64,000 nt of DNA from an uncultured delta proteobacterium. GTDB taxonomy: Bacteria; Desulfobacterota; Binatia; Binatales; Binataceae. Numbering within the stretch: the stretch's first letter is position 1; each line of letters starts with the position of its first letter. The notes under the pieces were generated by a model. It did no database searches. It had not been told where the DNA came from and saw only the letters and a program-made list of their open reading frames with translations. The stretch is from contig CAWDXY010000004.1 in NCBI GenBank assembly GCA_963806485.1, positions 613,801 to 677,800 of the forward strand. The letters run 5' to 3'. The position numbers and the translations under genes are program-made. Positions 1 through 64,000 of the stretch are shown piece after piece.

Positions 1-2
1 GC

Positions 3-1220
3 GTCCCGCCCGACGGCGATCGTAGATTGGCAAGCTTCGATCTCGACGCTCGGCGCGGCGCCCGGATGCTCGCTTTGCGACAAAAGATCGACGACGCCAC
101 CCCGCATCGGGCAAAGCCCGACGACGATCGCTTGCTGGATCGTCTCGGTGATAAGTCGGGCGAGCGCCTGCGGGAGGATCTGCAATTCGCCAGATTCGGA
201 ACCGCGCCTACCGCGACCGATCGGGCGCAGGCGCTCGCGCTTCCGATTGCCGCGATTCGAAAATATCTTGAATGTCCTTTGCAAGGCGCGGCGCGCTATT
301 CACTCCGAATGCTGGAGGACGAAGACGCGACCGAGCAGACGGAAGACGAACCGGTCGAGCAGTCGCGCCTTGATCGAACCGTGATGCTGCGCGACGTTTT
401 CTGGCGCGCCGGCAACAAGCCCGAGGGGATCGACGAAGAGTACGCTCGCGAGGTCCGGGTCGCACAGGCCATGGGTCACGCACCCGCCGGGCAATTTGCG
501 CAGGCCGCGGAAGATTTCGACGTCGAGACGCTTCATCAATGGATGGCGCAGGCTTCCAAAGCCGGCGTGGCCAATTTCGGCGAATGGAAAGACATACGGA
601 TCGGACACGCCGACGAATTCGCCAACGCCGCCGAGATAGTTGCCCCGATCGAGCTGAGCGCCAGAGTCCAACGCCACGATGGAACGACAGAGACGCAGCG
701 AGTCAGTATCTACGGCACGATTCGGGGCGCGTCACCGGAGGCAGGCGCGGCGATAAATTGCGTGCTGCACAAGAGCATCAAGGCCAAGGATTTCCTTGCG
801 CCGTTTCTGAATGCAATCGTCCTCGCCGCCACGGGTGCGCGGCTGCCCGAAACATTTCGCGCGATCGTGATCGGAACGCAGTCGGAAAACGTGACCGAAT
901 GGACCCGCATGTTCCGGCCGATGAACCAGGACGCGGCGATCGCTTACCTCACTACTGTCGTCAGCGATCTGCTTTCGGCGGGCAACGACTACTTCCTGCC
1001 GATCGAGGCTGTCGAAGAGGTCGTCAAAGAATTGCGCAAGCCCGAGAACAGTCGCGACCTTATCGAAGCTGTCGAACGCATCCTCTTGAATGATTTCCAC
1101 AAAAGCAGCTCCGAATACGGGCCGGTACGCAACGCCACCAGTTTCGATCCACCTGGCGAAACGGAAATCGAGAAAATAGTCGAACGCCGGTTCAAACCAA
1201 TAATCGGGATGTTCAAGTGA
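3..1220 (+). CDS. recC: Exodeoxyribonuclease V gamma subunit RecC, C-terminal part (5' end outside the window)
   Basis: Frame is open to the window edge. It has the RecC C-terminal inactive nuclease-like region (IRKYLECPLQ; NDYFLP) and overlaps the recB start through GTGA at 1217-1220. Confidence 0.8.
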   Translation, partial: VPPDGDRRLASFDLDARRGARMLALRQKIDDATPHRAKPDDDRLLDRLGDKSGERLREDLQFARFGTAPTATDRAQALALPIAAIRKYLECPLQGAARYSLRMLEDEDATEQTEDEPVEQSRLDRTVMLRDVFWRAGNKPEGIDEEYAREVRVAQAMGHAPAGQFAQAAEDFDVETLHQWMAQASKAGVANFGEWKDIRIGHADEFANAAEIVAPIELSARVQRHDGTTETQRVSIYGTIRGASPEAGAAINCVLHKSIKAKDFLAPFLNAIVLAATGARLPETFRAIVIGTQSENVTEWTRMFRPMNQDAAIAYLTTVVSDLLSAGNDYFLPIEAVEEVVKELRKPENSRDLIEAVERILLNDFHKSSSEYGPVRNATSFDPPGETEIEKIVERRFKPIIGMFK

Positions 1221-4200
1221 GCGCGACCGCACCCATGGCCAACGTCGAATATTATCGGCCGGCGATCCTCGATGAAATTCTCGACGGCGGGCACAAGATC
1301 ATCGACGCCAGCGCCGGCACCGGCAAGACCTTTACGATCGAGCACATCGTCGTCGACCTTCTCCGCGCCGGCGCGGGCCTGCTCGATCAAATCCTGGTCG
1401 TGACGTTTACCGAAAAGGCGACTGCCGAGCTGCGCTCGCGAATTCGTGCGACGATCGACGCAGTTCTGTCCGGGCATAGCGCGGACGGCGCGCGCGGATC
1501 GCAGCGCCGGCGCCTCGATGTTGTCGAGCGGGAAAGACTCACCGCCGCCTTGTTTTCATTTCATAGCGCGCCGATCCACACGATTCACAGTTTTTGCCGG
1601 CGGATGCTTAGCGAGCTCGCTTTTGACAGCGGAGTGCGTTTTGGAATTGATCTCTCGAGCGGCCGTTTCGAGTTCCACGCGGCCTTCCGCGCGGAATTGC
1701 GCGAGCGCTTGAAGTCGGACGGGCACGTCCGGCAGCTGATCGGCAGCTGGCTTTCGGAGGAGCGACGCACTTCAGATAGCCTCGAGGATCTGCTCTGGCG
1801 CGCTCACTCTCAGCGCTACCTGCGCACCGCTGGACGCCGACTCAACCAGCAGGCGTTAACCGACCTGCTGAACTCGTTCGACGCAAAGGCGTTATTGGAT
1901 GCCTACCGGCTCGCGGCGATCACGGATGAAGCTCGCGCGGACGCGATCGCCGCCACTGGCGAGCTCGCGCTGACCGTGGCGCGCGCGGCCGGATCGACCG
2001 CAATTCTGGCGGATAGCTTGTGCGAGTTTGATCTCGATCGCATCTGCGCTCCAAAAGGCGCGCGCCGCATACGATCCGAAACGCGGCCGAGTTTTCCCGA
2101 CGAGTTGTCACAAACCGTCCGCGCGATCGTCGATGCGGGAAAGCGGGTTCAGGCGGCGGTGAGCATCGAGCAACGTGTGGTCGACGAGCTGCTGTTCGCG
2201 ACAGTCAATCGAATGGACGCGCGAAAGCGCGAGCGCGGAACGCTCGATTACGAGGACATGCTCGCATGGCTTGCCGACGCACTCGACGGACCCCGCGGCA
2301 AATCGCTCGCCGCGACCTTGCGCGAGCGTTATCGCGTGATACTGATCGACGAGTTCCAGGATACGGACGAACTTCAGTGGAAAATCTTTCGCCAGGTCTT
2401 CGTCGAAGGCGGCGGTAGCAACGCGATCTACGCGATCGGGGATCCCAAGCAGGCGATTTACGGGTTTCGCGGCGCCGACGTGCACGCTTACCTCGAAGCA
2501 CGCGAGCAGCTCTCCAAATCGGGAGCGACAACCGTTCAATTGCGCGAAAACTTCCGATCGACATCGGAGATGATCGATGCGTGCAACTTACTGCTCGATC
2601 AGACTGCCGAGCCGCCATTGTTCACCGGCGAGATTACCTACAGCCATCCGGTCACATGCGGACGTCCCGCTCTGAGAGCCATCGCAGCGAGTGGCCAGCC
2701 GATCGCACCCGTCAGCCTGATGAAGTTTCAGCCGCGCGACATTCGATACAGGTTTTCGCGACGGATGCGCGAGGCGATAGGCCCGCGAATCGCGCAGGCG
2801 ATACGGCGAATTGTTGCGGACCCAGAGCATGCGATTGAAATTTCCGATGACAGAAAAGCGCGGCGCAGGATTTCAGCCAAAGATGTTTACGTATTGACGC
2901 GGACCAACCGCGACAGCACGGAAATCGCCAAGCATCTGCGGCAGGCCGGCGTGCCGTTCGCCTTTTACAAGCAAGACGGGCTGTTCCAGACGCGCGAAGC
3001 CGCCGACATTCTCGACCTGCTCCGAGGAATCGAAGAACCCGGCCGGCGCTCGAACCGGCTCAAGGCGTGGGCTTCGCGGTTTTTCGCGGTCGAGTACCGC
3101 GACCTCGCGCGGCTTGATGGCGAGCGGAGCTCGCTGCCGATGCTCGAAAGATTGTTCGAGTGGCGCGCACTTGCCGAGGCCGGCCGTTTCGCCGACTTGT
3201 TCGACGCATTGCTACATCAGAGCGGACTGGTCGAGCGTGAACTGTTGTCGGACAACTGCCGCGAACTGACCAACTACGAACACATCTTCGAGATTCTGAC
3301 CCAGCAGGCATCAAGGCACGGAATTTCACTCGCGGAAATAATCGAAATGCTCGATTCGTACATTACGATGCGCGCGATACCGCCGGGTGACGATCCCAAC
3401 GTGCAGCGGTCCGAAGAAGATCGCGATGCCGTGCAAATCATGACGATTCACAAGAGCAAGGGTCTCGAAGCCGACGTCGTCGCACTCTACGGAGGATTCT
3501 TCGCCAGCACTGTCCCTGATCCCGTCAGTATCTATCACCTCGGAAACGAACGACGCCTGGCGATCGGCAAGCCGGCGCGGGACATGGCAAAGAGTGCGAT
3601 CACAAAAGAGAAAGAGGAGGAAGATCAACGACTACTCTATGTCGCGCTCACGCGCGCGCGCGCGCAGCTGATACTCCCCTACGTACCGCCGGACACACTG
3701 AGTCGAGGCCGCGACCTGACGGGTTCGTATGCGCAACTGAACGATCGGCTACGCACACTCGATCGCGAAGCTCGGCTGGGGACGCTGTTCGCGACTGAAA
3801 CCATATTCGTTCCCGCGCTCTCTGATTCGACGGATGAACACGGCGAAGTCGAGACGCCGCTTGACGACGATGCGCTGTGTGATTGGCTCGCATCGACGTC
3901 CCGGGCCGCTGTTGCTGACGACGAATTCGCCGAGCTGCTAGTAGGACATCGCGGCTTGACGATCGAATCTTACACTTCGCTTCAAGCGGCGGAGCCTGAT
4001 GAGTTCAAAAGCAGCGTCGACGCAATTGAAGCGCGTGCGGATAGCGTCGACTTGCCCGGCGGACGCCACGTCGGCATTTTTCTGCACGAGGCGATCGAAA
4101 AGCTCGACTTCAAATCCTTTGGCGATGTACCGGACCTGGAGTCCTGGATGGCGCGGGACGACGTGCGTGAATTGTTCGCAAGCGTCATGCGCCGCCACGG

Positions 4201-4765
4201 CCTGAACGATCCGCGCTGGCTGACGCGCGGGCGCGAGGTGGTTTTCAACGCGCTCACGTCGCCGGTCGCGCTTGGCGAAACGGTCCTCGAGGGCGGACTG
4301 TACCGGCTGCCGGGAGTTCGCGAAATGGAATTTGCGTATCCGATTCCCGAAAAGCATCATCCGATGCTCGGCGACGGCCGCGACGGCGAACGAACTGTCG
4401 GGCGTGGCTACGTAAAGGGATTTATCGACCTGGTATTCCGCCGAGACAAGTTAATGTACTTCGCCGACTGGAAGGGCGATCTGCTGCCGTCGTATGAGCC
4501 TGACGCAGTCGCGCAGCACGTCGAGCAGCACTATCGGTTGCAGGCGCGCATCTACTCACTCGGTGTCGTGCGCCTGCTCGCAATCAACACTGAGCGCGAT
4601 TACGACTCGAGATTTGGCGGACTTCTGTACGTCTTTCTTCGCGGCGTCTCGACGGCTGGCAATGGCAAGTCTGGATTCTATTTCGCGCGGCCATCGTGGA
4701 ATGAAATAGTCACTTACGAATCCGACCTGTTGAATCACGAATCCAACTCCGAGCTCAGCGCGTGA
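1217..4765 (+). CDS. recB: Exodeoxyribonuclease V beta subunit RecB (SF1 helicase plus nuclease)
   Basis: 1182 aa. Walker A ASAGTGKT, motifs VTFTEKAT, LIDEFQDT, IGDPKQAIYGFRGAD, MTIHKSKGLE, RLLYVALTRAR, and C-terminal nuclease GFIDL...DWK. Confidence 0.95.
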   Translation: MSATAPMANVEYYRPAILDEILDGGHKIIDASAGTGKTFTIEHIVVDLLRAGAGLLDQILVVTFTEKATAELRSRIRATIDAVLSGHSADGARGSQRRRLDVVERERLTAALFSFHSAPIHTIHSFCRRMLSELAFDSGVRFGIDLSSGRFEFHAAFRAELRERLKSDGHVRQLIGSWLSEERRTSDSLEDLLWRAHSQRYLRTAGRRLNQQALTDLLNSFDAKALLDAYRLAAITDEARADAIAATGELALTVARAAGSTAILADSLCEFDLDRICAPKGARRIRSETRPSFPDELSQTVRAIVDAGKRVQAAVSIEQRVVDELLFATVNRMDARKRERGTLDYEDMLAWLADALDGPRGKSLAATLRERYRVILIDEFQDTDELQWKIFRQVFVEGGGSNAIYAIGDPKQAIYGFRGADVHAYLEAREQLSKSGATTVQLRENFRSTSEMIDACNLLLDQTAEPPLFTGEITYSHPVTCGRPALRAIAASGQPIAPVSLMKFQPRDIRYRFSRRMREAIGPRIAQAIRRIVADPEHAIEISDDRKARRRISAKDVYVLTRTNRDSTEIAKHLRQAGVPFAFYKQDGLFQTREAADILDLLRGIEEPGRRSNRLKAWASRFFAVEYRDLARLDGERSSLPMLERLFEWRALAEAGRFADLFDALLHQSGLVERELLSDNCRELTNYEHIFEILTQQASRHGISLAEIIEMLDSYITMRAIPPGDDPNVQRSEEDRDAVQIMTIHKSKGLEADVVALYGGFFASTVPDPVSIYHLGNERRLAIGKPARDMAKSAITKEKEEEDQRLLYVALTRARAQLILPYVPPDTLSRGRDLTGSYAQLNDRLRTLDREARLGTLFATETIFVPALSDSTDEHGEVETPLDDDALCDWLASTSRAAVADDEFAELLVGHRGLTIESYTSLQAAEPDEFKSSVDAIEARADSVDLPGGRHVGIFLHEAIEKLDFKSFGDVPDLESWMARDDVRELFASVMRRHGLNDPRWLTRGREVVFNALTSPVALGETVLEGGLYRLPGVREMEFAYPIPEKHHPMLGDGRDGERTVGRGYVKGFIDLVFRRDKLMYFADWKGDLLPSYEPDAVAQHVEQHYRLQARIYSLGVVRLLAINTERDYDSRFGGLLYVFLRGVSTAGNGKSGFYFARPSWNEIVTYESDLLNHESNSELSA

Positions 4766-6819
4766 AAGATAGATACTCACTTCTAGGAATGGATACTGCG
4801 TGGCGACGCTTTGATTCCGCTCGTGGCGGTGGGCGTTCCGCATTCGACGCTCGCATGCGCGCGCTCGAAGTCTCGGTCAGCGGCCTCAACGTGGCGCCTG
4901 AAGCCGTCCATCTGGCGGCCGAGCTTGCGGCCCTGGAGCCGGCTCTGGAAGACGACGAGCGGATAGCGCTCATCGCGCTTATCCTCATCTCGCTCGTCGC
5001 TCTCCAGGAGGGAAGCACGCGCTTTCCGGTAACGGGCCCACTCTCGCAGGCGCCAATGCGTCGCGTGCTGGGTTCGCTATGCGACGCCGGCTCGAACTGG
5101 GAGGACATCGACAAGATAGCCAGTTCGATTGAAGTTCTTTTGCAGTCGGATCGCGCATCGGCGGTAGTAGGTAAGCACGAGGATGAGTACAAACCGTTAC
5201 TATACATTGAGCCATACGTAGTGCATCACAATATCTATCGGTGCGAGCGTGAACTGGCTATTCAACTAGCCGCGTTATTGACTACCGGCATCGCGGAGCA
5301 ACCGGACGCCGCGAGACTTGCTCGCGCGCTAGAGGATGTCGTTGCTCGCCCCGTGATCGTACAAGGCAGGCGAATTGCGATGTCTGACGAACAGCGTGAG
5401 GTCGTCGCTGCTTCGGCGCGCGCGGGGCTGACGGTTGTTTCGGGTGGCCCGGGGACGGGTAAGACTTCGATCATTGTCGCGATCATGCGTCTGATGGTGC
5501 GCCTTGGCGTCGATCCCTCGCAGATCGCCCTGGCGGCCCCGACCGGCAAAGCCGCATATCGTATGGGCGAATGTATCGGCGAGTCCCTTATGCAAATTGA
5601 TCAACGCGACGCCATAGACCAGGCGCTCCTCGACGCGCACCTCGAGCCGGCTACGATTCACCGCCTGCTGGGTTACTCGCCGGAGTCTGGTCGTTTCCGT
5701 CATCATCGGAACAACCCGCTTTCCGCGAAGGTGGTGATCGTCGACGAAAGCTCGATGCTTGATGTGACCTTGATGGAACGGCTGACGAATGCGATTGCGC
5801 CGGGCACGCGATTGATCCTGCTTGGCGATGCGAACCAATTGCCGTCGGTCGCCGCGGGTTCCGTGTTCCGCGATCTCGTCCCGACGCCGGGAGGGGATCG
5901 CAGTCCGCTCACCGAGTCGTTGAGGCGGCTCGAAGTGAATCATCGGATGAAGACCGAAAGCGCGGCCGGGCGATCTATATTGCACGCGGCGCGGTCGATT
6001 AACCGCGGCGACGCCGATCTTCTGAATTCAGTCGACGATTCGAATACTCCGATCGTGACGCGGCGCTCGTCGCCGGGCGAGCTGACATTCGCCGGCGTCG
6101 AATTTATTGCAACCGCATCGCGCAAACTCGGTCCGTTTCTGGATCGCTGGTACACCGATCGAGTGCGTGGCGACAGGGAAATCGCGGAAGTAGTTAGGCA
6201 CGAGTACGTCGAACGCGATGGCCGTTTCGATGACGCCGATTGCCAGCGCATGCGCACGCTGTTCGCGCACGTTGGAAAATCTCGCATCCTGTGCGTGACG
6301 CGCGTCTTCGAGACCGGCGCCGAGCGCATAAACGCGCGCCTTCACTCGCGCGCCGCCGAAGCAGCGAGCGTCGCAGCAGAACGCACCCCATTCGTGGTCG
6401 GCGAGCCGTTAATCGTGCTGCGCAACGACTACGAACGCGGACTTTTCAATGGCGACCATGGAATCAGACTGTGGGTCCGGCGCGGCGAAGGCTCGCAAGT
6501 GCCGATGGCGGTATTTCCGCGCGGCGACAACTTCGTCGCGTTCCGATTCGATGCTCTGCGCGAATTCGTCGAGCTGGGCTACGCGATGACCGTGCACAAG
6601 GCGCAGGGCTCCGAGTTCGATTCGATCGCCATCGTTTTGCCGGAGAAACCGATCGCGGTTTTGACCCGCGAACTCATCTACACCGCCGTCAGCCGCAGCA
6701 GGACGTCGGTCGTGATCGTTGGCGACGAATCGACGCTCAAGCACGCCGTCGCGGCGCGCGTCGAGCGATTCTCCGGGCTCGCCGATCGAATCAAACTGGT
6801 TTTGCTGCTCGCCGGTTAG
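4762..6819 (+). CDS. recD: Exodeoxyribonuclease V alpha subunit RecD
   Basis: GGPGTGKT, AAPTGKAA, TIHRLLG, VDESSM, LLGDANQLPSV, YAMTVHKAQGSEF, YTAVSR. Coupled to recB by a GTGA overlap. Confidence 0.95.
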   Translation: MKDRYSLLGMDTAWRRFDSARGGGRSAFDARMRALEVSVSGLNVAPEAVHLAAELAALEPALEDDERIALIALILISLVALQEGSTRFPVTGPLSQAPMRRVLGSLCDAGSNWEDIDKIASSIEVLLQSDRASAVVGKHEDEYKPLLYIEPYVVHHNIYRCERELAIQLAALLTTGIAEQPDAARLARALEDVVARPVIVQGRRIAMSDEQREVVAASARAGLTVVSGGPGTGKTSIIVAIMRLMVRLGVDPSQIALAAPTGKAAYRMGECIGESLMQIDQRDAIDQALLDAHLEPATIHRLLGYSPESGRFRHHRNNPLSAKVVIVDESSMLDVTLMERLTNAIAPGTRLILLGDANQLPSVAAGSVFRDLVPTPGGDRSPLTESLRRLEVNHRMKTESAAGRSILHAARSINRGDADLLNSVDDSNTPIVTRRSSPGELTFAGVEFIATASRKLGPFLDRWYTDRVRGDREIAEVVRHEYVERDGRFDDADCQRMRTLFAHVGKSRILCVTRVFETGAERINARLHSRAAEAASVAAERTPFVVGEPLIVLRNDYERGLFNGDHGIRLWVRRGEGSQVPMAVFPRGDNFVAFRFDALREFVELGYAMTVHKAQGSEFDSIAIVLPEKPIAVLTRELIYTAVSRSRTSVVIVGDESTLKHAVAARVERFSGLADRIKLVLLLAG

Positions 6820-6824
6820 CTGAC

Positions 6825-7553
6825 TCATTTCTTCGGCGTATGCGCGACCAGGAATTCGCGCACGCGCTTCACGGTGGCGCCGATCACGTCGGGCGTTTTC
6901 CAGTTCTCGACAAGTTGAGCGTTGGGTGCGAGCGCGGCGATGTCCTTCGAGGTTTCCGTCGGATGATAGTCGTCGTTGCCGCAGAGAATCAGCATCGGCG
7001 TTTTGCACGAGCGCACGAACTCGCGCGACACGTTGAACACGAACTCGCCGCCGTACATGCGGTCGCGGAATTGCCGCAGCGCCGCTTCGTTGAGTTGTGG
7101 ACGCGCGGCCTTCAGCGCATTCGCCCATCCGTCAAACATCGCGAAGAACAAGTCGCGATTGCGCGTGCTGAGTCCGATTGGATTTTGGAGAATCGCGGCA
7201 CTGACACGCTGCGGCGCAGCCTTGATGATCCCGAGGCAGTACGAGCCGCCGATGCATCCGCCCATCACGTGGCATTGCGTGATTCCAAGATGATCGAGCA
7301 AGGCAACGTGATCGCCGGTGTAAGTGTCCCATCCATCGTCAGCGGTGATGGGCGCGGTCGACTTGCCGGCGTTGCGCTGGTCCATCGCGATCACGCGGAA
7401 GTTGGCCGCGAGCTCCTTGGTCGGATCGAATGGACTCTTTTCCCAGAACTCGATACTCGAGCGCATCCCGCCGGGCGCGAATAGTAGAATCGGATATCCA
7501 GTGCCGTATTCCTCGAAGTATATCGACACATCGCCGCGCTTGAACGTTGGCAT
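6825..7553 (-). CDS. Alpha/beta hydrolase with a G-G-C-I-G nucleophile elbow
   Basis: Start moved to the ATG at 7553 (MPTFKRGDVSIYFEEYG). Alpha/beta-fold motifs VIAMDQRNAGKS, HVMGGCIGGS and C-terminal DDYH. Confidence 0.8.
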   Translation of the reverse strand: MPTFKRGDVSIYFEEYGTGYPILLFAPGGMRSSIEFWEKSPFDPTKELAANFRVIAMDQRNAGKSTAPITADDGWDTYTGDHVALLDHLGITQCHVMGGCIGGSYCLGIIKAAPQRVSAAILQNPIGLSTRNRDLFFAMFDGWANALKAARPQLNEAALRQFRDRMYGGEFVFNVSREFVRSCKTPMLILCGNDDYHPTETSKDIAALAPNAQLVENWKTPDVIGATVKRVREFLVAHTPKK

Positions 7554-7573
7554 TTTCAGACTCCTTTTGCCGA

Positions 7574-8776
7574 TCACTCTTCGCCGAAGAAACGGCGGCG
7601 CACACTCTCGTCGGCCGGCAAGTCGGGCCCGCCGAATACGTGGTCCGGCATCCGCGAGGGATCCTGCGCCAACAGCGGAAGCGCCCGCGCCCGGCGCGCG
7701 TCGGCCTCGGCACCGCGATCGAGCCACATCTCGCGCATCCAATTTTCGGATTTGTGAATCACTCCATAGTGATAGTCATGACCGTCGGCGTACGCGTGGC
7801 AGGCCGCATCCCAATTGCTATCGGCGAGCAGACAATCGCGCATGACACGCACGTCGCGCATCGTCAGGCTGAGTCCCTGTCCCCAGCTAGGATCGCTCGA
7901 CGCCGCGGCATCACCGATCAGCGCGAGCCCGTCGCGATACGGATGATCCACCCAATGGTCCGCGGTGATAAATGACGCCAAAGGCCCGGCCGGCCTGGCG
8001 CCCGCGTAAAACTCCGCCGGCGCGCCGGTGCGGACCGCTTCGTCGATGAACCGCGAAACCTCGCCGTCACCCTGCAACCGCCACGGCGAGTCCGCCTGAT
8101 AAACCACGTACGCGCGCACGCGTTCGCCGCCCTGCGGAAACAGAAAAGCGATTTGGCCAATGAACGGATTGAAGACCGCGACGCTCGTCTCTTGCGGCGC
8201 CGGCATCGGATCGAACAGCAAGCCCGCAATGTAGAGCCGGTCGAGTTCGCGCTTAACCTCGAAGCCTCCCCACTTGCGCATCGCCGAACTGCGGCCGTCG
8301 GCGCCGACGACGATGCGCGCCGATACCTCGTCGCTCCGTCCCGCCTGCTCGACAATCACACTTGGGCGTACGCCCGGCTTGACGGCGCGAACGCTCGCGC
8401 CGCGACGAACTTCGGCGCCGGCTTGCGCGGCCGCTTCGATCAGCATTTCCTGGAGCGCGGGATGGTAGATGCCGAGCGTCGGACAATTGTGCGCGGTGGT
8501 TGCGATGCAGTCGCGGCGGCCGAGCAGCGTTGGTCCGATGTAGTTGTCGATCGACGGAATCTCGTGTCCCGCCGCGCAAAACATCTCGTAGAGGCCGAGC
8601 TTGCGCGCTTCGGCGAGTCCCCACTGCTCGATATATTCACCGCGCACGCGATCGCGAAACTGCGTCTCGCGCTCGACGACCAGCACGCGCGCGCCCGCCT
8701 CCGCCATCACTTTCGCGAGCACGGAGCCGCCGAGTCCGCCGCCAACGGTTATGATGTCGTACATTGTTTGAGTCAT
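7574..8776 (-). CDS. FAD-dependent monooxygenase/oxidoreductase
   Basis: Rossmann VGGGLGG, DG motif VGADGRSS, and GD motif LIGDAAASSDPSWGQG. Start placed at MTQTMYD. Confidence 0.85.
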   Translation of the reverse strand: MTQTMYDIITVGGGLGGSVLAKVMAEAGARVLVVERETQFRDRVRGEYIEQWGLAEARKLGLYEMFCAAGHEIPSIDNYIGPTLLGRRDCIATTAHNCPTLGIYHPALQEMLIEAAAQAGAEVRRGASVRAVKPGVRPSVIVEQAGRSDEVSARIVVGADGRSSAMRKWGGFEVKRELDRLYIAGLLFDPMPAPQETSVAVFNPFIGQIAFLFPQGGERVRAYVVYQADSPWRLQGDGEVSRFIDEAVRTGAPAEFYAGARPAGPLASFITADHWVDHPYRDGLALIGDAAASSDPSWGQGLSLTMRDVRVMRDCLLADSNWDAACHAYADGHDYHYGVIHKSENWMREMWLDRGAEADARRARALPLLAQDPSRMPDHVFGGPDLPADESVRRRFFGEE

Positions 8777-8875
8777 AAAACTGCGATCTCGCGCCGACGG
8801 CGGATGCGATTGTGGCACGGTCGTTCGTGATCTACCAATATGCTGAAGAGTGAACCAGTCCGAGGAGGAAGTACC

Positions 8876-10039
8876 ATGCTTCGGAGCGATTCCCGTATTC
8901 TAACTACGCATACCGGCAGCCTGCCGCGGCGCGAGACACTCACCACGATGCTCGTGAAGTGCAGTCGCGGTGAAAAGGTCGATCGAGCCGCGATGCTTCG
9001 CGAGATCGAGGAGTCCACGCGGCACGTCGTGCACAAACAACTCGAAGCGGGAATCGACGTCGGCAACAACGGCGAGCAATCGCGCGAGAGCTTCTTCACT
9101 TACGTGCAACATCGGATGACTGGCTTCGGTGGACGAAGCGAGCGGCCCATCATGCGCGATCTTGTCCGCTACCAGAGCTTCCTCAAGCTGCGGGCGCCGA
9201 TGTTTCAGCGCTCGATGGTCGATTTGCTCCACGCGCCGAAGGCGATCGGCGAGGTCGAGTACCTCGGCAGTGCCGCCGTCGATCTCGAATGCGCCGACAC
9301 TCTCCGCATCCTGGACGATCAGCCGCACAAGTTCGCCGAGCCGTTCATGACTGCTCCGTCGCCGGGAATAATAGCATCGGCGATGCTCAATGAGTATTAC
9401 GAAAACTACGAGAAGTATGTAATGGCGGTAGCGAAGGCATTACATACTGAGTATTCGCACATAGTATCGAAAGGATTCGTGCTGCAGGTCGATTGCCCCG
9501 ACCTCGCGATGGAGCGGCATACGTCGTACGCCGACCGCCCGCTCACCGATTTTCTCGAGTACGTCGAGCTGAACATCGCCGCTATGAATCGTGCGCTGCA
9601 CGGAATCGCGCGGGATCGCGTCCGCATGCATGTGTGCTGGGGAAACTACGAAGCGCCGCACGATCTCGACGTCCCGCTCGCCCAGATCCTGCCGCTGCTC
9701 TACCATGCCAACGTCGGCGCGCTGGTGCTGGAAGCCGCCAACCCGCGTCACCAGCACGAGTATCGCTGCTTCAAGGAATTCCCGCTTCCCGATCACATGA
9801 GCCTCATCACCGGCGTCATCGATACCAAGACCAACTACGTCGAACATCACGAGGTTGTCGCCGACCGGCTCGAGCGCGCCGTCAATGCGATCGGCGATGT
9901 GCACCGCGTGATGGCCGGGACCGACTGCGGCTTCGAGACGTCGGCGGGACTCGGCGAAGTCGCTGAAGAGGTTGTGTGGGCAAAGTTACGCGCGATGCGC
10001 GCCGGCGCCGACCTGGCCTCGCACCGCCTCTTTCACTGA
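8876..10039 (+). CDS. Cobalamin-independent methionine synthase II family protein (MetE catalytic domain only)
   Basis: THTGSLPR, Zn ligands MHVCWGNY, E and TDCGF. RBS GAGGAGG before the ATG at 8876. Confidence 0.85.
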   Translation: MLRSDSRILTTHTGSLPRRETLTTMLVKCSRGEKVDRAAMLREIEESTRHVVHKQLEAGIDVGNNGEQSRESFFTYVQHRMTGFGGRSERPIMRDLVRYQSFLKLRAPMFQRSMVDLLHAPKAIGEVEYLGSAAVDLECADTLRILDDQPHKFAEPFMTAPSPGIIASAMLNEYYENYEKYVMAVAKALHTEYSHIVSKGFVLQVDCPDLAMERHTSYADRPLTDFLEYVELNIAAMNRALHGIARDRVRMHVCWGNYEAPHDLDVPLAQILPLLYHANVGALVLEAANPRHQHEYRCFKEFPLPDHMSLITGVIDTKTNYVEHHEVVADRLERAVNAIGDVHRVMAGTDCGFETSAGLGEVAEEVVWAKLRAMRAGADLASHRLFH

Positions 10040-10061
10040 GGTCGGCGGGTTTCTCAGTTTC

Positions 10062-11147
10062 TCAGCTATGCCACGGCTCGACGAGGATCTTCGCGTGCGT
10101 CTCCGGTGACGCGAGATCGTCGAACGCCTTCGCTACTCCTTCGACGCCCACCTTGCCCGTTATCAGCGGGTCGGCGTTGACGCTTCCCTCCGCGAGATGG
10201 CTCAGCGTCGCCGCGAATTCCTCGGGCGCGTAGCCGAGCACGAACTGGATGTTGAGCTCCTTGCTGATTCCCATCAGCGGCTCGATCTGGTCGCGCTCCA
10301 TGCACACGCCCACCACCACGATCCGCGCGTTGCCCGGCGCCGCCGACATGATTCCTTCGATCACGCCCGGCACTCCGACGCATTCGAAGATCACCGCGGG
10401 CCGCACTGCGGGTCCCGGCATCCACGGCGGCAACATCGGCGCCTTCGTCGGGTCGGCGTAGACCGCCATTTCCCGCCAGCTTGTATATGGTGACTTTTCT
10501 TTTGGATCGACGACCACGTCCGCGCCCATCTGCAGCGCGAGTTCGCGACGCCGCGGTGAAAAATCCGCCGCCACGATCGGATGCACGCCTGCGAGCTTGA
10601 GCGCCGCGACCACCGCCAGGCCAACCGGCCCGCATCCGATGACCAGCGGCGCGTCATCCCGGTCCAGGCGCGCTTTCTGCACAGCGTGATATCCAACCGC
10701 CATTGGTTCCGTCAGCGCCGCGCGCTCGGTGGAAAGCCCGTTGGGCACTTCGAGCAGCAGAAACTCCGTCAACCGCATCAGCTCGCCGTAGCCGCCGGGA
10801 TTGTCGTTCGAGTAGCCGACCGGTTCGACGCCGCGCGCGCTGATGAGCACCGGCATCGCGCACACCCGCGTCCCCACCTTCAATCGTTTTTGCGTCTGCG
10901 GGCCGTAGTCGACGACCTCCGCGCAGAACTCGTGACCCATCACGATGTCGCGATTGAGGTCCATCACGAACGGCGCCCCGGACTTTCGCGATCCCTCGAC
11001 CATCCTCTCGGCATGCTTGAGCGCATGCAGATCGGATCCGCATATTCCGCACGCGAGCGTTTTTACCAGCGCCTCGCCCGCTCCAGGAGCCGGCGTGGGG
11101 ATATCATCGACAACGAGTTTTTTGTTTCGCATTACTGCGGCGCGCAT
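10062..11147 (-). CDS. Zinc-binding (MDR) dehydrogenase
   Basis: CGICGSDLH, GHEF and GCGPVG. No four-Cys structural zinc lobe. Confidence 0.85.
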   Translation of the reverse strand: MRAAVMRNKKLVVDDIPTPAPGAGEALVKTLACGICGSDLHALKHAERMVEGSRKSGAPFVMDLNRDIVMGHEFCAEVVDYGPQTQKRLKVGTRVCAMPVLISARGVEPVGYSNDNPGGYGELMRLTEFLLLEVPNGLSTERAALTEPMAVGYHAVQKARLDRDDAPLVIGCGPVGLAVVAALKLAGVHPIVAADFSPRRRELALQMGADVVVDPKEKSPYTSWREMAVYADPTKAPMLPPWMPGPAVRPAVIFECVGVPGVIEGIMSAAPGNARIVVVGVCMERDQIEPLMGISKELNIQFVLGYAPEEFAATLSHLAEGSVNADPLITGKVGVEGVAKAFDDLASPETHAKILVEPWHS

Positions 11148-11210
11148 GAACTTTCTCCTTCAGATTCCAATACTCTAGCAGGGTTGCTCCATCGCGCGTA
11201 AAGTCCAGCG

Positions 11211-11527
11211 ATGGGCCGCAAGATTCTGCTCATCACCACCGATCAGCAGCGCTACGACTCGCTCGGATGCAACGGCGGCCGTATCGCGTGCACGCCAATC
11301 GCCGACTCGCTCGCCGCCGCCGACATCAACTATCGGCGCACATACAATCAGAGCACTGTCTGCATGCCGGCGCGCTCGACGATGATCACCGGCCAGTAGG
11401 TTCGAACTCACGGCCTCTTTGGAACGACGCCGGCCACGCGAAGTTGAAATCCGATCTAGTCGGCGACCTGTACGCGAATCTGCCACCCGCGCCGACTCCG
11501 CAACTGACAGTTGACGCCCTCGCCTGA
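11211..11527 (+). pseudogene. Sulfatase remnant (N-terminal 62 codons plus the C-terminal ~35 codons)
   Basis: ILLITTDQQR and the formylglycine motif CMPARS end at an in-frame TAG (11397-11399). A C-terminus-like WNDAGHAKLKSDLVGDLYANLP follows in another frame. Confidence 0.75.
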
Positions 11528-11550
11528 CGGGTCTGCCTCGTTCATCCCTG

Positions 11551-11594
11551 AAGAACCTAACCCCTAACCCCTTCCCGCTGCGGGAAGGGGGACC
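11551..11594. repeat. REP-like palindromic repeat, family 1, copy a (degenerate tandem copy at 11629-11664)
   Basis: AAGAACCTAACCCCTAACCCCTTCCC-GCTGC-GGGAAGGGGGACC. Identical to 33344-33386 except for the loop. Confidence 0.8.
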
Positions 11595-11714
11595 AGAAGA
11601 AGTCATCCGAGCGCGACGCTGTCCTATCCCCCTCACCCCCTTTCCGGGGCGGAAAGGGGGAACCGAATTTGTGCGGAGGGAGAGGGGAAGACAGAAAGGC
11701 TCTTGCATCGTGAG

Positions 11715-11729
11715 ACTAATAGTATTAGT
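11715..11729. promoter_or_regulatory. Putative TetR operator
   Basis: Perfect inverted repeat ACTAATA-G-TATTAGT just upstream of the hydrolase-TetR pair. Confidence 0.6.
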
Positions 11730-11732
11730 TAT

Positions 11733-12659
11733 ATGTCTATGATAATTAGCACATCGACCAATCTCCTGGCCGCGGCGGCCGTCCTGACTGTTGCCGCGGC
11801 CCTTCCCGCGCGAGCCGATTCCGCAAGCGCAACCACAACAACGCAGTTCCTGAAACTGCCCGGCGGGCAAATCGCTTACGACGACTCCGGCGGCGGCGGA
11901 CCGCTGGTCATCTGCGTCCCCGGACTTGGCGACATGCGCCAGCAATATCGATTCCTCAAACCCAAACTTGTTGCCGCCGGCTTTCGCGTGGTCACGATGG
12001 ATCTCCCGGGGCACGGCCAATCGAGCGTCGATTGGCCCGCCTACTCGCCCGCCCTGGTCGGCGCCGATATTGTCGCGATGGTTCGCCATCTGGGCGCGAG
12101 CCAGGCATTCGTCGTCGGCAACTCGATGGCGGGGGGCTCCGCGGTTTGGGCCGCCGCCGAAATTCCCGATCGCATTGCCGGTATCGTGCTAATCGATCCG
12201 TTCACGCGCGTGATTCCGACCTCGTCATTCCTCATGGCGTTTCTCAAAGTCGCGATGATGCGTCCGTGGGGGCCGTCTTTCTGGTCGATATACTACGGCT
12301 CGCTTTACAAAACTGCGCCGCCGGCCGACCTCGATTCGTATCGCACCGCGCTGGTCGCCAATCTCAAGGAACCCGGCCGAATCGAGGCCACCAAGGCGCT
12401 GATCTTCGCGTCGCAGGCGCCGTGCGAGGCGCGCATTCCCGACGTACATGCTCCGGCGCTGGTCGTGATGGGCACGCGCGACTCGGACTTCGACGATCCC
12501 GCCGCCGAGGCCGATTGGGTCGCGACTCATCTTCACGGAAAAAAGCTGATGGTCGATGGCGCAGGGCATTACCCGCACGTCGAGTATCCCGAGGTCGTCG
12601 CGCCGGCGGTTATCGATTTCGTGAAGGCGGCTCAAGATGGCGAAGCGCGTCGGAATTAA
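11733..12659 (+). CDS. Secreted alpha/beta hydrolase
   Basis: Hydrophobic signal peptide ending ALPARA. Motifs PGLGD, DLPGHG, GNSMAG nucleophile and GAGHYPH. Confidence 0.85.
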   Translation: MSMIISTSTNLLAAAAVLTVAAALPARADSASATTTTQFLKLPGGQIAYDDSGGGGPLVICVPGLGDMRQQYRFLKPKLVAAGFRVVTMDLPGHGQSSVDWPAYSPALVGADIVAMVRHLGASQAFVVGNSMAGGSAVWAAAEIPDRIAGIVLIDPFTRVIPTSSFLMAFLKVAMMRPWGPSFWSIYYGSLYKTAPPADLDSYRTALVANLKEPGRIEATKALIFASQAPCEARIPDVHAPALVVMGTRDSDFDDPAAEADWVATHLHGKKLMVDGAGHYPHVEYPEVVAPAVIDFVKAAQDGEARRN

Positions 12660-13212
12660 CCGCGACGCGGTCATCCGCGCCGCCGCGAAAATCGCCGACG
12701 ACGACGGATGGGACGCGCTGACGCTTGCTCGCGTCGCAGCGAAACTCCGTATTCGTTCGCCCTCGCTCTACAATCACGTTGGCGGCCTCGAAGCGTTGCG
12801 CCGCGAGCTCAAACTGCTGGCACTGCGCGACCTCAACGCGGCGTTGAGCCGCGCGACGATCGGTAAATCGCGCGACGAGGCCGTGCGCGGAGCGGCCTCG
12901 GCCTATCGCGCGTTCGTGAAGCGCCATCCGGGAACTTACGCGGCCACGATGGTAGCCGCGCCGCCCAAAAACGATCCCGCCCTCGAAACGGCCGCGGGAC
13001 AAATCGTCGAGACCCTGCTGTCCGTGCTCAGTGGCTACGGATTGGATCGCCGCGCAGGCCTGCACGCGATTCGCGCGATTCGCAGCGCCGTGCATGGCTT
13101 CGCGGCGCTCGAAATCGCGGGCGGATTTGGAATTCCGCTCGACGTCGACAAAAGCTTTGAATGGCTCGTCTCAGCGCTGCTCAAGGGCCTTTCATCCTCG
13201 CGCTTTCACTGA
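12637..13212 (+). CDS. TetR/AcrR-family regulator with a WHG-type C-terminal domain
   Basis: N-terminal HTH (LARVAAKLRIRSPSLYNHV) and C-terminal SAVHGF. Confidence 0.9.
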   Translation: MAKRVGINRDAVIRAAAKIADDDGWDALTLARVAAKLRIRSPSLYNHVGGLEALRRELKLLALRDLNAALSRATIGKSRDEAVRGAASAYRAFVKRHPGTYAATMVAAPPKNDPALETAAGQIVETLLSVLSGYGLDRRAGLHAIRAIRSAVHGFAALEIAGGFGIPLDVDKSFEWLVSALLKGLSSSRFH

Positions 13213-13257
13213 CCCTCCTGAATCGGCGTACGTGAGAATCCGAGATTAGGGTCAATT

Positions 13258-13285
13258 TTGACACTCGGAGCGCTGGCGTATAGCT
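13258..13285 (+). promoter_or_regulatory. Possible sigma70 promoter of the haloperoxidase gene
   Basis: TTGACA at 13258-13263, then TATAGCT at 13279-13285 (short 15-nt spacer). The -35 overlaps the inverted repeat GTCAA-TT-TTGAC. Confidence 0.35.
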
Positions 13286-13355
13286 GGGCGAATTGCTACA
13301 AGCGGCAGACCTAATCAGCCTGCGGGTATACCGCGGCAGCCACGGGGGTGGTTTT

Positions 13356-15134
13356 ATGGCTTCCGACGAGCGGCAGACCGGCACGTACGCAACCCTTTCT
13401 GAAAGGACTCTCGAATCGAACGGAGCGCCGAAGTCTCCGGGACGCCGGCGCTTCATCGCGGGACTCGGCGCGGCGACCGCCGCCGTGTCCACTGGAGTCC
13501 TCGCTCCGCTCGCCGCCGCATCGTCGGCCAATGCGCGCGAAGCGGGGCAACCAGACCTCGGCCCCGCCGCTGCCGCCACCGGACTGCCGGCCGGTGTTAC
13601 CAACGGCAGGGTGATCAAATCTTTCGAGCTGCGGGTCGGTGAAGCGACTCAGGACGCACTCGTTGGCCCGGCGGTTAACGTCAACAACGGCGATCCGGCG
13701 CTCTACCCCGACAAGGGCGGCACGTACACCAAGGGTCTTCCGCACGACGACTTCGGACGGGTGAATCTGACCGCCTTCGCAACGTTTACGAAGGCCCTGA
13801 ACAGCGGAAAGTTTTCGGATTTCCAAAATATCATCACTGGCGGCACGCGCACGCTCAATGGCCCGCAAGGTGGGCTGGCCTTCGACCTGGAGGCGCTCGA
13901 CAGCGCGCAGTTCGGACAGCCTCAGGTGCCACCGGCGCCCACAACAGCCAGCGCTCAGAACGCCACCGAGCTGCTCGAACATTACTGGGCTTCGCTGCTT
14001 CGCGACGTGGCCTTCACCGACTATGACTCGAGCGCGGTGGCCGCTGATGCAGCAACGGAATTGGGATCGCAACCTACCTATTTTGGGCCGAGGGACAACA
14101 CCGGCCACGTGACCCCGGACTTGTTGTTCCGGGGCGCGTTCCCAGGCGAGACGCTAGGCCCTTACATCTCCCAATTTTTCATTACCCCAACGGCGCTGGG
14201 CGCCCAACCGATCAGCCAGCAGATAATTACCTATCAGCCGGGCATCGACTACATGACCAGTTTCGCCGACTGGCTGACGGTGCAGAATGGCAATGTCACC
14301 GGCGATAAGAATCAGATCGCTTCGAACCATGTCTACGCCCGGAACGGCCGGGATCTCTCGGCGTTTACCCACGTCGACGTGCTTTACCAGGCCTACTTCA
14401 CGGCGTACCTGATGCTCACCTCAATTGGCGCGCCGCTGAATCCCGGCAACCCCTATATCGGCTCGAAGTCGGAAAACGGCTTCGGCACGTTCGGTGCGCC
14501 CGATTTCGCGGGGACCCTCACCGAAGTTGCGACCAAGGCTTTAGATGCCGTCTGGTATCAGAAATGGTTTGTGCACCTGCGTCCCCGGCCAGAGGCCATC
14601 GCAGGCATCGTCCAGCTGATCATGACCGGGCATAGCAACGAGACCGATGTTACGCTGAGTGACGTCATCCTAAACTCGCAGGGACTTCAGCAGAGTTTCA
14701 CCACGTATGGGACGTGGCTGCTCTCGCAGGCGTTTCCTGAGGGCTCGCCGACGCATCCATCTTATCCGACGGGACACGGCGCGGTCGCCGGCGCATGCAT
14801 CACAGTTCTGAAGTTCTTCTTCGACGGCAACTTCGTGATCCTAAATCCGATGATGCCCTCGAGCGACGGGCTTTCGCTGTCGCCCTACACGGGCGGGGAT
14901 CAGTTAACCGTCAACGGCGAACTCAACAAGCTTGGACACAACGTCAGTTTTGGCCACGGGATCCACGCCGGCATCCACTGGCGCAGCGATACGGACACAT
15001 CCTTGTTGCTGGGAGAGGCGGTCGCGCTCAGCTTCCTCAGGGACAGGGCCCTGACTTACAACGAACCGTTCACCGTCGAAATCACCAAGTTCGATGGGAC
15101 GACGGCGACTATCTCCAACCCGGGGCACCCGTAG
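13356..15134 (+). CDS. Tat-exported vanadium-dependent haloperoxidase-like protein (PAP2 superfamily)
   Basis: Twin-arginine signal RRRFIAGLG. Vanadate-site motifs WYQKWFVHLRPRPE, HPSYPTGHG and AGIHWRSD. Confidence 0.85.
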   Translation: MASDERQTGTYATLSERTLESNGAPKSPGRRRFIAGLGAATAAVSTGVLAPLAAASSANAREAGQPDLGPAAAATGLPAGVTNGRVIKSFELRVGEATQDALVGPAVNVNNGDPALYPDKGGTYTKGLPHDDFGRVNLTAFATFTKALNSGKFSDFQNIITGGTRTLNGPQGGLAFDLEALDSAQFGQPQVPPAPTTASAQNATELLEHYWASLLRDVAFTDYDSSAVAADAATELGSQPTYFGPRDNTGHVTPDLLFRGAFPGETLGPYISQFFITPTALGAQPISQQIITYQPGIDYMTSFADWLTVQNGNVTGDKNQIASNHVYARNGRDLSAFTHVDVLYQAYFTAYLMLTSIGAPLNPGNPYIGSKSENGFGTFGAPDFAGTLTEVATKALDAVWYQKWFVHLRPRPEAIAGIVQLIMTGHSNETDVTLSDVILNSQGLQQSFTTYGTWLLSQAFPEGSPTHPSYPTGHGAVAGACITVLKFFFDGNFVILNPMMPSSDGLSLSPYTGGDQLTVNGELNKLGHNVSFGHGIHAGIHWRSDTDTSLLLGEAVALSFLRDRALTYNEPFTVEITKFDGTTATISNPGHP

Positions 15135-15172
15135 AGGAAATCGGGCACCTACACCAGAGTTAGGTATAGGTG

Positions 15173-16438
15173 TCACTCGGATAGCGGCAAGTGTGCGGTT
15201 TCCTTGAGACTCAGGACGAAGATAGCGGACACGATTGCGGCCGCGATGAGTAACATGGGCGGCACCATCTCATTGTCGGTCTTGTCGATCAGATAGGTCG
15301 CGACCATCGGCGCTGTCCCTCCCAGCAGCGCTATGCATAGGTTGTGGCTGAGTCCTACTCCGGTGCATCGCACGTTGGCCGGGAACGCCTCGGCCGCAGT
15401 CGCGGGCGCGACGCCGTCGAAAGTCGCTATCAGCAGCGCAAACCCCACCTGGCCCAGCAGCGGCACGTGGAACATCGGATGCCATAGCAGGTTGAACAGC
15501 GGCCACGAGCAAATGATGATCGCGGCCGCCGACAACAGCAGCATTGGCTTGCGCCCGACACGATCCGACAGGGCGCCCGCCACTGGCAGCATGACCACCG
15601 CAGCCGCCATCCCGATGGTGTTGATCGCGAGCGCGCGACTCTTGGCAATCCCGACGATCTCGGTCAAGTAGGTCGCCGCATAAACGAACATCAGGTAGAA
15701 GCCGACCGACTCGAGCACCTTGAAGCCGGCGACCTGCAGGACGCGGCGCCACTGAGTGCGGAGCACCTCGCCAATCGGCGGCGGCGCGACGTGCGGCACG
15801 TCGCCGGCATTCTGCAGCTCGCGCCGGATATAGTAGCCGGCAATTCCAATCGCGACGCCCGCCAGAAACGGTAGCCGCCATCCCCACGAGGCAAGCGCCT
15901 GTGGCGACATCAAGGCCGCGACCACGGCGCCGACTGCGGATCCGAGCATCACGCCGGCAAAAGCGGCGGCCGCGCCAAACGCGCCGATCAATCCGCGCCG
16001 ATCGCTGTTCGAGCCCTCGACCATGAAAACGACCGAGGTTGTGTACTCGCCACCGACGGAAAGTCCCTGGATCAACCGCAGCACGACCAGCAGGATCGGC
16101 GCCATCACGCCGATTTGCTGATGAGTCGGGAGCAGGCCGATGAGCACGGTCGGCACGGCCATCGCGACGACGGAGATAGTAAGCGCGCGTTGCCGCCCGT
16201 AGCGATCGCCGAATTGCCCGAACACGAGCGCGCCGAGCGGCCGCATCAGGAAGCCCGCGGCGAACACGCCGAATGCGTCGATCAGCGACGTGGCCTTGCT
16301 GTGCGAAGGGAAAAAGTTTTCGCCGATCGCGTACGCGAAGAAGCCGTAGATCGAAAAGTCGTACCACTCGAGGACGTTGCCCGCCATCCCAGCGATCACC
16401 AGCCTGCGCTGCGACTTCCGCACCAGCTCCGTCCCCAC
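15173..16438 (-). CDS. MFS transporter, MHS/ProP family
   Basis: GNVLEWYDFSIYG, FLMRPLG, QGLSVGGEY. GTG start at 16438 with RBS AGGAGG. Confidence 0.9.
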   Translation of the reverse strand: MGTELVRKSQRRLVIAGMAGNVLEWYDFSIYGFFAYAIGENFFPSHSKATSLIDAFGVFAAGFLMRPLGALVFGQFGDRYGRQRALTISVVAMAVPTVLIGLLPTHQQIGVMAPILLVVLRLIQGLSVGGEYTTSVVFMVEGSNSDRRGLIGAFGAAAAFAGVMLGSAVGAVVAALMSPQALASWGWRLPFLAGVAIGIAGYYIRRELQNAGDVPHVAPPPIGEVLRTQWRRVLQVAGFKVLESVGFYLMFVYAATYLTEIVGIAKSRALAINTIGMAAAVVMLPVAGALSDRVGRKPMLLLSAAAIIICSWPLFNLLWHPMFHVPLLGQVGFALLIATFDGVAPATAAEAFPANVRCTGVGLSHNLCIALLGGTAPMVATYLIDKTDNEMVPPMLLIAAAIVSAIFVLSLKETAHLPLSE

Positions 16439-16482
16439 TATCGTCCTCCTGCCCCGCTGATTTTGCTTCGAGCCAGTGCCGG

Positions 16483-17361
16483 CTATTCGAGCGCGACTTC
16501 GTCGCCGAGCGCGATCGTTCCGCCGCTTGCGATCGTCGCGTAGGCGCCGAGATTCTGCGCCGCGTCGCGCACGATCGTTCGCAGCACCGACGGATCTTTG
16601 CGCAGGTTCGGCTGATCGAGGGTCGGTATCACGCATCGCACGGTCGGCATCTCGAGCCTGATACGCGCGTCGCCGATTCGCATCGTTCGTCCCGACCATT
16701 CAGCCTCAACTAATCCTTCGATGCCGCTCTCAGTCTCGATCAGAACGTTCGGACGAAAGCGCCGCGAGTCGAAATCGGCGGCGGGATTGCAGCTGGCGAG
16801 CGCGCGCAAAGACGCCGTGGTGAGCACCTGGAATGGAAACGCGTCGAAGAACGTGCCGAACGGCGATGTGAATTGAAGAATCTGCGGCGGAAGCGTCGAG
16901 AGGTCGGGCAGCGGCTCACTTTCCAGACGGCCGAAGACTTCACGCAGCTCCGCCATCATGTCGGGATTGTCGGGCGCGGCGCGGCGGAGAAAGTCGCGCT
17001 CGGATGGCGGCTGAATCGGCCATATCGTGACGGGGCGGCCGAGCATCTCGGATAGTCGGGCATTCGCCTCGGCGGAGTCGGAACGAAACGTCGTCCCGTC
17101 GGGCAGCGTGATTTGCGCGGGCGGCACTTTGTTTTTGTTTTTGTCGTCCTCCGACGGCTCGCGCAGATAGACGGCGACGCAATGCAGCAGCCTGGGCAGC
17201 TTGCGAGCGTTGCGGATCTCGCCGGCCTTTTCGTCGCGAATCGCCCATCCGCGGTCGCCATGGATTCCTAGCGCGCCGACGTTCGCACGCTGCAGACGTT
17301 CGCCGGCCATCGACTTGACCGGGTAGCGCCAGATTTCCTTGACCGTGCCGATCACTTGCAT
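16483..17361 (-). CDS. MOSC domain protein (mARC/YcbX-like)
   Basis: IWRYPVKS, RRFRPN and the conserved RC motif (PTVRCVI). Confidence 0.9.
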   Translation of the reverse strand: MQVIGTVKEIWRYPVKSMAGERLQRANVGALGIHGDRGWAIRDEKAGEIRNARKLPRLLHCVAVYLREPSEDDKNKNKVPPAQITLPDGTTFRSDSAEANARLSEMLGRPVTIWPIQPPSERDFLRRAAPDNPDMMAELREVFGRLESEPLPDLSTLPPQILQFTSPFGTFFDAFPFQVLTTASLRALASCNPAADFDSRRFRPNVLIETESGIEGLVEAEWSGRTMRIGDARIRLEMPTVRCVIPTLDQPNLRKDPSVLRTIVRDAAQNLGAYATIASGGTIALGDEVALE

Positions 17362-17377
17362 CGAAAAATTCCTCGCC

Positions 17378-17755
17378 TCAGATGCTACGCGCTGTCAGCT
17401 CTCCCGCACAGTTCGGGCAGACGTGTTTCATTTCGTCCGCGCAGTCGGGGCAGAAAGTGCATTGAAATGAACAACACTGGGCTGGTGCAGGGGGCGCTAG
17501 CGCCTTGCCGCACTCCTCGCACGCGTCCTTGACGGCGGTCATCGTCTTGAGCAGCACGGAGTTCTGCTCCTCCCGCTCGGCGCCGGCCAACAACGCTGCG
17601 CGCGCCTTCGCGTTGCGTTCATTCGCCGCGAGCGACTGATAAATCCCGGCGGCGCCGTGCTCGAGCCGCGCGATGATCACCATGACCTCGCGCGGCGACT
17701 TGCCTTCGAGCAGCGATGCGACCACCTGGTCGGGCGTTAATACTTTGTCGGCCAT
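17378..17755 (-). CDS. Helical N-terminal domain fused to a DUF1272-like Cys-rich domain
   Basis: C-terminal CEEC...CSFQCTFCPDC...CPNCAGEL matches the DUF1272 pattern as I recall it. Confidence 0.65.
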   Translation of the reverse strand: MADKVLTPDQVVASLLEGKSPREVMVIIARLEHGAAGIYQSLAANERNAKARAALLAGAEREEQNSVLLKTMTAVKDACEECGKALAPPAPAQCCSFQCTFCPDCADEMKHVCPNCAGELTARSI

Positions 17756-17889
17756 TTTGTTTTCCCCTAATCGGCGCGGTTGACGGTGTGAGGAGGTTTG
17801 GCTTCATTTGTGGCTATCATCAAGCGCGCGACGCGACGTTCGCCGCGAGCATCGCCGGCGTATTATATTGCGGGCAGCACGCTGGAATC

Positions 17890-18999
17890 GTGAAAGTAAA
17901 AGCAGCAATCGCGAACAAGGCTGGCGAGCCGCTCGAAGTCTGCAGCGTCGACCTCGAAGGGCCCAAGGCCGGCGAAGTACTGGTCGAAATCAAGGCCACT
18001 GGCGTCTGTCACACCGACGCCTACACTTTGTCGGGCGCCGATCCCGAAGGCCTCTTCCCCGCAATCCTGGGGCATGAGGGCGCGGGCGTCGTGGTCGAAA
18101 TGGGGCCGGGAGTGACCGCGCTGAAACGCGGCGACCACGTCATCCCGCTGTATATCCCCGAATGCCGCAACTGCCCCGCGTGCCTCTCGGGCAAGACCAA
18201 TCTGTGCACGGCGATTCGCGAGACGCAGGGCCGCGGCGTGATGCCGGACGGCACCAGCAGATTCGCGCGCGACGGAAAAGCGATTCATCACTACATGGGC
18301 ACTTCGACGTTCGCGAATTTTACCGTGGTGCCCGAGATCGCGCTGGCAAAAGTTCGCGACGACGCGCCGTTCGAAAAGATTTGCTACATCGGATGCGGAG
18401 TCACGACCGGAATCGGCGCCGTCCTAAACACCGCGAAAGTGCAGGCGGGCGACCGGGTCGTCGTGTTCGGGCTCGGAGGAATCGGCCTCAACGTCGTGCA
18501 GGGGGCAAGGATGGCGGGAGCGTCGATGATCGTCGGCGTCGATCTCAATGCCGCGCGCAAGGCGGTCGCCGAGAAGTTCGGCATGACGCATTTCGTGAAT
18601 GCCGCGGAGACCGGGGACGAGCTGGTGCCGCATCTCGTGAACCTGACGCGCGGCGGCGCGGATTTTTCGTTCGAATGCGTCGGCAACGTCAAGCTGATGC
18701 GCCAGGCGCTGGAATGCTGTCAGCGCGGATGGGGCACCAGTGTGATTATCGGCGTCGCGGGCGCGGGCCAGGAGATATCGACGCGTCCGTTTCAGCTCGT
18801 GACGGGACGGACGTGGAAGGGCACGGCCTTTGGCGGCGCGCGCGGACGCCGGGACGTTCCGAAAATCGTCGATTGGTACATGGAAGGCAGGATCAATATC
18901 GACGATCTGATCACGCACGTGATGCCGCTCGACAAAATCAACGACGCCTTCCACCTGATGCACGAAGGCAAGTCGATTCGAAGCGTGGTGACGTTTTAG
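17890..18999 (+). CDS. frmA: S-(hydroxymethyl)glutathione dehydrogenase / class III alcohol dehydrogenase
   Basis: GVCHTDAYTLSG, GHEGAG, CRNCPACLSGKTNLC, GRTWKGTAFGG. GTG start at 17890. Confidence 0.95.
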   Translation: MKVKAAIANKAGEPLEVCSVDLEGPKAGEVLVEIKATGVCHTDAYTLSGADPEGLFPAILGHEGAGVVVEMGPGVTALKRGDHVIPLYIPECRNCPACLSGKTNLCTAIRETQGRGVMPDGTSRFARDGKAIHHYMGTSTFANFTVVPEIALAKVRDDAPFEKICYIGCGVTTGIGAVLNTAKVQAGDRVVVFGLGGIGLNVVQGARMAGASMIVGVDLNAARKAVAEKFGMTHFVNAAETGDELVPHLVNLTRGGADFSFECVGNVKLMRQALECCQRGWGTSVIIGVAGAGQEISTRPFQLVTGRTWKGTAFGGARGRRDVPKIVDWYMEGRINIDDLITHVMPLDKINDAFHLMHEGKSIRSVVTF

Positions 19000-19008
19000 G
19001 TGGAGCAG

Positions 19009-19422
19009 ATGCGGTCGAAAATCGAACGCGCGATCGTGTTCTCAATTGTCGCGGGTGGAATTGCGCTGGCGGGATGCTCGAGCCACGAAACGCAACAGCA
19101 AAAATTTATCGACGCGATGAATCACGGCAATGCCGCGCAGGCCAATCAAATTTGGCTCCACATGAACGCCAGCAGCCGCGAACAATTTGCGCATAGCCAG
19201 GGGATGCAACCGAACATTGCGCCCGATGAATTGAAGAAGCAGGTCACGCAACACTACGAGGATGAGATGAACGGGAACGGAAACGACACCGGGGAAACGG
19301 TGGAGCGGCCGACGCCGAACGTCCATCTCGGCGGGCTGGAGAGCCTTCCGGGCTATGTCGGCCCGTCGGGCCAGCCACCGCAGTCCGCGACCGTGCCGAC
19401 GCAGGACGCGCCGTCGAACTGA
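19009..19422 (+). CDS. Hypothetical lipoprotein
   Basis: Signal peptide with lipobox LAGC. RBS AGGTGGAG before the ATG at 19009. Confidence 0.65.
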   Translation: MRSKIERAIVFSIVAGGIALAGCSSHETQQQKFIDAMNHGNAAQANQIWLHMNASSREQFAHSQGMQPNIAPDELKKQVTQHYEDEMNGNGNDTGETVERPTPNVHLGGLESLPGYVGPSGQPPQSATVPTQDAPSN

Positions 19423-19433
19423 GGGTCGCGACG

Positions 19434-21848
19434 ATGGCTGGAGCGAAATGGCCGATTACGTGGGATGCGCGCTGGATTTGGGCGGGGCCTGCGCCACTGC
19501 CGGTCTCGCCGATCGGAGCGGCGGGAATTCCGCCGAAGGAAACCTGGAATCGATTCTGCTACCTGCGACGGACGGTGCAACTCGAATCGGTCCAGGCGTC
19601 GGTCCCGGCACGCGTGACGGCCGACTCGCGCTTCGTGATGTTCGTCAACGGCGTCGAGGTCGCGCGCGGACCGGCGCGTTCAATACCCGAGCGGCTGGCA
19701 TGGACGGAGATCGATCTCGCGCCGTATCTTCGCACGGGCAGAAACGCGATCGCGTCGCTGGTGCGGTTCTATGGGTTCCCGGGACCGTGGTGGCGGCCGG
19801 CTGCGCCGAGCTTCCTGCTGGGTTTCGGATCGTTCGCGTTTGAGTCGCCGGCTATCGGCGTGACTTCGGACGCGACATGGAAAGGACGCGCCGCGCCGTA
19901 TCAGCAGGACGTGGTACGGAGCGCGGCGCTGCCCGTGCCGCCGATCGAAATCCTCGACGGCGCCGCGATTCCAGCCGTGTGGAACGAAGCGGCGTTCGAT
20001 GATTCCGATTGGCTGCCCGCCGTCGAATTGTCGGCCGGCACTTTTTCGCACAATCGCACGAGAATCCCGGTCGAGCCTTTCACCGCGCCCGAGCCCGACG
20101 AAATTGCGCCGCTGACTTCCATTCCGGTCGCGCTGAATGAACTCTCACGCCACGGCGTCGCGGCACTCGACAGCGACGATCCGCGCGGCGCGTATCCTTC
20201 GGCGGAAGATAGCGCGGACGGTCCCGACACGATCGTAAATTTCGAAGCGGGCATGATCACGCTCGCGACGCCGTGGGCCGTAGTGCGCGGTCCCGCGGGA
20301 TCAACCGTCGACGTGTACTGCGGCGAGGATCTGCGCGCCGATGGCAGTGCGGAAACCAATCCGCGACAATTTGCAATGCGTTACATGGTGCGCGGCGACG
20401 CTCCTGAACGGTTCGAGTCGTACGAGTCGGTCGGGTTTCGCTACCTGTCGATCGTCGCGCGCGGCGGTGCGCAGGTCGAATCGGCGGGCGCAGTGGAGCG
20501 GCGCTATCCGCGCGGTGACGAGGCGTACTTCGAGTGCGACGATCCGGCGCTCAACAAAATCTGGCGGGTTGGCGCGCGCACGCTCGAACTCTGTTCGACT
20601 GACGCCTTCATCGACTGTCCCGGCCGCGAGCAGCGCGCGTGGCTCGGCGATTCGTACATCCACGCGCTGCTGACGTATGTGACCAACACCGATTGGCGGC
20701 TGGTGCGGCGCCATCTGCGCATCTGCGCCCATTCGCGACGCGGCGACGGCCTGCTGGCGATGGCCGCCGCGTGCGATTTTTCGATTTCCTCGACCACTAT
20801 CCCGGACTATTCGCTGCATTGGATTCGCGCGCTCGCGCGATACTTCGAGTATTCCGGCGACGCCGCGACGGTTCGCGAGCTGATGCCGACCGCGGCGGGC
20901 GTGCTGACCGCGTTCGAGCGTTATCGCGCACCTGACGGACTGATTCGCGGGATGCCGGGCTGGATTTTCATCGACTGGGCGATGACCGAGCGATCGGAAG
21001 TGACCGGCGCGCTCGACGCGCTGTACGCAGCGGCGCTGGACGACTTCGCGTCACTGGCCGAGACCGTCCTGGCGGATTCGCGCGGCGCGTTCGACGCTCG
21101 TGCGCGGGCCGAGCGGACCCGGCGCGCATTCGAATTGCTTTGGGACGAGGCAGCGGGCGTTTACGTCGACGCTGCCGATCGCAACGGCCCGCGCCGGCGA
21201 GTAAGTCAGCAGACCAACGCGATGGCAATCGTGGCTGGATGCGCGCCGCAACAGCGATGGCCCCGGATGCTCGACTACGTGCTCGATGAATCGCGCGTCG
21301 TTGTGACGCCGACGATTGCCGACAACCTGGCGGCGTACTTGAGGCAGCGGATGGACCCTGCCGAGCACATGAAGTTCGACGTCGAGCACGACGTCGTGGC
21401 GGCGCAGCCATTTTTTTCGCATCTCGTTCACGATGCGATCGTTCGCGCCGGCCGCCGCCATCTGATTCCCGCGCGATGCATGAAATGGTGGCCGCAGATC
21501 GAACGCGGCGACACCGCATTCGAGGAGTACTGGGACGCGCGCGCCGGCACTGGGAGCCGATGTCACGCATGGTCGGCGACGCCGACCTATGATTTGACCA
21601 CCTGGGTGCTTGGCGTAAGACCGGCCGCGCCGGGCTACTCGCGCGTGGAGATCGCGCCGCTGTTCGGCTCGCTCAGGCATCTCGAAGGCCGCGTTCCGAC
21701 TCCGTACGGGCTCATCGAAGTGCGTCTGGATCGCGAGGCGGGCGGCGAGATCGTGATTCCGGACGGGGTCGCGGCGTCCGTGCGCTTCGGCGACGCGCTA
21801 CTCACAGGCGGCGAATTCGCTTCCGGACGCCATCGCATCTCCCGTTGA
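19434..21848 (+). CDS. Glycoside hydrolase family 78 (alpha-L-rhamnosidase-like)
   Basis: FIDCPGREQRAWLGD, FEEYW, SRCHAWSATP, and a C-terminal GRVPTPYG beta domain. Confidence 0.85.
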   Translation: MAGAKWPITWDARWIWAGPAPLPVSPIGAAGIPPKETWNRFCYLRRTVQLESVQASVPARVTADSRFVMFVNGVEVARGPARSIPERLAWTEIDLAPYLRTGRNAIASLVRFYGFPGPWWRPAAPSFLLGFGSFAFESPAIGVTSDATWKGRAAPYQQDVVRSAALPVPPIEILDGAAIPAVWNEAAFDDSDWLPAVELSAGTFSHNRTRIPVEPFTAPEPDEIAPLTSIPVALNELSRHGVAALDSDDPRGAYPSAEDSADGPDTIVNFEAGMITLATPWAVVRGPAGSTVDVYCGEDLRADGSAETNPRQFAMRYMVRGDAPERFESYESVGFRYLSIVARGGAQVESAGAVERRYPRGDEAYFECDDPALNKIWRVGARTLELCSTDAFIDCPGREQRAWLGDSYIHALLTYVTNTDWRLVRRHLRICAHSRRGDGLLAMAAACDFSISSTTIPDYSLHWIRALARYFEYSGDAATVRELMPTAAGVLTAFERYRAPDGLIRGMPGWIFIDWAMTERSEVTGALDALYAAALDDFASLAETVLADSRGAFDARARAERTRRAFELLWDEAAGVYVDAADRNGPRRRVSQQTNAMAIVAGCAPQQRWPRMLDYVLDESRVVVTPTIADNLAAYLRQRMDPAEHMKFDVEHDVVAAQPFFSHLVHDAIVRAGRRHLIPARCMKWWPQIERGDTAFEEYWDARAGTGSRCHAWSATPTYDLTTWVLGVRPAAPGYSRVEIAPLFGSLRHLEGRVPTPYGLIEVRLDREAGGEIVIPDGVAASVRFGDALLTGGEFASGRHRISR

Positions 21849-21911
21849 CCTAACTCGGCCCGACAGCGATAAGAATAGCCAATTTGACCCGAGGCACTCG
21901 GTTAACCGTGT

Positions 21912-21939
21912 CAATCCGGTGTCCATCGCGCGACGTATC
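21912..21939 (+). promoter_or_regulatory. Candidate ECF autoregulatory promoter
   Basis: CAATCC-N16-CGTATC directly upstream of the ECF sigma gene, resembling ATCC...CGTA ECF promoter types. Confidence 0.35.
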
Positions 21940-21954
21940 TAAAGTAGAAGCCAG

Positions 21955-22515
21955 GTGGTGACTCCGGCCGACAACAGGGTTTCCGATGAAGCACTCGTGT
22001 CTGCCATGGCCGCCGGCGACCAGGATGCCTTGGCCACGCTGAATCAACGTTATGGAAGGGCGCTCAGCGCAGTCGCAGATCGAATCCTGCGCGACCGGGA
22101 CGACGCCGAAGAAGTCGCGGCGGATGTCTTGTGGCAACTCTGGCGCGAGGCGGGGCGATTCGATCGCAGCCGGGGCTCGGTCGGCGCGTGGGTGATGATG
22201 ACGGTTCGAAGCCGCGCAATCGATCGACTGCGCGCCCGCAAGTCCCGCGAGCCTCGCGGCGAGGATCACGCCGAGCCCGCCGTCGCCAACGATCCATCGA
22301 ACGAGATTCACAGCGCCGAGCGACGGCGTAAAGTCGAAGGCGCACTCGCAACCCTGAACGACGGCGAACGCGACTTGATCCGGCTCGCGTATTTCTCCGA
22401 TCTGTCGCAATCCGAGATCGCTGAGCGCACCAGTATCCCACTCGGCACGGTGAAGAGCAGGATGCGCAGCGGCTTGATCAGGCTGCGGGACGCGCTTGCG
22501 GGGAGCATGGAGTAG
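21955..22515 (+). CDS. ECF RNA polymerase sigma factor (SigK-like)
   Basis: Region 2 DAEEVAADV...WRE..RFD and region 4 SQSEIAERTSIPLGTVKSRMR. Confidence 0.9.
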   Translation: MVTPADNRVSDEALVSAMAAGDQDALATLNQRYGRALSAVADRILRDRDDAEEVAADVLWQLWREAGRFDRSRGSVGAWVMMTVRSRAIDRLRARKSREPRGEDHAEPAVANDPSNEIHSAERRRKVEGALATLNDGERDLIRLAYFSDLSQSEIAERTSIPLGTVKSRMRSGLIRLRDALAGSME

Positions 22516-22521
22516 GCGCCG

Positions 22522-23412
22522 ATGGATCACGCCGAAATCAAGGATCTGATCCCGCTGAAGGCGCTTGGCCGGCTCGACGACCGGGAGGCCGGCGCGGTTG
22601 ACGAGCATCTGGGCACGCAATGCGTCGAATGCGAGCGCGAACTTTCGTCGTTTACCGATGCGCTCGCCGCGATGGCGGTAGCGGAAGCGGGCGGCGACGG
22701 TTCCGCGGATCGGATCTGGAGCCGGCTGCGAGCGCGCCTCGATGCCGAGCGCGACGAGGCACAGCCGGCGCGCGTCGCAAATCGTCCCGCGCAGCGGAGT
22801 GCGGATCGATCGGCGCGCGAATCCTCACGCGGGCGGGGCTTTGCGATGTTTGGCTCGGCGGCCGCAGCAGCGGTCGTCGCGATCGCGGCCAGCACGATTT
22901 TCTTCACAGTGCGGTTGCGCGGCGTCACTTCCGATACTTCAAATGAGATTGGAGCGCTTACCGCCCGGGTCGTCGAGGTTCAGCGCAGCCTCGATGCGAC
23001 CGGCGATCAGCTCGCCGCGCTTCAATCCAAGGTCGCCCAGACCACCGACCTGACCCTGGCCAGCCTCGGTCCCGACGCGCGAGTAATCCGTCTGGCCGGC
23101 CTGCCCGCAGCGCCTTCGGCCGGGGGAACCGTCGCGCTCAGCCGCGCCCAAGGTTCCGCGATGCTCGCGGTCAGCGGCCTTCCGCCGGCGCCTGGCGACA
23201 AAATATACGAGGTCTGGTGGATTGGCGAAAAGCAGGGCCCGCTGAAGGCGGGATTGTTTGAGCCGTTGAACCAGGGGGCGACGATTGTTTCGCTCGACCC
23301 ACCGCCGGCCGGAGAAGTTGTGCTGGCCAGCGCGATCACGCTCGAGCCAAGCGGCGGAGTCGAAAAACCAACCGGTACGATGTACCTGAAAGGCGATTTT
23401 CCGCGCCGCTAA
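22522..23412 (+). CDS. Anti-sigma factor, RskA-like
   Basis: N-terminal H-x4-CxxC (HLGTQCVEC), one TM segment, coiled coil, and C-terminal YEVWWI...AITLEPSGG..PTG. Confidence 0.85.
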   Translation: MDHAEIKDLIPLKALGRLDDREAGAVDEHLGTQCVECERELSSFTDALAAMAVAEAGGDGSADRIWSRLRARLDAERDEAQPARVANRPAQRSADRSARESSRGRGFAMFGSAAAAAVVAIAASTIFFTVRLRGVTSDTSNEIGALTARVVEVQRSLDATGDQLAALQSKVAQTTDLTLASLGPDARVIRLAGLPAAPSAGGTVALSRAQGSAMLAVSGLPPAPGDKIYEVWWIGEKQGPLKAGLFEPLNQGATIVSLDPPPAGEVVLASAITLEPSGGVEKPTGTMYLKGDFPRR

Positions 23413-23422
23413 CGGGGGTCTC

Positions 23423-24328
23423 ATGCGCAATCCGATCGATATTGCACTTCGTATATCGGGCATGGACCCGAACGAAAACACCTTCGACCTCGATCGCTAC
23501 CTGCGCTTCTCCGGCGCGACCAAGCCGGAGTGTTTCGACTGGACGGCGCCGCAGCCGCGCCTTGGCGACGACGCGCTGTTCACGATTGCCTACATGATGG
23601 ACATCGAGTCGCACACGATCGTCTATCTGCGCGACTTGCTGTCGACGCGCGTCGTTCGCGACAACCAGGTCACCGCGTTCCTGTCGTGCTGGGTGTACGA
23701 GGAATTTTTTCATTCACTGCTGCTGCGGCGCTTTCTGGCGACCCAGGGAGTTGCGATCGACGATCAGCGGTTCGCCGATTTGCGCAGCAAAACCAGTCTC
23801 GCCGATCACATAATCCGTCCCGGCATCGCGATCCTGTCGCGCCTCAACCGTCATTTTCCCGCTGTGCACATGACCTTCGGTGCGATTAACGAAATTTCGA
23901 CGCTGACCGGTTACCAGGCATTGATCGCCCGCACCGATTCGGCGCACGGGCGCTCTGACAGCCCTCGCCCGCTGCTGACAACGATCCTGGAACGAATCAT
24001 CAAGGACGAACGCCGCCACTTTGCTTTCTACTTCAACCAGGCGCGACAACGGCTTCGCACGCCCGCCGCGCGGCGCCTGACCGCATTCCTGGTGCGACAC
24101 TTCTGGACCCCGGTAGGAGTGACCGTGCGCGGCGATCCCGCGATGCGCCGGGTGTGCGCTTACTTGTTTCCCGATGAGAGCGGAGTCGAGTGCATGGCGG
24201 CGGTCGACAGGTCGATCGCGCGCCTGCCCGGCCTGGAGTGGTTCGATCTTGGTGCTCGCTACGCGCGCCGCGTCCAGGCGAGTGCGCACCGGATTTTTTT
24301 CCCCACCGAGATTACTTCCAGCGGCTAG
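23423..24328 (+). CDS. Ferritin-like diiron protein (acyl-ACP desaturase-like)
   Basis: Diiron ligand pattern DIESH, WVYEEFFH, INE and KDERRH. Confidence 0.75.
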   Translation: MRNPIDIALRISGMDPNENTFDLDRYLRFSGATKPECFDWTAPQPRLGDDALFTIAYMMDIESHTIVYLRDLLSTRVVRDNQVTAFLSCWVYEEFFHSLLLRRFLATQGVAIDDQRFADLRSKTSLADHIIRPGIAILSRLNRHFPAVHMTFGAINEISTLTGYQALIARTDSAHGRSDSPRPLLTTILERIIKDERRHFAFYFNQARQRLRTPAARRLTAFLVRHFWTPVGVTVRGDPAMRRVCAYLFPDESGVECMAAVDRSIARLPGLEWFDLGARYARRVQASAHRIFFPTEITSSG

Positions 24329-24334
24329 TTCAGC

Positions 24335-25105
24335 GTGTTCACCGGCATCGACCATGTCGCGATCGTCGTCGACGAACTGGAAGCCGCGATTGCGAATTAT
24401 TCGCGCGCCGGATTCACGGTCCTTCGCGGCGGAAGACATCCTATCGGCACACACAACGCGCTTATCGCGTTCGCGGATGGCAGCTATTTCGAGCTGATCG
24501 CATTCCTCAAGTCGAACACCGGGCATCCGTGGCAAACGGCGCTCGAGAAAGGCGGCGGCATCGTCGATTTTTGCATGGGCACCGACGATCTTGCGGCGGA
24601 CGTCGAGTCGATGCGTCGCGCGGGCGCGAAGATTGGCGATCCGTCGCCGCTGACTCGCGATCGCCCCGACGGCTATCGCCTAAGCTGGGTGCTCGCGATT
24701 CCCGCGCCTCCTTTCAGCGGCCAGCTCCCGTTTCTAATCAAGGACGACACTCCGCGCGATGAGCGCGTTCCACGCGAGCGTTCACATCGCAACGGCGCTA
24801 GCGGTATCCGCACACTCGCGATCGCCGTGAGCGATCCAGGAGCGACCAGCCGCTACTATGCGCGTGTGCTGGGACGTCCCGGCGCGCCCGTCGAGCGCGA
24901 TGATCTCGAAGCCGCGGGCGTCAGCTTCATTATCGGTCCCAACGAAGTGCAATTGCTCGCATCGAAAACCGAGAATGGACCGCTGGCGATGTGGATTAGC
25001 GAACGCGGTCAATCGCCCTTCGAGGTCGTTCTCGCGAGTGCAGGCGCTGGCGCGACGACGCTCGATCCCGCACTCCTGCAAGGCGCGCGCATGAGGTTCG
25101 CGTGA
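24335..25105 (+). CDS. VOC/glyoxalase-like protein
   Basis: IDHVAIVV, GGRHPIGTHNALI..DGSYFEL, PFLIKD. Confidence 0.8.
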   Translation: MFTGIDHVAIVVDELEAAIANYSRAGFTVLRGGRHPIGTHNALIAFADGSYFELIAFLKSNTGHPWQTALEKGGGIVDFCMGTDDLAADVESMRRAGAKIGDPSPLTRDRPDGYRLSWVLAIPAPPFSGQLPFLIKDDTPRDERVPRERSHRNGASGIRTLAIAVSDPGATSRYYARVLGRPGAPVERDDLEAAGVSFIIGPNEVQLLASKTENGPLAMWISERGQSPFEVVLASAGAGATTLDPALLQGARMRFA

Positions 25106-25133
25106 TCGCGTTGTAGTAGTATCGCTCCTCGCG

Positions 25134-26546
25134 ATGGCTCCATCGGGCAAAATTCCTCGCATCGTGATCGCGGCAACCGGCAGCGGCGTCGGCAAGACTA
25201 CGGCGACCGTCGCGTTGATGGGTGCGATGCGCGCGCGCGGCCTCAAGGTCGCGGCGTTCAAGTGCGGCCCCGACTATCTCGATCCCACCTATCACGAACG
25301 CGCCGCCGGCGTTCGCTCGCATAATCTTGACGGCTGGATGATGGATCGCGACGCGGTAGTCGCGACGTTTGCGCGCGCGTCCGCCGGCGCTGACGTCGCG
25401 GTAATCGAGGGGATGATGGGTCTGTTCGATTCGGCGACGCCGACCGGCGATGAAGGCTCGACCGCCCAGATTGCGAAGTGGCTCGACGCGCCCGTGATCC
25501 TCGTCACCGACGCGTCGGGAGTCGCGCGCACGATAGCCGCGGTGGCCGTGGGGTTTGCGCGCTTCGATCCGGCGGTTCGCGTCGCGGGCATGATTTGCAA
25601 CCGCGTCGGCTCGCGCGGGCATCTCGATCTATTGCGCGCCACGCGGCCCGAGGTGCCCATCGTCGGCGGATTTCCCGCCAGTGCCGATCTCGCTTTTCCC
25701 GAGCGCCATCTCGGCCTGCTGATGGCCGACGAATCGGCCGTGCCGCAACGGTTGCTCGACGGCTGGAGCCGGCTTGCGGCGGACTGGCTGGACCTCGAGG
25801 CGATCCTCGAGATTGCGCGCTCGGCGCCGGCACTCGAAGCCGGCTCCATGCTCGGCGCGAGCGAAATTGATTTGGCTTCGCGGCCGCGCTGCCGAATCGG
25901 CGTGGCTTGCGACGCCGCGTTTCATTTTTATTATGAAGACAATTTGAATCGGCTTCGCTCGCTCGGCGCGGAGATCGTCAACTTCTCGCCGATCCGCGAT
26001 CGCGAGTTGCCCGATGTCGACGGACTCTACTTCGGCGGCGGATATCCCGAGGTGTTTGCGCGCGAACTGTCTTCGAACCGCGCGATGCTCGCGGCTATTC
26101 GCGGCTTCGCGGCGCGCGGTGGCGTGATTTATGCTGAATGCGGCGGCCTGATGTACCTGACCGACGGCATCCGCACACTTGACGGCGCGACGTGGCCGAT
26201 GGCCGCGATCATCCCAGGCGTCGCCGCGATGTCGGACAGGTTGCAGGCGCTCGGCTACGTCGAGGTCGAGACGCGCGCCGACTCGATCCTCGGTCCCGCG
26301 CAGACGCGATTTCGAGGCCATCAGTTTCGCCACTCGACGCTCGAGGACTCTGAGAGCGGTAAGCGGATCGATCGGATCTACAATGTAGCGCCGCGATGGG
26401 GCGGCGCGCCGTTCGCCGAAGGCTATCGCATCGGAAATGTTCTCGCTTCATATGTTCATGCGCACTGGGCATCGAATCCCGATGTTGCGGAGGCCCTGGT
26501 CGGTGCGTGCGAGCGTTCGCGCGTCGCAAGACAACCGGCTGCGTAG
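25134..26546 (+). CDS. cbiA: Cobyrinate a,c-diamide synthase
   Basis: SGVGKTT, FKCGPDYLDP, EGMMGLFD, PERHLGL, glutaminase YAECGGLMYL, SYVHAHW. Confidence 0.95.
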   Translation: MAPSGKIPRIVIAATGSGVGKTTATVALMGAMRARGLKVAAFKCGPDYLDPTYHERAAGVRSHNLDGWMMDRDAVVATFARASAGADVAVIEGMMGLFDSATPTGDEGSTAQIAKWLDAPVILVTDASGVARTIAAVAVGFARFDPAVRVAGMICNRVGSRGHLDLLRATRPEVPIVGGFPASADLAFPERHLGLLMADESAVPQRLLDGWSRLAADWLDLEAILEIARSAPALEAGSMLGASEIDLASRPRCRIGVACDAAFHFYYEDNLNRLRSLGAEIVNFSPIRDRELPDVDGLYFGGGYPEVFARELSSNRAMLAAIRGFAARGGVIYAECGGLMYLTDGIRTLDGATWPMAAIIPGVAAMSDRLQALGYVEVETRADSILGPAQTRFRGHQFRHSTLEDSESGKRIDRIYNVAPRWGGAPFAEGYRIGNVLASYVHAHWASNPDVAEALVGACERSRVARQPAA

Positions 26547-26562
26547 CGTCTAGAATTGCGCC

Positions 26563-27430
26563 ATGAGTAGCGACCGTCCCAGAGCAAAATCGAGGCAAAG
26601 ACCGCCCGAAGATTCCCCGGGATTTTCCGGCCGCGCCGCTTACGCTCGAAGGCTACAGCATTCTGCATCAGATGTTCCGCGTGCGGCGTCGCGAATTGCG
26701 CGCGCTCGACCCCGCGAAACGCGACGCGGCTTTCAAGGAGGCGTCGAAGCTGTTCGGCGAGATGTCCGCGCGCGAAGACGGTGAGACCGCGCTGTTCTCC
26801 GCGCTCGGCCACAAGGGCGATCTGATGATCGTCCACTTCCGCCGCAGTTTCGAGGAACTCGGGCGCGCCGAACTCGCCGTCGCCGCGCTTGAACTCAGCG
26901 ACTACCTCGAACCGACCACGTCGTACCTGTCGGTAATCGAAATTGGCCTCTACGAGGCGACGGTCGCGCTCTATCGCCGGCTGGTCGAGAATGGTGTGGG
27001 ACCCCGCTCGCCGGAATGGAAGTCCGAGATCGAGTCCGAGATCGCGCGACAACGCGAAAAGATTCTGCCGCGGCTGTATCCGAAAATTCCCGCGCGACCT
27101 TACTTGTGCTTCTACCCGATGGACAAGAAGCGCGACGGCGCCGACAACTGGTATCGCCTGCCGATCGACGATCGCCAGCGCCTGATGCACGATCACGGAA
27201 TGGTCGGGCGGCGTTTCGCCGGCGAAGTGACGCAGATTATCTCGGGCTCGATCGGATTCGACGATTGGGAATGGGGCGTCGATCTATTCGCCGACGATCC
27301 ACTCGTGTTCAAGAAGCTCGTTTATGAGATGCGTTTCGACGAGGCCAGCGCGTCGTACGCGAAGTTCGGGCCATTTTACGTCGGCATCCGACTCGAGGCG
27401 GCCGAACTCGGCAAGATCTTCTCGACCTGA
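26563..27430 (+). CDS. chdC: Coproheme decarboxylase ChdC/HemQ (chlorite-dismutase fold); 5' end appears to need a +1 frameshift
   Basis: FYPMDK, RQRLMHDHG, GFDDWEWGV and RFDEASA. The family-like PLTLEGYSILHQMF lies upstream of ATG 26672 in the same frame with no start codon, and the nearest ATG (26563) is in another frame. Confidence 0.75.
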
Positions 27431-27474
27431 TCGGCCAACACGCGTTTCAAAAAAAATCACAGCAGGAGAAACCG

Positions 27475-28566
27475 ATGATCACGCAGGGCGACGATTATCC
27501 GATTCATCAGACGCCGGAGCCGGTCCAGCAGGTGTTCACCAGCGACCGCAACTTTTACGATCGATTTTTTTTCAACGGATACTTTCGCGAGGGCGAGCCA
27601 TACTTCGCCGCCGCGATGGGAATCTATCCGAACGTCGGAATCCTCGACTGCGCGTTCAGCGTCGTCGCCGGCGGCGTGCAGCATTGCGTGCGCGCGTCGC
27701 GGGTGCTCGGGGCAGAGCGCATGGACACGCGCGCCGGCCCGATCTCGATCGAAATCGTACGGCCGCTGCGAAGCATGCGTCTTCGCGTCGATCACGAAGC
27801 CGTGAAAGCAGACCTGATGTTCGAGGCGCGCGCCGATGCGATTGAGGAGCCTCGCTTTTCGCGCCGCGCCGGTCCGCGCCTCGTCATGGATCTCACGCGG
27901 TTCACGCAGCACGGCGGCTACAGCGGCAGCCTGACGGTAGCCGGCAAGACTTACGAAGCGAAGCCGTCACGAGTGTGGGGTTCGCGAGATCGTTCGTGGG
28001 GCGTGCGCGGAATCGGGCCGCAGGATCCCGCGGGCGTGCCGTCCGCCGCGATGGGTCAGTTCTACTGGCTGTGGTCGCCGACGAATTTCGAGGACGTCTG
28101 CACGCATTGCGACGCCATGGAAACCGCCGACGGCTCGCGATGGCATCAGTTCGGCGCCGTCACGAGCGCGGAGCACGGCGCCCCGCTCGATCTCGCAACC
28201 GGAGTCGACTTCAACATCAACTATGCTTCCGGAACGCGCCACGCCAAGACCGCCGAGATCATTTTACGTTCGCCGCGCGCCGGCGAAAACCGCGTCGAGC
28301 TGAAAACGCTCTACAACTTCTACATGCAGGGCATCGGCTACTTTCATCCGAAGTGGGGCCACGGAATGTACGTCGGCCCCGACGCCTCAACGTACGAGTC
28401 GTTCAAAACCGCCGACGTCAACGAGCGCGACTTGATGCATCAGCACATCCAGGCCGTGTGCCAGGCGAAGATGGGCTCGCGCGAGGGGATGGGAATTCTC
28501 GAGATGGCGATCCTCGGGCCGCACCAGCGCAGCGGCTTCAAGGAATTCCTCGACATGCATCCGTAG
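27475..28566 (+). CDS. Conserved hypothetical beta-rich protein (lipocalin/AttH/tocopherol-cyclase-like)
   Basis: Clean GC3-rich ORF with DDYPIHQTP, FYDRFFFN and GSRDRSWGVR. The fold call is from memory. Confidence 0.6.
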   Translation: MITQGDDYPIHQTPEPVQQVFTSDRNFYDRFFFNGYFREGEPYFAAAMGIYPNVGILDCAFSVVAGGVQHCVRASRVLGAERMDTRAGPISIEIVRPLRSMRLRVDHEAVKADLMFEARADAIEEPRFSRRAGPRLVMDLTRFTQHGGYSGSLTVAGKTYEAKPSRVWGSRDRSWGVRGIGPQDPAGVPSAAMGQFYWLWSPTNFEDVCTHCDAMETADGSRWHQFGAVTSAEHGAPLDLATGVDFNINYASGTRHAKTAEIILRSPRAGENRVELKTLYNFYMQGIGYFHPKWGHGMYVGPDASTYESFKTADVNERDLMHQHIQAVCQAKMGSREGMGILEMAILGPHQRSGFKEFLDMHP

Positions 28567-28595
28567 CGGATCGGTCTGCGGTTGGGCGATGTCGC

Positions 28596-28898
28596 TCAGT
28601 TTCTGAGCTTGCCGAGCATGCGCTCGACGAATCCGGTCGGCTTCTTTATTTCGACCGGCTGAGGCTCGCGACCTTCTTTGAGCGCCGCGAAAATCTCTTC
28701 AACTTCGCCGTCAACCGGGAAGCGGCCGGTGCTCGACTTCGAGAAGACCAGCTTGCCGTTGACGATGACATCGAACTGCCCCGATTTGCCGGCGGTGATT
28801 TCCGCCTTCTCGCCGAAGGTGGAATCCAATGAGGCGGCCAGACTGGCCGCGCGTGGCTTATAGCCTCAAGCCGAGCAGTAGAGAATTTGTGTCGCCAT
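28596..28898 (-). CDS. SelW/SelT/SelH (Rdx) family selenoprotein, CxxU
   Basis: ATG 28898 reads MATQILYCSA-UGA(28866-28868)-GYKPRAASLA in frame with GKSGQFDVIVNGKLVFSK...RFP, the Rdx signature. Confidence 0.9.
28834..28850 (-). promoter_or_regulatory. Bacterial SECIS-like hairpin
   Basis: GCGGCCA-GUC-UGGCCGC stem-loop starting 15 nt after the in-frame UGA, with GU in the loop. Confidence 0.7.
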
Positions 28899-28934
28899 AG
28901 TTAAAGCCTACGCGCCTGTTTCATACCGTACAAA

Positions 28935-29501
28935 CTACTTGCCGTTCGTGGGGATATCGACGAACACCGCGGCCGCGACCACCGACGACCAGATGCCGTC
29001 GCGATCGCCGATGGCAGACTGCGTCACGTTGCGAGTCGTCACGATCTTGTCCGACATGCGCCACAGATCCTTGCGCTCGTCGTAGCTGAGATTCGGATCG
29101 AAATCGACGCCAAGAATTGTCGCCAGCATCATCGCGGCCAGGTCCTCGGCATAGTCGCCGGCCTTCTGGTCGGTCTCGCCCGTGCTGTGATGCTCGGACA
29201 GGTATCCGTACTGGGCCGGATTGCTGGGCAGCGCAACTCCCACCGACGACGCGATCAACCGATGCGGTTCGTTGGTCGCGTTGTCGCTCATCACGGCAAA
29301 AACGATCTGTCCCGGCGTCAGGTACTTCAAGCCTTCCTGCTGGCTGAGCAGTTTGCAGTTGGGCGGAAAAATCGATTTGACGCGCACGAGGTTGAACTCG
29401 GCGATTCCCGCGGAACGCAGCGCGAGCTCGAAAGAAGTCAGCTTCTCGCGATGGCGCCCCACGCCCTTGGTCAGAAATGTCCCTTTCGGGATCGGCCCCA
29501 T
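28935..29501 (-). CDS. pdaD: Pyruvoyl-dependent arginine decarboxylase family protein
   Basis: SFELALRSAGIAEFNLVRVKSIFPP, GYLSEHH and AAAVF. The cleavage site reads K-S rather than S-S. Confidence 0.8.
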   Translation of the reverse strand: MGPIPKGTFLTKGVGRHREKLTSFELALRSAGIAEFNLVRVKSIFPPNCKLLSQQEGLKYLTPGQIVFAVMSDNATNEPHRLIASSVGVALPSNPAQYGYLSEHHSTGETDQKAGDYAEDLAAMMLATILGVDFDPNLSYDERKDLWRMSDKIVTTRNVTQSAIGDRDGIWSSVVAAAVFVDIPTNGK

Positions 29502-29557
29502 TTATTTTCTCTCCTCTCCGATTCCGTTTTGTTTTATACGAATCCGCCGGCCCAACG

Positions 29558-31231
<1,674 letters not shown>

Positions 31232-31237
31232 CGTGTT

Positions 31238-31741
31238 CTACTCGATAACGATCATGAGTTGGCCTTTCTCGACGGCCTGGCCCGCGACTACCTTCACCTC
31301 GACGACCTTGCCGGCCTTTGGCGATTTGACTTCGTTTTCCATTTTCATCGCCTCGACGACGATGATTCCCTGCTCTGCTTTCACTTCGTCTCCGGGGGCG
31401 ACCAGCACGTTGACGACCCGCCCCGGCATCGCGGATTTTATTTCCACGCGGCCGCTGACTTCGCGCCGCTTGCCGGCGGCGCGCGCCGTGCGCCGAGCCG
31501 CATCGGCGACTGTCAGCCGCGTCGATCCGATCCGCGACGCGACTACAGTTTCCTCGCCGTCGCGCGCCACGTCAAAATCGAACGAGCGATTGTCGACGAT
31601 CACTGAAAACGACACCGGCCCGACTCTGCGCAAATCGGCTTCGAAGCGATCTTTGCCGAAACTAATCGAGAACGAGTCGGCTGCGAGCTCTTCAATCTCG
31701 ATTTCGTGTTCGTTGCCGTCAAGAATCGCGAGGTATCGCAT
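31238..31741 (-). CDS. Biotin carboxyl carrier subunit of acyl-CoA carboxylase
   Basis: Biotinylation motif EAMKMENE. Confidence 0.92.
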   Translation of the reverse strand: MRYLAILDGNEHEIEIEELAADSFSISFGKDRFEADLRRVGPVSFSVIVDNRSFDFDVARDGEETVVASRIGSTRLTVADAARRTARAAGKRREVSGRVEIKSAMPGRVVNVLVAPGDEVKAEQGIIVVEAMKMENEVKSPKAGKVVEVKVVAGQAVEKGQLMIVIE

Positions 31742-31756
31742 CGACAGGGTTCCCGG

Positions 31757-33271
31757 CTATCGCCGCAGCATGTCGAGGCGGCCGATCATGCGCCATGCGG
31801 ACGCACTCGGAGCCGTCACCGGCTGCGGGCCGGCGCCGTTGGCGTGATTGGTGCTCTTCTGCGCCGCGATCGCGGCAAGGAAAATCGCGGCCAGCTCCGC
31901 ACCGCGCGGCGCGGCGCCGTTTTCATTCGGATGAAATTCCTGGTTGATGAAATTGGTGTCGAAATCGCCCTTCAAAAACCTGGGATGCGTCATGATCCAT
32001 CGATGGAAATCGAGGTTGGTGCGCAAGTCACCGGAAATTACGAATTCGCCGAGCGCGCGACGCATCCGGTCGATCGCCTGCTCGCGACTCGCGCCCCACA
32101 CCGCCAGCTTCGAGATCATAGGATCGTAAAAGACCGGCACTTCGGCGCCCGCGTAAACACCGGCGTCGTTGCGCACGCCCGGACCGTCGGGAAATCTCAG
32201 CGTTTCGATCTTTCCGGGGGCCGGCACGAAGCCGGCTGCGGGATCCTCGGCATAGATGCGGCACTCGATCGCCCATCCGCGCTGCGCGAGATCCTTTTGC
32301 TTGAAGGGCAGCTTCGCGCCCGCAGCAATTTCGATTTGCGTGCGCACGAGATCGACGCCTGTCACCAGCTCGGTGACCGGATGCTCGACCTGGATGCGCG
32401 TGTTCATCTCGAGGAAATAAAAGTTGCGCTCCGCGTCGACCAGAAATTCGATCGTTCCAGCGCTGACGTAGTTGACCGCCTTGGCCGCGCGCACCGCGAC
32501 CTCGCCCATCTCGGCCCGCATCTTGGGCGTGATGAACGGCGATGGCGATTCCTCGACGACCTTCTGATGGCGCCGCTGTATCGAGCATTCGCGCTCGAAG
32601 ACGTGGACGGTGTTGCCGTGGGCGTCGGCGAGCACCTGCACCTCGATATGCCGCGGCTGCTTGAGAAATTTCTCGACGTAAAAGCGACCGTCGCCAAATG
32701 ACGACTTGGCCTCGCTCGCGACCGTGCGCACTACCGACGCTAGGTCTTTGTCGTTTTCGACGAAGCGCAGTCCTTTGCCGCCGCCGCCCGCGGCCGCCTT
32801 GACCATGATTGGAAACCCGATCTTTTTTGCGATCGCGGCGACTTCCGCTTCGGTCTCGAGGGTTCCCGGCGAGCCCGGCACGACAGGCACTCCGGCGGCC
32901 GACATTAATTTGCGCGCGGCGACCTTGTCGCCCATTTGCTCGATAGCTTCGGGGGGCGGCCCGATCCAGTTGAGGCCCGCCTTCTGCACCGCGCGTGCGA
33001 ACGCGGCGCGCTCGGAGAAAAAGCCGTAACCCGGATGAACCGCGTCAGCCTTTGTGCGTTTCGCTGCTTCAAGAATTTTCGCGGTGTTAAGATAGCTCTC
33101 GGCCGCCGGCGCGGGACCGACCGGGTACGCATGATCGGCTTCGCGCACGTGCAGTGCGGCGCGATCAGCGTCCGAATAGACGGCGACCGATTCGACGCCC
33201 AACTCGCGGCATGCGCGGATGATCCGCACTGCGATCTCGCCGCGGTTGGCGATTAGGATTCGCTTGAACAT
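31757..33271 (-). CDS. accC: Biotin carboxylase subunit (propionyl/acetyl-CoA carboxylase)
   Basis: ILIANRGEIA, HPGYGF, GGGGKG, RECSIQRRHQK, EMNTRIQVEHPVTE, YDPMISK. RBS AGGAG before ATG 33271. Confidence 0.93.
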   Translation of the reverse strand: MFKRILIANRGEIAVRIIRACRELGVESVAVYSDADRAALHVREADHAYPVGPAPAAESYLNTAKILEAAKRTKADAVHPGYGFFSERAAFARAVQKAGLNWIGPPPEAIEQMGDKVAARKLMSAAGVPVVPGSPGTLETEAEVAAIAKKIGFPIMVKAAAGGGGKGLRFVENDKDLASVVRTVASEAKSSFGDGRFYVEKFLKQPRHIEVQVLADAHGNTVHVFERECSIQRRHQKVVEESPSPFITPKMRAEMGEVAVRAAKAVNYVSAGTIEFLVDAERNFYFLEMNTRIQVEHPVTELVTGVDLVRTQIEIAAGAKLPFKQKDLAQRGWAIECRIYAEDPAAGFVPAPGKIETLRFPDGPGVRNDAGVYAGAEVPVFYDPMISKLAVWGASREQAIDRMRRALGEFVISGDLRTNLDFHRWIMTHPRFLKGDFDTNFINQEFHPNENGAAPRGAELAAIFLAAIAAQKSTNHANGAGPQPVTAPSASAWRMIGRLDMLRR

Positions 33272-33343
33272 CAATCTCCTCTGGCTAACTAAATTTTATA
33301 CTGAATTCGGCCCACGCGAGCTAACTGCGCGCGTCAGATGAGC

Positions 33344-33386
33344 AAGAACCTAACCCCTAACCCCTTCCCGCGCGGGAAGGGGGACC
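33344..33386. repeat. REP-like palindromic repeat, family 1, copy b
   Basis: AAGAACCTAACCCCTAACCCCTTCCC-GCGC-GGGAAGGGGGACC, matching 11551-11594. Confidence 0.8.
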
Positions 33387-33429
33387 GGATTTGGGAAGGA
33401 CGGCGGGATCCTGAATCGCGCGGGCTTTC

Positions 33430-34980
33430 TCAAAGCGGGATGTTGCCGTGCTTGCGCGGAGGATTCTTTTCGCGCTTGTTCGCGAGCGCCTTCAGCGCGC
33501 CGATGACCCTGGGACGCGTGTCGCGCGGCATGATAACCTCATCTATATAGCCAAGTTCCGCCGCCTTGAAGGGATTCGCAAAAGTTTTGCGATAGTCCTC
33601 GGCCAGCCGCGTGCGCTCGACGACCGCATCCTTGGCCTTCGCAAGCTCGTTGCGAAAAACAATGTTGATCGCCTGCTCGGGACCCATCACGGCGATCTCG
33701 GCGCTCGGATACGCAAAGTTGAAATCGCCGCGAATGTGCTTCGACGACATGACGTCGTACGCGCCGCCGTAGGCCTTGCGCGTTATCACCGTCACCTTGG
33801 GCACGGTCGCCTCGCAAAACGCATACAGAAGTTTCGCGCCATGGCGGATAATTCCGGCGAACTCCTGCTGGGTGCCGGGCAGGAAACCGGGCACGTCGAC
33901 GAATGTGACGATCGGAATATTGAACGCGTCGCAAAACCGCACGAAACGCGCGGCTTTCACCGACGCGTCGATATCGAGAGCTCCCGCCAGGAACGACGGC
34001 TGATTCGCGACGATACCGATCGAGTATCCGCCCATCCGCGCAAACCCGATCAACATGTTCTGCGCGTAGTCCTTCTGCACTTCCAGCAAATGGCCGTCGT
34101 CGACCACGCGCCGGATAATCTCGCCCATGTCGTAGGGCTTGGTGGGATTTTCGGGAACGATCGAGTCGAGCGCGGCATCAGTGCGAGCTGGATCGTCACC
34201 GCTCGCGACGAACGGAGGATCCTCGACATTGTTCGAGGGGAGATACGAGATCAGTTCGCGAATCATCGCGAGCGCGCCGGCGTCGTCGTCGGCCTCAAGA
34301 TGGCACACGCCGGACTTCTGACTATGCGTATCGGCGCCGCCCAGCTCCTGCATCGTGACTTCCTCATGCGTGGTCGCCCTGATCACGTCGGGGCCGGTGA
34401 GGAACATGTACGACGTATCGCGCACCATCACGATGAAATCGGTTATCGCCGGCGAATACACCGCGCCGCCGGCGCATGGTCCCATGATCGCGGAAATTTG
34501 CGGAATGACCCCCGATGACATCACGTTGCGCAGAAAAATATCCGCGTAGCCCGCCAGCGACACGACGCCTTCCTGGATTCGCGCGCCGCTGCCGTCGTTG
34601 AGGCCTATTACCGGACAGCCGGTCCTCGCGGCGAGATCCATCACCTTGCAGACCTTCTCCGCGAAGGCGCCCGAGAGGCTGCCACCGAAGACCGTGAAAT
34701 CGTGGCTGAAGATGCAGACCTGGCGGCCGTCGATCGTGCCGTAGCCGGTGACTACGCCGTCGCCGGGAATTTTCTTCTCAGCCATGTCGAAGTCGGTGAT
34801 GCGATGGGTCTTGAACTTGTCGATCTCGACGAACGATCCGCGGTCGAGGAGAAACTCGACGCGCTCGCGCGCGGTCATACGGCCCTGAGCGCGTTGCTTC
34901 TTGACGCGATCGGCGCCGCCGGCGGCCTCCGCTTCGAGGGTGAGCTCCTTGAGTCGTTCGAGATTTTCTTTAAGGCCCAT
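33430..34980 (-). CDS. pccB: Propionyl-CoA carboxylase beta (carboxyltransferase) subunit
   Basis: [54 protein letters not shown]. Confidence 0.95.
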
Positions 34981-35013
34981 TTTTCACAACCGCGATCAAG
35001 TTGGATGGACGGC

Positions 35014-35039
35014 AAACAAAAAGGCGCCCGCCACGCGCC
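35014..35039 (-). terminator. Possible intrinsic terminator between DUF192 and pccB
   Basis: On the minus strand, GGCGC-N7-GCGCC is followed by TTTTTGTTT. The stem is short. Confidence 0.35.
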
Positions 35040-35085
35040 ACGGCAAGATAGATACCGCAAGTGGGCGGACGGTTAAAGCGCCCGA

Positions 35086-35568
35086 CTACTGCGACGCGTG
35101 GGTTGAAAATCCGGAGAAGTCCATTCGGTCGCCGGACTTGATGCCGTGCTTTGCGCAGAATCCGCCGTTCACTTCGAGCACGTACTCCGAGTTGCCATCG
35201 ACACCGAGCACCTTGTCGGAGAATGGCTCCGCGTTGGCGACGATTCCGGTCACCTTGCCCACCGCGTCCGCAAAAATCATGTCGAGCGGAATCGGCGTAT
35301 TGTGCATCCAGAAATTGCGCGGCGCCGCGTCGGGAAAGACAAAGATCATCCCGGCGTTGTCGTCGAGGTGCTTGCGATACATCAGGCCGAGCTCGCGCTG
35401 CGGCCCGGTGTTCGCCACTTCGACCGCGACGGTGGCGCGCGGCTTGCCGTCGGCGCCGACGATCGAGACGCATGGACCGCGGGCGCATCCGAGCAGCGCG
35501 AACAGGACGGCGACGAGCGCGAACGGGCCGACCCGGATGCGCAAGCGTCGATGCGGCTCTGCTTCCAT
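35086..35568 (-). CDS. DUF192 family exported protein
   Basis: VEVANT..QRELGLMYR, GMIFVF, FWMHNTPIPLDMIF, YVLEVNGG. Confidence 0.9.
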   Translation of the reverse strand: MEAEPHRRLRIRVGPFALVAVLFALLGCARGPCVSIVGADGKPRATVAVEVANTGPQRELGLMYRKHLDDNAGMIFVFPDAAPRNFWMHNTPIPLDMIFADAVGKVTGIVANAEPFSDKVLGVDGNSEYVLEVNGGFCAKHGIKSGDRMDFSGFSTHASQ

Positions 35569-35606
35569 GCCGGCGCAAATCTAGCGCGTCGATGAGCCGC
35601 GGGGAA

Positions 35607-36935
35607 TCAGATCACGTTCGCTTCAGGAGAAATTTCCTCGAGCTCACGGCCCGAGGTCTCCGGAAGGAACCACATGATCGCCGGCGCGACCATCCAGAAA
35701 ACCGTCAGGTAGCAAACCGCGCGCGCATGCGAGCCGGTAAAGTTGAACAGCACACCCTCGAGGAACAGCCCGAGTGCGCCGCCGGTGGTGCCTGCGACTG
35801 CGAGCGCGCTGCCTGCCGTCGAACGATATGAGGTCGGGAACAATTCCGCGCTGTACGCACCCAGGATCATGCCCGCCGCGATGTCGAAAAATGTTTCCAG
35901 TATCCACGCCGGGACGACTGACCACCCTGGCGCCGTGTACATCCAAATGGTCAGGATCGGCGACAGGAACAGGAATGCGGTGCCCATCACGCGCCGCCCG
36001 TAGCGATCGCTCAGCCGGCCCGCGACGATCGAGCCCATAATTCCGAGCGCACCGCCGAAAAAAACCAACGACGAGACGTTGCCCGGCGACCAATGATGCG
36101 CCTCCTGCAGAAACTTCGGAAACAGAAAGCCGGCAGCGTTGCCGCCCATCGAGCCAAGGAAGGCGATCGACAGCATCATGACGAGCCGTCCCGGATACGC
36201 GCGGTATAGCTGAGCGAGCGGCTCCCAGATCTTCACCGGCCGCAGCCCTTCGAGTTTCTCCTTCTCGAAGCGCGTGCTTTCAGGCAGCACGCGGCGCAGC
36301 GGAATTATGAGTACCAGCGGCACCAGCGCGATCGCGTACAGACCGCGCCATCCGTAAGGAATCGTATTGATAAATGCGAACACAATCGCGGCCAGGCCGT
36401 AGCCCACGTTCGACACCGCGCTGAGCAAGCCAATCGCCCAGCCGCGATGGGCGGCGTCGACTTCCTCCGCGACTATTACCATCGCGATCGCGGCTTCGGC
36501 GCCCGCGAACGCGCGCGCAATTATCTCGAACGCGACGAAAGTCCGCGCGTTTGGCGCGATCGCGATAAGGCCGGTGAAAATCGTGTAGCCGAAGACCGTG
36601 TAGAGCAGCAGGCGGCGGCGCCCGAACACGTCGGCAAAGGGCGTCATCAGCAGCGACAGCAAATAGCCGAGCCGGATCACCGAGAGGACGGCGCCCAGGT
36701 GCGATTCCGCGATCTTGAGGCCCGCCTGGATTTGCTTGAGCGCGAGACTCAGCAGCGCACGATCGTATTGATCGAAAAATCCGGCCGTCGACGCAATCCA
36801 GAAAACCCGGCGCTGCCTTTTGGTGAACGGCGGCGTCCTGCCCAGGAATCCAAGATGGACGCTCTTGCGGTCCGCGTCCTCGGCCGAGGCTTCAGGTACG
36901 GGCTTCAAGTCCAGCTTGGCGGCGGGATCGTTCAT
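35607..36935 (-). CDS. MFS transporter
   Basis: About 12 hydrophobic segments and MFS motif A (ADVFGRRR; SDRYGRR). Confidence 0.9.
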   Translation of the reverse strand: MNDPAAKLDLKPVPEASAEDADRKSVHLGFLGRTPPFTKRQRRVFWIASTAGFFDQYDRALLSLALKQIQAGLKIAESHLGAVLSVIRLGYLLSLLMTPFADVFGRRRLLLYTVFGYTIFTGLIAIAPNARTFVAFEIIARAFAGAEAAIAMVIVAEEVDAAHRGWAIGLLSAVSNVGYGLAAIVFAFINTIPYGWRGLYAIALVPLVLIIPLRRVLPESTRFEKEKLEGLRPVKIWEPLAQLYRAYPGRLVMMLSIAFLGSMGGNAAGFLFPKFLQEAHHWSPGNVSSLVFFGGALGIMGSIVAGRLSDRYGRRVMGTAFLFLSPILTIWMYTAPGWSVVPAWILETFFDIAAGMILGAYSAELFPTSYRSTAGSALAVAGTTGGALGLFLEGVLFNFTGSHARAVCYLTVFWMVAPAIMWFLPETSGRELEEISPEANVI

Positions 36936-36940
36936 CGGGA

Positions 36941-38146
36941 TTAATCGATCGCCAGCGGCAATGATTCGAGACCGCGCAGAAAGTACGATCCTTTGTAGAC
37001 TGGTTTCATCGCGGGATCCTTCAGCCGCAGCCGCGGGAACCGCGCCAGCATTGCCTCGAATGCGATCCTTGCCTCCATCCGCGCCAGCGGCGCGCCGATG
37101 CAGAAGTGGATTCCCTCGCCGAACGCCACGTGATCATTCGGATCGCGCGCGATGTCGAATTTTTCAGGATCCTTGAATTGCGCCGGGTCGCGATTCGCCG
37201 CAGCTACGATCATCAGCGCGAATGCGCCCGCGGGAATATCGGTGCCGCCGAGCTGCACGGGTTCCCTGGTGAACCGCACCGTCGATTGCACCGGACCGTC
37301 GTAACGCAGCATTTCTTCGATCGCGCGCGGCAGCATTGCCGGGTTGCGCTTGAGCGTTTCGAATTGATCGGGATTGCGCCCAAGCGCGAGCGTGCCGTTG
37401 CCGATCAGATTGGTCGTCGTCTCATTGCCCGCGACCAGCAGCAGCGTGACGAAGCTCAGCAGATCCGGCGCTGACATCACGTCGCCTTCGTCGTGCGCGG
37501 CGACCAGCGCGCTCACCAGGTCGGGCCCCGGATTGGCGCGGCGCTTTTCGATCTCGGCCGTGAAGTAGTCGCCCAATTCGTCGATCACGCGCATCCTCTC
37601 GGGCGTCTGCGGACTGCCGGGCGCGTTGTTGTCGCCGGCTATGATCGCGTCGGACCAATGCTTGAACCTGGCGTTGAGCTCTGGCGGCACGCCGAGCATC
37701 TCCGCGATCACGGTGACCGGGAGCACGTTGGCGAGGTCCGCCATCAGGTCGAACTCGCCTTTGGCTTCGACCTTGTCGAGCAGTTCTTTTGCGATCTCGC
37801 GGATGCGTGGCTCGAGATCGCGGATTCGCCGGGGCGTGAAATCGCGCGACACCAGCCGGCGCAAGCGCGAATGTTGCGGCGGATCGGAACCCAGCATGTT
37901 GCGCGAACCCTTAAAGCGGCCCTGGTAAACCTGCTCGGGCGGCGGCATCGGCTGGACGCTCGACAGATGCTCATGGTCGCGCAGACCCGCGGTTACATCG
38001 GCATAGCGCGCCACCAGCGCAAACGTCATCGGTCCGGCATTGACGAGAGGCGGCGGTCCCGCCAGCAGCGGGTCATAGTGCGGATACGGATTCGCGCGGA
38101 ATTCGGGATCCCAAATGTTGAAATACACTTCTGTCGCTTCGGCCAT
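36941..38146 (-). CDS. Cytochrome P450 (third in the tandem)
   Basis: I-helix LLVAGNETT, EEMLRYD, and heme motif FGEGIHFCIG. Confidence 0.95.
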   Translation of the reverse strand: MAEATEVYFNIWDPEFRANPYPHYDPLLAGPPPLVNAGPMTFALVARYADVTAGLRDHEHLSSVQPMPPPEQVYQGRFKGSRNMLGSDPPQHSRLRRLVSRDFTPRRIRDLEPRIREIAKELLDKVEAKGEFDLMADLANVLPVTVIAEMLGVPPELNARFKHWSDAIIAGDNNAPGSPQTPERMRVIDELGDYFTAEIEKRRANPGPDLVSALVAAHDEGDVMSAPDLLSFVTLLLVAGNETTTNLIGNGTLALGRNPDQFETLKRNPAMLPRAIEEMLRYDGPVQSTVRFTREPVQLGGTDIPAGAFALMIVAAANRDPAQFKDPEKFDIARDPNDHVAFGEGIHFCIGAPLARMEARIAFEAMLARFPRLRLKDPAMKPVYKGSYFLRGLESLPLAID

Positions 38147-38161
38147 GATCGATCCCCTCGC

Positions 38162-39367
38162 TCAATCAGTCGCCATCATGAGCGACGCCAATCCGCGGAG
38201 GAAGTACGAACCTTTATAGGTCACTGGCGCGGCGGGATCTTTCAACCGCAGGCGCGGGAAGCGCTCGAGCATCGCGCCGATCGCGATCGCTCCCTCCATC
38301 CGCGCCAGCGGCGCGCCGATACAGAAGTGGATGCCCTCGCCCAGCGCGACGTGGTCGCGAGGCGGGCGCGCGATATCGAAGCGATCGGGATCTTCGAACT
38401 GCGCCGGATCGCGATTCGCCGCGGCGAGGATTATGAAGCATCCCTGGTTGGCCGGCAGGTCGGTGCCGCCCAGGTTTATGTCTTCCTTGGTGAAGCGAAT
38501 CGTCGATTGCACCGGTCCGTCGTAGCGCAGGATTTCTTCGATCGCGCGCGGCATCAATTCCGGGCTTTGCCGGAGCAGATTCATCTGCGCGGGATTGCGG
38601 CCGAGCGCGAGCATCCCGTTGCCGATCAGATTGGTGGTGGTCTCGTTGCCGGCCAGCAGCAGAAGCAACACGAACGCCAGCAGCTCGTCGGCGTTCATTG
38701 CTTCGGCGTCGTCGTGCGCGGCGACGAGAGCGCTCACCAGGTCGGTGCCGGGATTCTTGCGGCGGCGCTCGATCTCCTCGGCGAAATAATTGCGCAGCGC
38801 ATTTTTCGCGGTATGAAATTCCTCGGGCAGCGGAGTGCCGGGCAAAGTGTTGTCGCCCGAGACCACCGTGTCGGACCAGTGCTTGAATTGCGGATAGTGG
38901 TCCGGCGGCACGCCGAGCATCTCCGCGATAACCATCACCGGCAGCGCGTTCGCGATCCCGTGCATTACTTCGAACTCGCCCTTGCCGTCGGCGGCGTCGA
39001 TAAGATCTTTCGCGATCTCGCGGATGCGCGGTTCCATGTCGCGGATTCGCCGCGGTGTGAAATCACGCGAGACCAGGCGGCGCAGCCGCGTATGGAGGGG
39101 AGGATCGGAAAACAGCATCGTGCGCGCACCGGCGAACGGTCCCTCGTCGTTGGGCTCGGAAGGATCGCGCGGCCGCACGCTCGAGAAATGAGCATGGTCG
39201 CGGAGCACGGCCGTCACGTCGGCATAGCGCGTGACCATCGCGGTCGGCCCGAACAGATCGAGAATTCGCGGCGGACCCGCCAGCAGCGGCTTGTAATGCG
39301 GATATGGATTGGCGCGAAACGCGGGATCCCAGGGGTTGAAATAGATGTTTTCCGCGGCCTGATTCAT
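38162..39367 (-). CDS. Cytochrome P450 (second in the tandem)
   Basis: LLLAGNETT, EEILRYD, LGEGIHFCIG. Confidence 0.95.
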   Translation of the reverse strand: MNQAAENIYFNPWDPAFRANPYPHYKPLLAGPPRILDLFGPTAMVTRYADVTAVLRDHAHFSSVRPRDPSEPNDEGPFAGARTMLFSDPPLHTRLRRLVSRDFTPRRIRDMEPRIREIAKDLIDAADGKGEFEVMHGIANALPVMVIAEMLGVPPDHYPQFKHWSDTVVSGDNTLPGTPLPEEFHTAKNALRNYFAEEIERRRKNPGTDLVSALVAAHDDAEAMNADELLAFVLLLLLAGNETTTNLIGNGMLALGRNPAQMNLLRQSPELMPRAIEEILRYDGPVQSTIRFTKEDINLGGTDLPANQGCFIILAAANRDPAQFEDPDRFDIARPPRDHVALGEGIHFCIGAPLARMEGAIAIGAMLERFPRLRLKDPAAPVTYKGSYFLRGLASLMMATD

Positions 39368-39542
39368 GGTGAGACTTCCTTTTGCGTAGATTTCACTTTT
39401 GTTCGCACCTCATCGCACGCGCCGCGCGCGTATGCGCCGCGCACTACGGAGCAATCCCAGTGCCACCGCATGCACCTACGCCAACACGCGTGTTTTCATC
39501 GCATGGACCTGCATCGATGCGACTGCATGCAGTCCCGCGATG

Positions 39543-40763
39543 TCACTTGAGCGCCATTTCGAGACGGCTGAGTCCGCGCAGGAAATACGAGCCCTTGTAG
39601 GTGACAGGGGCGTCGGGATTTTTCAGCCGGAGATTTGGGAAACGTTCGAGAGCACTGCCAATCGCGATCGATCCTTCCATCCGGGCCAGGGGCGCGCCGA
39701 TGCAGAAATGGATTCCCTCGCCGAACGCTACCTGCTCGTTGGATTCGCGCGTGATATCGAATTTTTCAGGGTCTTTGAATTGCGCCGGGTCCCGATTCGC
39801 CGCCGCGATTATCACGAACACGCCCATCCCGGCCGCGATCAGCGTCCCGCCGACGGTCGTGTCCTTGGTCGCCGTGCGGAACGTCGCCTGCACCGGACCG
39901 TCGTATCGCAGCATCTCCTCGATCGCGCCGCGCATCAGGCCCGGGTTCGATCGCAGCGCCGCCATCGAGGCCGGATTGCGTCCGAGCGCGAGCATCCCGT
40001 TGCCGATCAGGTTGGTGGTCGTCTCGTTGCCCGCGAGCAGCAGCAGCACGACGAATTGCAGCAGCTCATCGGCGCTCAGCGCTTCGGCTTCATCGTGCGC
40101 CGCGACCAAAGCGCTGACCAGGTCAGGTCCGGGACTCTTCCGCCGCCGGCCGATCTCCTCGGTGAAGTACGCCTTCAATTCGACGAACGCGGGCTTGATT
40201 TCGTCGGGGATCGGCGCGCCGGGGAGAGTGTTGTCAGCTTCGATAATTTTGTCTGACCAATTTTTGAACTGCTGGTATTCCGAGGGCGGCACTCCGAGCA
40301 GATCGCTGATCACCATCACCGGCAGTGGATTGGCAAGATCCGTCATCACGTCGAACTCGCCCCTGCGCTCAGCAGCTTCGAGGAGATTTTTCGCGATCTC
40401 GCGAATGCGCGGTTCCAGCTCGCGGATTCGTCGCGGCGTGAAGTCGCGCGAGACCAGCCGTCGCAGCCGCGTTTGCGTCGGAGGATCGGAGCCGAGCATC
40501 GTTGGCGCGTCGCCAAATGCTTTCGCTTGCTCATCGAACATAATCCCCGTGGGCGGCACGCTCGAAAATGCGGCATGGTCCATCAGGATGGCTCGCACAT
40601 CGGCGTAGCGCGCGGCGAGCACGAACTTGAAGCGCATGTCGATAATTCGCGGCGGTCCCGCAAGCAGCGGGTGATAGTGCGGGTACGGATTCGCGCGAAA
40701 GTTCTCGTCCCACGGATTGAAGTAGACCTGCTGCGCGGCCTCGGTCGCGATTGCTTCGCTCAT
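39543..40763 (-). CDS. Cytochrome P450 (first in the tandem)
   Basis: LLLAGNETT, EEMLRYD, FGEGIHFCIG. ATG 40763 lies immediately after the TetR stop. Confidence 0.95.
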   Translation of the reverse strand: MSEAIATEAAQQVYFNPWDENFRANPYPHYHPLLAGPPRIIDMRFKFVLAARYADVRAILMDHAAFSSVPPTGIMFDEQAKAFGDAPTMLGSDPPTQTRLRRLVSRDFTPRRIRELEPRIREIAKNLLEAAERRGEFDVMTDLANPLPVMVISDLLGVPPSEYQQFKNWSDKIIEADNTLPGAPIPDEIKPAFVELKAYFTEEIGRRRKSPGPDLVSALVAAHDEAEALSADELLQFVVLLLLAGNETTTNLIGNGMLALGRNPASMAALRSNPGLMRGAIEEMLRYDGPVQATFRTATKDTTVGGTLIAAGMGVFVIIAAANRDPAQFKDPEKFDITRESNEQVAFGEGIHFCIGAPLARMEGSIAIGSALERFPNLRLKNPDAPVTYKGSYFLRGLSRLEMALK

Positions 40764-40765
40764 GG

Positions 40766-41416
40766 TCAAGATACCTCCCGCTTCTCGCTTGGTTCCGATG
40801 CGTCCAGCTCGCGCACTATCGCGGTCGCGATCCGTTTCGCCGTTTCCAGCCCGCGCACAAACTCCGGCGGATCGATCTCAGCCGGCGCAAACAGCACCCG
40901 CTCGAGCGCGAGCGCCTCGAGCTGTCCGAATAGGATGCTAATCAAGTCGTCCAGTTTGCCTTGCCGATCGGCGGGCCAATCGAGCAGTGCGGCGAGACCG
41001 ACGCGAAATCCGTTGCCGAAACGCTCGCTCGCGGCGCGCACCGCGTCGTTGAGCGCGGGATCGGTGCGGCTGGCGACCACCAACTCGAGCCACGCATAGA
41101 ACGTCGGTCCTTTGAACATCGGCCACATCGTGTCGAGTAGCACGCTCAAGCGATGCTCGCGGCTGCCGGACGGCGGCTCCGCGATCGCCGCGCTCATTTC
41201 GCTCAGCCGCAGCTCGAAGACGTGCTCGAGCGCGCCGACTACGAGCTCGTCTTTCCTGGGGAAATGATGCAACTGCGCGCCGCGTGACACTCCGGCTCGG
41301 TTGGCGATTTCGGTCGTCGTCGTGCCCGCGTATCCACGCTCGAAAAGGCACGCCACGGTAGCGTTGAGCAGCCGCCGCCGAGTTTCCGCGCTCCGCTCTT
41401 CTTGCAGCGATGACAT
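40766..41416 (-). CDS. TetR/AcrR-family regulator
   Basis: HTH GYAGTTTTEIANRAGVSRGAQLHHFPRK. Confidence 0.92.
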   Translation of the reverse strand: MSSLQEERSAETRRRLLNATVACLFERGYAGTTTTEIANRAGVSRGAQLHHFPRKDELVVGALEHVFELRLSEMSAAIAEPPSGSREHRLSVLLDTMWPMFKGPTFYAWLELVVASRTDPALNDAVRAASERFGNGFRVGLAALLDWPADRQGKLDDLISILFGQLEALALERVLFAPAEIDPPEFVRGLETAKRIATAIVRELDASEPSEKREVS

Positions 41417-41428
41417 CCGTCTTCGGTA

Positions 41429-41446
41429 ACATGCAGACGTGACTGT
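41429..41446. promoter_or_regulatory. Putative TetR operator
   Basis: Imperfect palindrome ACAnnCA-N4-TGnnTGT (ACATGCAGACGTGACTGT), 12 bp upstream of the TetR start. Confidence 0.5.
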
Positions 41447-41468
41447 TGCAAGCAGGCCCGACTGTTTC

Positions 41469-41494
41469 TTAATGAAATGACCTCATTTCATTAA
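41469..41494. promoter_or_regulatory. Perfect AT-rich inverted repeat (operator or terminator)
   Basis: TTAATGAAATGA-CC-TCATTTCATTAA between the hydratase stop and the TetR start. Confidence 0.5.
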
Positions 41495-41516
41495 CAAATT
41501 CGTTATGCAGAGGACG

Positions 41517-42317
41517 TCAGCGGCCCTTGAATTCGGGGCGGCGCTTTTCCAGAAACGCGCGGACGCCTTCGCGATAGTCCTCGCTGTCGAAGCATCGCGC
41601 GACCATCGCGGAGACCGACTTCGCTTCACGCTCTTCGCGATCTTTCAGGCTCTCGCGGATAGCCAGCTTGGCGGCTGCCATGGTCAGCGGCGCGTTGGTC
41701 GCCATCTTGAGCACGTAGTCGCGCACGTTTTCTTCGAGCTTTTCAGGATCGACGAGCCGGTTGATGAGGCCCATCTGCAATGCCTCTTCGGCGTCGAACA
41801 GGCGCGCCGACAGCAGGATGTCGCGGGCGTTGGCGGGACCCACAGTCTGCGCGAGCATGTTGACGCCTTCCAGCGGATACGCGAGTCCCAGCCGCGCGGC
41901 AGGAACTCCAAAGCGCGTGCCGCGCGCCGCAATCCGGATGTCGCATGCGAGCGCGACCTGCACGCCGCCGCCGACGCATACGCCGGAAATCATCGCGACG
42001 ACGGGCTTGCGGCATTCGACCAGCGCCGCGATTGCGCTGTTGGGCGCGTCGCGATAAGCACGCGCCTGCGCCGCATCGGCGCGCATCGCGGGGAACTCGG
42101 AGATATCCGCGCCCGCGATGAACGCCTGCGGGGTGCCGCCGCGCATCACGATCACGCGAATCGCGTCGTCGGTCGCCAATTCCGCGACGCCTTCCGCAAT
42201 CCGCTGCCAGGTCCTGAGATTGAGCGCGTTGCGAACTTGCGGCCGGTTAAGCCGTAGCCATCCAATCGGCGCCTCGTGGGTTACTATCAACGGATCGACT
42301 GAAGTTTCATCCTTCAC
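41517..42317 (-). CDS. Enoyl-CoA hydratase/isomerase family protein
   Basis: LNRPQVRNAL, AFIAGADI, CVGGG, FGVPAARLG. GTG 42317 with RBS GAGGT. Confidence 0.9.
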   Translation of the reverse strand: MKDETSVDPLIVTHEAPIGWLRLNRPQVRNALNLRTWQRIAEGVAELATDDAIRVIVMRGGTPQAFIAGADISEFPAMRADAAQARAYRDAPNSAIAALVECRKPVVAMISGVCVGGGVQVALACDIRIAARGTRFGVPAARLGLAYPLEGVNMLAQTVGPANARDILLSARLFDAEEALQMGLINRLVDPEKLEENVRDYVLKMATNAPLTMAAAKLAIRESLKDREEREAKSVSAMVARCFDSEDYREGVRAFLEKRRPEFKGR

Positions 42318-42388
42318 AGGACACCGCACCTCTGGCGGGATTTATGACGATAACACCGGCGAAGATTAGGATGGAACCCAAGAGACTT

Positions 42389-42453
42389 AATTGAATGTGA
42401 AACCCGCCGTGGGTTTCACGCTTCCCTGGGCAGGGGTGACCCCTGCACCCAGT
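42389..42453. repeat. Two-hairpin REP/MITE-like element, family 2, copy a
   Basis: GTGAAACCC-N5-GGGTTTCAC plus GCAGGGG-TGA-CCCCTGC. Near-identical inverted copy at 57986-58051. Confidence 0.85.
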
Positions 42454-42466
42454 AACCAAGAAAGAC

Positions 42467-43216
42467 TCAGACGGGACGAAAGACGAAGAAGTCGACCGGC
42501 TCCCTCACGGGTTCATGCGGCGCCGTCTTTGCGTGCTCGCGAAGAGCGGCCAGTCCATCCTCGAATTCCTGATTGGCAAGCTGCACGAGAATCGAGTCGG
42601 CGCGGTAGGCAATCTTCTCCGCGTACGCGTTCCAGCTTTCTGCCGCTTCGCTCGGAACAAGTTGGTGGCGGATGAGTTGAAAGCCGGCGCGCGCGAAAGT
42701 TAATTCGATGAAGGTCTGCGATTGCAATGCGCGATTGAGGATCGGGCGGCTGCCGGGAAAGAAGTCGACGTAGGCGTAGCTGTCGATTCGATCGGTCGTA
42801 GCCGCGCGGAGGCAAACCGAGCCTTCCCGGCGCAGCACTCGTCGACATTCCGCGGCGGCGCGGTCGGGATGCTCGAAGTGATGAAACGCCATCGAGATGA
42901 AAACCAAGTCCACCGAAGCGTCGCGGAGCGGAATCGATTCTCCCGACGCGCGATAGTAGCGAACGCGTTCCGATGCTTTCCGTCGCGCCTGCGCGAGCAT
43001 CTTCTGCGACGGATCCATGCCGATGACGCTCGCCCCGAAGTAGTCCGCCAGCGCATTCGAGTACCTGCCGGTGCCGCATCCGAGGTCGAGAATTTTCGAA
43101 ACCGAGCCTTTGGGCACGGACAGCGAAATTACCTCGAGCCAGCGCGCGAGCGTGCCCGGCGAGTAGCCGCGCCCCGCATCATAGGCGGCAGGCATTTCAG
43201 TGTTGTCGTAGTTCAC
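42467..43216 (-). CDS. Class I SAM-dependent methyltransferase
   Basis: ILDLGCGTG, GMDPS, SVDLVF...FHH. Confidence 0.9.
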   Translation of the reverse strand: MNYDNTEMPAAYDAGRGYSPGTLARWLEVISLSVPKGSVSKILDLGCGTGRYSNALADYFGASVIGMDPSQKMLAQARRKASERVRYYRASGESIPLRDASVDLVFISMAFHHFEHPDRAAAECRRVLRREGSVCLRAATTDRIDSYAYVDFFPGSRPILNRALQSQTFIELTFARAGFQLIRHQLVPSEAAESWNAYAEKIAYRADSILVQLANQEFEDGLAALREHAKTAPHEPVREPVDFFVFRPV

Positions 43217-43245
43217 AGGTCGCGCCGAGCACCGATCCGGGTTTC

Positions 43246-43409
43246 TTCGCTTCGCTCAGAATGACACAAAAAAAGAATGAGATAGAGGGTTAGTGAGCAT
43301 GCGGTCTTCGCAGAACCCTCACCTACCGGCCGCGATGCGGCCGGCCTCCTCTCCCGTAAAAAGAACGGGCGAGGTAAGATTCGCTTCGCTCAGGATACAC
43401 ACAAAAAAG
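43246..43409. repeat. Composite BIME-like repeat: two direct repeats flanking a double hairpin
   Basis: TTCGCTTCGCTCAG...ACAAAAAAG at 43246-43275 and 43380-43409 flank CCGGCCGC-GAT-GCGGCCGG and CCTCTCCCGT...ACGGGCGAGG. Confidence 0.7.
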
Positions 43410-43465
43410 TTCTAGCAGGGACCCTGCGAGTACTCAGGGTAAACTCCGCCTGCATCTTTCCTGGT

Positions 43466-43503
43466 ACTGGGTGCAGAGGTCACCCCTACTTTCACATACA
43501 ATT
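43466..43503. repeat. Family 2 element, internally deleted copy c
   Basis: ACTGGGTGCAGAGGTCACCCCTAC is joined directly to TTTCACATACAATT, i.e. both ends of the 57986-58051 copy. Confidence 0.65.
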
Positions 43504-43698
43504 GAGTTCTCTCCCACTGGCTGTGGGGGCCATTGTGTCGCTTCGCTGCTTCCTGTACCATTGCGGCCAAGTCAATCGTGACTTTATGCGCGCGTCGGAT
43601 TCCGTGACGCCACCCTCTCAACTCATCAGAACCACAAGTTCGGCACTTTCTTTTTTTTTGCGAACTGGAATCCGGGGCTCTGAACCATAGGATACAGT

Positions 43699-44916
43699 TT
43701 GTCGTTTTCTGAATTTCCCGTATCGCCAGAGATCCATCGTTCAATCAAAGACCGCGGTCATCACACACCGACCCCGGTCCAGGCCGGAGCTATCCCGGTC
43801 GCGCTCAGCGGGCGCGACGTGGTGGCCACGGCTGAAACCGGCAGCGGCAAGACCGCAGCCTTTCTGATCCCGACTATCGATCGGCTGCATCGCAAGCACA
43901 CGCGCCATCTCGCGGCGCTGGTGATCATGCCGACGCGCGAGCTGGCCGCACAGGCCGCGCGCGAGTTCGATCTGATCGCACGCCACACGCACATCCGCTG
44001 CGCGACCGTCGTTGGCGGCGAATCCGAGCGGCACCAGATCGACCAGATTCGCAAGGGCGCGCAAGTGCTCGTCGCATGTCCCGGACGGCTCATCGACTTT
44101 ATCGAGCGCGGCATCGTCAAGCTCGACAAGATTGAAGTCGTGATCATCGACGAAGCCGACCGCCTGCTCGACATGGGCTTCCTGCCGCAACTGCGGCGCA
44201 TCATGCGGATGGTGCCGAAGCAGCGGCAGACCATGATGTTCTCGGCGACGATGGCGTCGGGTCCCGAGATGATCGCGCGCGAATTTCTGACCACGCCCGA
44301 GCGCGTCACGGTCGGCGGACACAAAGCCGCGCCGCCGTCGCAGATTCGCCAGTCGATTTACCCGGTCACGCTCGAGAACAAGGGGCCGGTGCTGCTCGAG
44401 ATTCTGAAAAGGCCCGAAGTGGAGAGCGCGATCGTCTTCACGCGCACCAAGAGCCGCGCGGACCGGGTCGCCAAGCTGCTGATACGCGCGAACATCAAGG
44501 CGGTGCAGATTCACGGCGACCGCTCCCAGAGCCAGCGCAACGCGGCGCTGGCGGGATTCCGCGCGCACAAGTTTCGCGTGATGGTGGCGACTGACGTGGC
44601 CGCCCGCGGACTCGACATCCCCGACGTTTCGCACGTCATTAACTTCGATCTGCCCGACGAGACCGACGGCTACATCCATCGCATCGGCCGCACGGCCAGG
44701 ATGGGCAAGGCGGGCGAAGCGATCAGCCTGGTGACGCAGGACGAACGCGTCAACCTGGCGCGGCTGGAACGCACGCTCGGCAACGCGCTCGATCGCGAGC
44801 ACGTCGAGGGTTTCGAGAAAATCGAAATTCACGCGCCCAAGCCGGTGACCGTGTTCCGCTCGTCGGGCGCGCGCAATCGATCGACGCGCAACCGCCCGCG
44901 CTCGCGCTGGGCGTAA
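43699..44916 (+). CDS. DEAD-box RNA helicase (RhlE-like)
   Basis: PTPVQ, AETGSGKT, PTRELA, DEAD, FSAT, ATDVAARGLD, HRIGRTAR, basic tail. Confidence 0.95.
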   Translation: MSFSEFPVSPEIHRSIKDRGHHTPTPVQAGAIPVALSGRDVVATAETGSGKTAAFLIPTIDRLHRKHTRHLAALVIMPTRELAAQAAREFDLIARHTHIRCATVVGGESERHQIDQIRKGAQVLVACPGRLIDFIERGIVKLDKIEVVIIDEADRLLDMGFLPQLRRIMRMVPKQRQTMMFSATMASGPEMIAREFLTTPERVTVGGHKAAPPSQIRQSIYPVTLENKGPVLLEILKRPEVESAIVFTRTKSRADRVAKLLIRANIKAVQIHGDRSQSQRNAALAGFRAHKFRVMVATDVAARGLDIPDVSHVINFDLPDETDGYIHRIGRTARMGKAGEAISLVTQDERVNLARLERTLGNALDREHVEGFEKIEIHAPKPVTVFRSSGARNRSTRNRPRSRWA

Positions 44917-44941
44917 TCCGCAACCACCGCAATCTCCCGAA

Positions 44942-45496
44942 ATGAGTCCTGCCACCGAGCCGATCGCAACCGCGATCGGCTCGGTGGAAATCGCGCTGGC
45001 CGTTAGCGCCGACCTTGAGGACGTGCTCGATATTCTTAAGGAGTCGGCGCGATGGCTTGCGTCGCGCGGGATCAATCAGTGGCGGGTGGACGGATTTCCG
45101 CGCGATCTGATCGCCGGTGACATCTCGCACGGCGAGGTATACGTCGCCAGACGCGAGCGCCGCGCCGCTGGCACGTTCACGCTCCAATGGAGCGACGAGT
45201 TGTTCTGGCCCGGCACGACCGACGCCGCAGGTTACATCCACCGAATCGCGGTGCGTCGCGAGGCGCGCGGTTTGGGCGTCAAGCTGCTCAGGTTTGCCGA
45301 ACGAGTCACGGCGGCCACGGGCCGCAAGCTGCTTCGGCTCGATTGTTTTTCGGGCAACGCCGCGCTTTGCGGTTACTACGAGCGTGCCGGATTCGTGCGC
45401 GTCGCCGACGTGGCGGTCGACGGTCGCGACGACGCGACAGTACCCGAATCCACCGGCCGTTTCTTAGCGCGCCAGTACGAAAAATCGCTGCACTGA
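44942..45496 (+). CDS. GNAT-family N-acetyltransferase
   Basis: YIHRIAVRREARGLG, LRLDC...L..YYE..GF. Confidence 0.85.
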   Translation: MSPATEPIATAIGSVEIALAVSADLEDVLDILKESARWLASRGINQWRVDGFPRDLIAGDISHGEVYVARRERRAAGTFTLQWSDELFWPGTTDAAGYIHRIAVRREARGLGVKLLRFAERVTAATGRKLLRLDCFSGNAALCGYYERAGFVRVADVAVDGRDDATVPESTGRFLARQYEKSLH

Positions 45497-45583
45497 TTCG
45501 GCTCGGGGCCGCAAGCGACGCGCCTCGCCGTTCTGTCCTTTTTCCGAATCTCGTATCCGGCTAGAGTTTCATTATCAAACAAA

Positions 45584-47380
45584 ATGAAGCGCCATAATCC
45601 TGTCTCCATCCTCCTCCGCTGCGCGATGGTCTCGACGTACGTCCTGCTGCTCACCATGACTTCCTGCAGCTCGGTCAAGCTGCTGCTCGCCGGCGGCGAA
45701 AAGCAGGTCAAACATCATCTTCGGCCGGAGGAGCCGGGTCCGTACGTTTTGATTTTCGCTTTTGACGGGGCCGGTCGCGACCAGCTCATGGAAGCGATTA
45801 ACTCGGGCAAAGCCCCTGCGATGGCGAAGATGCTTGGCAAGCCCGAGGAAGACGGCTTGTACGAGCATGCGTACTCGGTGCCGAACGCTGTCACTATCCT
45901 GCCCTCGACTACCATCGCGGCATGGTCGGCGATTTTCACCGGCGCGTCGACGGCCTGGAACGGGGTGCCGGGCAACGAATGGTTCGTGCGCGAGGAGATG
46001 AAATTCTACGCGCCAGTGCCCGTGTCGGTCCCGGAGATGGACGACAACCGCGCCATGATTATGGACGGGCTGGTCGGCAAGTCGCTCAAGAGCCCAACGT
46101 TGTTCAAGCAGGCCGGAGTGAAATCCGCCGTCTCGCTGAACCCGGTTTATCGAAGCGCCGACTATTTCACGGTTATCGATCCGGTCTCGATGGTCACCCT
46201 GTATACGGAATTCATCGCAAAGGGCGGCGGCGAGAATTCACCCGCGAAGATCGATGTCTACCAGAAGATGGACCAGGATTCGGTGCCCAAGCTGCTCGAT
46301 TCCATTGAGGCTCACGGCATCCCCAAAATCCAGGTTGTCTACTTTCCGGGAATCGACTTGTTCACGCACCTGGCCACCGATCCGTTGCCGATGGAGGTGA
46401 ACTACCTCGAGACGGTGACCGATCCGCTGGTTGCTCAAGTGCTCGCCGCCTACCAGAACTACGGCATTCTCGATCAGACCTACGTGATCATAATCGCCGA
46501 TCACGGCCATACTCCCGTCTTAAGAGATTCGCAGCATGCCCTCGGCTCCGATTCCAACCACGGCCCGGCAGACGTCGTCACCGCGGCAGGGTTCCGGCCG
46601 AGAAAATTTGTCCTGAACCCCGGCCCCAAAGAACAGGACTACCAGGCCGCTTTCGCGTACCAAGGCGCGATCGCCTACGTCTACCTGGCCGACCGCTCGA
46701 CCTGCCCGAATCCCGGCACGACTTGCGACTGGAAGCGTCCACCTCGCTACGAAGAAGATGTGCTGCCGGCTGTGCGGGCATTTTACAACTCGAACAAAAC
46801 CGGCCAGCCGGTGCCGCAGATGAAGGGCACGCTCGACTTGATTTTCGCGCGCGTTCCGACTCCGCCGGGAAAAGATACCAACGAATTCGAAATCTACGAC
46901 GGTCATCACCTGGAGCCGATTTGGGAATACCTGCTCTTCCATCACCGGCCTGATTTGATCCAGCTCGACCGGCGGATGCGATGGTTGAGTGTGGGGCCGT
47001 ACGGCAATCGTGCCGGCGACATCCTGCTGCTAACGAAGTCGGGACTGAACAACCCGATTCAGAATCGCTACTACTTCTCGGGCCCGTATCACTCGTGGCA
47101 TGGCAGCGCGTCGCCGCAGGACAGCTACGTACCGCTGATCGTCGCGCGGCAAAACTATTCGAGCGCCAAAATCAGGAAGATCGTAGACAGGGCCGCGGGC
47201 CACGAGCCTTCGCACCTGTCGCTGGTGCCGATCGTTCAGGCGCTGCTCGCGACGGAACCGACGCCGGGCCCCCCTGGCGCGACGCCGCCGGCATCTGTCG
47301 CGACGAATCCCGTGCCCGCCGCGCCGCCGCCTAGCGCGGGATCGGCCCCGTCAGCGACGCCCGCTGCGAAATCTCAATGA
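45584..47380 (+). CDS. Alkaline phosphatase superfamily (nucleotide pyrophosphatase/phosphodiesterase-like) exported protein
   Basis: FAFDG, PSTT nucleophile, DLFTH, ADHGH, WHG. Signal or lipobox LTMTSC and a Pro/Ala-rich tail. Confidence 0.8.
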   Translation: MKRHNPVSILLRCAMVSTYVLLLTMTSCSSVKLLLAGGEKQVKHHLRPEEPGPYVLIFAFDGAGRDQLMEAINSGKAPAMAKMLGKPEEDGLYEHAYSVPNAVTILPSTTIAAWSAIFTGASTAWNGVPGNEWFVREEMKFYAPVPVSVPEMDDNRAMIMDGLVGKSLKSPTLFKQAGVKSAVSLNPVYRSADYFTVIDPVSMVTLYTEFIAKGGGENSPAKIDVYQKMDQDSVPKLLDSIEAHGIPKIQVVYFPGIDLFTHLATDPLPMEVNYLETVTDPLVAQVLAAYQNYGILDQTYVIIIADHGHTPVLRDSQHALGSDSNHGPADVVTAAGFRPRKFVLNPGPKEQDYQAAFAYQGAIAYVYLADRSTCPNPGTTCDWKRPPRYEEDVLPAVRAFYNSNKTGQPVPQMKGTLDLIFARVPTPPGKDTNEFEIYDGHHLEPIWEYLLFHHRPDLIQLDRRMRWLSVGPYGNRAGDILLLTKSGLNNPIQNRYYFSGPYHSWHGSASPQDSYVPLIVARQNYSSAKIRKIVDRAAGHEPSHLSLVPIVQALLATEPTPGPPGATPPASVATNPVPAAPPPSAGSAPSATPAAKSQ

Positions 47381-48047
47381 AGTTGCCGTCGGGGTCGCGG
47401 ATGAATGAAATGCGCGCGACCGCGCCCAGCGTCACCGGCGCAGCGCCTTCCCACACGCCCATCGACATGAAGCGTCGATGCTCGGCGTCGACGTCGCGCA
47501 CCTGCACCGTGATGTAGCGCATCCCGACTGCGCGCATCGACGCGAGCGCGTCCATCGCGCTGCCCGGCGGTGACTTCGGCGCGCGCGTCGCCGCGCCGTC
47601 GCGCTGGAAGCTGATAATCGTCTCGCCGAGCTTGAAGCGGCCGGCGCCAAGCCGCTCGGCGTTCAGCGCGTCGCCGTAAAAGTGCTCGAAGGCGGCCTCG
47701 TCGGTGACGTCGATATGGATTTCGATCTGATTGACGCCACGCTGGCCGGTCGGCACCAGCTCGAGGTCGTTGCCGTCGGGATCCTGCATCGCAAGCGCCA
47801 TCGGCGTGCGCGGATCGGAAATCGAAAGCTTGCGATAACCGCCGGCGACTCGCGACGGCAACGGATCGCGGGCGTGATTTATCTTCAGCACCGAGCCGAG
47901 CAATCCGTAACGATACTGCCGCACGCCACCGCCGACCGGCAGCAGCTCTTCATAGGGCAGGCGGACTCGTTCGCTGTAAAACGCGCGCATCTCGTCGAGC
48001 CGGTTGGTGAAAATCCCCATGTCGACGAATCGCTTTGCCAATTCCAT
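47331..48047 (-). CDS. Two-domain VOC family protein
   Basis: Two repeated DPDGN...E motifs. Start at MELAKRFVD. Confidence 0.75.
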   Translation of the reverse strand: MELAKRFVDMGIFTNRLDEMRAFYSERVRLPYEELLPVGGGVRQYRYGLLGSVLKINHARDPLPSRVAGGYRKLSISDPRTPMALAMQDPDGNDLELVPTGQRGVNQIEIHIDVTDEAAFEHFYGDALNAERLGAGRFKLGETIISFQRDGAATRAPKSPPGSAMDALASMRAVGMRYITVQVRDVDAEHRRFMSMGVWEGAAPVTLGAVARISFIRDPDGNFIEISQRASLTGPIPR

Positions 48048-48104
48048 TTTCGATCTCCCGCAACTATCCTCGCGCATCTCGCGATCAGCATTCAATCCAG
48101 CTCT

Positions 48105-48129
48105 TGCCTCTCTCTATCAGGGAGAGGCA
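48105..48129. repeat. Hairpin in a divergent intergenic region, possibly REP-related
   Basis: TGCCTCTCTC-TATCA-GGGAGAGGCA. Polypyrimidine/polypurine stem like family 1. Confidence 0.35.
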
Positions 48130-48176
48130 GGATGAAGATGGTTGCATCGTGGAGATTATTAACTATAGTTAAGTAT

Positions 48177-48938
48177 ATGACCAACACCGACCAGAGCTGG
48201 GACCCCGACACTTACGCGCGCAACGCCCGCTTCGTCTCCGACCTCGGCGCGCCGGTGGTCGAGCTGCTGGCGCCGCGCCCAGGCGAGCGAATCCTCGACC
48301 TCGGATGCGGCGACGGCGTGCTCACGAAGAAGCTCGCGGAGCTCGGATGCGAGGTCGTCGGCGTCGACGCGAGCGCGGCGCAGGTTCAGGCAGCACGACG
48401 CCTCGGTCTCGACGCGCGCGTCGCCGACGGCGCGCGGCTGGCCTTCGACGCCGAGTTCGACGCCGTGTTCAGCAACGCCGCAATCCACTGGATGAAGCCC
48501 GCCGACGACGTGATCGCCGGCGTATGGCGCGCGCTGCGGCCCGGCGGCCGCTTCGTCGGTGAGTTCGGGGGCCACGGCTGCGTCGCGACTGTCAAGCGCG
48601 CGCTGATCGACGCGCTGCGACGCCGCGGTATCGACGGCGAGGCGCTCAACCCGTGGTACTTTCCGACCGTCGAGGACTATTCCGCGCGGCTCGCGCGCCG
48701 CGGCTTTGCGGTCAGGTACATCGCGCTGATTCCCCGCCCCACTCCGCTGCCTACCGAAATCAACGGATGGCTCGAGACGTTTGCGCAGAGCTTCATGGCG
48801 CCGCTGGCGGACAACGATCGCGCCGGCTTTATCGACGAGGTGTGCGAAACGCTGCGGCCCGATCTGTGCGACAGCGACGGCAAATGGTCTGCCGACTACG
48901 TTCGCATCCGATTTGCCGCCGACAAGCCGCGCGCCTGA
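48177..48938 (+). CDS. Class I SAM-dependent methyltransferase (Tam-like)
   Basis: ILDLGCGDG, FDAVFSNAAIHW, ADYVRIRF. Start at ATG 48177. Confidence 0.9.
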   Translation: MTNTDQSWDPDTYARNARFVSDLGAPVVELLAPRPGERILDLGCGDGVLTKKLAELGCEVVGVDASAAQVQAARRLGLDARVADGARLAFDAEFDAVFSNAAIHWMKPADDVIAGVWRALRPGGRFVGEFGGHGCVATVKRALIDALRRRGIDGEALNPWYFPTVEDYSARLARRGFAVRYIALIPRPTPLPTEINGWLETFAQSFMAPLADNDRAGFIDEVCETLRPDLCDSDGKWSADYVRIRFAADKPRA

Positions 48939-48990
48939 TATCCCGGCGATTGAGTTCGCGCGCGTCAGGCGGCAGTATTGCCGGGAGAAG

Positions 48991-49734
48991 ATGAGCATCT
49001 TTCGCGAGCTGACAGAGGGACTGCCGCGACAAGCGCCCGGCTCCACAGCGGCCACACTGCGCGCGCTCGGGATGGTCCGCGGGCTGCCGCCGCGTCCGCG
49101 AATTCTGGACGTCGGATGCGGTCCGGGCGCGCAGACTATCGATCTCGCGCGCGGGACAGGCGGCTGGATCGTGGCCGTCGACATCCGCCAGCGATTTCTC
49201 GACGAGCTGACCGAACGCGCCGGCGCGGCGGGAGTTCTGCAACAGGTGACGACGGTCAACGCGTCGATGTTCGACATGGATTTCGCCGACGCGTCGTTCG
49301 ACCTGATCTGGTCCGAGGGCGCCATCTATATCGCGGGATTCGCCGCCGGTCTCGACGCGTGGCGGCGTTTTCTGAAACCTGGCGGATGGCTCGCGGTCTC
49401 CGAACTCACCTGGCTGGTGCCCGATCCGCCGGCCGAGGCCGCCGAATATTGGGCGCGCGGCTATCCCGGCATGGGAACGATCGAGCGCAATTGCCAGATC
49501 GTCACCGAAACGGGTTACGCGGGCGCCGACGGATTCGTGCTGCCAGAGCAGGATTGGTGGAACAATTATTATGGGCCGGCCGAGCGGCGGGTCGAGGAGC
49601 TAAGAGAAAAGTACGCGGACGATCCCGACATGCTCGCAACCCTCGACGAGCATCAGCGCGAGCACGATCTCTTCCGCGCGTATCACGACGCCTACGGCTA
49701 CGTCTTTTACGTGATGCGCAAACCCGCCGCGTGA
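48991..49734 (+). CDS. Class I SAM-dependent methyltransferase
   Basis: LPRQAPGS, ILDVGCGPG, FDLIWSEGAIY, YGYVFYV. RBS GGGAG. Confidence 0.9.
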   Translation: MSIFRELTEGLPRQAPGSTAATLRALGMVRGLPPRPRILDVGCGPGAQTIDLARGTGGWIVAVDIRQRFLDELTERAGAAGVLQQVTTVNASMFDMDFADASFDLIWSEGAIYIAGFAAGLDAWRRFLKPGGWLAVSELTWLVPDPPAEAAEYWARGYPGMGTIERNCQIVTETGYAGADGFVLPEQDWWNNYYGPAERRVEELREKYADDPDMLATLDEHQREHDLFRAYHDAYGYVFYVMRKPAA

Positions 49735-49812
49735 CCTGACTCGCTCGCTTTCATTTCCGCCCAATCTGGGTTACCTGTTGCGATATAAGTCATCAGCCTC
49801 GCGAGGATTGAA

Positions 49813-51003
49813 ATGGACTTTTCGCTGACCCCCAAGACCGAACAGTTGCGCAAGCGCGTCTCCGACTTCATGGATCAGTACGTTTTTCCGATCGAAAAGG
49901 AAGTTCAGCGCGCGATGGGCGAGAGCGGCAACACCGAGCCGCAATCGCTCAAGGAGGTCCGCAAAAAAGCCAAGGCCGAGGGCCTTTGGAACCTCTTTCT
50001 GCCCGACGAAAAATTCGGCGCCGGCCTCAAGAACTACGAATACGCTCCGCTGTGCGAGCTGATGGGCCGCAGCCAAATAGGCGCGCGCGCCTTCAACTGC
50101 ATGGCGCCCGACACCGGCAACATGGAAATCCTCGCCGAGTTCGGAACCCCCGAACAGAAAAAGCAGTGGCTGCAAAAGTGCCTCGACGGCGAGATTCGTA
50201 CCTGCTTCTCGATGACCGAGCCTGACACTCCGGGTTCCGACCCGACTCAGCTCAAGACGCGCGCGGTGCGCGACGGCGACAACTACGTGATCAACGGCCA
50301 CAAGTGGTTCACGTCGAATGCGATCGGCTCGGCGTTCGCGATCGCGATGGTGGTGACGGACCCCGACGCGGAACCGCATCGCCGCGCCAGCCAGATTATC
50401 GTTCCGACCGACACTCCCGGCTTCAACCTGATTCGGCCGGTGCCCGTGATGGGTCACACCGGCGGCGGCGGCCATTGCGAAATAATCTACAAGGACTGTC
50501 GCGTGCCGGTGACCAACCTGCTCGGCGAGGAAGGCGGCGGCTTCGCAATCTCGCAGGCGCGGCTCGGCCCGGGACGCATCCATCACTGCATGCGCACCAT
50601 CGGCATCGCGGAGCGCGCGCTCGAGCTGATGTGCAAGCGGGCGAGCACTCGCTTCACGCACGGCAGTTTTCTCGCCGAGAAATCCAACATCCAGGAGTGG
50701 ATCGCCAACTCGCGAATCGAGATCGACTCGTGCCGCCTGATGGTGATGCATGCGGCGTGGAAGATGGACACCGCCGGCAAGAGCGCCGCGCGCAACGAGA
50801 TCGCGATGATCAAAGTGATGTGCGCGAACATGGTGATGATCGTGCTCGATCGCGCCATCCAGGTATTCGGCGCGGCCGGCGTCAGCGACGACTTCCCGCT
50901 CGCGCGGATGTGGCGCGACAGCCGCGCTCTTCGAATCGCCGACGGCCCCGACGAAGTGCATCGCATGACGATCGCGCGCCGCGAGCTGCGCAAGTACAAA
51001 TGA
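49813..51003 (+). CDS. Acyl-CoA dehydrogenase (ACAD10/11, LvaC-like)
   Basis: GLWNLFLP, FNCMAPDTGNME, FSMTEP, QARLGPGRIHHC, RIADGPDEVH. Confidence 0.9.
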   Translation: MDFSLTPKTEQLRKRVSDFMDQYVFPIEKEVQRAMGESGNTEPQSLKEVRKKAKAEGLWNLFLPDEKFGAGLKNYEYAPLCELMGRSQIGARAFNCMAPDTGNMEILAEFGTPEQKKQWLQKCLDGEIRTCFSMTEPDTPGSDPTQLKTRAVRDGDNYVINGHKWFTSNAIGSAFAIAMVVTDPDAEPHRRASQIIVPTDTPGFNLIRPVPVMGHTGGGGHCEIIYKDCRVPVTNLLGEEGGGFAISQARLGPGRIHHCMRTIGIAERALELMCKRASTRFTHGSFLAEKSNIQEWIANSRIEIDSCRLMVMHAAWKMDTAGKSAARNEIAMIKVMCANMVMIVLDRAIQVFGAAGVSDDFPLARMWRDSRALRIADGPDEVHRMTIARRELRKYK

Positions 51004-51027
51004 CGGCCATCGTCCTGCATCACACGC

Positions 51028-52122
51028 ATGGCTGAAGCCGTAGAAATCGTCCCCGAATTCGGCGACGTCCGCGACGAAGAGCAGCTCGACTGGGCCAAGC
51101 TCGCCGCGTACTTGCGCGGCAAGATTCCCGGCGCCGACGTGCCCATGACCGTCAAGCAGTTTCGCGGCGGCTCGTCGAATCTCACCTACCTGCTGCGCTT
51201 TGGCGACCGCGAATGGGTGATGCGCCGGCCGCCGTTCGGCCCGCTGCCCGTCGGCGGGCACGACATGGGCCGCGAATACAAGGTGCTCTCGCGCCTGTGG
51301 GAAGTCTTCAAGCCGGCGCCGCGCGGGATGCTCTACAGCGACGACGCGTCGATCGTCGGCGCGCCTTTCTTCGTGATGGAACGCCGCACCGGCATCGTCA
51401 TCAAGAACCGCCAGCCGCTGCCCCTCGAGCTCGGCAACGATCCCGCAATGTTTCGCGCGATGTCCGAGGGATTCATCGACACTCTCGCCGACTTGCACGG
51501 CGTCGACTACGCGGCGATCGGCCTCGGCACGCTCGGCAAGCCCGACGGATTCTTAAAGCGCCAGATCACCGGCTGGATGGCGCGATGGGAGAAGGCGAAG
51601 ACGCGCGAAGTGCCGCTGATGGAGAAACTCGGCGCCTGGTTTCTCGACAACATGCCGGTGTCGCCGCCGCCGGTGCTCGTGCACAACGACTTCTACCTGC
51701 ACAACGTCATGGTCGGCGCGGTGAATCACGGCGAAATAGTCGGTGTCTTCGACTGGGAAATGTCGACGATCGGCGATCCGCTCGTCGATTTAGGCATCGT
51801 GATGAACTACTGGCGCGGTAAGAGCGACCCCGCCGAGCTGCTGGCGACGTCGCAAGGCGAGGCGCATACGATGCGCCCCGGATTCCTGACCCGCGACGAA
51901 CTCCTGCATCGCTACGCGACCCGCACCGGCCGCGACGTAAGCGGCATGCCGTATTACTGGGCGTGGGCGCACTGGAAGACCGCGACGGTGGTCGAGCAAA
52001 TCTACGTCCGCTACGTACGCGGCCAAACCACGGACCCGCGCTTCGCCCTGATGGGCCCAATGGCCCCAGCCCTCGCCCTCGCGGCAGCACAAGTAGCGTC
52101 GCGCCTGGGATTTAAGGGGTAG
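51028..52122 (+). CDS. Aminoglycoside-phosphotransferase-fold kinase (LvaA / ACAD10-11 kinase-like)
   Basis: QFRGGSSNLTY, RRPP, GAPFFVME, HNDFYLHN, DWEMSTIGDPLVD. Confidence 0.88.
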   Translation: MAEAVEIVPEFGDVRDEEQLDWAKLAAYLRGKIPGADVPMTVKQFRGGSSNLTYLLRFGDREWVMRRPPFGPLPVGGHDMGREYKVLSRLWEVFKPAPRGMLYSDDASIVGAPFFVMERRTGIVIKNRQPLPLELGNDPAMFRAMSEGFIDTLADLHGVDYAAIGLGTLGKPDGFLKRQITGWMARWEKAKTREVPLMEKLGAWFLDNMPVSPPPVLVHNDFYLHNVMVGAVNHGEIVGVFDWEMSTIGDPLVDLGIVMNYWRGKSDPAELLATSQGEAHTMRPGFLTRDELLHRYATRTGRDVSGMPYYWAWAHWKTATVVEQIYVRYVRGQTTDPRFALMGPMAPALALAAAQVASRLGFKG

Positions 52123-52186
52123 GCAAAACTCTCATTGCCGACACCCCTGTCCGTCATCCTGAAGTGAGCAACGCGAGCACCCGTCC

Positions 52187-52284
52187 GTCATCCTGACCGA
52201 AGCGAGCAACGCGAGCGCAGGGCTGGCTTCTGGCCTCCGGACAGCTTCGCGTCAGCGAAGCCGGCACCGGTTTCGAGTCGCTGC
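52187..52284. repeat. GTCATCCTGA-type dispersed repeat, family 3, copy a (partial tandem copy at 52149-52178)
   Basis: About 98 bp aligning with 59162-59258 through the shared core CTGGCTTCTGGCCTCCGGACAGCTTCGCG...GAAGCCGG...GAGTCGCTGC. Confidence 0.85.
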
Positions 52285-52503
52285 ATCCATTTTTTCCAAT
52301 CTTGAACGCAACGATGGATCTCGCGCGCCGGTGCGTCCGTCTGAAGCATCATGGAGTTGTAGCTCCACTTCAACCAGCGCAGCTTCTTTGTCGCTCAGTC
52401 CGAGCAATGATCCTCCCCTTTTCAGCGCGCGGCATCTAGGCTATCCAAGGTATAAGGGCAGGTATAATCTTGACCCGACCCAACAAAATGAGGTTTTCCA
52501 GTC

Positions 52504-53373
52504 TTGCACGCGATCAACTACGAAGCCCCTAGCACGCTCGATCAGGCGGTCAGCATCCTCAAAACTCACGGCGAAAATGCGCGTCCGCTCTGCGGCGGCA
52601 CCGATATCCTCATCCAGTTGCGCGCCGGAGTCCGCCGCACCGAGCATCTCGTCGACGTCAAGAAAATCAAGGAGCTGCAAACTCTCTCCTTCGATGCGAA
52701 GAAGGGATTGCGGCTCGGCGCGGCCGTGCCTTGCATCGAGATTAGCGAGAACGACGTGATGCGCCGTCATTACCCCGGCCTGACCGAAGCGGCGCATCTG
52801 ATCGGCTCGCTGCAGATTCAGAACCGCGCCTCCGTCGGCGGCAATCTGTGCAATGGATCGCCTGCCGCTGACACGACGCCCGCGCTGATTGCCCTTGGCG
52901 CGCGCGCCCGAATCGTCGGCCCAAGCGGCGAGCGCGAAGTGCCCGTCGAGGCCTTCGTCGTGTCGCCCGGACGCACCGTGCTCAAGCCCGGCGAGCTGCT
53001 GGTCGAGTTGCTGATTCCCGCGCCCGCGCCGCATTCAAGCGACGCGTATCTTCGATTCATCCCCCGCAACGAGATGGATATCGCAGTGGTCGGCGTGGGA
53101 GCGTCGGTCACGCTCGACGGCGACAAGGTGAAGGCGGCGCGCATCGGACTCGGGGCGGTCGCGGCGACTCCGCTTCTTGCGAGCAAAGCCGCCGACGCTC
53201 TCATCGGTAAGAAACTCGACGATGCGGCCCTCGAGGCTGCCGGACGTGCGGCGAGCGAGGTCTGCAAGCCGATCGACGACATGCGCGGCACTGTGGAATT
53301 TCGGCTCCACGTGACCGGCGTGCTCACGCGGCGCGCGCTGGCGATTGCCGCCGAACGCGCGAAGAAGAGCTGA
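52504..53373 (+). CDS. Xanthine dehydrogenase family FAD-binding subunit
   Basis: CGGTD, IGSLQIQNRASVGGN, DDMRGTVEFR. Confidence 0.92.
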   Translation: MHAINYEAPSTLDQAVSILKTHGENARPLCGGTDILIQLRAGVRRTEHLVDVKKIKELQTLSFDAKKGLRLGAAVPCIEISENDVMRRHYPGLTEAAHLIGSLQIQNRASVGGNLCNGSPAADTTPALIALGARARIVGPSGEREVPVEAFVVSPGRTVLKPGELLVELLIPAPAPHSSDAYLRFIPRNEMDIAVVGVGASVTLDGDKVKAARIGLGAVAATPLLASKAADALIGKKLDDAALEAAGRAASEVCKPIDDMRGTVEFRLHVTGVLTRRALAIAAERAKKS

Positions 53374-53405
53374 CACTAGAAATTCAACTGCGGCTAATAG
53401 AAACA

Positions 53406-53909
53406 ATGTCTAAAAAAACCCTGGTAGAAGCGACAATCAACGGCGAAACGGTCGAGTTCCTGTGCGAGCCGCGCCAAAGCCTGCTCGAGACCTTGCGCGA
53501 CGTGCTCGAGCTCACCGGCTCGAAGGAAGGATGCCTAACCGGCGATTGCGGCGCGTGTACCGTACTGGTCGACGGCCGCGCGGTATGCTCGTGCCTGATG
53601 CTCGGCGTCGAGGCGCAGGGCAAGAACATCGCGACCGTCGAGGGACTCGCCACCAACGGCGTGCTTCACGTTTTGCAGAGCAAGTTTCTCGAGCACGCCA
53701 GCCTGCAATGCGGCATCTGCACGCCCGGTTTTCTGATTTCGGCGAAGTCGCTGCTAGATCGAAATCCGAAGCCAAGCGAGCCCGAAGTTCGCTACGCGCT
53801 GGCTGGTAATCTTTGCCGATGCACCGGCTACGACAAAATTGTGAAAGCGGTGCTCGACGCCGCCGCGGACATTCGCGCGCAGGGCGAAGGCAAGGCGGCC
53901 GCGCGATAG
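53406..53909 (+). CDS. Xanthine dehydrogenase family [2Fe-2S] subunit
   Basis: GCLTGDCGACTV...SC and QCGICTPG...NLCRCTGY. Confidence 0.95.
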   Translation: MSKKTLVEATINGETVEFLCEPRQSLLETLRDVLELTGSKEGCLTGDCGACTVLVDGRAVCSCLMLGVEAQGKNIATVEGLATNGVLHVLQSKFLEHASLQCGICTPGFLISAKSLLDRNPKPSEPEVRYALAGNLCRCTGYDKIVKAVLDAAADIRAQGEGKAAAR

Positions 53910-53951
53910 AGCACAGCAACGACGCTGAGATTCGAGAGGTTAAAAAAGGCC

Positions 53952-56240
53952 ATGGCGGCATCAACCACGACAGGCGATTTCAAAGTTATCGGCACCCGTC
54001 CGATTCGGCACGACGGCGTTGACAAGGTGACCGGCCGCGCCAAGTACGGCGCCGACTACGCGTTCCCCGGGATGCTGCATGGCAAGGTGCTGCGCAGCCC
54101 GCACGCTCACGCGACTATCAAATCGATCAAAGTCGACAAGGCGCTCAAGCTCCCCGGCGTGAAGGCGATCGTCACATCGAAGGATCTCCCGCAGGCCGAG
54201 AACAAGCTCGAGCAGTCCGGTGAGATGGTCATCAACCCGATGTACCTGTCGATGAATATCCTCGCGCACGACAAGGTCCTGTACGACGGCCATGCGATCG
54301 CCGCTGTCGCCGCGACCAGCCCGCATATCGCCGAGGAAGCGCTCCGCCTGATCGAGGTCGAATACGAAGTCCTGCCGCCCGTGATGACCGTTGACGTCGC
54401 CACCAGACCGGGCGCGCCGATTCTGCTCAAGGACCTGCGCAACAAGGAGGAAGGCGACAAGCCGACCAACGTCGCGCAGCATTACCAGTTCAAGCGCGGC
54501 GACCTCGCGGCGGGATTCAAGGCGGCTGACTACGTCGTCGAGCGCGAATTCAACACCGCGATGGTCCACCAGGGCTACATCGAGCCGCACAACGCCGTCG
54601 GCATCTACAACTCCGACGGACAGGCGACGATCTACTGCTCGACGCAAGGCGCCTTCGACGTCCGTTCGCTCAGCGCGCAGGTGCTCGGGATGTCGGTCGG
54701 CCATATCAAAGTCGTGCCGGCCGAAATCGGCGGCGGCTTCGGCGGCAAGACCACAATCTACCTCGAGCCGCTCTCTGTCCTGCTGTCCAAGAAGACCGGC
54801 GCGCCGGTCAAGCTCGTCATGTCGCGCTCGGAAGTGCTCCGCGCCAGCGGCCCGACCTCGGGCTCGAAGACCAAAGTGAAGATGGGCGCGACCAAGGACG
54901 GCAAACTCGTCGCCGCCGAAATCTGGATGGCCTACGAGGCTGGCGCGTTCCCCGGCTCGCCGGTGGGCGCGGGCGCGATGTGCATCATCGCTCCGTACAC
55001 CGTCGAGAATTTTCAAATCGACGCGTACGACGTGGTCGTCAATCGGCCCAAGACCGCGGCCTATCGCGCGCCGGGCGCGACCAACGCCGCGTTCGCGTCC
55101 GAGACCGTGATCGACGAGCTTGCCGAGAAGTGCGGAATTGATCCGATCGACTTCCGCATCAAGAACGGCGTCAAGGAAGGCGCGGCGCAGATCGTCGGTC
55201 CTCCGTACAAGCGCATCGGATTTTTACAGACCTGCGAAGCCATCAAGAACAGCGAGCAATACAAGTCGAAGCTAACCGGCAAGTTCCGCGGACGCGGCGT
55301 CGCGTCGGGATTCTGGTTCAACGCCGGGATGCAGTCCTCGGCAACCGTCAATATCCACACCGACGGAACCGCCAGCGTTGTGACCGGCTCGCCCGATATC
55401 GGCGGCTCGCGCGCGTCGATGGCGATGATCACTGCGGAAGTGCTCGGACTGCCGGTGACCGACGTGCGTCCTATCACCGCCGACACCGATTCAATCGGCC
55501 ATACCGACGTGACCGGCGGCAGCCGCGTCACCTTCGCAACCGGGATGGCGGTGTACGAGGCGGCCAAGGACGCGGTGCGCCAGTTGATCGAGCGCGCCGC
55601 CAAGGTCTGGGAGAAAAAGCCCGACGACGTGGACTTTCGAGACGGCAAGCTCTACGCGAAAGGCAACGGCGTGCCACCACTGTCGATCAAGCAACTCGCG
55701 CCTCGCTTCCCGCGCACCGGAGGACCAATCACCGGCCGTGCCAGCGTTAACGCGCGCGGCGTCGGCCCGGGATTCGCGACCACGGTCGTCGACGTCGAGG
55801 TCGATCCCGACACCGGCAAGGTGCAACTGCTCCGATGCACCGTCGCGCAGGATGCCGGCAAGGCGATCCATCCGAGCTATGTCGAAGGACAAATGCAGGG
55901 CGGCACGGCGCAGGGACTCGGCTGGGCGCTCAACGAAGAATATTTTTACGACGACAAGGGCACGCTCCGTAACTCCGGATTCCTCGACTACCGGATGCCG
56001 ACCTGCCTCGACTTGCCGATGATCGAAACGATTGTCGTCGAGGAAGCGAACCCCGGCCATCCGCTGGGCGTGCGCGGCGTCGGCGAGGTGTCGATCGTGC
56101 CGCCGGTCGCAGCGGTCGCCAATGCGATCTATCGCGCGGTCGGCGTCAGGATGACGGAGACCCCGATGTCGCCGCCGAAGCTGCTGAAGGCGATGCTGAA
56201 GCATCGCGGCTCGACACAACATTCCGCCGCGGCGGATTAA
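53952..56240 (+). CDS. Xanthine dehydrogenase family molybdopterin-binding subunit (not CO dehydrogenase)
   Basis: KVTGRAKY, HQGYIEPH, GGGFGGK, active-site loop AYRAPG, GQMQGG, GVGE. Confidence 0.92.
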   Translation: MAASTTTGDFKVIGTRPIRHDGVDKVTGRAKYGADYAFPGMLHGKVLRSPHAHATIKSIKVDKALKLPGVKAIVTSKDLPQAENKLEQSGEMVINPMYLSMNILAHDKVLYDGHAIAAVAATSPHIAEEALRLIEVEYEVLPPVMTVDVATRPGAPILLKDLRNKEEGDKPTNVAQHYQFKRGDLAAGFKAADYVVEREFNTAMVHQGYIEPHNAVGIYNSDGQATIYCSTQGAFDVRSLSAQVLGMSVGHIKVVPAEIGGGFGGKTTIYLEPLSVLLSKKTGAPVKLVMSRSEVLRASGPTSGSKTKVKMGATKDGKLVAAEIWMAYEAGAFPGSPVGAGAMCIIAPYTVENFQIDAYDVVVNRPKTAAYRAPGATNAAFASETVIDELAEKCGIDPIDFRIKNGVKEGAAQIVGPPYKRIGFLQTCEAIKNSEQYKSKLTGKFRGRGVASGFWFNAGMQSSATVNIHTDGTASVVTGSPDIGGSRASMAMITAEVLGLPVTDVRPITADTDSIGHTDVTGGSRVTFATGMAVYEAAKDAVRQLIERAAKVWEKKPDDVDFRDGKLYAKGNGVPPLSIKQLAPRFPRTGGPITGRASVNARGVGPGFATTVVDVEVDPDTGKVQLLRCTVAQDAGKAIHPSYVEGQMQGGTAQGLGWALNEEYFYDDKGTLRNSGFLDYRMPTCLDLPMIETIVVEEANPGHPLGVRGVGEVSIVPPVAAVANAIYRAVGVRMTETPMSPPKLLKAMLKHRGSTQHSAAAD

Positions 56241-56294
56241 TCAGGAATGATCAAAAGGCGGCGGGCCAAGTCGCTCGCCCCCTTCGCTTTTACG

Positions 56295-56564
56295 ATGCCT
56301 ACCGTTGTTATTCCTTCACTGTTACGCAAATTTACTGGCGGCATCGAGCGCGTTGACGTCCCTGGCAAATCAATTCGCGAGCTCGTTCGCCATCTTGGCC
56401 AGCAGTTTCCAGGGATTGACCAGCAGTTGCTCGAAGACGGAGACATCCGGCCGTCGATCGCCGTGTCAATCGACGGTGAAATTGCAACTGGCGGCATATT
56501 GGATACCGTTGGCGAGCATAGCGAAGTACATTTCATCCCCGCCCTCGGCGGCGGCGAAGTGTGA
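56295..56564 (+). CDS. MoaD/ThiS-family ubiquitin-like protein with a C-terminal extension
   Basis: Beta-grasp pattern ending HFIPALGGGEV-stop. Start at ATG 56295. Confidence 0.8.
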   Translation: MPTVVIPSLLRKFTGGIERVDVPGKSIRELVRHLGQQFPGIDQQLLEDGDIRPSIAVSIDGEIATGGILDTVGEHSEVHFIPALGGGEV

Positions 56565-56636
56565 TCGCGTCAAAAACTGGCAGAAAAAACGGAAATTTGC
56601 GCTTTCGAGGGCAGGATCGGAAGATATTGCCGCTTC

Positions 56637-56664
56637 TTGCAACATACGCGGAATTACGTACAAT
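56637..56664 (+). promoter_or_regulatory. Sigma70-type promoter with no downstream protein gene
   Basis: TTGCAA-N16-TACAAT in the AT-rich gap between converging genes. Confidence 0.55.
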
Positions 56665-56670
56665 AACGTT

Positions 56671-56850
56671 GCTGGCCGGGGTTTGCCCCCCTTTTCCCGG
56701 TTGGCTACGGGCCGGGTGGAGCAATCCGCCTGGCCCTTATCATTTGTTCAGAACAGTTATCTGACCGAATCGTATTCGGCGCGGGAATGGGTGGGGTCTA
56801 ATCGCAGGATCGACCTTCCCAAAAAGCTCTAATACCGCCATTAGCGGAAC
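56671..56850 (+). ncRNA. Candidate structured small RNA (family not recognised; 3' end uncertain)
   Basis: A run of hairpins follows the promoter, including a 12-bp stem capped by a GCAA tetraloop (56709-56736). G-U wobbles are favoured on the + strand. Confidence 0.45.
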
Positions 56851-56904
56851 TAATGAAAGCCGTCCAACTTGGCTGGCTATGCTGGCGACGGCCTACCCCG
56901 CCAA

Positions 56905-57303
56905 TCAGCTCATGAAGACTTCGCGCACATGATTGGTGTCGTTGTACTCGCGGACCTGCGCGATCTTGTCGCCCTTGAACAGGAAGTAGAAGTGGTACCG
57001 GTTGGCGTATTTCTTCCCGTTGCCGGCGACTGTGTCCGATTCGGCTTGGATCGCGACGTGCGGGCCCTCGGCGATCACCGAATGGAACTTCAGGTTCAGG
57101 CCATTGGGGAACATCGCCTTGAGTAACGGCGGCGTCGACTTTACATATGCCTGTTTGCCGCGGATCGGCGCGACCCTCGGCAGCCGCCCCATCATCTCGA
57201 ATTCGAAATCGTCGGCGATCAAATCCTCGAAGACCTTTACATCCGCCTTTTCGAAGTTCTTGAGAAAAGCGAGCGCGCGTTCCTTTTGTTGTTCGAGGTT
57301 CAT
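56905..57303 (-). CDS. NTF2/SnoaL-like (ketosteroid isomerase fold) protein
   Basis: IAEGPHVA, GKKYANRYHF, KIAQVREY.DT. Start at MNLEQQK. Confidence 0.85.
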   Translation of the reverse strand: MNLEQQKERALAFLKNFEKADVKVFEDLIADDFEFEMMGRLPRVAPIRGKQAYVKSTPPLLKAMFPNGLNLKFHSVIAEGPHVAIQAESDTVAGNGKKYANRYHFYFLFKGDKIAQVREYNDTNHVREVFMS

Positions 57304-57379
57304 GCGAAAATCTCCAATCACAAGCCGGCCGCAGCGCCTCACGCGCATGCGCCCGCGGGGAATATAGCGTCGTCCGGGC

Positions 57380-57847
57380 TCAGGGCCGGGCGCGCGGACG
57401 GAAGACCAGCACCGAGCATGGCGCGTTGCGCACCAGTTTCTCGGTGACACTGCCGATCAGAATATGTTCGGCGCCGCTTCGTCCGTGCGTCGACATGACG
57501 ATCAGATCAATCGCCTGCTCTTTGGCGTAGTCGACGAGTTTCTGAACCGGATTGCCGACCACGGCAAAGGTGAAGACGTTCTTCGAATCGCCGAAATCAT
57601 CCTTCTTGATACGCGCGAGCTCCTCCTCCGCCTGCTCGATCATCGCGGCTTCCCGCACCAGCTCGCGGCTTTGCTCGGCGCTGGTCGCCAAAGGCAGCGG
57701 GATGAAATGGAGATGCGGCGCGATGACGTGCATCAGATGAACTTCGGCACCGGTGTCCTTCGCCAGTTCCATCGCGCCCCGCATCGCTTCCATCGAGTGC
57801 GTGGAAAAATCGATCGGCGCGAGAATTTTCTTGACGTTCTGAATCAT
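57380..57847 (-). CDS. Universal stress protein
   Basis: KILAPIDFS, DLIVMSTHGRSG...GSVTEKLVRNAPCSVL. Confidence 0.95.
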   Translation of the reverse strand: MIQNVKKILAPIDFSTHSMEAMRGAMELAKDTGAEVHLMHVIAPHLHFIPLPLATSAEQSRELVREAAMIEQAEEELARIKKDDFGDSKNVFTFAVVGNPVQKLVDYAKEQAIDLIVMSTHGRSGAEHILIGSVTEKLVRNAPCSVLVFRPRARP

Positions 57848-57985
57848 AGAAGCCTCCAGGTACCAGAATTCTTGGAACTATAACGAGCCTCGCCGCCGCT
57901 GCAAACCCGCACCCGTCTATGCCATTATCCCGCCACACCGCCGCCCCTGTCGACACTGGCGGTAAAGAAGGAGACCTCTCTTCTC

Positions 57986-58051
57986 ACTGGGTGCAGGGGT
58001 CACCCCTGCCCAAGGAAGCGTGAAACCCACGGAGGGGTTTCACATTAAATT
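57986..58051. repeat. Two-hairpin REP/MITE-like element, family 2, copy b
   Basis: Reverse complement of 42389-42453 with only about four differences. Confidence 0.85.
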
Positions 58052-58092
58052 TTGCACGTTCGTTCACGCACACTCTCAAGGAAGGAACTACA

Positions 58093-59148
58093 ATGAAAGG
58101 AACCGTCTTCCACGGACCCCACGACGTCCGCGTCGAGCGCGTCGACGACCCCGCGCTCCAGACCCCGACCGACGTGCTTGTTCGAATCACGCGCGCCGGA
58201 ATTTGCGGCTCCGACCTGCACCCTTATCACGGCGCGATGCCCATCGAGCCCGGCTTCGTGCTGGGTCATGAAGGCGTCGGCGTGATCGAGGAAGTCGGCG
58301 CGGGCGTCGATCGCCTCAAGAAGGGCGACCGAGTCGTCGTGTCCGGCCTGGTCGCATGCGGCCGATGCTTCTTCTGTCGGCGCGGGCAGCCCTCGCAATG
58401 CGCTGAAAGCGGCTCGGCCGTATTCGGCTACGGCGCGAGCGCCGCCGGCAAGCTCGGATGGCTCGGCGGCGAGCAATCCGAAGCGGTCCGCGTCCCGATG
58501 GCAGACTACACCTGCTACCCTCTCCCCGACGCGATCGACGACGACGTCGCGGTCTTCCTCGCCGACATCCTGCCAACGTCCTACTTCGGCGCCGTCAACG
58601 GCAACATCCGTCCCGGCGACACGGTCGCCATCTTCGGATGCGGCCCGGTAGGCCTATGCGCCGTGATGAGCGCGAAGCTGTTCGGCCCCGCCGAAGTGAT
58701 AGCCGTCGACAGCATCCCGTACCGCCTGGAGCTAGCACGCAAGCTAGGCGCTCTAGCTGTGGACACTGAAAAGGCGCAACAAACGATATTGGATCGCACA
58801 GAAGGGCGCGGCGCCGACGTCACGATAGAGGCAGTAGGCAACGACGCCGCCCTGACATCCGCGATATTGGCCACCCGCGGCGGCGGCACAGTCTCAGTAA
58901 TCGGCGTATTCGCGATGCCGTCGTTCAATTTCCCAATAGGCTACGCCTTCGCAAAGGACCTAACGTTCCGGATAGGCCTGGCCAACATCAACGCCCACAT
59001 CCCGGAACTATCCCGCCTAATAGAAAAAGGCACGCTAGACCCGCGCCCCCTAATAAGCCACATAATGCCCCTAGCCGAAGCAGCCAAAGGCTACGAAATC
59101 TTCAACGCAAGAAAAGACAACGTAATGAAGGTGCTACTAAAGCCTTGA
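58093..59148 (+). CDS. Zn-dependent alcohol dehydrogenase (glutathione-independent formaldehyde dehydrogenase-like)
   Basis: GICGSDLH, GHEG, structural Zn CGRCFFC...C, LADILPT, GCGPVG. Confidence 0.9.
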   Translation: MKGTVFHGPHDVRVERVDDPALQTPTDVLVRITRAGICGSDLHPYHGAMPIEPGFVLGHEGVGVIEEVGAGVDRLKKGDRVVVSGLVACGRCFFCRRGQPSQCAESGSAVFGYGASAAGKLGWLGGEQSEAVRVPMADYTCYPLPDAIDDDVAVFLADILPTSYFGAVNGNIRPGDTVAIFGCGPVGLCAVMSAKLFGPAEVIAVDSIPYRLELARKLGALAVDTEKAQQTILDRTEGRGADVTIEAVGNDAALTSAILATRGGGTVSVIGVFAMPSFNFPIGYAFAKDLTFRIGLANINAHIPELSRLIEKGTLDPRPLISHIMPLAEAAKGYEIFNARKDNVMKVLLKP

Positions 59149-59161
59149 AGCGTCCGACTTT

Positions 59162-59258
59162 GTCATCCTGACCGCAGCAAGCGAGGCGAGCGCAGCTGGC
59201 TTCTGGCCTCCGGACAGCTTCGCGCCAACGAAGCCGGTACCGATTTTTGAGTCGCTGC
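59162..59258. repeat. GTCATCCTGA-type dispersed repeat, family 3, copy b
   Basis: Aligns with 52187-52284. Confidence 0.85.
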
Positions 59259-59306
59259 CTTCAATTCCGTCATTAGATCAAACAAACTTTCAATTGACGA
59301 AATCCG

Positions 59307-59957
59307 CTATCGTTTTGTTCGTCTGTAATATTCAAATAGATAGGCAATTCCAAAGACTACCGCCGGAAAGAGAATTGCAACTGAAATCGGATTACTTGAA
59401 CCCGGAAAGGCAATTCTTGGAGCCACAATAAAAAATACTGCTGCGAGGCATGTAGCCGCAGCCCATTGTTTCGCTATGCTTGTAAAGGCCCGAGTGTTTG
59501 TTTCTTTAGGGAAGGGACCTGTTTCAGGCCAATTATCCAAAGCCGCTCGTGCCAGTCGGTCAGCGATATGCGAGGGAATGCGAAGCCTTCCGATGGGAGG
59601 ATTCCCGAATCGAAGCTCGGCAGGCTGCCCCAAGAACCCCTTCTTCCTTGTGACTCTAAGTTCCTGCCAAGGCACAAAGAAATCCCGGCAGAATATTCCA
59701 AAAATTCTGATCATTCCGATCCGTAAACCGGACGGACAAACACCTATCTTTAGTACTCGATTCATATTCACCCCAATGCCCATGGAGCCGGACTGGTACT
59801 TAAGCTGTAGAAGTTCCTTCTCATTTCGATTTGGAAACTTTTGCATCAGGAGATACCAACCTGACAGCAGGCCAAGGAGAGTAGTAATCGCCAGCCACAT
59901 GAGTACAAAGAATGCCGGGAAATAGACTGGGGAAATTTGTTTGTGATTATCCAGCAC
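59307..59957 (-). CDS. Low-GC hypothetical membrane protein
   Basis: One N-terminal and two C-terminal hydrophobic segments. Two 60-nt spot checks gave 42% and 48% GC, far below neighbouring genes. Confidence 0.7.
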   Translation of the reverse strand: MLDNHKQISPVYFPAFFVLMWLAITTLLGLLSGWYLLMQKFPNRNEKELLQLKYQSGSMGIGVNMNRVLKIGVCPSGLRIGMIRIFGIFCRDFFVPWQELRVTRKKGFLGQPAELRFGNPPIGRLRIPSHIADRLARAALDNWPETGPFPKETNTRAFTSIAKQWAAATCLAAVFFIVAPRIAFPGSSNPISVAILFPAVVFGIAYLFEYYRRTKR

Positions 59958-60107
59958 TCGATTTCAAACCCAAGCTACTAGACCGTTTGGATAAAATCAG
60001 CATTACGAAAACCCATGCGGGCTCTTTCCAGCGGCGCTGGGAGGGGATAGTTTCGCGTGTGGCGGGCCACGGCGGCAACGAGCTCAATAACAACGAAGGT
60101 GTCAGAC

Positions 60108-60917
60108 ATGGCAGACAGTGGAATCAAGGTTCGAGTCGAGGGTGAGATTGCGTATATCGCGCTCAATCGGCCTGAGAAGCGCAACGCGATTAACCAGGCG
60201 ATGCTCCGCGCGATTCCCGAGGCGATCGACGAAGTCGATCGTCCCGACGTTCGCGCGATTATCATTTACGGCGAGGGACAGGCGTTCTCGGCGGGCATCG
60301 ACTTCACCTCACTCACCAACGACAGCGGCGCGCAGGGCGGCCAGGGCGGCGGTCCCGACATGCAGCGCTTTCGGCGCTTCGTCGCGGAGTCGCAAGCGTC
60401 GCTGAACCGGATCGAGAGTATCGAGAAGCCGGTCATCGGCGCGCTGCACGGCTTCGTCGGCGGCCTCGGCCTCGAGCTCGCGCTTGCGTGCGATGCGAGA
60501 ATCGCGTCGGTGGGCGCGCGGCTCGGGATGCCGGAAGTGCGCATCGGCCTGGTGCCCGACGTCGGCGGCACCACGCGGCTTACGCGGACGGTCGGCTATG
60601 CGCGCTCGAAGGAACTGATCATGACGGCGCGGATGATCGAGGCAGCGGACGCTGAAAAGATCGGACTGGTGAATCGCGTTGTCGCTGACGGCGCGCATCT
60701 CGCCGCGGCCGAAGAGCTGGCGCGCGAGATGGCCCGCAATGCCCCGCTCGCGGTCGGCCTGGCGAAGCGGATCATCGACAAGGGCCACGGCCTCGACAAG
60801 ATGACGTTCCAGGAGCTTGAGATGCTGGCGCAGAGCTCGCTAATTGTCACCGAGGATTTTCGCGAGGGCGCGGCGGCCCTGGCGCAGCGGCGCGAGCCAC
60901 GCTTCAAGGGGCGTTGA
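60108..60917 (+). CDS. Enoyl-CoA hydratase/isomerase family protein
   Basis: LNRPEKRNAI, AFSAGID, GLGLELALACD, MPEVRIGLVPD.GG. Confidence 0.92.
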   Translation: MADSGIKVRVEGEIAYIALNRPEKRNAINQAMLRAIPEAIDEVDRPDVRAIIIYGEGQAFSAGIDFTSLTNDSGAQGGQGGGPDMQRFRRFVAESQASLNRIESIEKPVIGALHGFVGGLGLELALACDARIASVGARLGMPEVRIGLVPDVGGTTRLTRTVGYARSKELIMTARMIEAADAEKIGLVNRVVADGAHLAAAEELAREMARNAPLAVGLAKRIIDKGHGLDKMTFQELEMLAQSSLIVTEDFREGAAALAQRREPRFKGR

Positions 60918-61842
60918 GGCGAATCTCGAAGCCGGCCTCGAAGGTCTCGCCGGGCGCCAGTTCGCGCATCCCGGCGGCGACGCCGCGCGCCGCGAGATTG
61001 AAGGCGTCGGGCGCGCAGGTATACGGCTCGAGCGCGACGACGGGATCGTTCGGCGGAGCAAAGACGACGAAGTCGCCGAACGCGGCGTCGGCACGAACCT
61101 CAAGCGCGATTTTCAGCGACGGATCGATCAGCCGCGCGCGCGGCGCCGACCGATCGTCATCTAAGGTCGGCGCCATCCGGAATACGTCATCATAAGTGTC
61201 GGTGCCAATCGGACGCGGCGCGCGAAGATCGTACTTGCCCGCGAGCGGCTCGGTGGCGCCGGTAGGAATCAGCCGTGCGTCGAGCGGCCATCGCGCGTCG
61301 GCGTCGAGCTGTATCAACATCGCGTCGCGCTTGCCTTTGGGATTGAGCGGCGCGTGAAAGTACGGATGCGCGCCGAACCCAAATGGCATGACCGAGTCGC
61401 CGGTGTTGGTGACGCGGGCCTTCAATCTCAGTCCATTACCTACTTCATAGTCAATCTCGAGCACGAACGGCCACGGCCAGATCGAACTGAGATCCGAATA
61501 GTCAGAAGAATTGAGAATCGCCGTGACGAAGAACGGTCCGCGCCGCGCCACGCGAAAGGCACGCTCACACGCAAAGCCATGAATCGAGTGCCCGCGTGCG
61601 GGCTCGTTCACCGGCTGCAGGTACTCGCGGCCGTTGAACGTGAAGCGTGCGCCTGCGATGCGGCCCGGCCACGGAAAGAGAATCGGGATGCCGCCGCGAT
61701 GCGGATGCTCGCGCCATGCGTCAGGATTGGCCGGCCCCGCGACGACGTCGAGCGTGCCCGCGCGATAGCTGAGGCATTGGCACCCGGCCTCGGGCACAAT
61801 CACCGCCCGTTCGCTGCCCGCTTCAAGCGTTATGAGTTCCAC
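60904..61842 (-). CDS. Aldose 1-epimerase family protein
   Basis: PILFPWPGRI, SIHGF, PFGFGAHPYF, YDDVF, ALEPYT. Confidence 0.9.
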   Translation of the reverse strand: MELITLEAGSERAVIVPEAGCQCLSYRAGTLDVVAGPANPDAWREHPHRGGIPILFPWPGRIAGARFTFNGREYLQPVNEPARGHSIHGFACERAFRVARRGPFFVTAILNSSDYSDLSSIWPWPFVLEIDYEVGNGLRLKARVTNTGDSVMPFGFGAHPYFHAPLNPKGKRDAMLIQLDADARWPLDARLIPTGATEPLAGKYDLRAPRPIGTDTYDDVFRMAPTLDDDRSAPRARLIDPSLKIALEVRADAAFGDFVVFAPPNDPVVALEPYTCAPDAFNLAARGVAAGMRELAPGETFEAGFEIRLNAP

Positions 61843-61982
61843 GTTGATGCTTCACTACGGAGAGAGCTGAGACGCAATGGGCTCGGCCCGAGAATCGAGC
61901 GTCCCTCGAGTGGGTAGTATACTTCAAGGCGCGGCGAAACGACGAATAGGAAACGCCCGCTATGCAGAAATGTCCGAACTGA

Positions 61983-62291
61983 CTAGTGGTCGCGTCCGCC
62001 GCGGCGTTCGCCACCGCCACCGCCCCCGCCACCAGGTCCGCCGCTGCGCGCCTGCGCTTCGTTGACGCGGATCGGCCGGCCCTTGATGTCGCGACCGTTC
62101 AGTTTCTTGATTGCGCCTTCGGCTGCTTCGTCAGTCGCCATCTCGACGAATCCGAATCCCCGCGAGCGGTTGGTGGCGCGGTCGATGATGACTTGCGAGC
62201 TGTCCACCTTTCCTGCTTCCGAAAATACGTCGAGCAGATCCTGGTCGGTCACAGTCCAAGCCAGATTCCCAACATACAGTCTGCGGCCCAT
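61983..62291 (-). CDS. RRM (RNP-1) RNA-binding protein with a Gly-rich tail
   Basis: RNP2 LYVGNL, RNP1 SRGFGFVEM and VNEA. ATG at 62291. Confidence 0.95.
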   Translation of the reverse strand: MGRRLYVGNLAWTVTDQDLLDVFSEAGKVDSSQVIIDRATNRSRGFGFVEMATDEAAEGAIKKLNGRDIKGRPIRVNEAQARSGGPGGGGGGGGERRGGRDH

Positions 62292-62881
62292 TACCCTCTC
62301 CTTGCGCGCGAACCGGCTGCCCCTCGGCGTACTCCGTCTGTATCGATAGGCATTCGGTACAGACACCTAAATGGTGAGGCAATACCTGCGGCGCGCCTCT
62401 AGTCCGAAATTCCGGAATGCTTATAGCATCGCGCCAAGCGCAAACATAGTAGTCTTGCTACTCATTCCAAGCCTTTGAGGTAACAACTTGGTAATGGAAA
62501 GGTCGTCGGTCGGACGGGGCTGTTGATTACGGAATCGAAGGACGCCTATGCAAGATATTGTATGCATTGTGATTCCTGATTGAGTCTAAAATCGTTATAT
62601 CGCACGAGTGCGACTTGCCCTCCTTCCATTGTCTCGATTCGAGGGCCACGAGGGTCGTGAGACCTTGCGAGGTCGGCAGAGAGCGACGAGAGCAAATCCA
62701 TCTTCAGACTCGAAGCTTGGTTACCGTTTGGGTCTCTGGGTAGGCATCTTCGACTCCTCGAAGTGACTATCTGCTGAATGAGTGCAGAGCCGGGTTGCTA
62801 GTTGAGTCCAGCACAAGTCCGAATACCTAACAGCTATATCCAGTCGGCTGATGTGGGTAATGGACAAAATGACTTTGATTC

Positions 62882-62910
62882 TTGTGAAGTTAGGTTTGAT
62901 TGTGTAGATT
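62882..62910 (+). promoter_or_regulatory. Sigma70-type promoter
   Basis: TTGTGA-N17-TAGATT with an upstream TG. RBS AAAGGAG at 62941-62947. Confidence 0.5.
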
Positions 62911-62955
62911 CAAAGTTGATTAGTACTAACGATTTCCCCGAAAGGAGATAGCTAC

Positions 62956-63339
62956 ATGCCTCGGAAGAAAGCCTCACGCGGAGCCGCATCTGCCTTCCAG
63001 CAAGTTCAGCGGCAAGCGCGCACCCTGCTCGTGAATCTGCGCAAAGACATCCGCTTGAAGGAATCGATACTGAGTAAACTCAAACAGGAGGAAGCGCGTC
63101 TGGGATCGTTGATCGGTCGCGGCGGCGGTGCATCGAAGGCAATCAGCAGCGGGCCGCGTGGCCGGGTCAATTGGCGCACAGTGCTTTCGGCGCTTCCCAA
63201 GCAATTCAAGGCGGCCGACGTCCGCGAGGTGCGGGGACTCAAGGGCAAGCGGCCGTCGGAAATTTTTGCGGCGATCACGCGATGGATCGATGCGGGAGCT
63301 GCAAGGAGAAAAGCACGCGGAGTATACGAAAGAGTCTAA
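62956..63339 (+). CDS. Small basic protein: coiled coil, Gly/Ser linker and putative winged-helix domain
   Basis: Strong RBS. Heptad-like LLVNLRKDIRLKESILSKLKQEEARLGSL and wing-like C-terminus RRKARGVYE. Confidence 0.7.
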   Translation: MPRKKASRGAASAFQQVQRQARTLLVNLRKDIRLKESILSKLKQEEARLGSLIGRGGGASKAISSGPRGRVNWRTVLSALPKQFKAADVREVRGLKGKRPSEIFAAITRWIDAGAARRKARGVYERV

Positions 63340-63518
63340 TCGAAGCTTCGCACACTCTGGCCGCAGTCCGGTAGTGCGCGATGTGGGCATAGTTAAGCGG
63401 CGCCGCAAAGGATCAGCAGCGCCGTTTTCTATTGATTAGTTAACAGCAAACAAGTGACCGCGCCGCGAGGTTGCTATAAACTATGAAACCTCATTCGCGT
63501 GCGTAAGAGTCAAACCAC

Positions 63519-64000
63519 ATGGCCGTGATGACTATTGAATGGCGGGCAGACGCCGTTCGCATGATCGATCAGCGCCTGCTTCCGGCGCGCGAGGTAATTC
63601 GGACCTATCGCGACTACCGTGGCGTGGCCGAGGCAATTCGCACGATGGTGATTCGCGGCGCACCCGCGATTGGCGTAGCAGCTGCGATGGGTGTTGCGCT
63701 CGGAATCAAGGGCACTGCGGGCGCGCAAGCGCGAAAACGCTTCGCAGTGGTCGCGAGGGCTCTCAAAGCCACCAGGCCGACGGCGGTAAATCTGGCCTGG
63801 GCGGTGGATCGAATGGGCCGCGCGCTCGACGAGAGCATCGCGCTCGACGCGGCAGAATTGTTTCACCGCATGCGTGCGGAGGCGATTGCGATTTACGATG
63901 AAGACCTTGCTACGAATCGCGCGCTCGGCCGGTTCGGCGCCGAACTCATCGGAGATCCGGCAACCGTGCTGACGCATTGCAACGCCGGCGCGCTGGCCAC
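63519..64000 (+). CDS. mtnA: S-methyl-5-thioribose-1-phosphate isomerase, 5' part (runs off the window)
   Basis: Translated by hand because it is absent from the ORF track: IDQRLLP, MVIRGAPAIGVAAA, TRPTAVNL.WA, LTHCNAGALA. Confidence 0.93.
   Translation, partial: MAVMTIEWRADAVRMIDQRLLPAREVIRTYRDYRGVAEAIRTMVIRGAPAIGVAAAMGVALGIKGTAGAQARKRFAVVARALKATRPTAVNLAWAVDRMGRALDESIALDAAELFHRMRAEAIAIYDEDLATNRALGRFGAELIGDPATVLTHCNAGALA

Follow-up and report, generated by a model that had tools for sequence, protein, structure and literature searches.

What does a vanadium bromoperoxidase (VBPO)-like protein do once one of the arginines that clamp its anion has been exchanged for histidine? This question is raised by a gene on the forward strand at 13356..15134 (stop codon included); coordinates refer to the window, the whole 64,000-nucleotide stretch of Binataceae DNA that was analysed. 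The gene (P0002), identified from its open reading frame and translation, encodes a 592-aa VBPO-like protein of the PAP2 superfamily. Its ATG start at 13356 is backed by homologues, and its stop codon ends at 15134. The protein is a homologue of the VBPO branch of the vanadium-dependent haloperoxidases (VHPOs) without one defining feature of the first shell around the vanadate.

Both sequence and fold place the protein in this branch. In a phmmer search against all PDB sequences, the sole matches were vanadium bromoperoxidases. The best of these, covering the whole length, was the enzyme of Corallina officinalis (1qhb; E 7e-76); further matches were those of C. pilulifera, Ascophyllum nodosum (1qi9 and 5aa6), and Acaryochloris marina (5lpc), with E-values between 7e-76 and 1e-60 across all solved VBPOs. 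The mature part (residues 61-592) was modelled with AlphaFold2 from 71 homologues, with a mean pLDDT of 82.4 and a pTM of 0.87. In Foldseek, this model matched every solved VBPO with a TM score of 0.80-0.85, including 0.85 to Ascophyllum 1qi9. Full-length homology of sequence and fold thus assigns the protein to the VBPO-type VHPOs of the algal and cyanobacterial branch. Identity to the algal enzymes (Corallina 1qhb, 1up8, and 7qwi; Ascophyllum 1qi9 and 5aa6) is ~30-33% over the full length, at TM scores of 0.82-0.85, while the A. marina VBPO (5lpc, 8q20-22), the solved bacterial member of this type, matched with an E-value of 1e-61 and a TM score of 0.81. The active-site signature and helical core are also common to the chloroperoxidases of the CiVCPO/NapH1 type and to class A acid phosphatases, but NapH1, NapH3, CiVCPO, and the acid phosphatases were matched by Foldseek through this common core only, the core alone being aligned in the CiVCPO/NapH1-type enzymes and class A phosphatases (TM about 0.2). 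Against the Pfam PAP2 profile, the protein scored 20.1 bits, compared with a gathering cutoff of 27.2; the alignment covered motifs 1 and 2 and left motif 3 unaligned. A search of the protein against NCBIfam matched no family.

Unlike the algal VBPOs, the query is bacterial and carries a leader with the twin-arginine motif, hydrophobic region, and AxA site of a Tat substrate, as far as can be read at the sequence level. The predicted Tat signal peptide comprises residues 1-60 (13356..13535, forward strand), in which GRRRFIAGLG (RRRFIAGL at 13443..13466) is succeeded by the hydrophobic core and then by ASSANA, after which cleavage likely takes place. An RR-x-[FL] motif was present in 108 of 110 close full-length homologues. 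Together with the match to 1qhb and the TM score to 1qi9, this leader bears out the description of the gene product in a first-pass annotation as a VHPO homologue with a Tat signal. Such leaders extend beyond the variant described here, as they were found in 60 of 99 canonical, Arg-containing relatives.

The departure from the family lies in the pocket. The first shell around vanadate has been described as conserved in all known VHPOs (PMC11871015, PMC10278073), with Lys353, Arg360, and Arg490 forming a positive cage around the anion (PMC10278073). Of the complete shell (Lys, two Arg, Ser, Gly, and two His), the query is missing one Arg. In what follows, residues are related to Corallina through the HMMER alignment with 1qhb, the chain numbering of which was checked to equal that of the literature. 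Motif 1, KWFVHLRPRP (14562..14591, forward strand), pairs with KFNIHRRLRP of 1qhb, and Lys403 and Arg411 correspond to K398 and R406. The first-pass statement that K-x7-RP is intact therefore holds. Five residues after the lysine (K+5), Leu408 replaces R403 of Corallina, at a position where 89% of the canonical relatives have Arg.

Motif 2, HPSYPTGH (14754..14777, forward strand), has P-T-G-H in place of the (P)-S-G-H expected of PAP2 proteins and haloperoxidases and pairs with HPSYGSGH. His467, Thr472, Gly473, and His474 are equivalent to H478, S483, G484, and H485, respectively, and His474, as the motif-2 His of the PAP2 signature, is taken as the acid-base residue. The change from Ser to Thr at 472 preserves the hydroxyl, and Gly473 and His474 are invariant. 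This threonine had been noted as standing in for the usual serine, which is correct relative to the algal and fungal enzymes but not relative to the canonical bacterial relatives, in which Ala (59%) and Ser (34%) occupy the position.

In motif 3 (GHGIHAGIHWRSD; 14952..14990, forward strand), the phmmer alignment sets the query opposite GRNM-AGVHYFSD of 1qhb. His534 occupies the column of Corallina Arg545, and His537 is a one-residue insertion that has no counterpart in Corallina; a MAFFT alignment with the relatives gave the same picture at columns 534 and 537, confirming the replacement of Arg by His with an insertion that had been proposed initially. The vanadate ligand H551 corresponds to His541, and both His541 and Asp545 are kept, so that the His and Asp of the PAP2 consensus [SG]-R-x3-5-H-x3-D are present while its second anion-binding Arg is absent. 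The three histidines are spaced as H-x2-H-x3-H. The missing Arg is found in the CiVCPO/NapH1-type enzymes (R490) as well as in the phosphatases (SR...H). What the query has in common with the algal VBPOs is thus the Lys, the motif-1 Arg, the motif-2 Gly-His, the ligand His, and the Asp. In the secondary structure of the model, helix 519-537 ends with a turn that contains both His534 and His537, and His541 follows in the loop before the next helix; a separation of about one helical turn would let the first two face the same side.

Outside the first shell, the query has Trp400 (14553..14555, forward strand) three residues before the catalytic Lys (K-3), and Trp is found here in 108 of 110 variants. 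In characterised enzymes, the K-3 position sways the use of chloride versus bromide, and it is Trp in both CiVCPO and AnVBPO (PMC11871015). The Corallina and A. marina enzymes have Arg instead (R425 in A. marina), and the A. marina VBPO, a dodecamer, has a canonical first shell (PMC11871015), whereas the query combines Trp at K-3 with the His pair. The halide-facing pair as a whole, Trp400 and His467 (the latter at the Phe397/His478 position), is Trp/His in 108 of 110 variants. The second of these positions is His in the algal VBPOs, as in Corallina His478, and Phe in CiVCPO. The conserved pair lends mild support to an oxidative halide chemistry.

To place these features among their relatives, 84 variant and 100 canonical sequences were compared in a MAFFT alignment. 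Column 534 was His in 100% of the variants and Arg in 100% of the canonical sequences, column 537 was His in all of the former and a gap in all of the latter, and Thr at column 472 was likewise universal in the variants (100%) and absent from the canonical set (0%). The exchange was accompanied by further differences: Leu for Arg (89% of canonical sequences) at column 408, Gly for Ala (84%) at 475, Phe for Ala (97%) at 487, Gly for Glu (68%) at 491, Asn for Gly (71%) at 520, and Thr for Val (86%) at 338. In addition, the variants have a new His at column 528 (Ser 38% and Ala 22% in canonical sequences) and a new Asp at 547, a position that varies in the canonical set (Thr 30%, Ile 12%). An Arg or Lys that could compensate for the loss was sought in the same alignment, and none was newly fixed in the variant clade. 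The nearby Arg of WRSD had been raised at the outset as a possible substitute; as HWRSD is equally the consensus of the Arg-containing relatives, a compensating role specific to this clade was rejected.

The signature is consistent across the group. All 120 of the closest database proteins (at least 71% identity) have GHG[IT]H[AS]GIHWRSD and HP[SA]YPTGH. Among representatives of 50%-identity clusters (the best 150 of 3698 matches), it was confined to the clusters nearest to the query, the other representatives, at 37-47% identity, having GR..AG.H. These canonical bacterial VBPO-like proteins, ~100 such clusters of uncharacterised proteins that include a paralogue from the same genome, share KW.VH.R.RP, HP[AS]Y..GH, and G.HWRSD with the query but lack the insertion in motif 3 and mostly retain the K+5 Arg, Ala487, and Glu491. 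Over a larger set of ~296 sequences of the variant clade, the three motif-3 histidines were near-invariant, with a single Tyr at 537 and a single Tyr at 541. Across variants of 46-92% identity, motifs 1 and 2 kept their Lys, Arg, Gly, and His without exception, as did motif 3 its Asp and ligand His. The complete conservation of His534 and His537 in the 84 sequences and their near-invariance in the ~296 indicate that the new pocket is under strong purifying selection rather than in decay.

Phylogenetic analysis showed that the variants have a single origin. In a tree of 136 sequences, all those bearing the signature formed one clade with a support of 99, and the canonical proteins lay on the opposite side of this branch. 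When the motif and covarying columns were left out, IQ-TREE still split 24 variant from 40 canonical sequences (SH-aLRT 99). The Arg-to-His signature is therefore the hallmark of one monophyletic, large soil subfamily that spans multiple phyla. When one genome per prokaryotic species was scanned, at least 576 related stretches were confirmed, the best 80 of which all came from soil or peat MAGs. The hosts of these 80 were Binatus and other Binataceae, many Acidobacteriota (Terriglobia, Bryobacteraceae, Acidoferrum, Sulfotelmatobacter, and Korobacteraceae), Verrucomicrobiota (Udaeobacter and Chthoniobacterales), and some Alphaproteobacteria. Intact genes without frameshift or stop were found at 76 of the 80 loci, and all 76 carried the signature. 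A pseudogene or assembly artefact was rejected as an explanation, since the frame is intact and hundreds of genomes conserve the gene. The sequencing runs that contain the sequence are soil metagenomes (DNA); none of the RNA runs searched contained the gene.

The Binatus copies are nested within a clade dominated by Acidobacteriota. A family-level protein search found a copy of the variant type (at least 50% identity) in ~7 of 81 genomes of the family to which the window belongs; for the genus, the figure was 2 of 5. This patchy occurrence indicates that the gene is accessory and probably exchanged among soil bacteria. In a scan for the DNA pattern of GHGIHAGIH across 301 genomes of the phylum, few of them from the same family, only the genome of the window itself matched. 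The literature searched contains the motif strings in no paper and no description of Binatia VHPOs or of the variant clade, and a characterised member of the clade was sought without result, which argues against the possibility, considered in the first-pass annotation, that the variant is an already characterised subfamily. NCBI names its members "vanadium-dependent haloperoxidase" by similarity. The subfamily is thus a widespread first-shell variant for which no publication was found.

Within the subfamily, the leader and parts of the active site vary. A second variant subclade, from Korobacteraceae, Thermoanaerobaculia, and other Acidobacteriota, consists of proteins of ~545 aa that start with MADLTKLPQ and have the same motifs, with a signal peptide in 0 of 120. 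The idea that an acid periplasm alone keeps the His pair protonated is weakened by these proteins and cannot be general, since they have the same pocket without the leader. In the Tat subclade, Met makes up 0.67% of residues, compared with 1.46% in the canonical relatives and 2.34% in the products of neighbouring genes, a depletion that is weakly consistent with an enzyme that produces an oxidant. One branch (P0124, P0129, and P0130) has kept GHGIHAGIH and lost the Asp of HxxxD, and P0145 has lost the ligand His too, suggesting that the clade is functionally labile.

The surroundings of the gene offer no functional hint. A gene for a TetR-family regulator (12637..13212, forward strand; Pfam TetR_C_33 and TetR_N) ends 143 bp before the start codon, and its product may act as a local regulator, although it is the upstream neighbour in just 8 close Binatus loci. 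Other neighbours encode a convergently oriented MFS transporter, a MOSC protein, a DUF1272 protein, Zn-dependent dehydrogenases (Zn-ADH), and a rhamnosidase. All-against-all BLAST of the open reading frames from 80 related loci and the window showed that the neighbouring genes of the window are common to close Binatus relatives only (8-13 of 81 loci). No family of neighbours was found clade-wide in the 81 loci, the best being a generic one in 19 of them. With a regulator, a transporter, and redox genes as its neighbours, the gene is surrounded by no natural-product cluster, as had been reported initially; in this it differs from the natural-product VHPOs NapH1 and Mcl24, which sit in biosynthetic clusters. 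The suggestion that the gene has its own promoter found no support, as a consensus scan detected no sigma-70-like site and the gene is separated from the TetR gene on the same strand by no more than the 143-bp gap. The single terminator-like match of a terminator scan lies inside the TetR gene on the opposite strand, and Rfam and tRNA scans of the window found nothing.

How, then, might the altered pocket work? We infer, with about even confidence, that an oxyanion, most likely vanadate, is still bound by a histidine of the pocket and that the enzyme is a peroxidase or haloperoxidase. The retained core consists of His541 as ligand or nucleophile, His474 as acid-base residue, Lys403, Arg411, Gly473, the hydroxyl at 472, and the Trp400/His467 pair, with the second anion-clamping Arg (Arg545 in Corallina, Arg490 in CiVCPO) exchanged for His534 and His537. 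His541 would still bind an oxyanion of tetrahedral or trigonal-bipyramidal geometry, for which homology suggests vanadate by default, and the two imidazoles would give one hydrogen bond each in place of the bidentate guanidinium. With H2O2, a peroxo-vanadate would form and oxidise a halide or other nucleophile outside the cytoplasm. As the K+5 Arg is lost too, the fixed positive charge of the pocket would be lower and would now depend on pH, for which reason weaker chloride oxidation than in the canonical enzymes and a binding of the cofactor that varies with pH are to be expected. Bromide, iodide, or peroxidative chemistry would then take the place of chloride oxidation. Reportedly, the K353A, R360A, and R490A mutants of CiVCPO made by Hemrika et al. 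(1999) lose efficient chloride oxidation and remain bromoperoxidases; these Ala mutants lead us to expect that chloride activity is reduced and that anion binding depends on pH, and the His pair in place of the Arg clamp probably weakens chloride oxidation. A point against halide oxidation is that most soils contain little bromide or iodide.

The same residues could also serve a phosphatase or another phosphoryl- or oxyanion-transfer enzyme, with His541 as nucleophile and His474 as acid acting on a phosphate ester. Such an enzyme would perhaps scavenge phosphorus in poor soils, the His pair would tune the site to phosphate, and vanadate would be non-physiological. The hosts are indeed oligotrophic soil taxa, and one source labels a homologue "membrane-associated phospholipid phosphatase," but no phosphate-regulon or transport genes lie near the locus. 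The PAP2 catalytic set (K, R, GH, H, and D) is retained bar one Arg; this Arg, however, belongs to the PAP2 phosphatase signature SRxxxxxHxxxD, and its loss speaks equally against a phosphatase and a haloperoxidase. Weak phosphatase activity has been reported for apo-VCPO, and phosphate readily enters crystals of VHPOs. Non-halogenating chemistry in a VHPO homologue has a precedent in NapH3 (8cxl), and phosphate-bound structures of the A. marina VBPO have been described (PMC11871015). Nevertheless, the entire 530-aa VBPO scaffold is conserved along with the Trp/His halide-facing pair, and the depletion of Met is better explained by oxidative chemistry, so that we regard a phosphatase as unlikely.

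A different cofactor in the His-rich pocket (His467, 474, 528, 534, 537, and 541), such as a transition-metal cation, molybdate, or tungstate, would amount to a chemistry unseen in the PAP2-fold family, and we consider it rather improbable. The gain of His528, His534, His537, and Asp547 specifically in this clade, the loss of two Arg and one Glu, and the H-x2-H-x3-H spacing would be in line with such a site, but the invariant Lys403 and Arg411 beside it favour an anion over a cation. Tat export often serves proteins that acquire their cofactors in the cytoplasm; against this, Tat signals are also common in the canonical Arg-containing relatives (60/99), one variant subclade has no leader, and no metal-handling genes are found near the locus. 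Likewise doubtful is the proposal that His534 and His537, with His528, Asp547, and the loss of two Arg, make up a different-cofactor or pH-gated oxyanion site that would constitute a new catalytic class. Finally, the protein might be catalytically dead or purely binding, with a structural or sensing role, as it misses a first-shell residue that papers regard as common to every known VHPO (PMC11871015, PMC10278073) and some related members have lost further catalytic residues. This is very unlikely: in all four phyla, and among sequences of as little as 46% identity, every other catalytic residue is near-invariant and so are the two new histidines, a pattern typical of an active site under selection, and 76 of 80 loci are free of frameshifts and stops.

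Papers on vanadium haloperoxidases treat the residues that hold vanadate as common to every known enzyme and ascribe halide specificity to outer shells; the variant clade offers a natural exception in the first shell, one under strong selection, and its carriers are the uncultured bacteria that dominate acid and organic soils. If its members are active enzymes, they would reveal how far the vanadate pocket tolerates rebuilding and provide a natural test of the model, derived from Ala mutants, that relates charge to halide specificity. They would also point to bacteria as a source of the organohalogens that form in soil in large amounts and with poor attribution. If haloperoxidase activity is absent, the name "vanadium-dependent haloperoxidase" is wrong for many database entries, and a new activity is there to be discovered. 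Should the new catalytic class prove true, the turnover of halogens, phosphorus, or peroxide in soil could have an abundant agent that has so far been overlooked, namely a subfamily spread over hundreds of species in Acidobacteriota, Binatia, and Udaeobacter. As the protein is encoded by a single stand-alone gene, the clade is easy to test.

Variant and canonical types also occur side by side. The paralogue from the same genome (contig C1) is a protein of 580 aa with 44% identity to the query, which has the canonical Arg in motif 3 (GRASAGIHWRED) and HPSYPAAH as motif 2. In two Binatus loci, a canonical-type paralogue is encoded directly upstream of the variant gene, and that paralogue passes the Pfam PAP2 cutoff with 35.4 bits.

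The genome encodes a second VBPO-like protein, a 580-aa paralogue with 44% identity to the variant protein, whose gene lies on contig C1 (C1:556860-558527; locus L002, 1510..3252, minus strand). This paralogue carries a Tat-like leader and retains the canonical Arg in motif 3, which reads GRASAGIHWRED. Its motif 2 reads HPSYPAAH, in which Ala takes the place of Ser and Gly alike in S-G-H; the genome thereby deviates from the VHPO pocket in a second way, distinct from that of the variant gene.

At two related loci, both from Binatus MAGs, a canonical-type VBPO-like gene lies immediately 5' of the variant gene and on the same strand (L005:6031-7704 and L008:6137-7813). These canonical-type genes encode proteins of approximately 557 aa with the motif 3 FGR[VI]D[SA]GIHWRQD. 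The window does not contain this canonical/variant tandem pair. Loci L070 and L079 each carry 2 variant copies within about 6 kb.

Within the variant clade, a large subclade of proteins of approximately 545 aa (P0125, P0126, and P0275-P0392) shares GHGIHAGIHWRSD and HPAYPTGH with the leader-bearing variants, has KW.VHLRHRP as motif 1, and shows a conserved N-terminus, MADLTKLPQ; a signal peptide was found in none of its 120 members. Further active-site losses were seen among basal relatives: P0124, P0129, and P0130 retain GHGIHAGIH, with motif 2 reading HP[CD]YPTGH and the Asp of HxxxD replaced by Ala or Ser, and the 1122-aa P0145 reads GQGIHAGSD, the ligand His being gone.

The Tat-exported variant subclade (window 13536..15131 and homologues) is depleted in both Met (0.67%) and Cys (0.36%), compared with 1.46% and 0.80% in canonical relatives and 2.34% and 1.39% in the products of neighbouring genes. 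One variant-clade gene, which clusters with a Binatia copy, was found in a bin labelled "Patescibacteria group bacterium" (L043, contig DATKNR010000033.1); this host assignment is probably a binning error.

Two minus-strand ORFs in the window had no Pfam match, one of 304 aa (11175..12089), shared by only 4 related loci, and one of 216 aa (59307..59957). The G+C content falls to 0.56-0.58 at window 56001..60000 and 62001..64000, against 0.60-0.65 elsewhere; these stretches encode ordinary ORFs (SnoaL-like, Zn-ADH, enoyl-CoA hydratase, and aldose epimerase), adjoined by a gene for a molybdopterin xanthine-dehydrogenase-family subunit (53952..56240).

Follow-up and report, generated by a model that had tools for sequence, protein, structure and literature searches.

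Descriptions of bacterial SelW-like selenoproteins go back to 2005 (PMC1088965). In the Sargasso Sea data set they outnumbered every other selenoprotein family, with few Cys homologues (PMC1088965; PMC1794560), and their function is unclear, a redox role being suggested by the CxxU motif (PMC1088965). The proteins reported by Zhang, Gladyshev and co-workers in 2005-2008 are small and single-domain with an N-terminal CxxU motif (PMC1088965, PMC1794560, PMC2398784); their genes carry an in-frame UGA and, behind it within the ORF, a hairpin with a G in the apical loop, have rare Cys homologues, and occur only in Sec-decoding genomes. The Binataceae gene reported here shares these features. Its product also shares with eukaryotic SelW and MIEN1 (C17orf37; PDB entries 2NPB and 2LJK) the motif C-x-x-(U/C)-G-(Y/F)-(K/E)-P together with a strand-helix-strand-strand-strand-helix topology, and its RNA shares with the bacterial SECIS (E. 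coli fdhF type; SECIS_3, RF01989) a stem-loop just past the UGA with a small apical loop containing G-U. Our search of the literature on Binatota and selenocysteine found no paper describing the selenoproteome of this Binataceae lineage.

Here, we report a SelW-like (Rdx family) gene on the minus strand of a 64,000-nucleotide window (the whole stretch of DNA that was analysed) from a soil Candidatus Binatus metagenome-assembled genome (MAG). Judging from its sequence and that of its relatives, it is very probably a genuine SelW-like selenoprotein gene with a bacterial SECIS and a UGA read as selenocysteine. The frame, the family, the predicted fold, the decoding machinery, the UGA/Cys alternation tied to selB, and RNA-level selection on the hairpin are established here for this gene.

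Reading frame and gene calls

The complete coding sequence occupies positions 28596..28898 of the minus strand (100 aa plus stop, with TGA read as U). The ATG at 28898-28896 opens a 100-codon frame whose terminal TGA lies at 28598-28596, and translation with TGA as U gives a product starting MATQILYCSAUGYKPRAASLAASL.... The in-frame TGA is codon 11 (28868-28866), preceded by MATQILYCSA, with GYKPRAASLAASLDSTFGEK... downstream of it. The CxxU redox motif (28866..28877, minus strand) is composed of Cys8 (28877-28875), Ser9, Ala10, and Sec11, the UGA itself. The initial annotation had proposed ATG 28898 as the real start, with MATQILYCSA-UGA-GYKPR containing the CxxU motif, and this was reproduced by our minus-strand translation; it is also true, as it had remarked, that the mechanical ORF list begins the gene at TTG 28829. 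This TTG (28827..28829, minus strand) is the Leu24 codon inside the selW-like gene, and the ORF called from it has 77 aa. On the plus strand, an ORF at 27975-28832 (285 aa) runs antisense to the selW-like gene. We took it as a GC-rich shadow frame rather than a gene; the stretch it spans is already occupied, on the two strands, by conserved genes with family support, and it overlaps the Rv3169-family gene (see below) in another frame.

Automatic gene callers routinely truncate such UGA-containing selenoprotein genes. Nearly all public homologues of this gene are stored as 57-, 77- or 81-aa calls without the CxxU motif. In one public protein (P0002, 103 aa) the Sec position is occupied by Gly, probably through a TGA=Gly translation table, and another (P0054, 141 aa) is a frameshifted call running on into the antisense of the downstream gene. 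Some homologues are already labelled "selT/selW/selH-like putative selenoprotein" by JGI. The description of this selenoprotein as "hidden" is therefore apt for gene callers and does not hold for knowledge, the family having been described since 2005 and curated as TIGR02174. The value is one of annotation: Binataceae genomes are systematically short of one selenoprotein, and the active site is missing from the stored fragments.

Protein family, predicted fold, and the C-terminal extension

Profile searches were made with Cys in place of Sec. The protein matched Pfam Rdx (PF10262) with 64.8 bits against a cut-off of 22.6 (8.4e-18; envelope residues 4-68) and NCBIfam CXXU_selWTH (TIGR02174) with 59.1 bits against a cut-off of 34.2. 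It missed the equivalog cut-off of SelTWH_Campy (NF041051; 88 bits) with a score of 78.6 bits; by these scores it is related to that equivalog group, yet not a member. The best sequence matches in the PDB were human MIEN1 (2LJK; 3e-8), mouse SelW (2NPB; 1e-5), and bacterial "selenoprotein W-related" structural-genomics proteins.

An AlphaFold2 model was built from 33 orthologues, with a mean pLDDT of 80 and of about 90 for residues 1-60. Its topology is strand-helix-strand-strand-strand-helix (E3-8, H14-28, E32-37, E42-46, E49-53, and H65-74), and the CxxU motif is placed in the model between strand 1, which ends at residue 8, and helix 1, which starts at residue 14. When this predicted model was used as the Foldseek query against the PDB, the top 23 matches were all Rdx-family structures, with thioredoxins far behind; the top matches (2LJK, 2P0G, 2FA8, 2OJL, 2OBK, 3DEX, 2OKA, and 2NPB) had a probability of 1.00 each. 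A thioredoxin-like Rdx fold is thus predicted for the SelW-like protein, with the domain spanning residues 4-68 (28695..28889, minus strand) by the Pfam envelope and the model. In the orthologue alignment, Cys8 and position 11 are invariant and GYKPRAASLAAS is almost invariant. The membership in the SelW/Rdx family that had been read from the CxxU motif stands, with PF10262 and TIGR02174 both above their curated cut-offs and the PDB sequence matches and Foldseek in agreement.

The C-terminal extension (residues 69-100; 28599..28694, minus strand) begins with a variable, Pro-rich linker, ends in the conserved motif GF(V/L)xR(M/I/V)LGKLRN, and has no Pfam coverage. The terminal motif is modelled as a short helix (residues 89-98) with low confidence, the pLDDT of the extension being 49-57. 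An extra basic tail had been pointed out earlier; such a tail does exist (residues ~75-100), and it is mildly basic. In the alignment, most Binatus orthologues and many of those from Binataceae have this tail, which about 10 short forms of 73-82 aa lack.

Selenocysteine decoding machinery of the host genome

The host MAG has 5.03 Mb in four contigs and is 97% complete. If the UGA is decoded, the machinery should be found elsewhere in the genome, as the initial annotation had expected, and all of it was found: a tRNA-Sec with 72.4 bits against a gathering score of 47 (called SeC with anticodon tca by ARAGORN), and selB (370.7 bits), selA (562.8 bits), and selD (384.3 bits), all above curated cut-offs. 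The selD and selB genes (L018 and L009) are adjacent (G000:C2:329159-332305). The selD gene itself carries one in-frame TGA (...CKAAG-U-AGKLGP...), i.e., it is a selenoprotein form. We looked for a comparable SECIS after the selD UGA; several alternative small hairpins can be drawn there, none clearly of the same type, and the comparison was dropped. Please note that another genome of the same genus (G004) carries selB twice, as full-length copies of 370 and 365 bits on separate contigs, where the second copy could be a duplication or bin contamination (5% estimated).

The hairpin downstream of the UGA

The candidate SECIS hairpin, GCGGCCA-GUC-UGGCCGC, lies at 28834..28850 on the minus strand, inside codons Ala17-Ala22, and has a perfect 7-bp stem with the loop GUC at 28843-28841. 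The stem starts 15 nt past the UGA, exactly in the position and with the sequence first noted for it, with a gap of 22 nt between the UGA and the start of the loop. Its loop presumably resembles the E. coli fdhF GGUC loop closed by A-U. In bacterial SECIS elements, as described for bSECISearch, the apical loop lies roughly 16-37 nt from the UGA. Here, the stem-loop is inside the ORF directly 3' of the UGA with its loop from 22 nt, and the loop, GUC or GUU, is a small apical one with the conserved guanosine described for such elements (PMC1088965).

The hairpin is present in the minimum-free-energy fold. The z-score of the 76-nt fold is -1.7, which is not exceptional for a single sequence, and in the whole GC-rich window a perfect 7-bp hairpin whose loop has an early G lies 16-37 nt from 14 of the 1622 TGA triplets (0.9%). 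Since chance in a single sequence is such a weak filter, the weight of the hairpin rests on the comparison with relatives. RNAfold also drew a second hairpin that includes the UGA itself (GGCUUG...UAAGCC); it was rejected as unconserved, with AAG to AAA and GGC to GGG changes breaking its pairing.

In a scan of the locus, the Rfam model SECIS_3 (RF01989) scored 14.2 bits against a gathering score of 63 (E = 3.9) and covered model positions 14-42 of 59 only, the only other match of the scan being a spurious snoRNA. A SECIS_3 search of the whole genome gave nothing reaching the threshold. The hairpin is outside the Rfam family SECIS_3. The apex, GGCCAGUCUGGCC, is identical to the SECIS_3 consensus apex letter for letter; the low score is due to the lower-stem flanking positions of the model, which are unmatched.

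Conservation of codon 11 and of the hairpin across Binataceae

Among 36 genomes of the same genus that were searched, 28 of the 30 matches have exactly one in-frame TGA and two have none. In the species-representative set, a stop is found at codon 11 in 57 of 57 loci, i.e., every recovered Binataceae locus plus two outgroup loci. Altogether, TGA occupies codon 11 in 58 distinct nucleotide versions, down to 55-59% protein identity, and the protein is strongly conserved on both sides of it, with residues 12-23 nearly invariant. The two exceptions are Cys forms with TGC at codon 11 (loci L049 and L050, in genomes G010 and G019). Their downstream sequences have diverged (GHKPKMQTLAAS and GHHSRMEALAAS) and form no hairpin, and no selB was found in either genome (92-94% complete). 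By comparison, selB was found in 24 of the 28 Sec-form genomes of the genus, the remaining four being MAGs of 81-89% completeness. The Sec/Cys alternation goes with whether or not a genome has the decoding trait. Within one genus there is, accordingly, a natural experiment in which Sec forms with a hairpin and selB stand beside Cys forms without a hairpin and without selB. In three other orthologues (L091, L076, and L077), the selW-like gene is frameshifted internally or close to its 3' end, through what could be long-read indel errors or real decay.

The stem is laid over the codons Ala17-Ala18-Ser19-Leu20-Ala21-Ala22, with the third base of codon 22 being the first base outside the stem. Third-position entropy is 1.58 and 0.82 for codons 15 and 16 just before the stem, 0, 0, 0, 0, and 0.42 for codons 17-21 inside it, and 1.87, 1.01, and 1.67 for codons 22-24 just after it. 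Because synonymous sites are frozen in the stem and free just outside, selection acts on the RNA and not on the peptide alone. Over 49 distinct sequences, 99.7% of the 343 pair cells are paired and the G and U of the loop are invariant. The stem substitutions are G-C to G-U (five sequences), C-G to U-G (three), A-U to G-U (two), and one C-A mismatch (L080), and some of them come at the price of a replaced amino acid (Ala to Val, Ser to Gly). No double compensatory substitution occurs within Binataceae, where the stem is almost invariant; a covariation test consequently has no bearing here, and the support for the hairpin comes from synonymous freezing, wobble-only change, and unrelated stems elsewhere.

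Such unrelated stems were found in more distant Sec homologues. A Blastocatellia homologue has the hairpin AAAGUCGCAA-GUC-UUGUGGCUUU, and a Pirellulaceae homologue has GGUAGCG-AGUUA-CGCUGCC, 24-25 nt from the UGA; the same GU loop sits in the unrelated stems of L106, L107, and L118. The last of these is in the host genome itself and encodes a ResA-like redoxin selenoprotein with a WAxxUGC motif (NF041054, 352.5 bits against a cut-off of 300). Its UGA/hairpin site lies on the same contig outside the window (G000:C4:1027992-1028021, minus strand; ...SWASW-U-GCRFDLP), and its hairpin, CCUGCCA-GUC-UGGCAGG, starts 14 nt after the UGA. The redoxin gene is like the SelW-like gene in its decoding system, its CCA-GUC-UGG apex, and a similar spacing, whereas it differs in protein family, which is unrelated (a 373-aa open frame with the UGC motif), and in the stem sequence. 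Searched genome-wide, the pattern TGA-N12-30-CCAGTCTGG gave nine matches against five for the reversed control, with an open frame across the TGA in only two of the nine. It seems that the CCA-GUC-UGG apex is recognised by the SelB of this lineage, and it may be usable to list the rest of the selenoproteome. Taken with its synonymous freezing, its absence from the Cys forms, and the other stems bearing the same GU loop, the hairpin behaves as the SECIS that the initial annotation had suspected from its loop.

Proposed decoding and alternative readings

In the reading that we favor, the ribosome would meet the UGA at codon 11, where SelB, with GTP and Sec-tRNA(Sec), would be tethered by the apical part of the GCGGCCA-GUC-UGGCCGC hairpin in the coding sequence 15 nt downstream. 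SelB would then deliver selenocysteine in place of termination, and translation would go on to the stop at 28598-28596. The Sec-tRNA(Sec) would be made by SelA, with selenophosphate supplied by SelD. The product is most likely a small thioredoxin-like, thiol-dependent oxidoreductase in which Cys8 and Sec11 would cycle between the selenol/thiol and the selenenylsulfide. We infer Sec insertion, SelB binding, and the redox chemistry and substrate from established bacterial Sec decoding and from knowledge of SelW/Rdx proteins.

It might be argued that the UGA is read through without Sec, either by near-cognate Trp or Cys insertion or by Cys on tRNA-Sec when selenium is scarce, so that the usual motif is CxxC or CxxW. 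The residue inserted is indistinguishable from the sequence alone, and the Cys orthologues show that the fold tolerates Cys. However, the Sec form goes together with selB and the Cys form with its absence, and the selected, SECIS-type hairpin is present only in UGA forms. Nor is there any orthologue with TGG (Trp) at codon 11; the check for Sec/Cys alternation that had been recommended from the outset gave 58 distinct UGA forms, two Cys forms, and no Trp form. In addition, TGA is an ordinary stop in this host, where it ends the selW-like gene and 4 of 10 neighboring Pfam-supported genes. We consider read-through of this kind very improbable. For the same reason, a genome-wide recoding of TGA was rejected, as TGA terminates the selW-like gene and several of its neighbors.

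A second possibility is that the true product is the 77-aa protein from an internal start (TTG 28829 or similar), with the stretch from ATG to UGA encoding a leader peptide of 10 codons and the hairpin acting as an element of regulation or stability. The mechanical ORF does begin at this TTG, and translation can be regulated by hairpins near starts. Nevertheless, the 77-aa form would have neither strand 1 nor the CxxU motif and little of helix 1 of an Rdx domain in which the Pfam match begins at residue 4. The TTG is not conserved as a start, codon 24 being TTG, CTC, TTA or ATC among orthologues; residues 12-23 are nearly invariant, and the Cys forms read the same frame straight through. Such a start is exceedingly improbable. 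Lastly, a nonsense pseudogene, in which the TGA disables an Rdx gene that once had Cys and no full-length product arises, would agree with the standard code interrupting the frame and with almost all public homologue gene calls being truncated, but it has next to no chance and is effectively refuted by the conservation data, since the same codon keeps TGA in 58 distinct orthologues across a bacterial family with strong protein conservation on both sides, the full Sec machinery is in the genome, and neither an invariant downstream hairpin nor 10 conserved N-terminal codons would be kept by a pseudogene. The SelW-like selenoprotein read through its UGA by SelB is the reading we retain in what follows.

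Gene neighborhood

The upstream neighbor, 36 nt away, is a gene for pyruvoyl-dependent arginine decarboxylase (PvlArgDC; 28935..29501, minus strand; PF01862 at 5.8e-57 and TIGR00286 above cut-off), with which the selW-like gene is probably co-transcribed. The two belong to a minus-strand run of carboxyltransferase, biotin carboxylase, BCCP, methylmalonyl-CoA mutase, PvlArgDC, and selW-like genes, and the next gene is convergent; this order agrees with the earlier description of the selW-like gene as the last of a PCC/mutase/decarboxylase run. About 50 of 55 Binataceae loci retain the order of mutase, PvlArgDC, and selW-like. This conserved order was seen by setting positions 28935-31231 of the window beside loci L051-L105. 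In five loci (L059, L067, L073, L091, and L093) an insertion of about 1.1-1.7 kb separates PvlArgDC from selW-like, and two (L083 and L086) lack PvlArgDC and have the mutase gene directly next to selW-like. The amino acid identity of PvlArgDC within the genus is 97-99%, above that of its neighbors.

Convergent downstream are genes for an Rv3169-family protein (27475-28566, plus strand; NF053593, 376 bits; no Pfam match) and for a HemQ-like, chlorite-dismutase-fold, hydrogen-peroxide-dependent heme synthase (26672-27430, plus strand; NF008913, 300 bits), and most Binatus genomes keep the two in synteny. The carboxylase genes are preceded on their strand by a tandem pair of cytochrome P450 genes, each encoding 401 aa, and by an MFS transporter gene (35607-39367, minus strand).

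One may speculate that the SelW-like protein is a dedicated partner of PvlArgDC and/or of the methylmalonyl-CoA mutase module rather than a stand-alone housekeeping redox protein, with the lineage-specific C-terminal helix on its flexible Pro-rich linker serving as a docking or membrane-anchoring arm. We regard this as unlikely. If it were true, this would be the first physiological client for a bacterial SelW-like protein.

Comparison with known systems

MIEN1 carries Cys rather than Sec, and its C terminus bears a prenylation motif. The Binataceae tail is unrelated in sequence, and sequence identity between SelW or MIEN1 and the Binataceae protein is only about 27-31%. Eukaryotic SelW also differs in having its SECIS in the 3'-UTR, whereas the Binataceae gene has the element inside the coding sequence right after the UGA. 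Compared with the fdhF and SECIS_3 types of bacterial SECIS, the Binataceae hairpin has a 3-nt loop (five if the A-U pair opens) and no bulged U. Since the protein family and the decoding mechanism are both well known, the Binataceae gene is a rediscovery of a known gene type, and the finding leaves the knowledge of selenocysteine decoding and of SelW function unchanged. Set against the bacterial SelW-like selenoproteins described before, the Binataceae protein has an extension of about 30 residues outside the Rdx domain, with a Pro-rich linker and a conserved GFVxRxLGKLRN helix, and its gene has a fixed place downstream of PvlArgDC. Only these two features, the conserved C-terminal helix on a Pro-rich linker and the conserved position after the arginine decarboxylase gene, are particular to this lineage.

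Follow-up and report, generated by a model that had tools for sequence, protein, structure and literature searches.

The locus studied here lies in a 64,000-nt stretch of a Candidatus Binataceae genome (the window; GCA_963806485.1, contig CAWDXY010000004.1, positions 613,801 to 677,800). It occupies the gap between a forward-strand MoaD/ThiS-like gene, whose end is at position 56564, and a SnoaL-like gene that runs towards it on the reverse strand and stops at 56905. The MoaD/ThiS-like protein (56247-56564) ends in ...GGGEV, with its Gly-Gly capped by two residues, and its amino-acid identity is 54-66% in distant genera, where the adjacent small RNA (sRNA) is nearly unchanged. A promoter scan of positions 56200-57500 identified a single sigma70-like site, TTGCAA-16-TACAAT. 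Downstream of this site, the 82-nt stretch 56669-56750 folds as exactly two hairpins (-44.1 kcal/mol, z = -4.3, with none of 200 shuffles folding as well), separated by a 3-nt linker (Table 1). The opposite strand of the same stretch reaches only z = -1.75, indicating that the G-U pairs make the structure strand-specific. The second hairpin and the U-rich tail that follows it form an intrinsic terminator, which sets the length of the unit at about 80 nt rather than about 270 nt.

Table 1 Features of the sRNA gene in the window, copies of the family in the same genome, and examples of an unrelated repeat.
Feature	Position	Strand	Basis or remark
-35 hexamer TTGCAA	56637..56642	+	promoter scan; at fixed position in 90/94 related loci
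-10 hexamer TACAAT	56659..56664	+	promoter scan; 6 nt ahead of hairpin 1 base
Predicted transcription start	56669..56671	+	inferred from promoter geometry, 5-7 nt 3' of -10 hexamer
Hairpin 1, 11-bp stem with three G-U pairs, loop UUUGCCCCCCUUU	56671..56705	+	MFE fold
Hairpin 1 loop UUUGCCCCCCUUU	56682-56694	+	C6 at 56686-56691
Hairpin 2, 12-bp stem, GCAA tetraloop at 56721-56724, intrinsic terminator stem	56709..56736	+	terminator scan
U-rich terminator tail TTATCATTTGTT, predicted sRNA 3' end	56737..56748	+	T-rich tail in all aligned members
Unconserved spacer ahead of the convergent SnoaL-like gene, outside the element	56751..56903	.	blastn, fold z
Window copy (type A)	C4:670469		102.7 bits
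Second copy	C2:33514		73 bits
Third copy	C1:1301781 (1301781-1301859)		61 bits
Fourth copy	C4:1555110 (1555110-1555193)		52 bits
Fifth copy	C4:53241 (53241-53324)		52 bits
Dispersed hairpin repeat CCTCCCCCGTTCGTGGGGGGAGGGTCAGGGTGGGGGAC, examples	C4:569055, C4:530814, C1:264358, C2:402713		outside the window

This architecture is conserved in relatives. A DNA search found matches in 34 of 36 same-genus genomes, only over the part of the query that corresponds to window positions 56634-56750, and no match in 24 other genera of the class; the matches never reach beyond about 56773. In an alignment of 36 loci, the TTGCA and TAnAAT hexamers are invariant and the spacer between them is variable. The start of conservation coincides with the predicted transcription start, hairpin 1 is invariant, hairpin 2 varies by paired substitutions, and after the T-rich tail nothing can be aligned. 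Across a larger set of 94 loci, the promoter spacer measures exactly 16 nt in 93 while its sequence varies, the -10 hexamer reads TACAAT, TAGAAT, TATAAT or TAAAAT, and the distance from the end of that hexamer to the first U of the loop is 17-19 nt in every case. Median blastn identities, computed against 120 related loci, show that the sRNA unit (93.5%) is better conserved than the flanking genes, namely the 3' end of the XDH-family gene (89.2%), the MoaD-like gene (80.8%), the SnoaL-like gene (79.1%) and the Usp gene (83.0%). Only 4 of these 120 loci give an alignment to the intergenic DNA that precedes the promoter. Overall, the sRNA gene at 56637-56748 is a stand-alone unit, with a promoter conserved in place and a rho-independent terminator of its own, and in our judgement is very likely a real, conserved gene for an RNA of about 80 nt.

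These data allow us to revisit the original prediction, which was made from the letters of the window and proposed a promoter-driven, highly structured noncoding RNA of about 270 nt (56637-56903) beginning near 56670. Its promoter is borne out, as both hexamers and their spacing are conserved across Binataceae, and so are the hairpin at 56671-56705 and the 12-bp stem with a GCAA loop at 56709-56736, both of which are conserved with covariation. A start near 56670 likewise agrees with the conserved promoter, and transcription probably begins there, but the proposed length does not survive the terminator at hairpin 2. Conservation and covariation, which the prediction had put forward as a check, are found for 56637-56748 and are missing from 56751-56903; family-wide conservation stops at the U-rich tail. 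The prediction also noted that the hairpins might be explained solely as terminators, which applies to hairpin 2 and not to hairpin 1. Finally, the gap had been described as free of any credible forward-strand open reading frame, and we agree: the frames that cross it run through sequence that either does not vary or varies in the paired manner of RNA stems, without codon periodicity. We ruled out a small-ORF reading of the gap on this substitution pattern, which is that of stem covariation and is not codon-like.

The longer molecule had been thought to contain three further hairpins (UCAGA/UCUGA, CCGAAU/AUUCGG and GGGAA..UUCCC) and to switch between hairpin 1 and a terminal closing stem formed with 56890-56903. 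The three hairpins can be drawn in the sequence, but they are unconserved and within chance expectation. A single-sequence minimum-free-energy fold of 56665-56905 does contain this long-range pairing with 56890-56903 and scores z = -3.4; that score, however, stems from the two conserved hairpins, and the segment 56751-56904 alone is not unusually structured (z = -1.6, with 14 of 200 shuffles equally good). Moreover, this segment gave no blastn alignment in any of the 120 related loci, the 3' partner of the closing stem lies in sequence that no relative shares, and a strong intrinsic terminator at 56709-56748 stands in the way. Because 56751-56903 shows neither conservation nor more structure than shuffled sequence, the closing stem and the switch are both unsupported, and we give next to no credence to a structured, switching RNA of about 270 nt.

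Within the conserved unit, the loop of hairpin 1 stays fixed while both stems change in a compensatory way. The loop sequence UUUGCCCCCCUUU is invariant in every clear family member apart from a variation between six and eight C's, and some 35 nt show no variation within the genus. Across distant genera and paralogues the loop takes the form UUUGCCC(C0-2)CCCUUU, and stem 1 changes around it, for example from CCGGGG/CCCGG to CCAAGG/CUUGG or CUGG/CCAG. We measured covariation in two alignments. In the first, of 80 sequences, 99.1% of cells are paired and nine pairs are changed on both sides (none of 500 shuffles equals this); eight of these are in hairpin 2, so that 8 of its 12 pairs show compensatory changes on both sides. 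This set was assembled by an exact 25-mer search, which forces the invariance of the loop and inner stem within it. The second alignment, of 28 more diverse sequences, was fitted to a covariance model, which removes this search bias only partly; here 97.5% of cells are paired and 14 pairs are changed on both sides (again 0/500 shuffles), with double compensatory changes at 5 of 10 pairs in hairpin 1 and 9 of 12 in hairpin 2. Sliding the structure along either alignment as a control lowers pairing to 27-58%, and RNAalifold independently recovered the same two hairpins. In the 80-sequence alignment, the three G-U pairs of stem 1 stay G-U in most sequences. The near-invariance of the whole stem, these fixed G-U pairs included, exceeds what a model with the seed as the only constraint would need.

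The exact 25-mer of hairpin 1 is present in 81 contigs of a species-representative genome collection, nearly all of them from metagenome-assembled genomes labelled Candidatus Binatus, Binataceae or "uncultured delta proteobacterium" and originating from soil or peat. A covariance model built from 80 distinct sequences (R1) matches 148 of 165 Binataceae genomes, in 27 of 30 genera. In a 401-genome sample of the phylum, strong matches are restricted to Binataceae; matches in other families reach about 30 bits (at most 32) and proved on inspection to resemble only the terminator, the loop being absent. One copy per genome is the rule in most genera, and genomes with two to nine copies are found mainly in Candidatus Binatus. 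The genome studied here has five strong copies of 52-103 bits (Table 1), whose loops are identical.

The family comprises two types of copy. In nearly all loci, type A lies 100-470 nt 3' of genes for an XDH-family molybdenum subunit and a MoaD-like protein, in the same orientation, and the genes that it faces are SnoaL-like and/or Usp. Type B copies lie in unrelated, mostly convergent contexts and share a conserved upstream motif consisting of T(A/G)GACGC, about 17 nt, TGnTAGAAG and then a G-rich (GGGGG) discriminator. This motif differs from the type A promoter, and its sequence suggests that type B copies are regulated differently; the G-rich discriminator would predict control by growth rate or the stringent response. 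The order of promoter, hairpin, terminator and T-rich tail is kept in every copy, and in the paralogues the change of stem 1 from CCGGG/CCCGG to CUGG/CCAG is compensated. Type A is no cis-acting leader, as its downstream gene is convergent and the neighbours of the paralogues are unrelated. In the evolutionary scenario that we propose, the window copy would represent the syntenic founder of a family confined to Candidatus Binataceae, and the type B extras, which keep the loop under a different promoter and with compensated stems, would be an expansion atop this single ancestral copy.

Several further observations concern these copies and their genome. The near-identity of the copies at C4:1555110-1555193 and C4:53241-53324, together with the paralogous 268-aa genes that adjoin them, points to a recent segmental duplication. 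A sixth, weak copy (C4:1457465-1457545, 30.6 bits) directly 3' of a tRNA-like 3' end shares the stems, the terminator and the type B promoter and has a loop sequence of its own, UUCCAACCUUAGCUUU; it may belong to the family and carry another seed. Separately, a dispersed hairpin repeat of about 40 nt, CCTCCCCCGTTCGTGGGGGGAGGGTCAGGGTGGGGGAC, has at least ten intergenic occurrences in the genome.

Assembled contigs covering the sRNA unit, at depth 2-6, are present in 12 of 12 metatranscriptome runs. Most of them extend over the promoter and beyond the terminator, with flanking genes at similar depth; two contigs end at 56667/56668, and most others cross the promoter. In a depth profile over 17 kb, the sRNA does not stand out as a distinct peak at the bin size used. 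As assemblies, these data do not resolve sRNA ends: they show the locus in RNA libraries, not a discrete 80-nt transcript, and the signal may come from carried-over DNA or from transcription running on out of the same-strand operon upstream. Elsewhere in the window, at 57773-58339, run X5 has a summed contig depth of 75, about ten times that of neighbouring bins, and many contigs break at 58036.

We propose a model in which the sigma70-type promoter would drive a transcript that begins at the foot of the 11-bp hairpin 1 and ends at the GNRA-capped terminator. The C-rich apical loop would serve as a seed, forming G-C-rich kissing duplexes with G-rich single-stranded segments of mRNAs. Such targets would typically be ribosome-binding sites (RBSs), where pairing would alter translation or stability without Hfq. 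A search for Hfq (PF17209) in the 97%-complete genome gave no match, although Hfq was detected in positive-control genomes; an Hfq-dependent sRNA, which would call for Hfq in the same genome, is therefore not indicated. Judged from this analysis as a whole, we think it fairly probable that the family consists of Hfq-independent sibling sRNAs that act in trans by pairing of their C-rich loop with G-rich mRNA sites.

We searched for targets of the loop in several ways. When RNAduplex was used to pair the 15-nt loop with positions -45 to +18 of 4035 crude gene calls, no excess over reversed or shuffled seeds was found. A list of every G6 run and every perfect complement of at least 9 nt revealed no functional theme, and no target turned up nearby when 51-59.5 kb was scanned. 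The RBS of a sigma54-activator gene, GGGGGCAAA, was considered as the best target and rejected, as the gene is present in only 7 of 47 genomes of the genus and the motif is not conserved there. Overall, G6/C6 runs are strongly depleted, with 379 in the 5-Mb genome; the window has four (12131, 32951, 47269(-) and 56686(-)) versus 20.5 +/- 5.8 in dinucleotide shuffles. About 43% of the strand-resolved G6/C6 sites in the genome are intergenic, which is a disproportionate share, and G6 runs lie at RBS distance, in a Shine-Dalgarno-like position, in some 15-20 genes.

The main rival to the base-pairing reading is a protein-binding role, with the sRNA acting as a decoy or scaffold and hairpin 1, stem included, recognised by a protein such as a poly(C)-binding protein of the KH/CSD type. 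The invariance of about 35 nt in the genus and of the loop across 27 genera would suit such a role, as would the near-invariance of the stem, whose three G-U pairs are mostly kept with no drift to G-C, and the absence of mRNA-target enrichment in the duplex scan. On the other hand, distant genera and paralogues compensate stem 1 around a fixed loop, which is the pattern of a displayed seed, and multi-copy siblings made of one hairpin and a terminator are typical of base-pairing sRNAs; no candidate protein partner was identified. We therefore regard protein binding as unlikely, and expect that the loop probably acts by base-pairing and the RNA probably in trans. Still bolder is the idea of a global regulator, in which a protein or the translation machinery would recognise the perfectly conserved C6-8 loop and the fixed G-U stem, and the abundance of the RNA could have shaped the roughly five-fold G6/C6 depletion of the genome. 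The surviving G6/C6 runs are concentrated at intergenic and RBS positions, and on this idea the rare G-run RBSs would constitute a dedicated regulon, switched by siblings under two promoter regimes; we hold it to be improbable.

Two other explanations dispense with an independent sRNA gene. The element could be part of the 3' untranslated region of the XDH-family/MoaD-like operon, with hairpin 2 as the operon terminator, hairpin 1 as a stabiliser or processed sRNA, and the "promoter" as an incidental sequence. The position of the type A copy on the same strand as the MoaD-like gene and 3' of it fits this proposal, and many metatranscriptome contigs enter the element from upstream and continue across it. 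Against it, 93 of 94 loci retain the hexamers 16 nt apart though not the sequence between them, the sequence from the MoaD-like stop codon to the -35 hexamer is unconserved, and the paralogues are preceded by unrelated genes and by a conserved promoter of a different type. A 3'-untranslated element thus seems to us a doubtful account of the data. A repeat acting at the DNA level, either a REP/MITE-like palindrome or a protein-binding site, would explain why some genomes have two to nine copies, and the genome studied here has other dispersed hairpin repeats. However, most genera have a single syntenic copy, the G-U pairs give a strand-specific structure, every copy shows the same polar layout from promoter to T-rich tail, and the copies are without terminal inverted repeats or target-site duplications. 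We rejected a REP/MITE identity on polarity, synteny and strand specificity, and rate any DNA-level repeat as very improbable. We return below to the sibling sRNA reading, which we favour.

Candidatus Binataceae (Binatota) are widespread, uncultured bacteria of soil and peat, and full-text literature searches turned up no paper on regulatory RNA in Binatota or Candidatus Binataceae. The covariance model is available and would fill an Rfam-type annotation gap in about 150 species. An ancestral syntenic copy combined with genus-specific siblings under a second promoter type also makes this family a tractable case of sRNA family expansion.

We compared the sRNA with known RNA families. The original prediction had found no resemblance to common RNA classes and had suggested an Rfam scan, which returned nothing at gathering thresholds across the whole window, consistent with that view. 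A permissive search with the locus and 12 relatives returned only sub-threshold hits to BjrC80 and BjrC68, along with chance matches. For BjrC80 (RF02354, threshold 80 bits), the window scores 14 bits (E = 2.8, 56615-56742) and a relative 20 bits, both far below membership. For BjrC68 (RF02353, threshold 39 bits), two distant family members score 26.1 and 22.7 bits, and the window has no match at E<=10. BjrC68 of Bradyrhizobiaceae is like this sRNA in its length of 82 nt, its long-loop hairpin, its short linker and its GCAA-capped terminator, but its loop sequence, CAAAUACCCGGCAAUG, differs. BjrC80, also from Bradyrhizobiaceae, carries GCCCCCC in a loop of its consensus, similar to the C-rich loop described here. 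The resemblance to both is one of architecture and a C-rich loop only.

Closer parallels exist in the way such loops are used. The C-rich loops of 6C/B11 in Actinobacteria pair with G-rich sites in mRNAs, independently of a chaperone (Mai et al, 2019; PMC6486639). Like our sRNA, 6C is short and highly conserved, carries at least six cytosines in a hairpin loop, and belongs to a high-GC lineage without Hfq. Unlike it, 6C has two C-rich loops, whereas this sRNA has one loop and a terminator, multi-copy siblings and a home in a different phylum; the 6C model has no match at E<=10 in the window or the relatives. In Xanthomonas, the C-rich loops of sX13 act on G-rich RBS motifs without Hfq (Schmidtke et al, 2013; PMC3771888). 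That RNA differs from ours in having three stem-loops with 4C motifs and a single-copy gene at the polA locus, and shows no model match to it. With the family described here, the range of chaperone-free sRNAs with C-rich loops would grow beyond Actinobacteria and Xanthomonas to take in another GC-rich lineage without Hfq.

In its multiplicity, the family recalls Qrr of Vibrio, LhrC of Listeria and the CcsR or "cuckoo" RNAs of Alphaproteobacteria, which are multi-copy sibling sRNA families. Sibling sRNAs are paralogues within a genome that share one seed-bearing loop and have different promoters, and the seeds of LhrC and CcsR are C/U-rich and aimed at Shine-Dalgarno-like sequences. With five copies that have identical loops, the genome studied here exceeds the two paralogues with a common seed region that mark a sibling family. 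Qrr, LhrC and CcsR are unrelated to it in sequence, and the expansion seen here took place within one genus. Overall, the sRNA represents a new family of a recognised type, that of small, Hfq-independent sRNAs with a C-rich loop and sibling copies, and not a new kind of mechanism.
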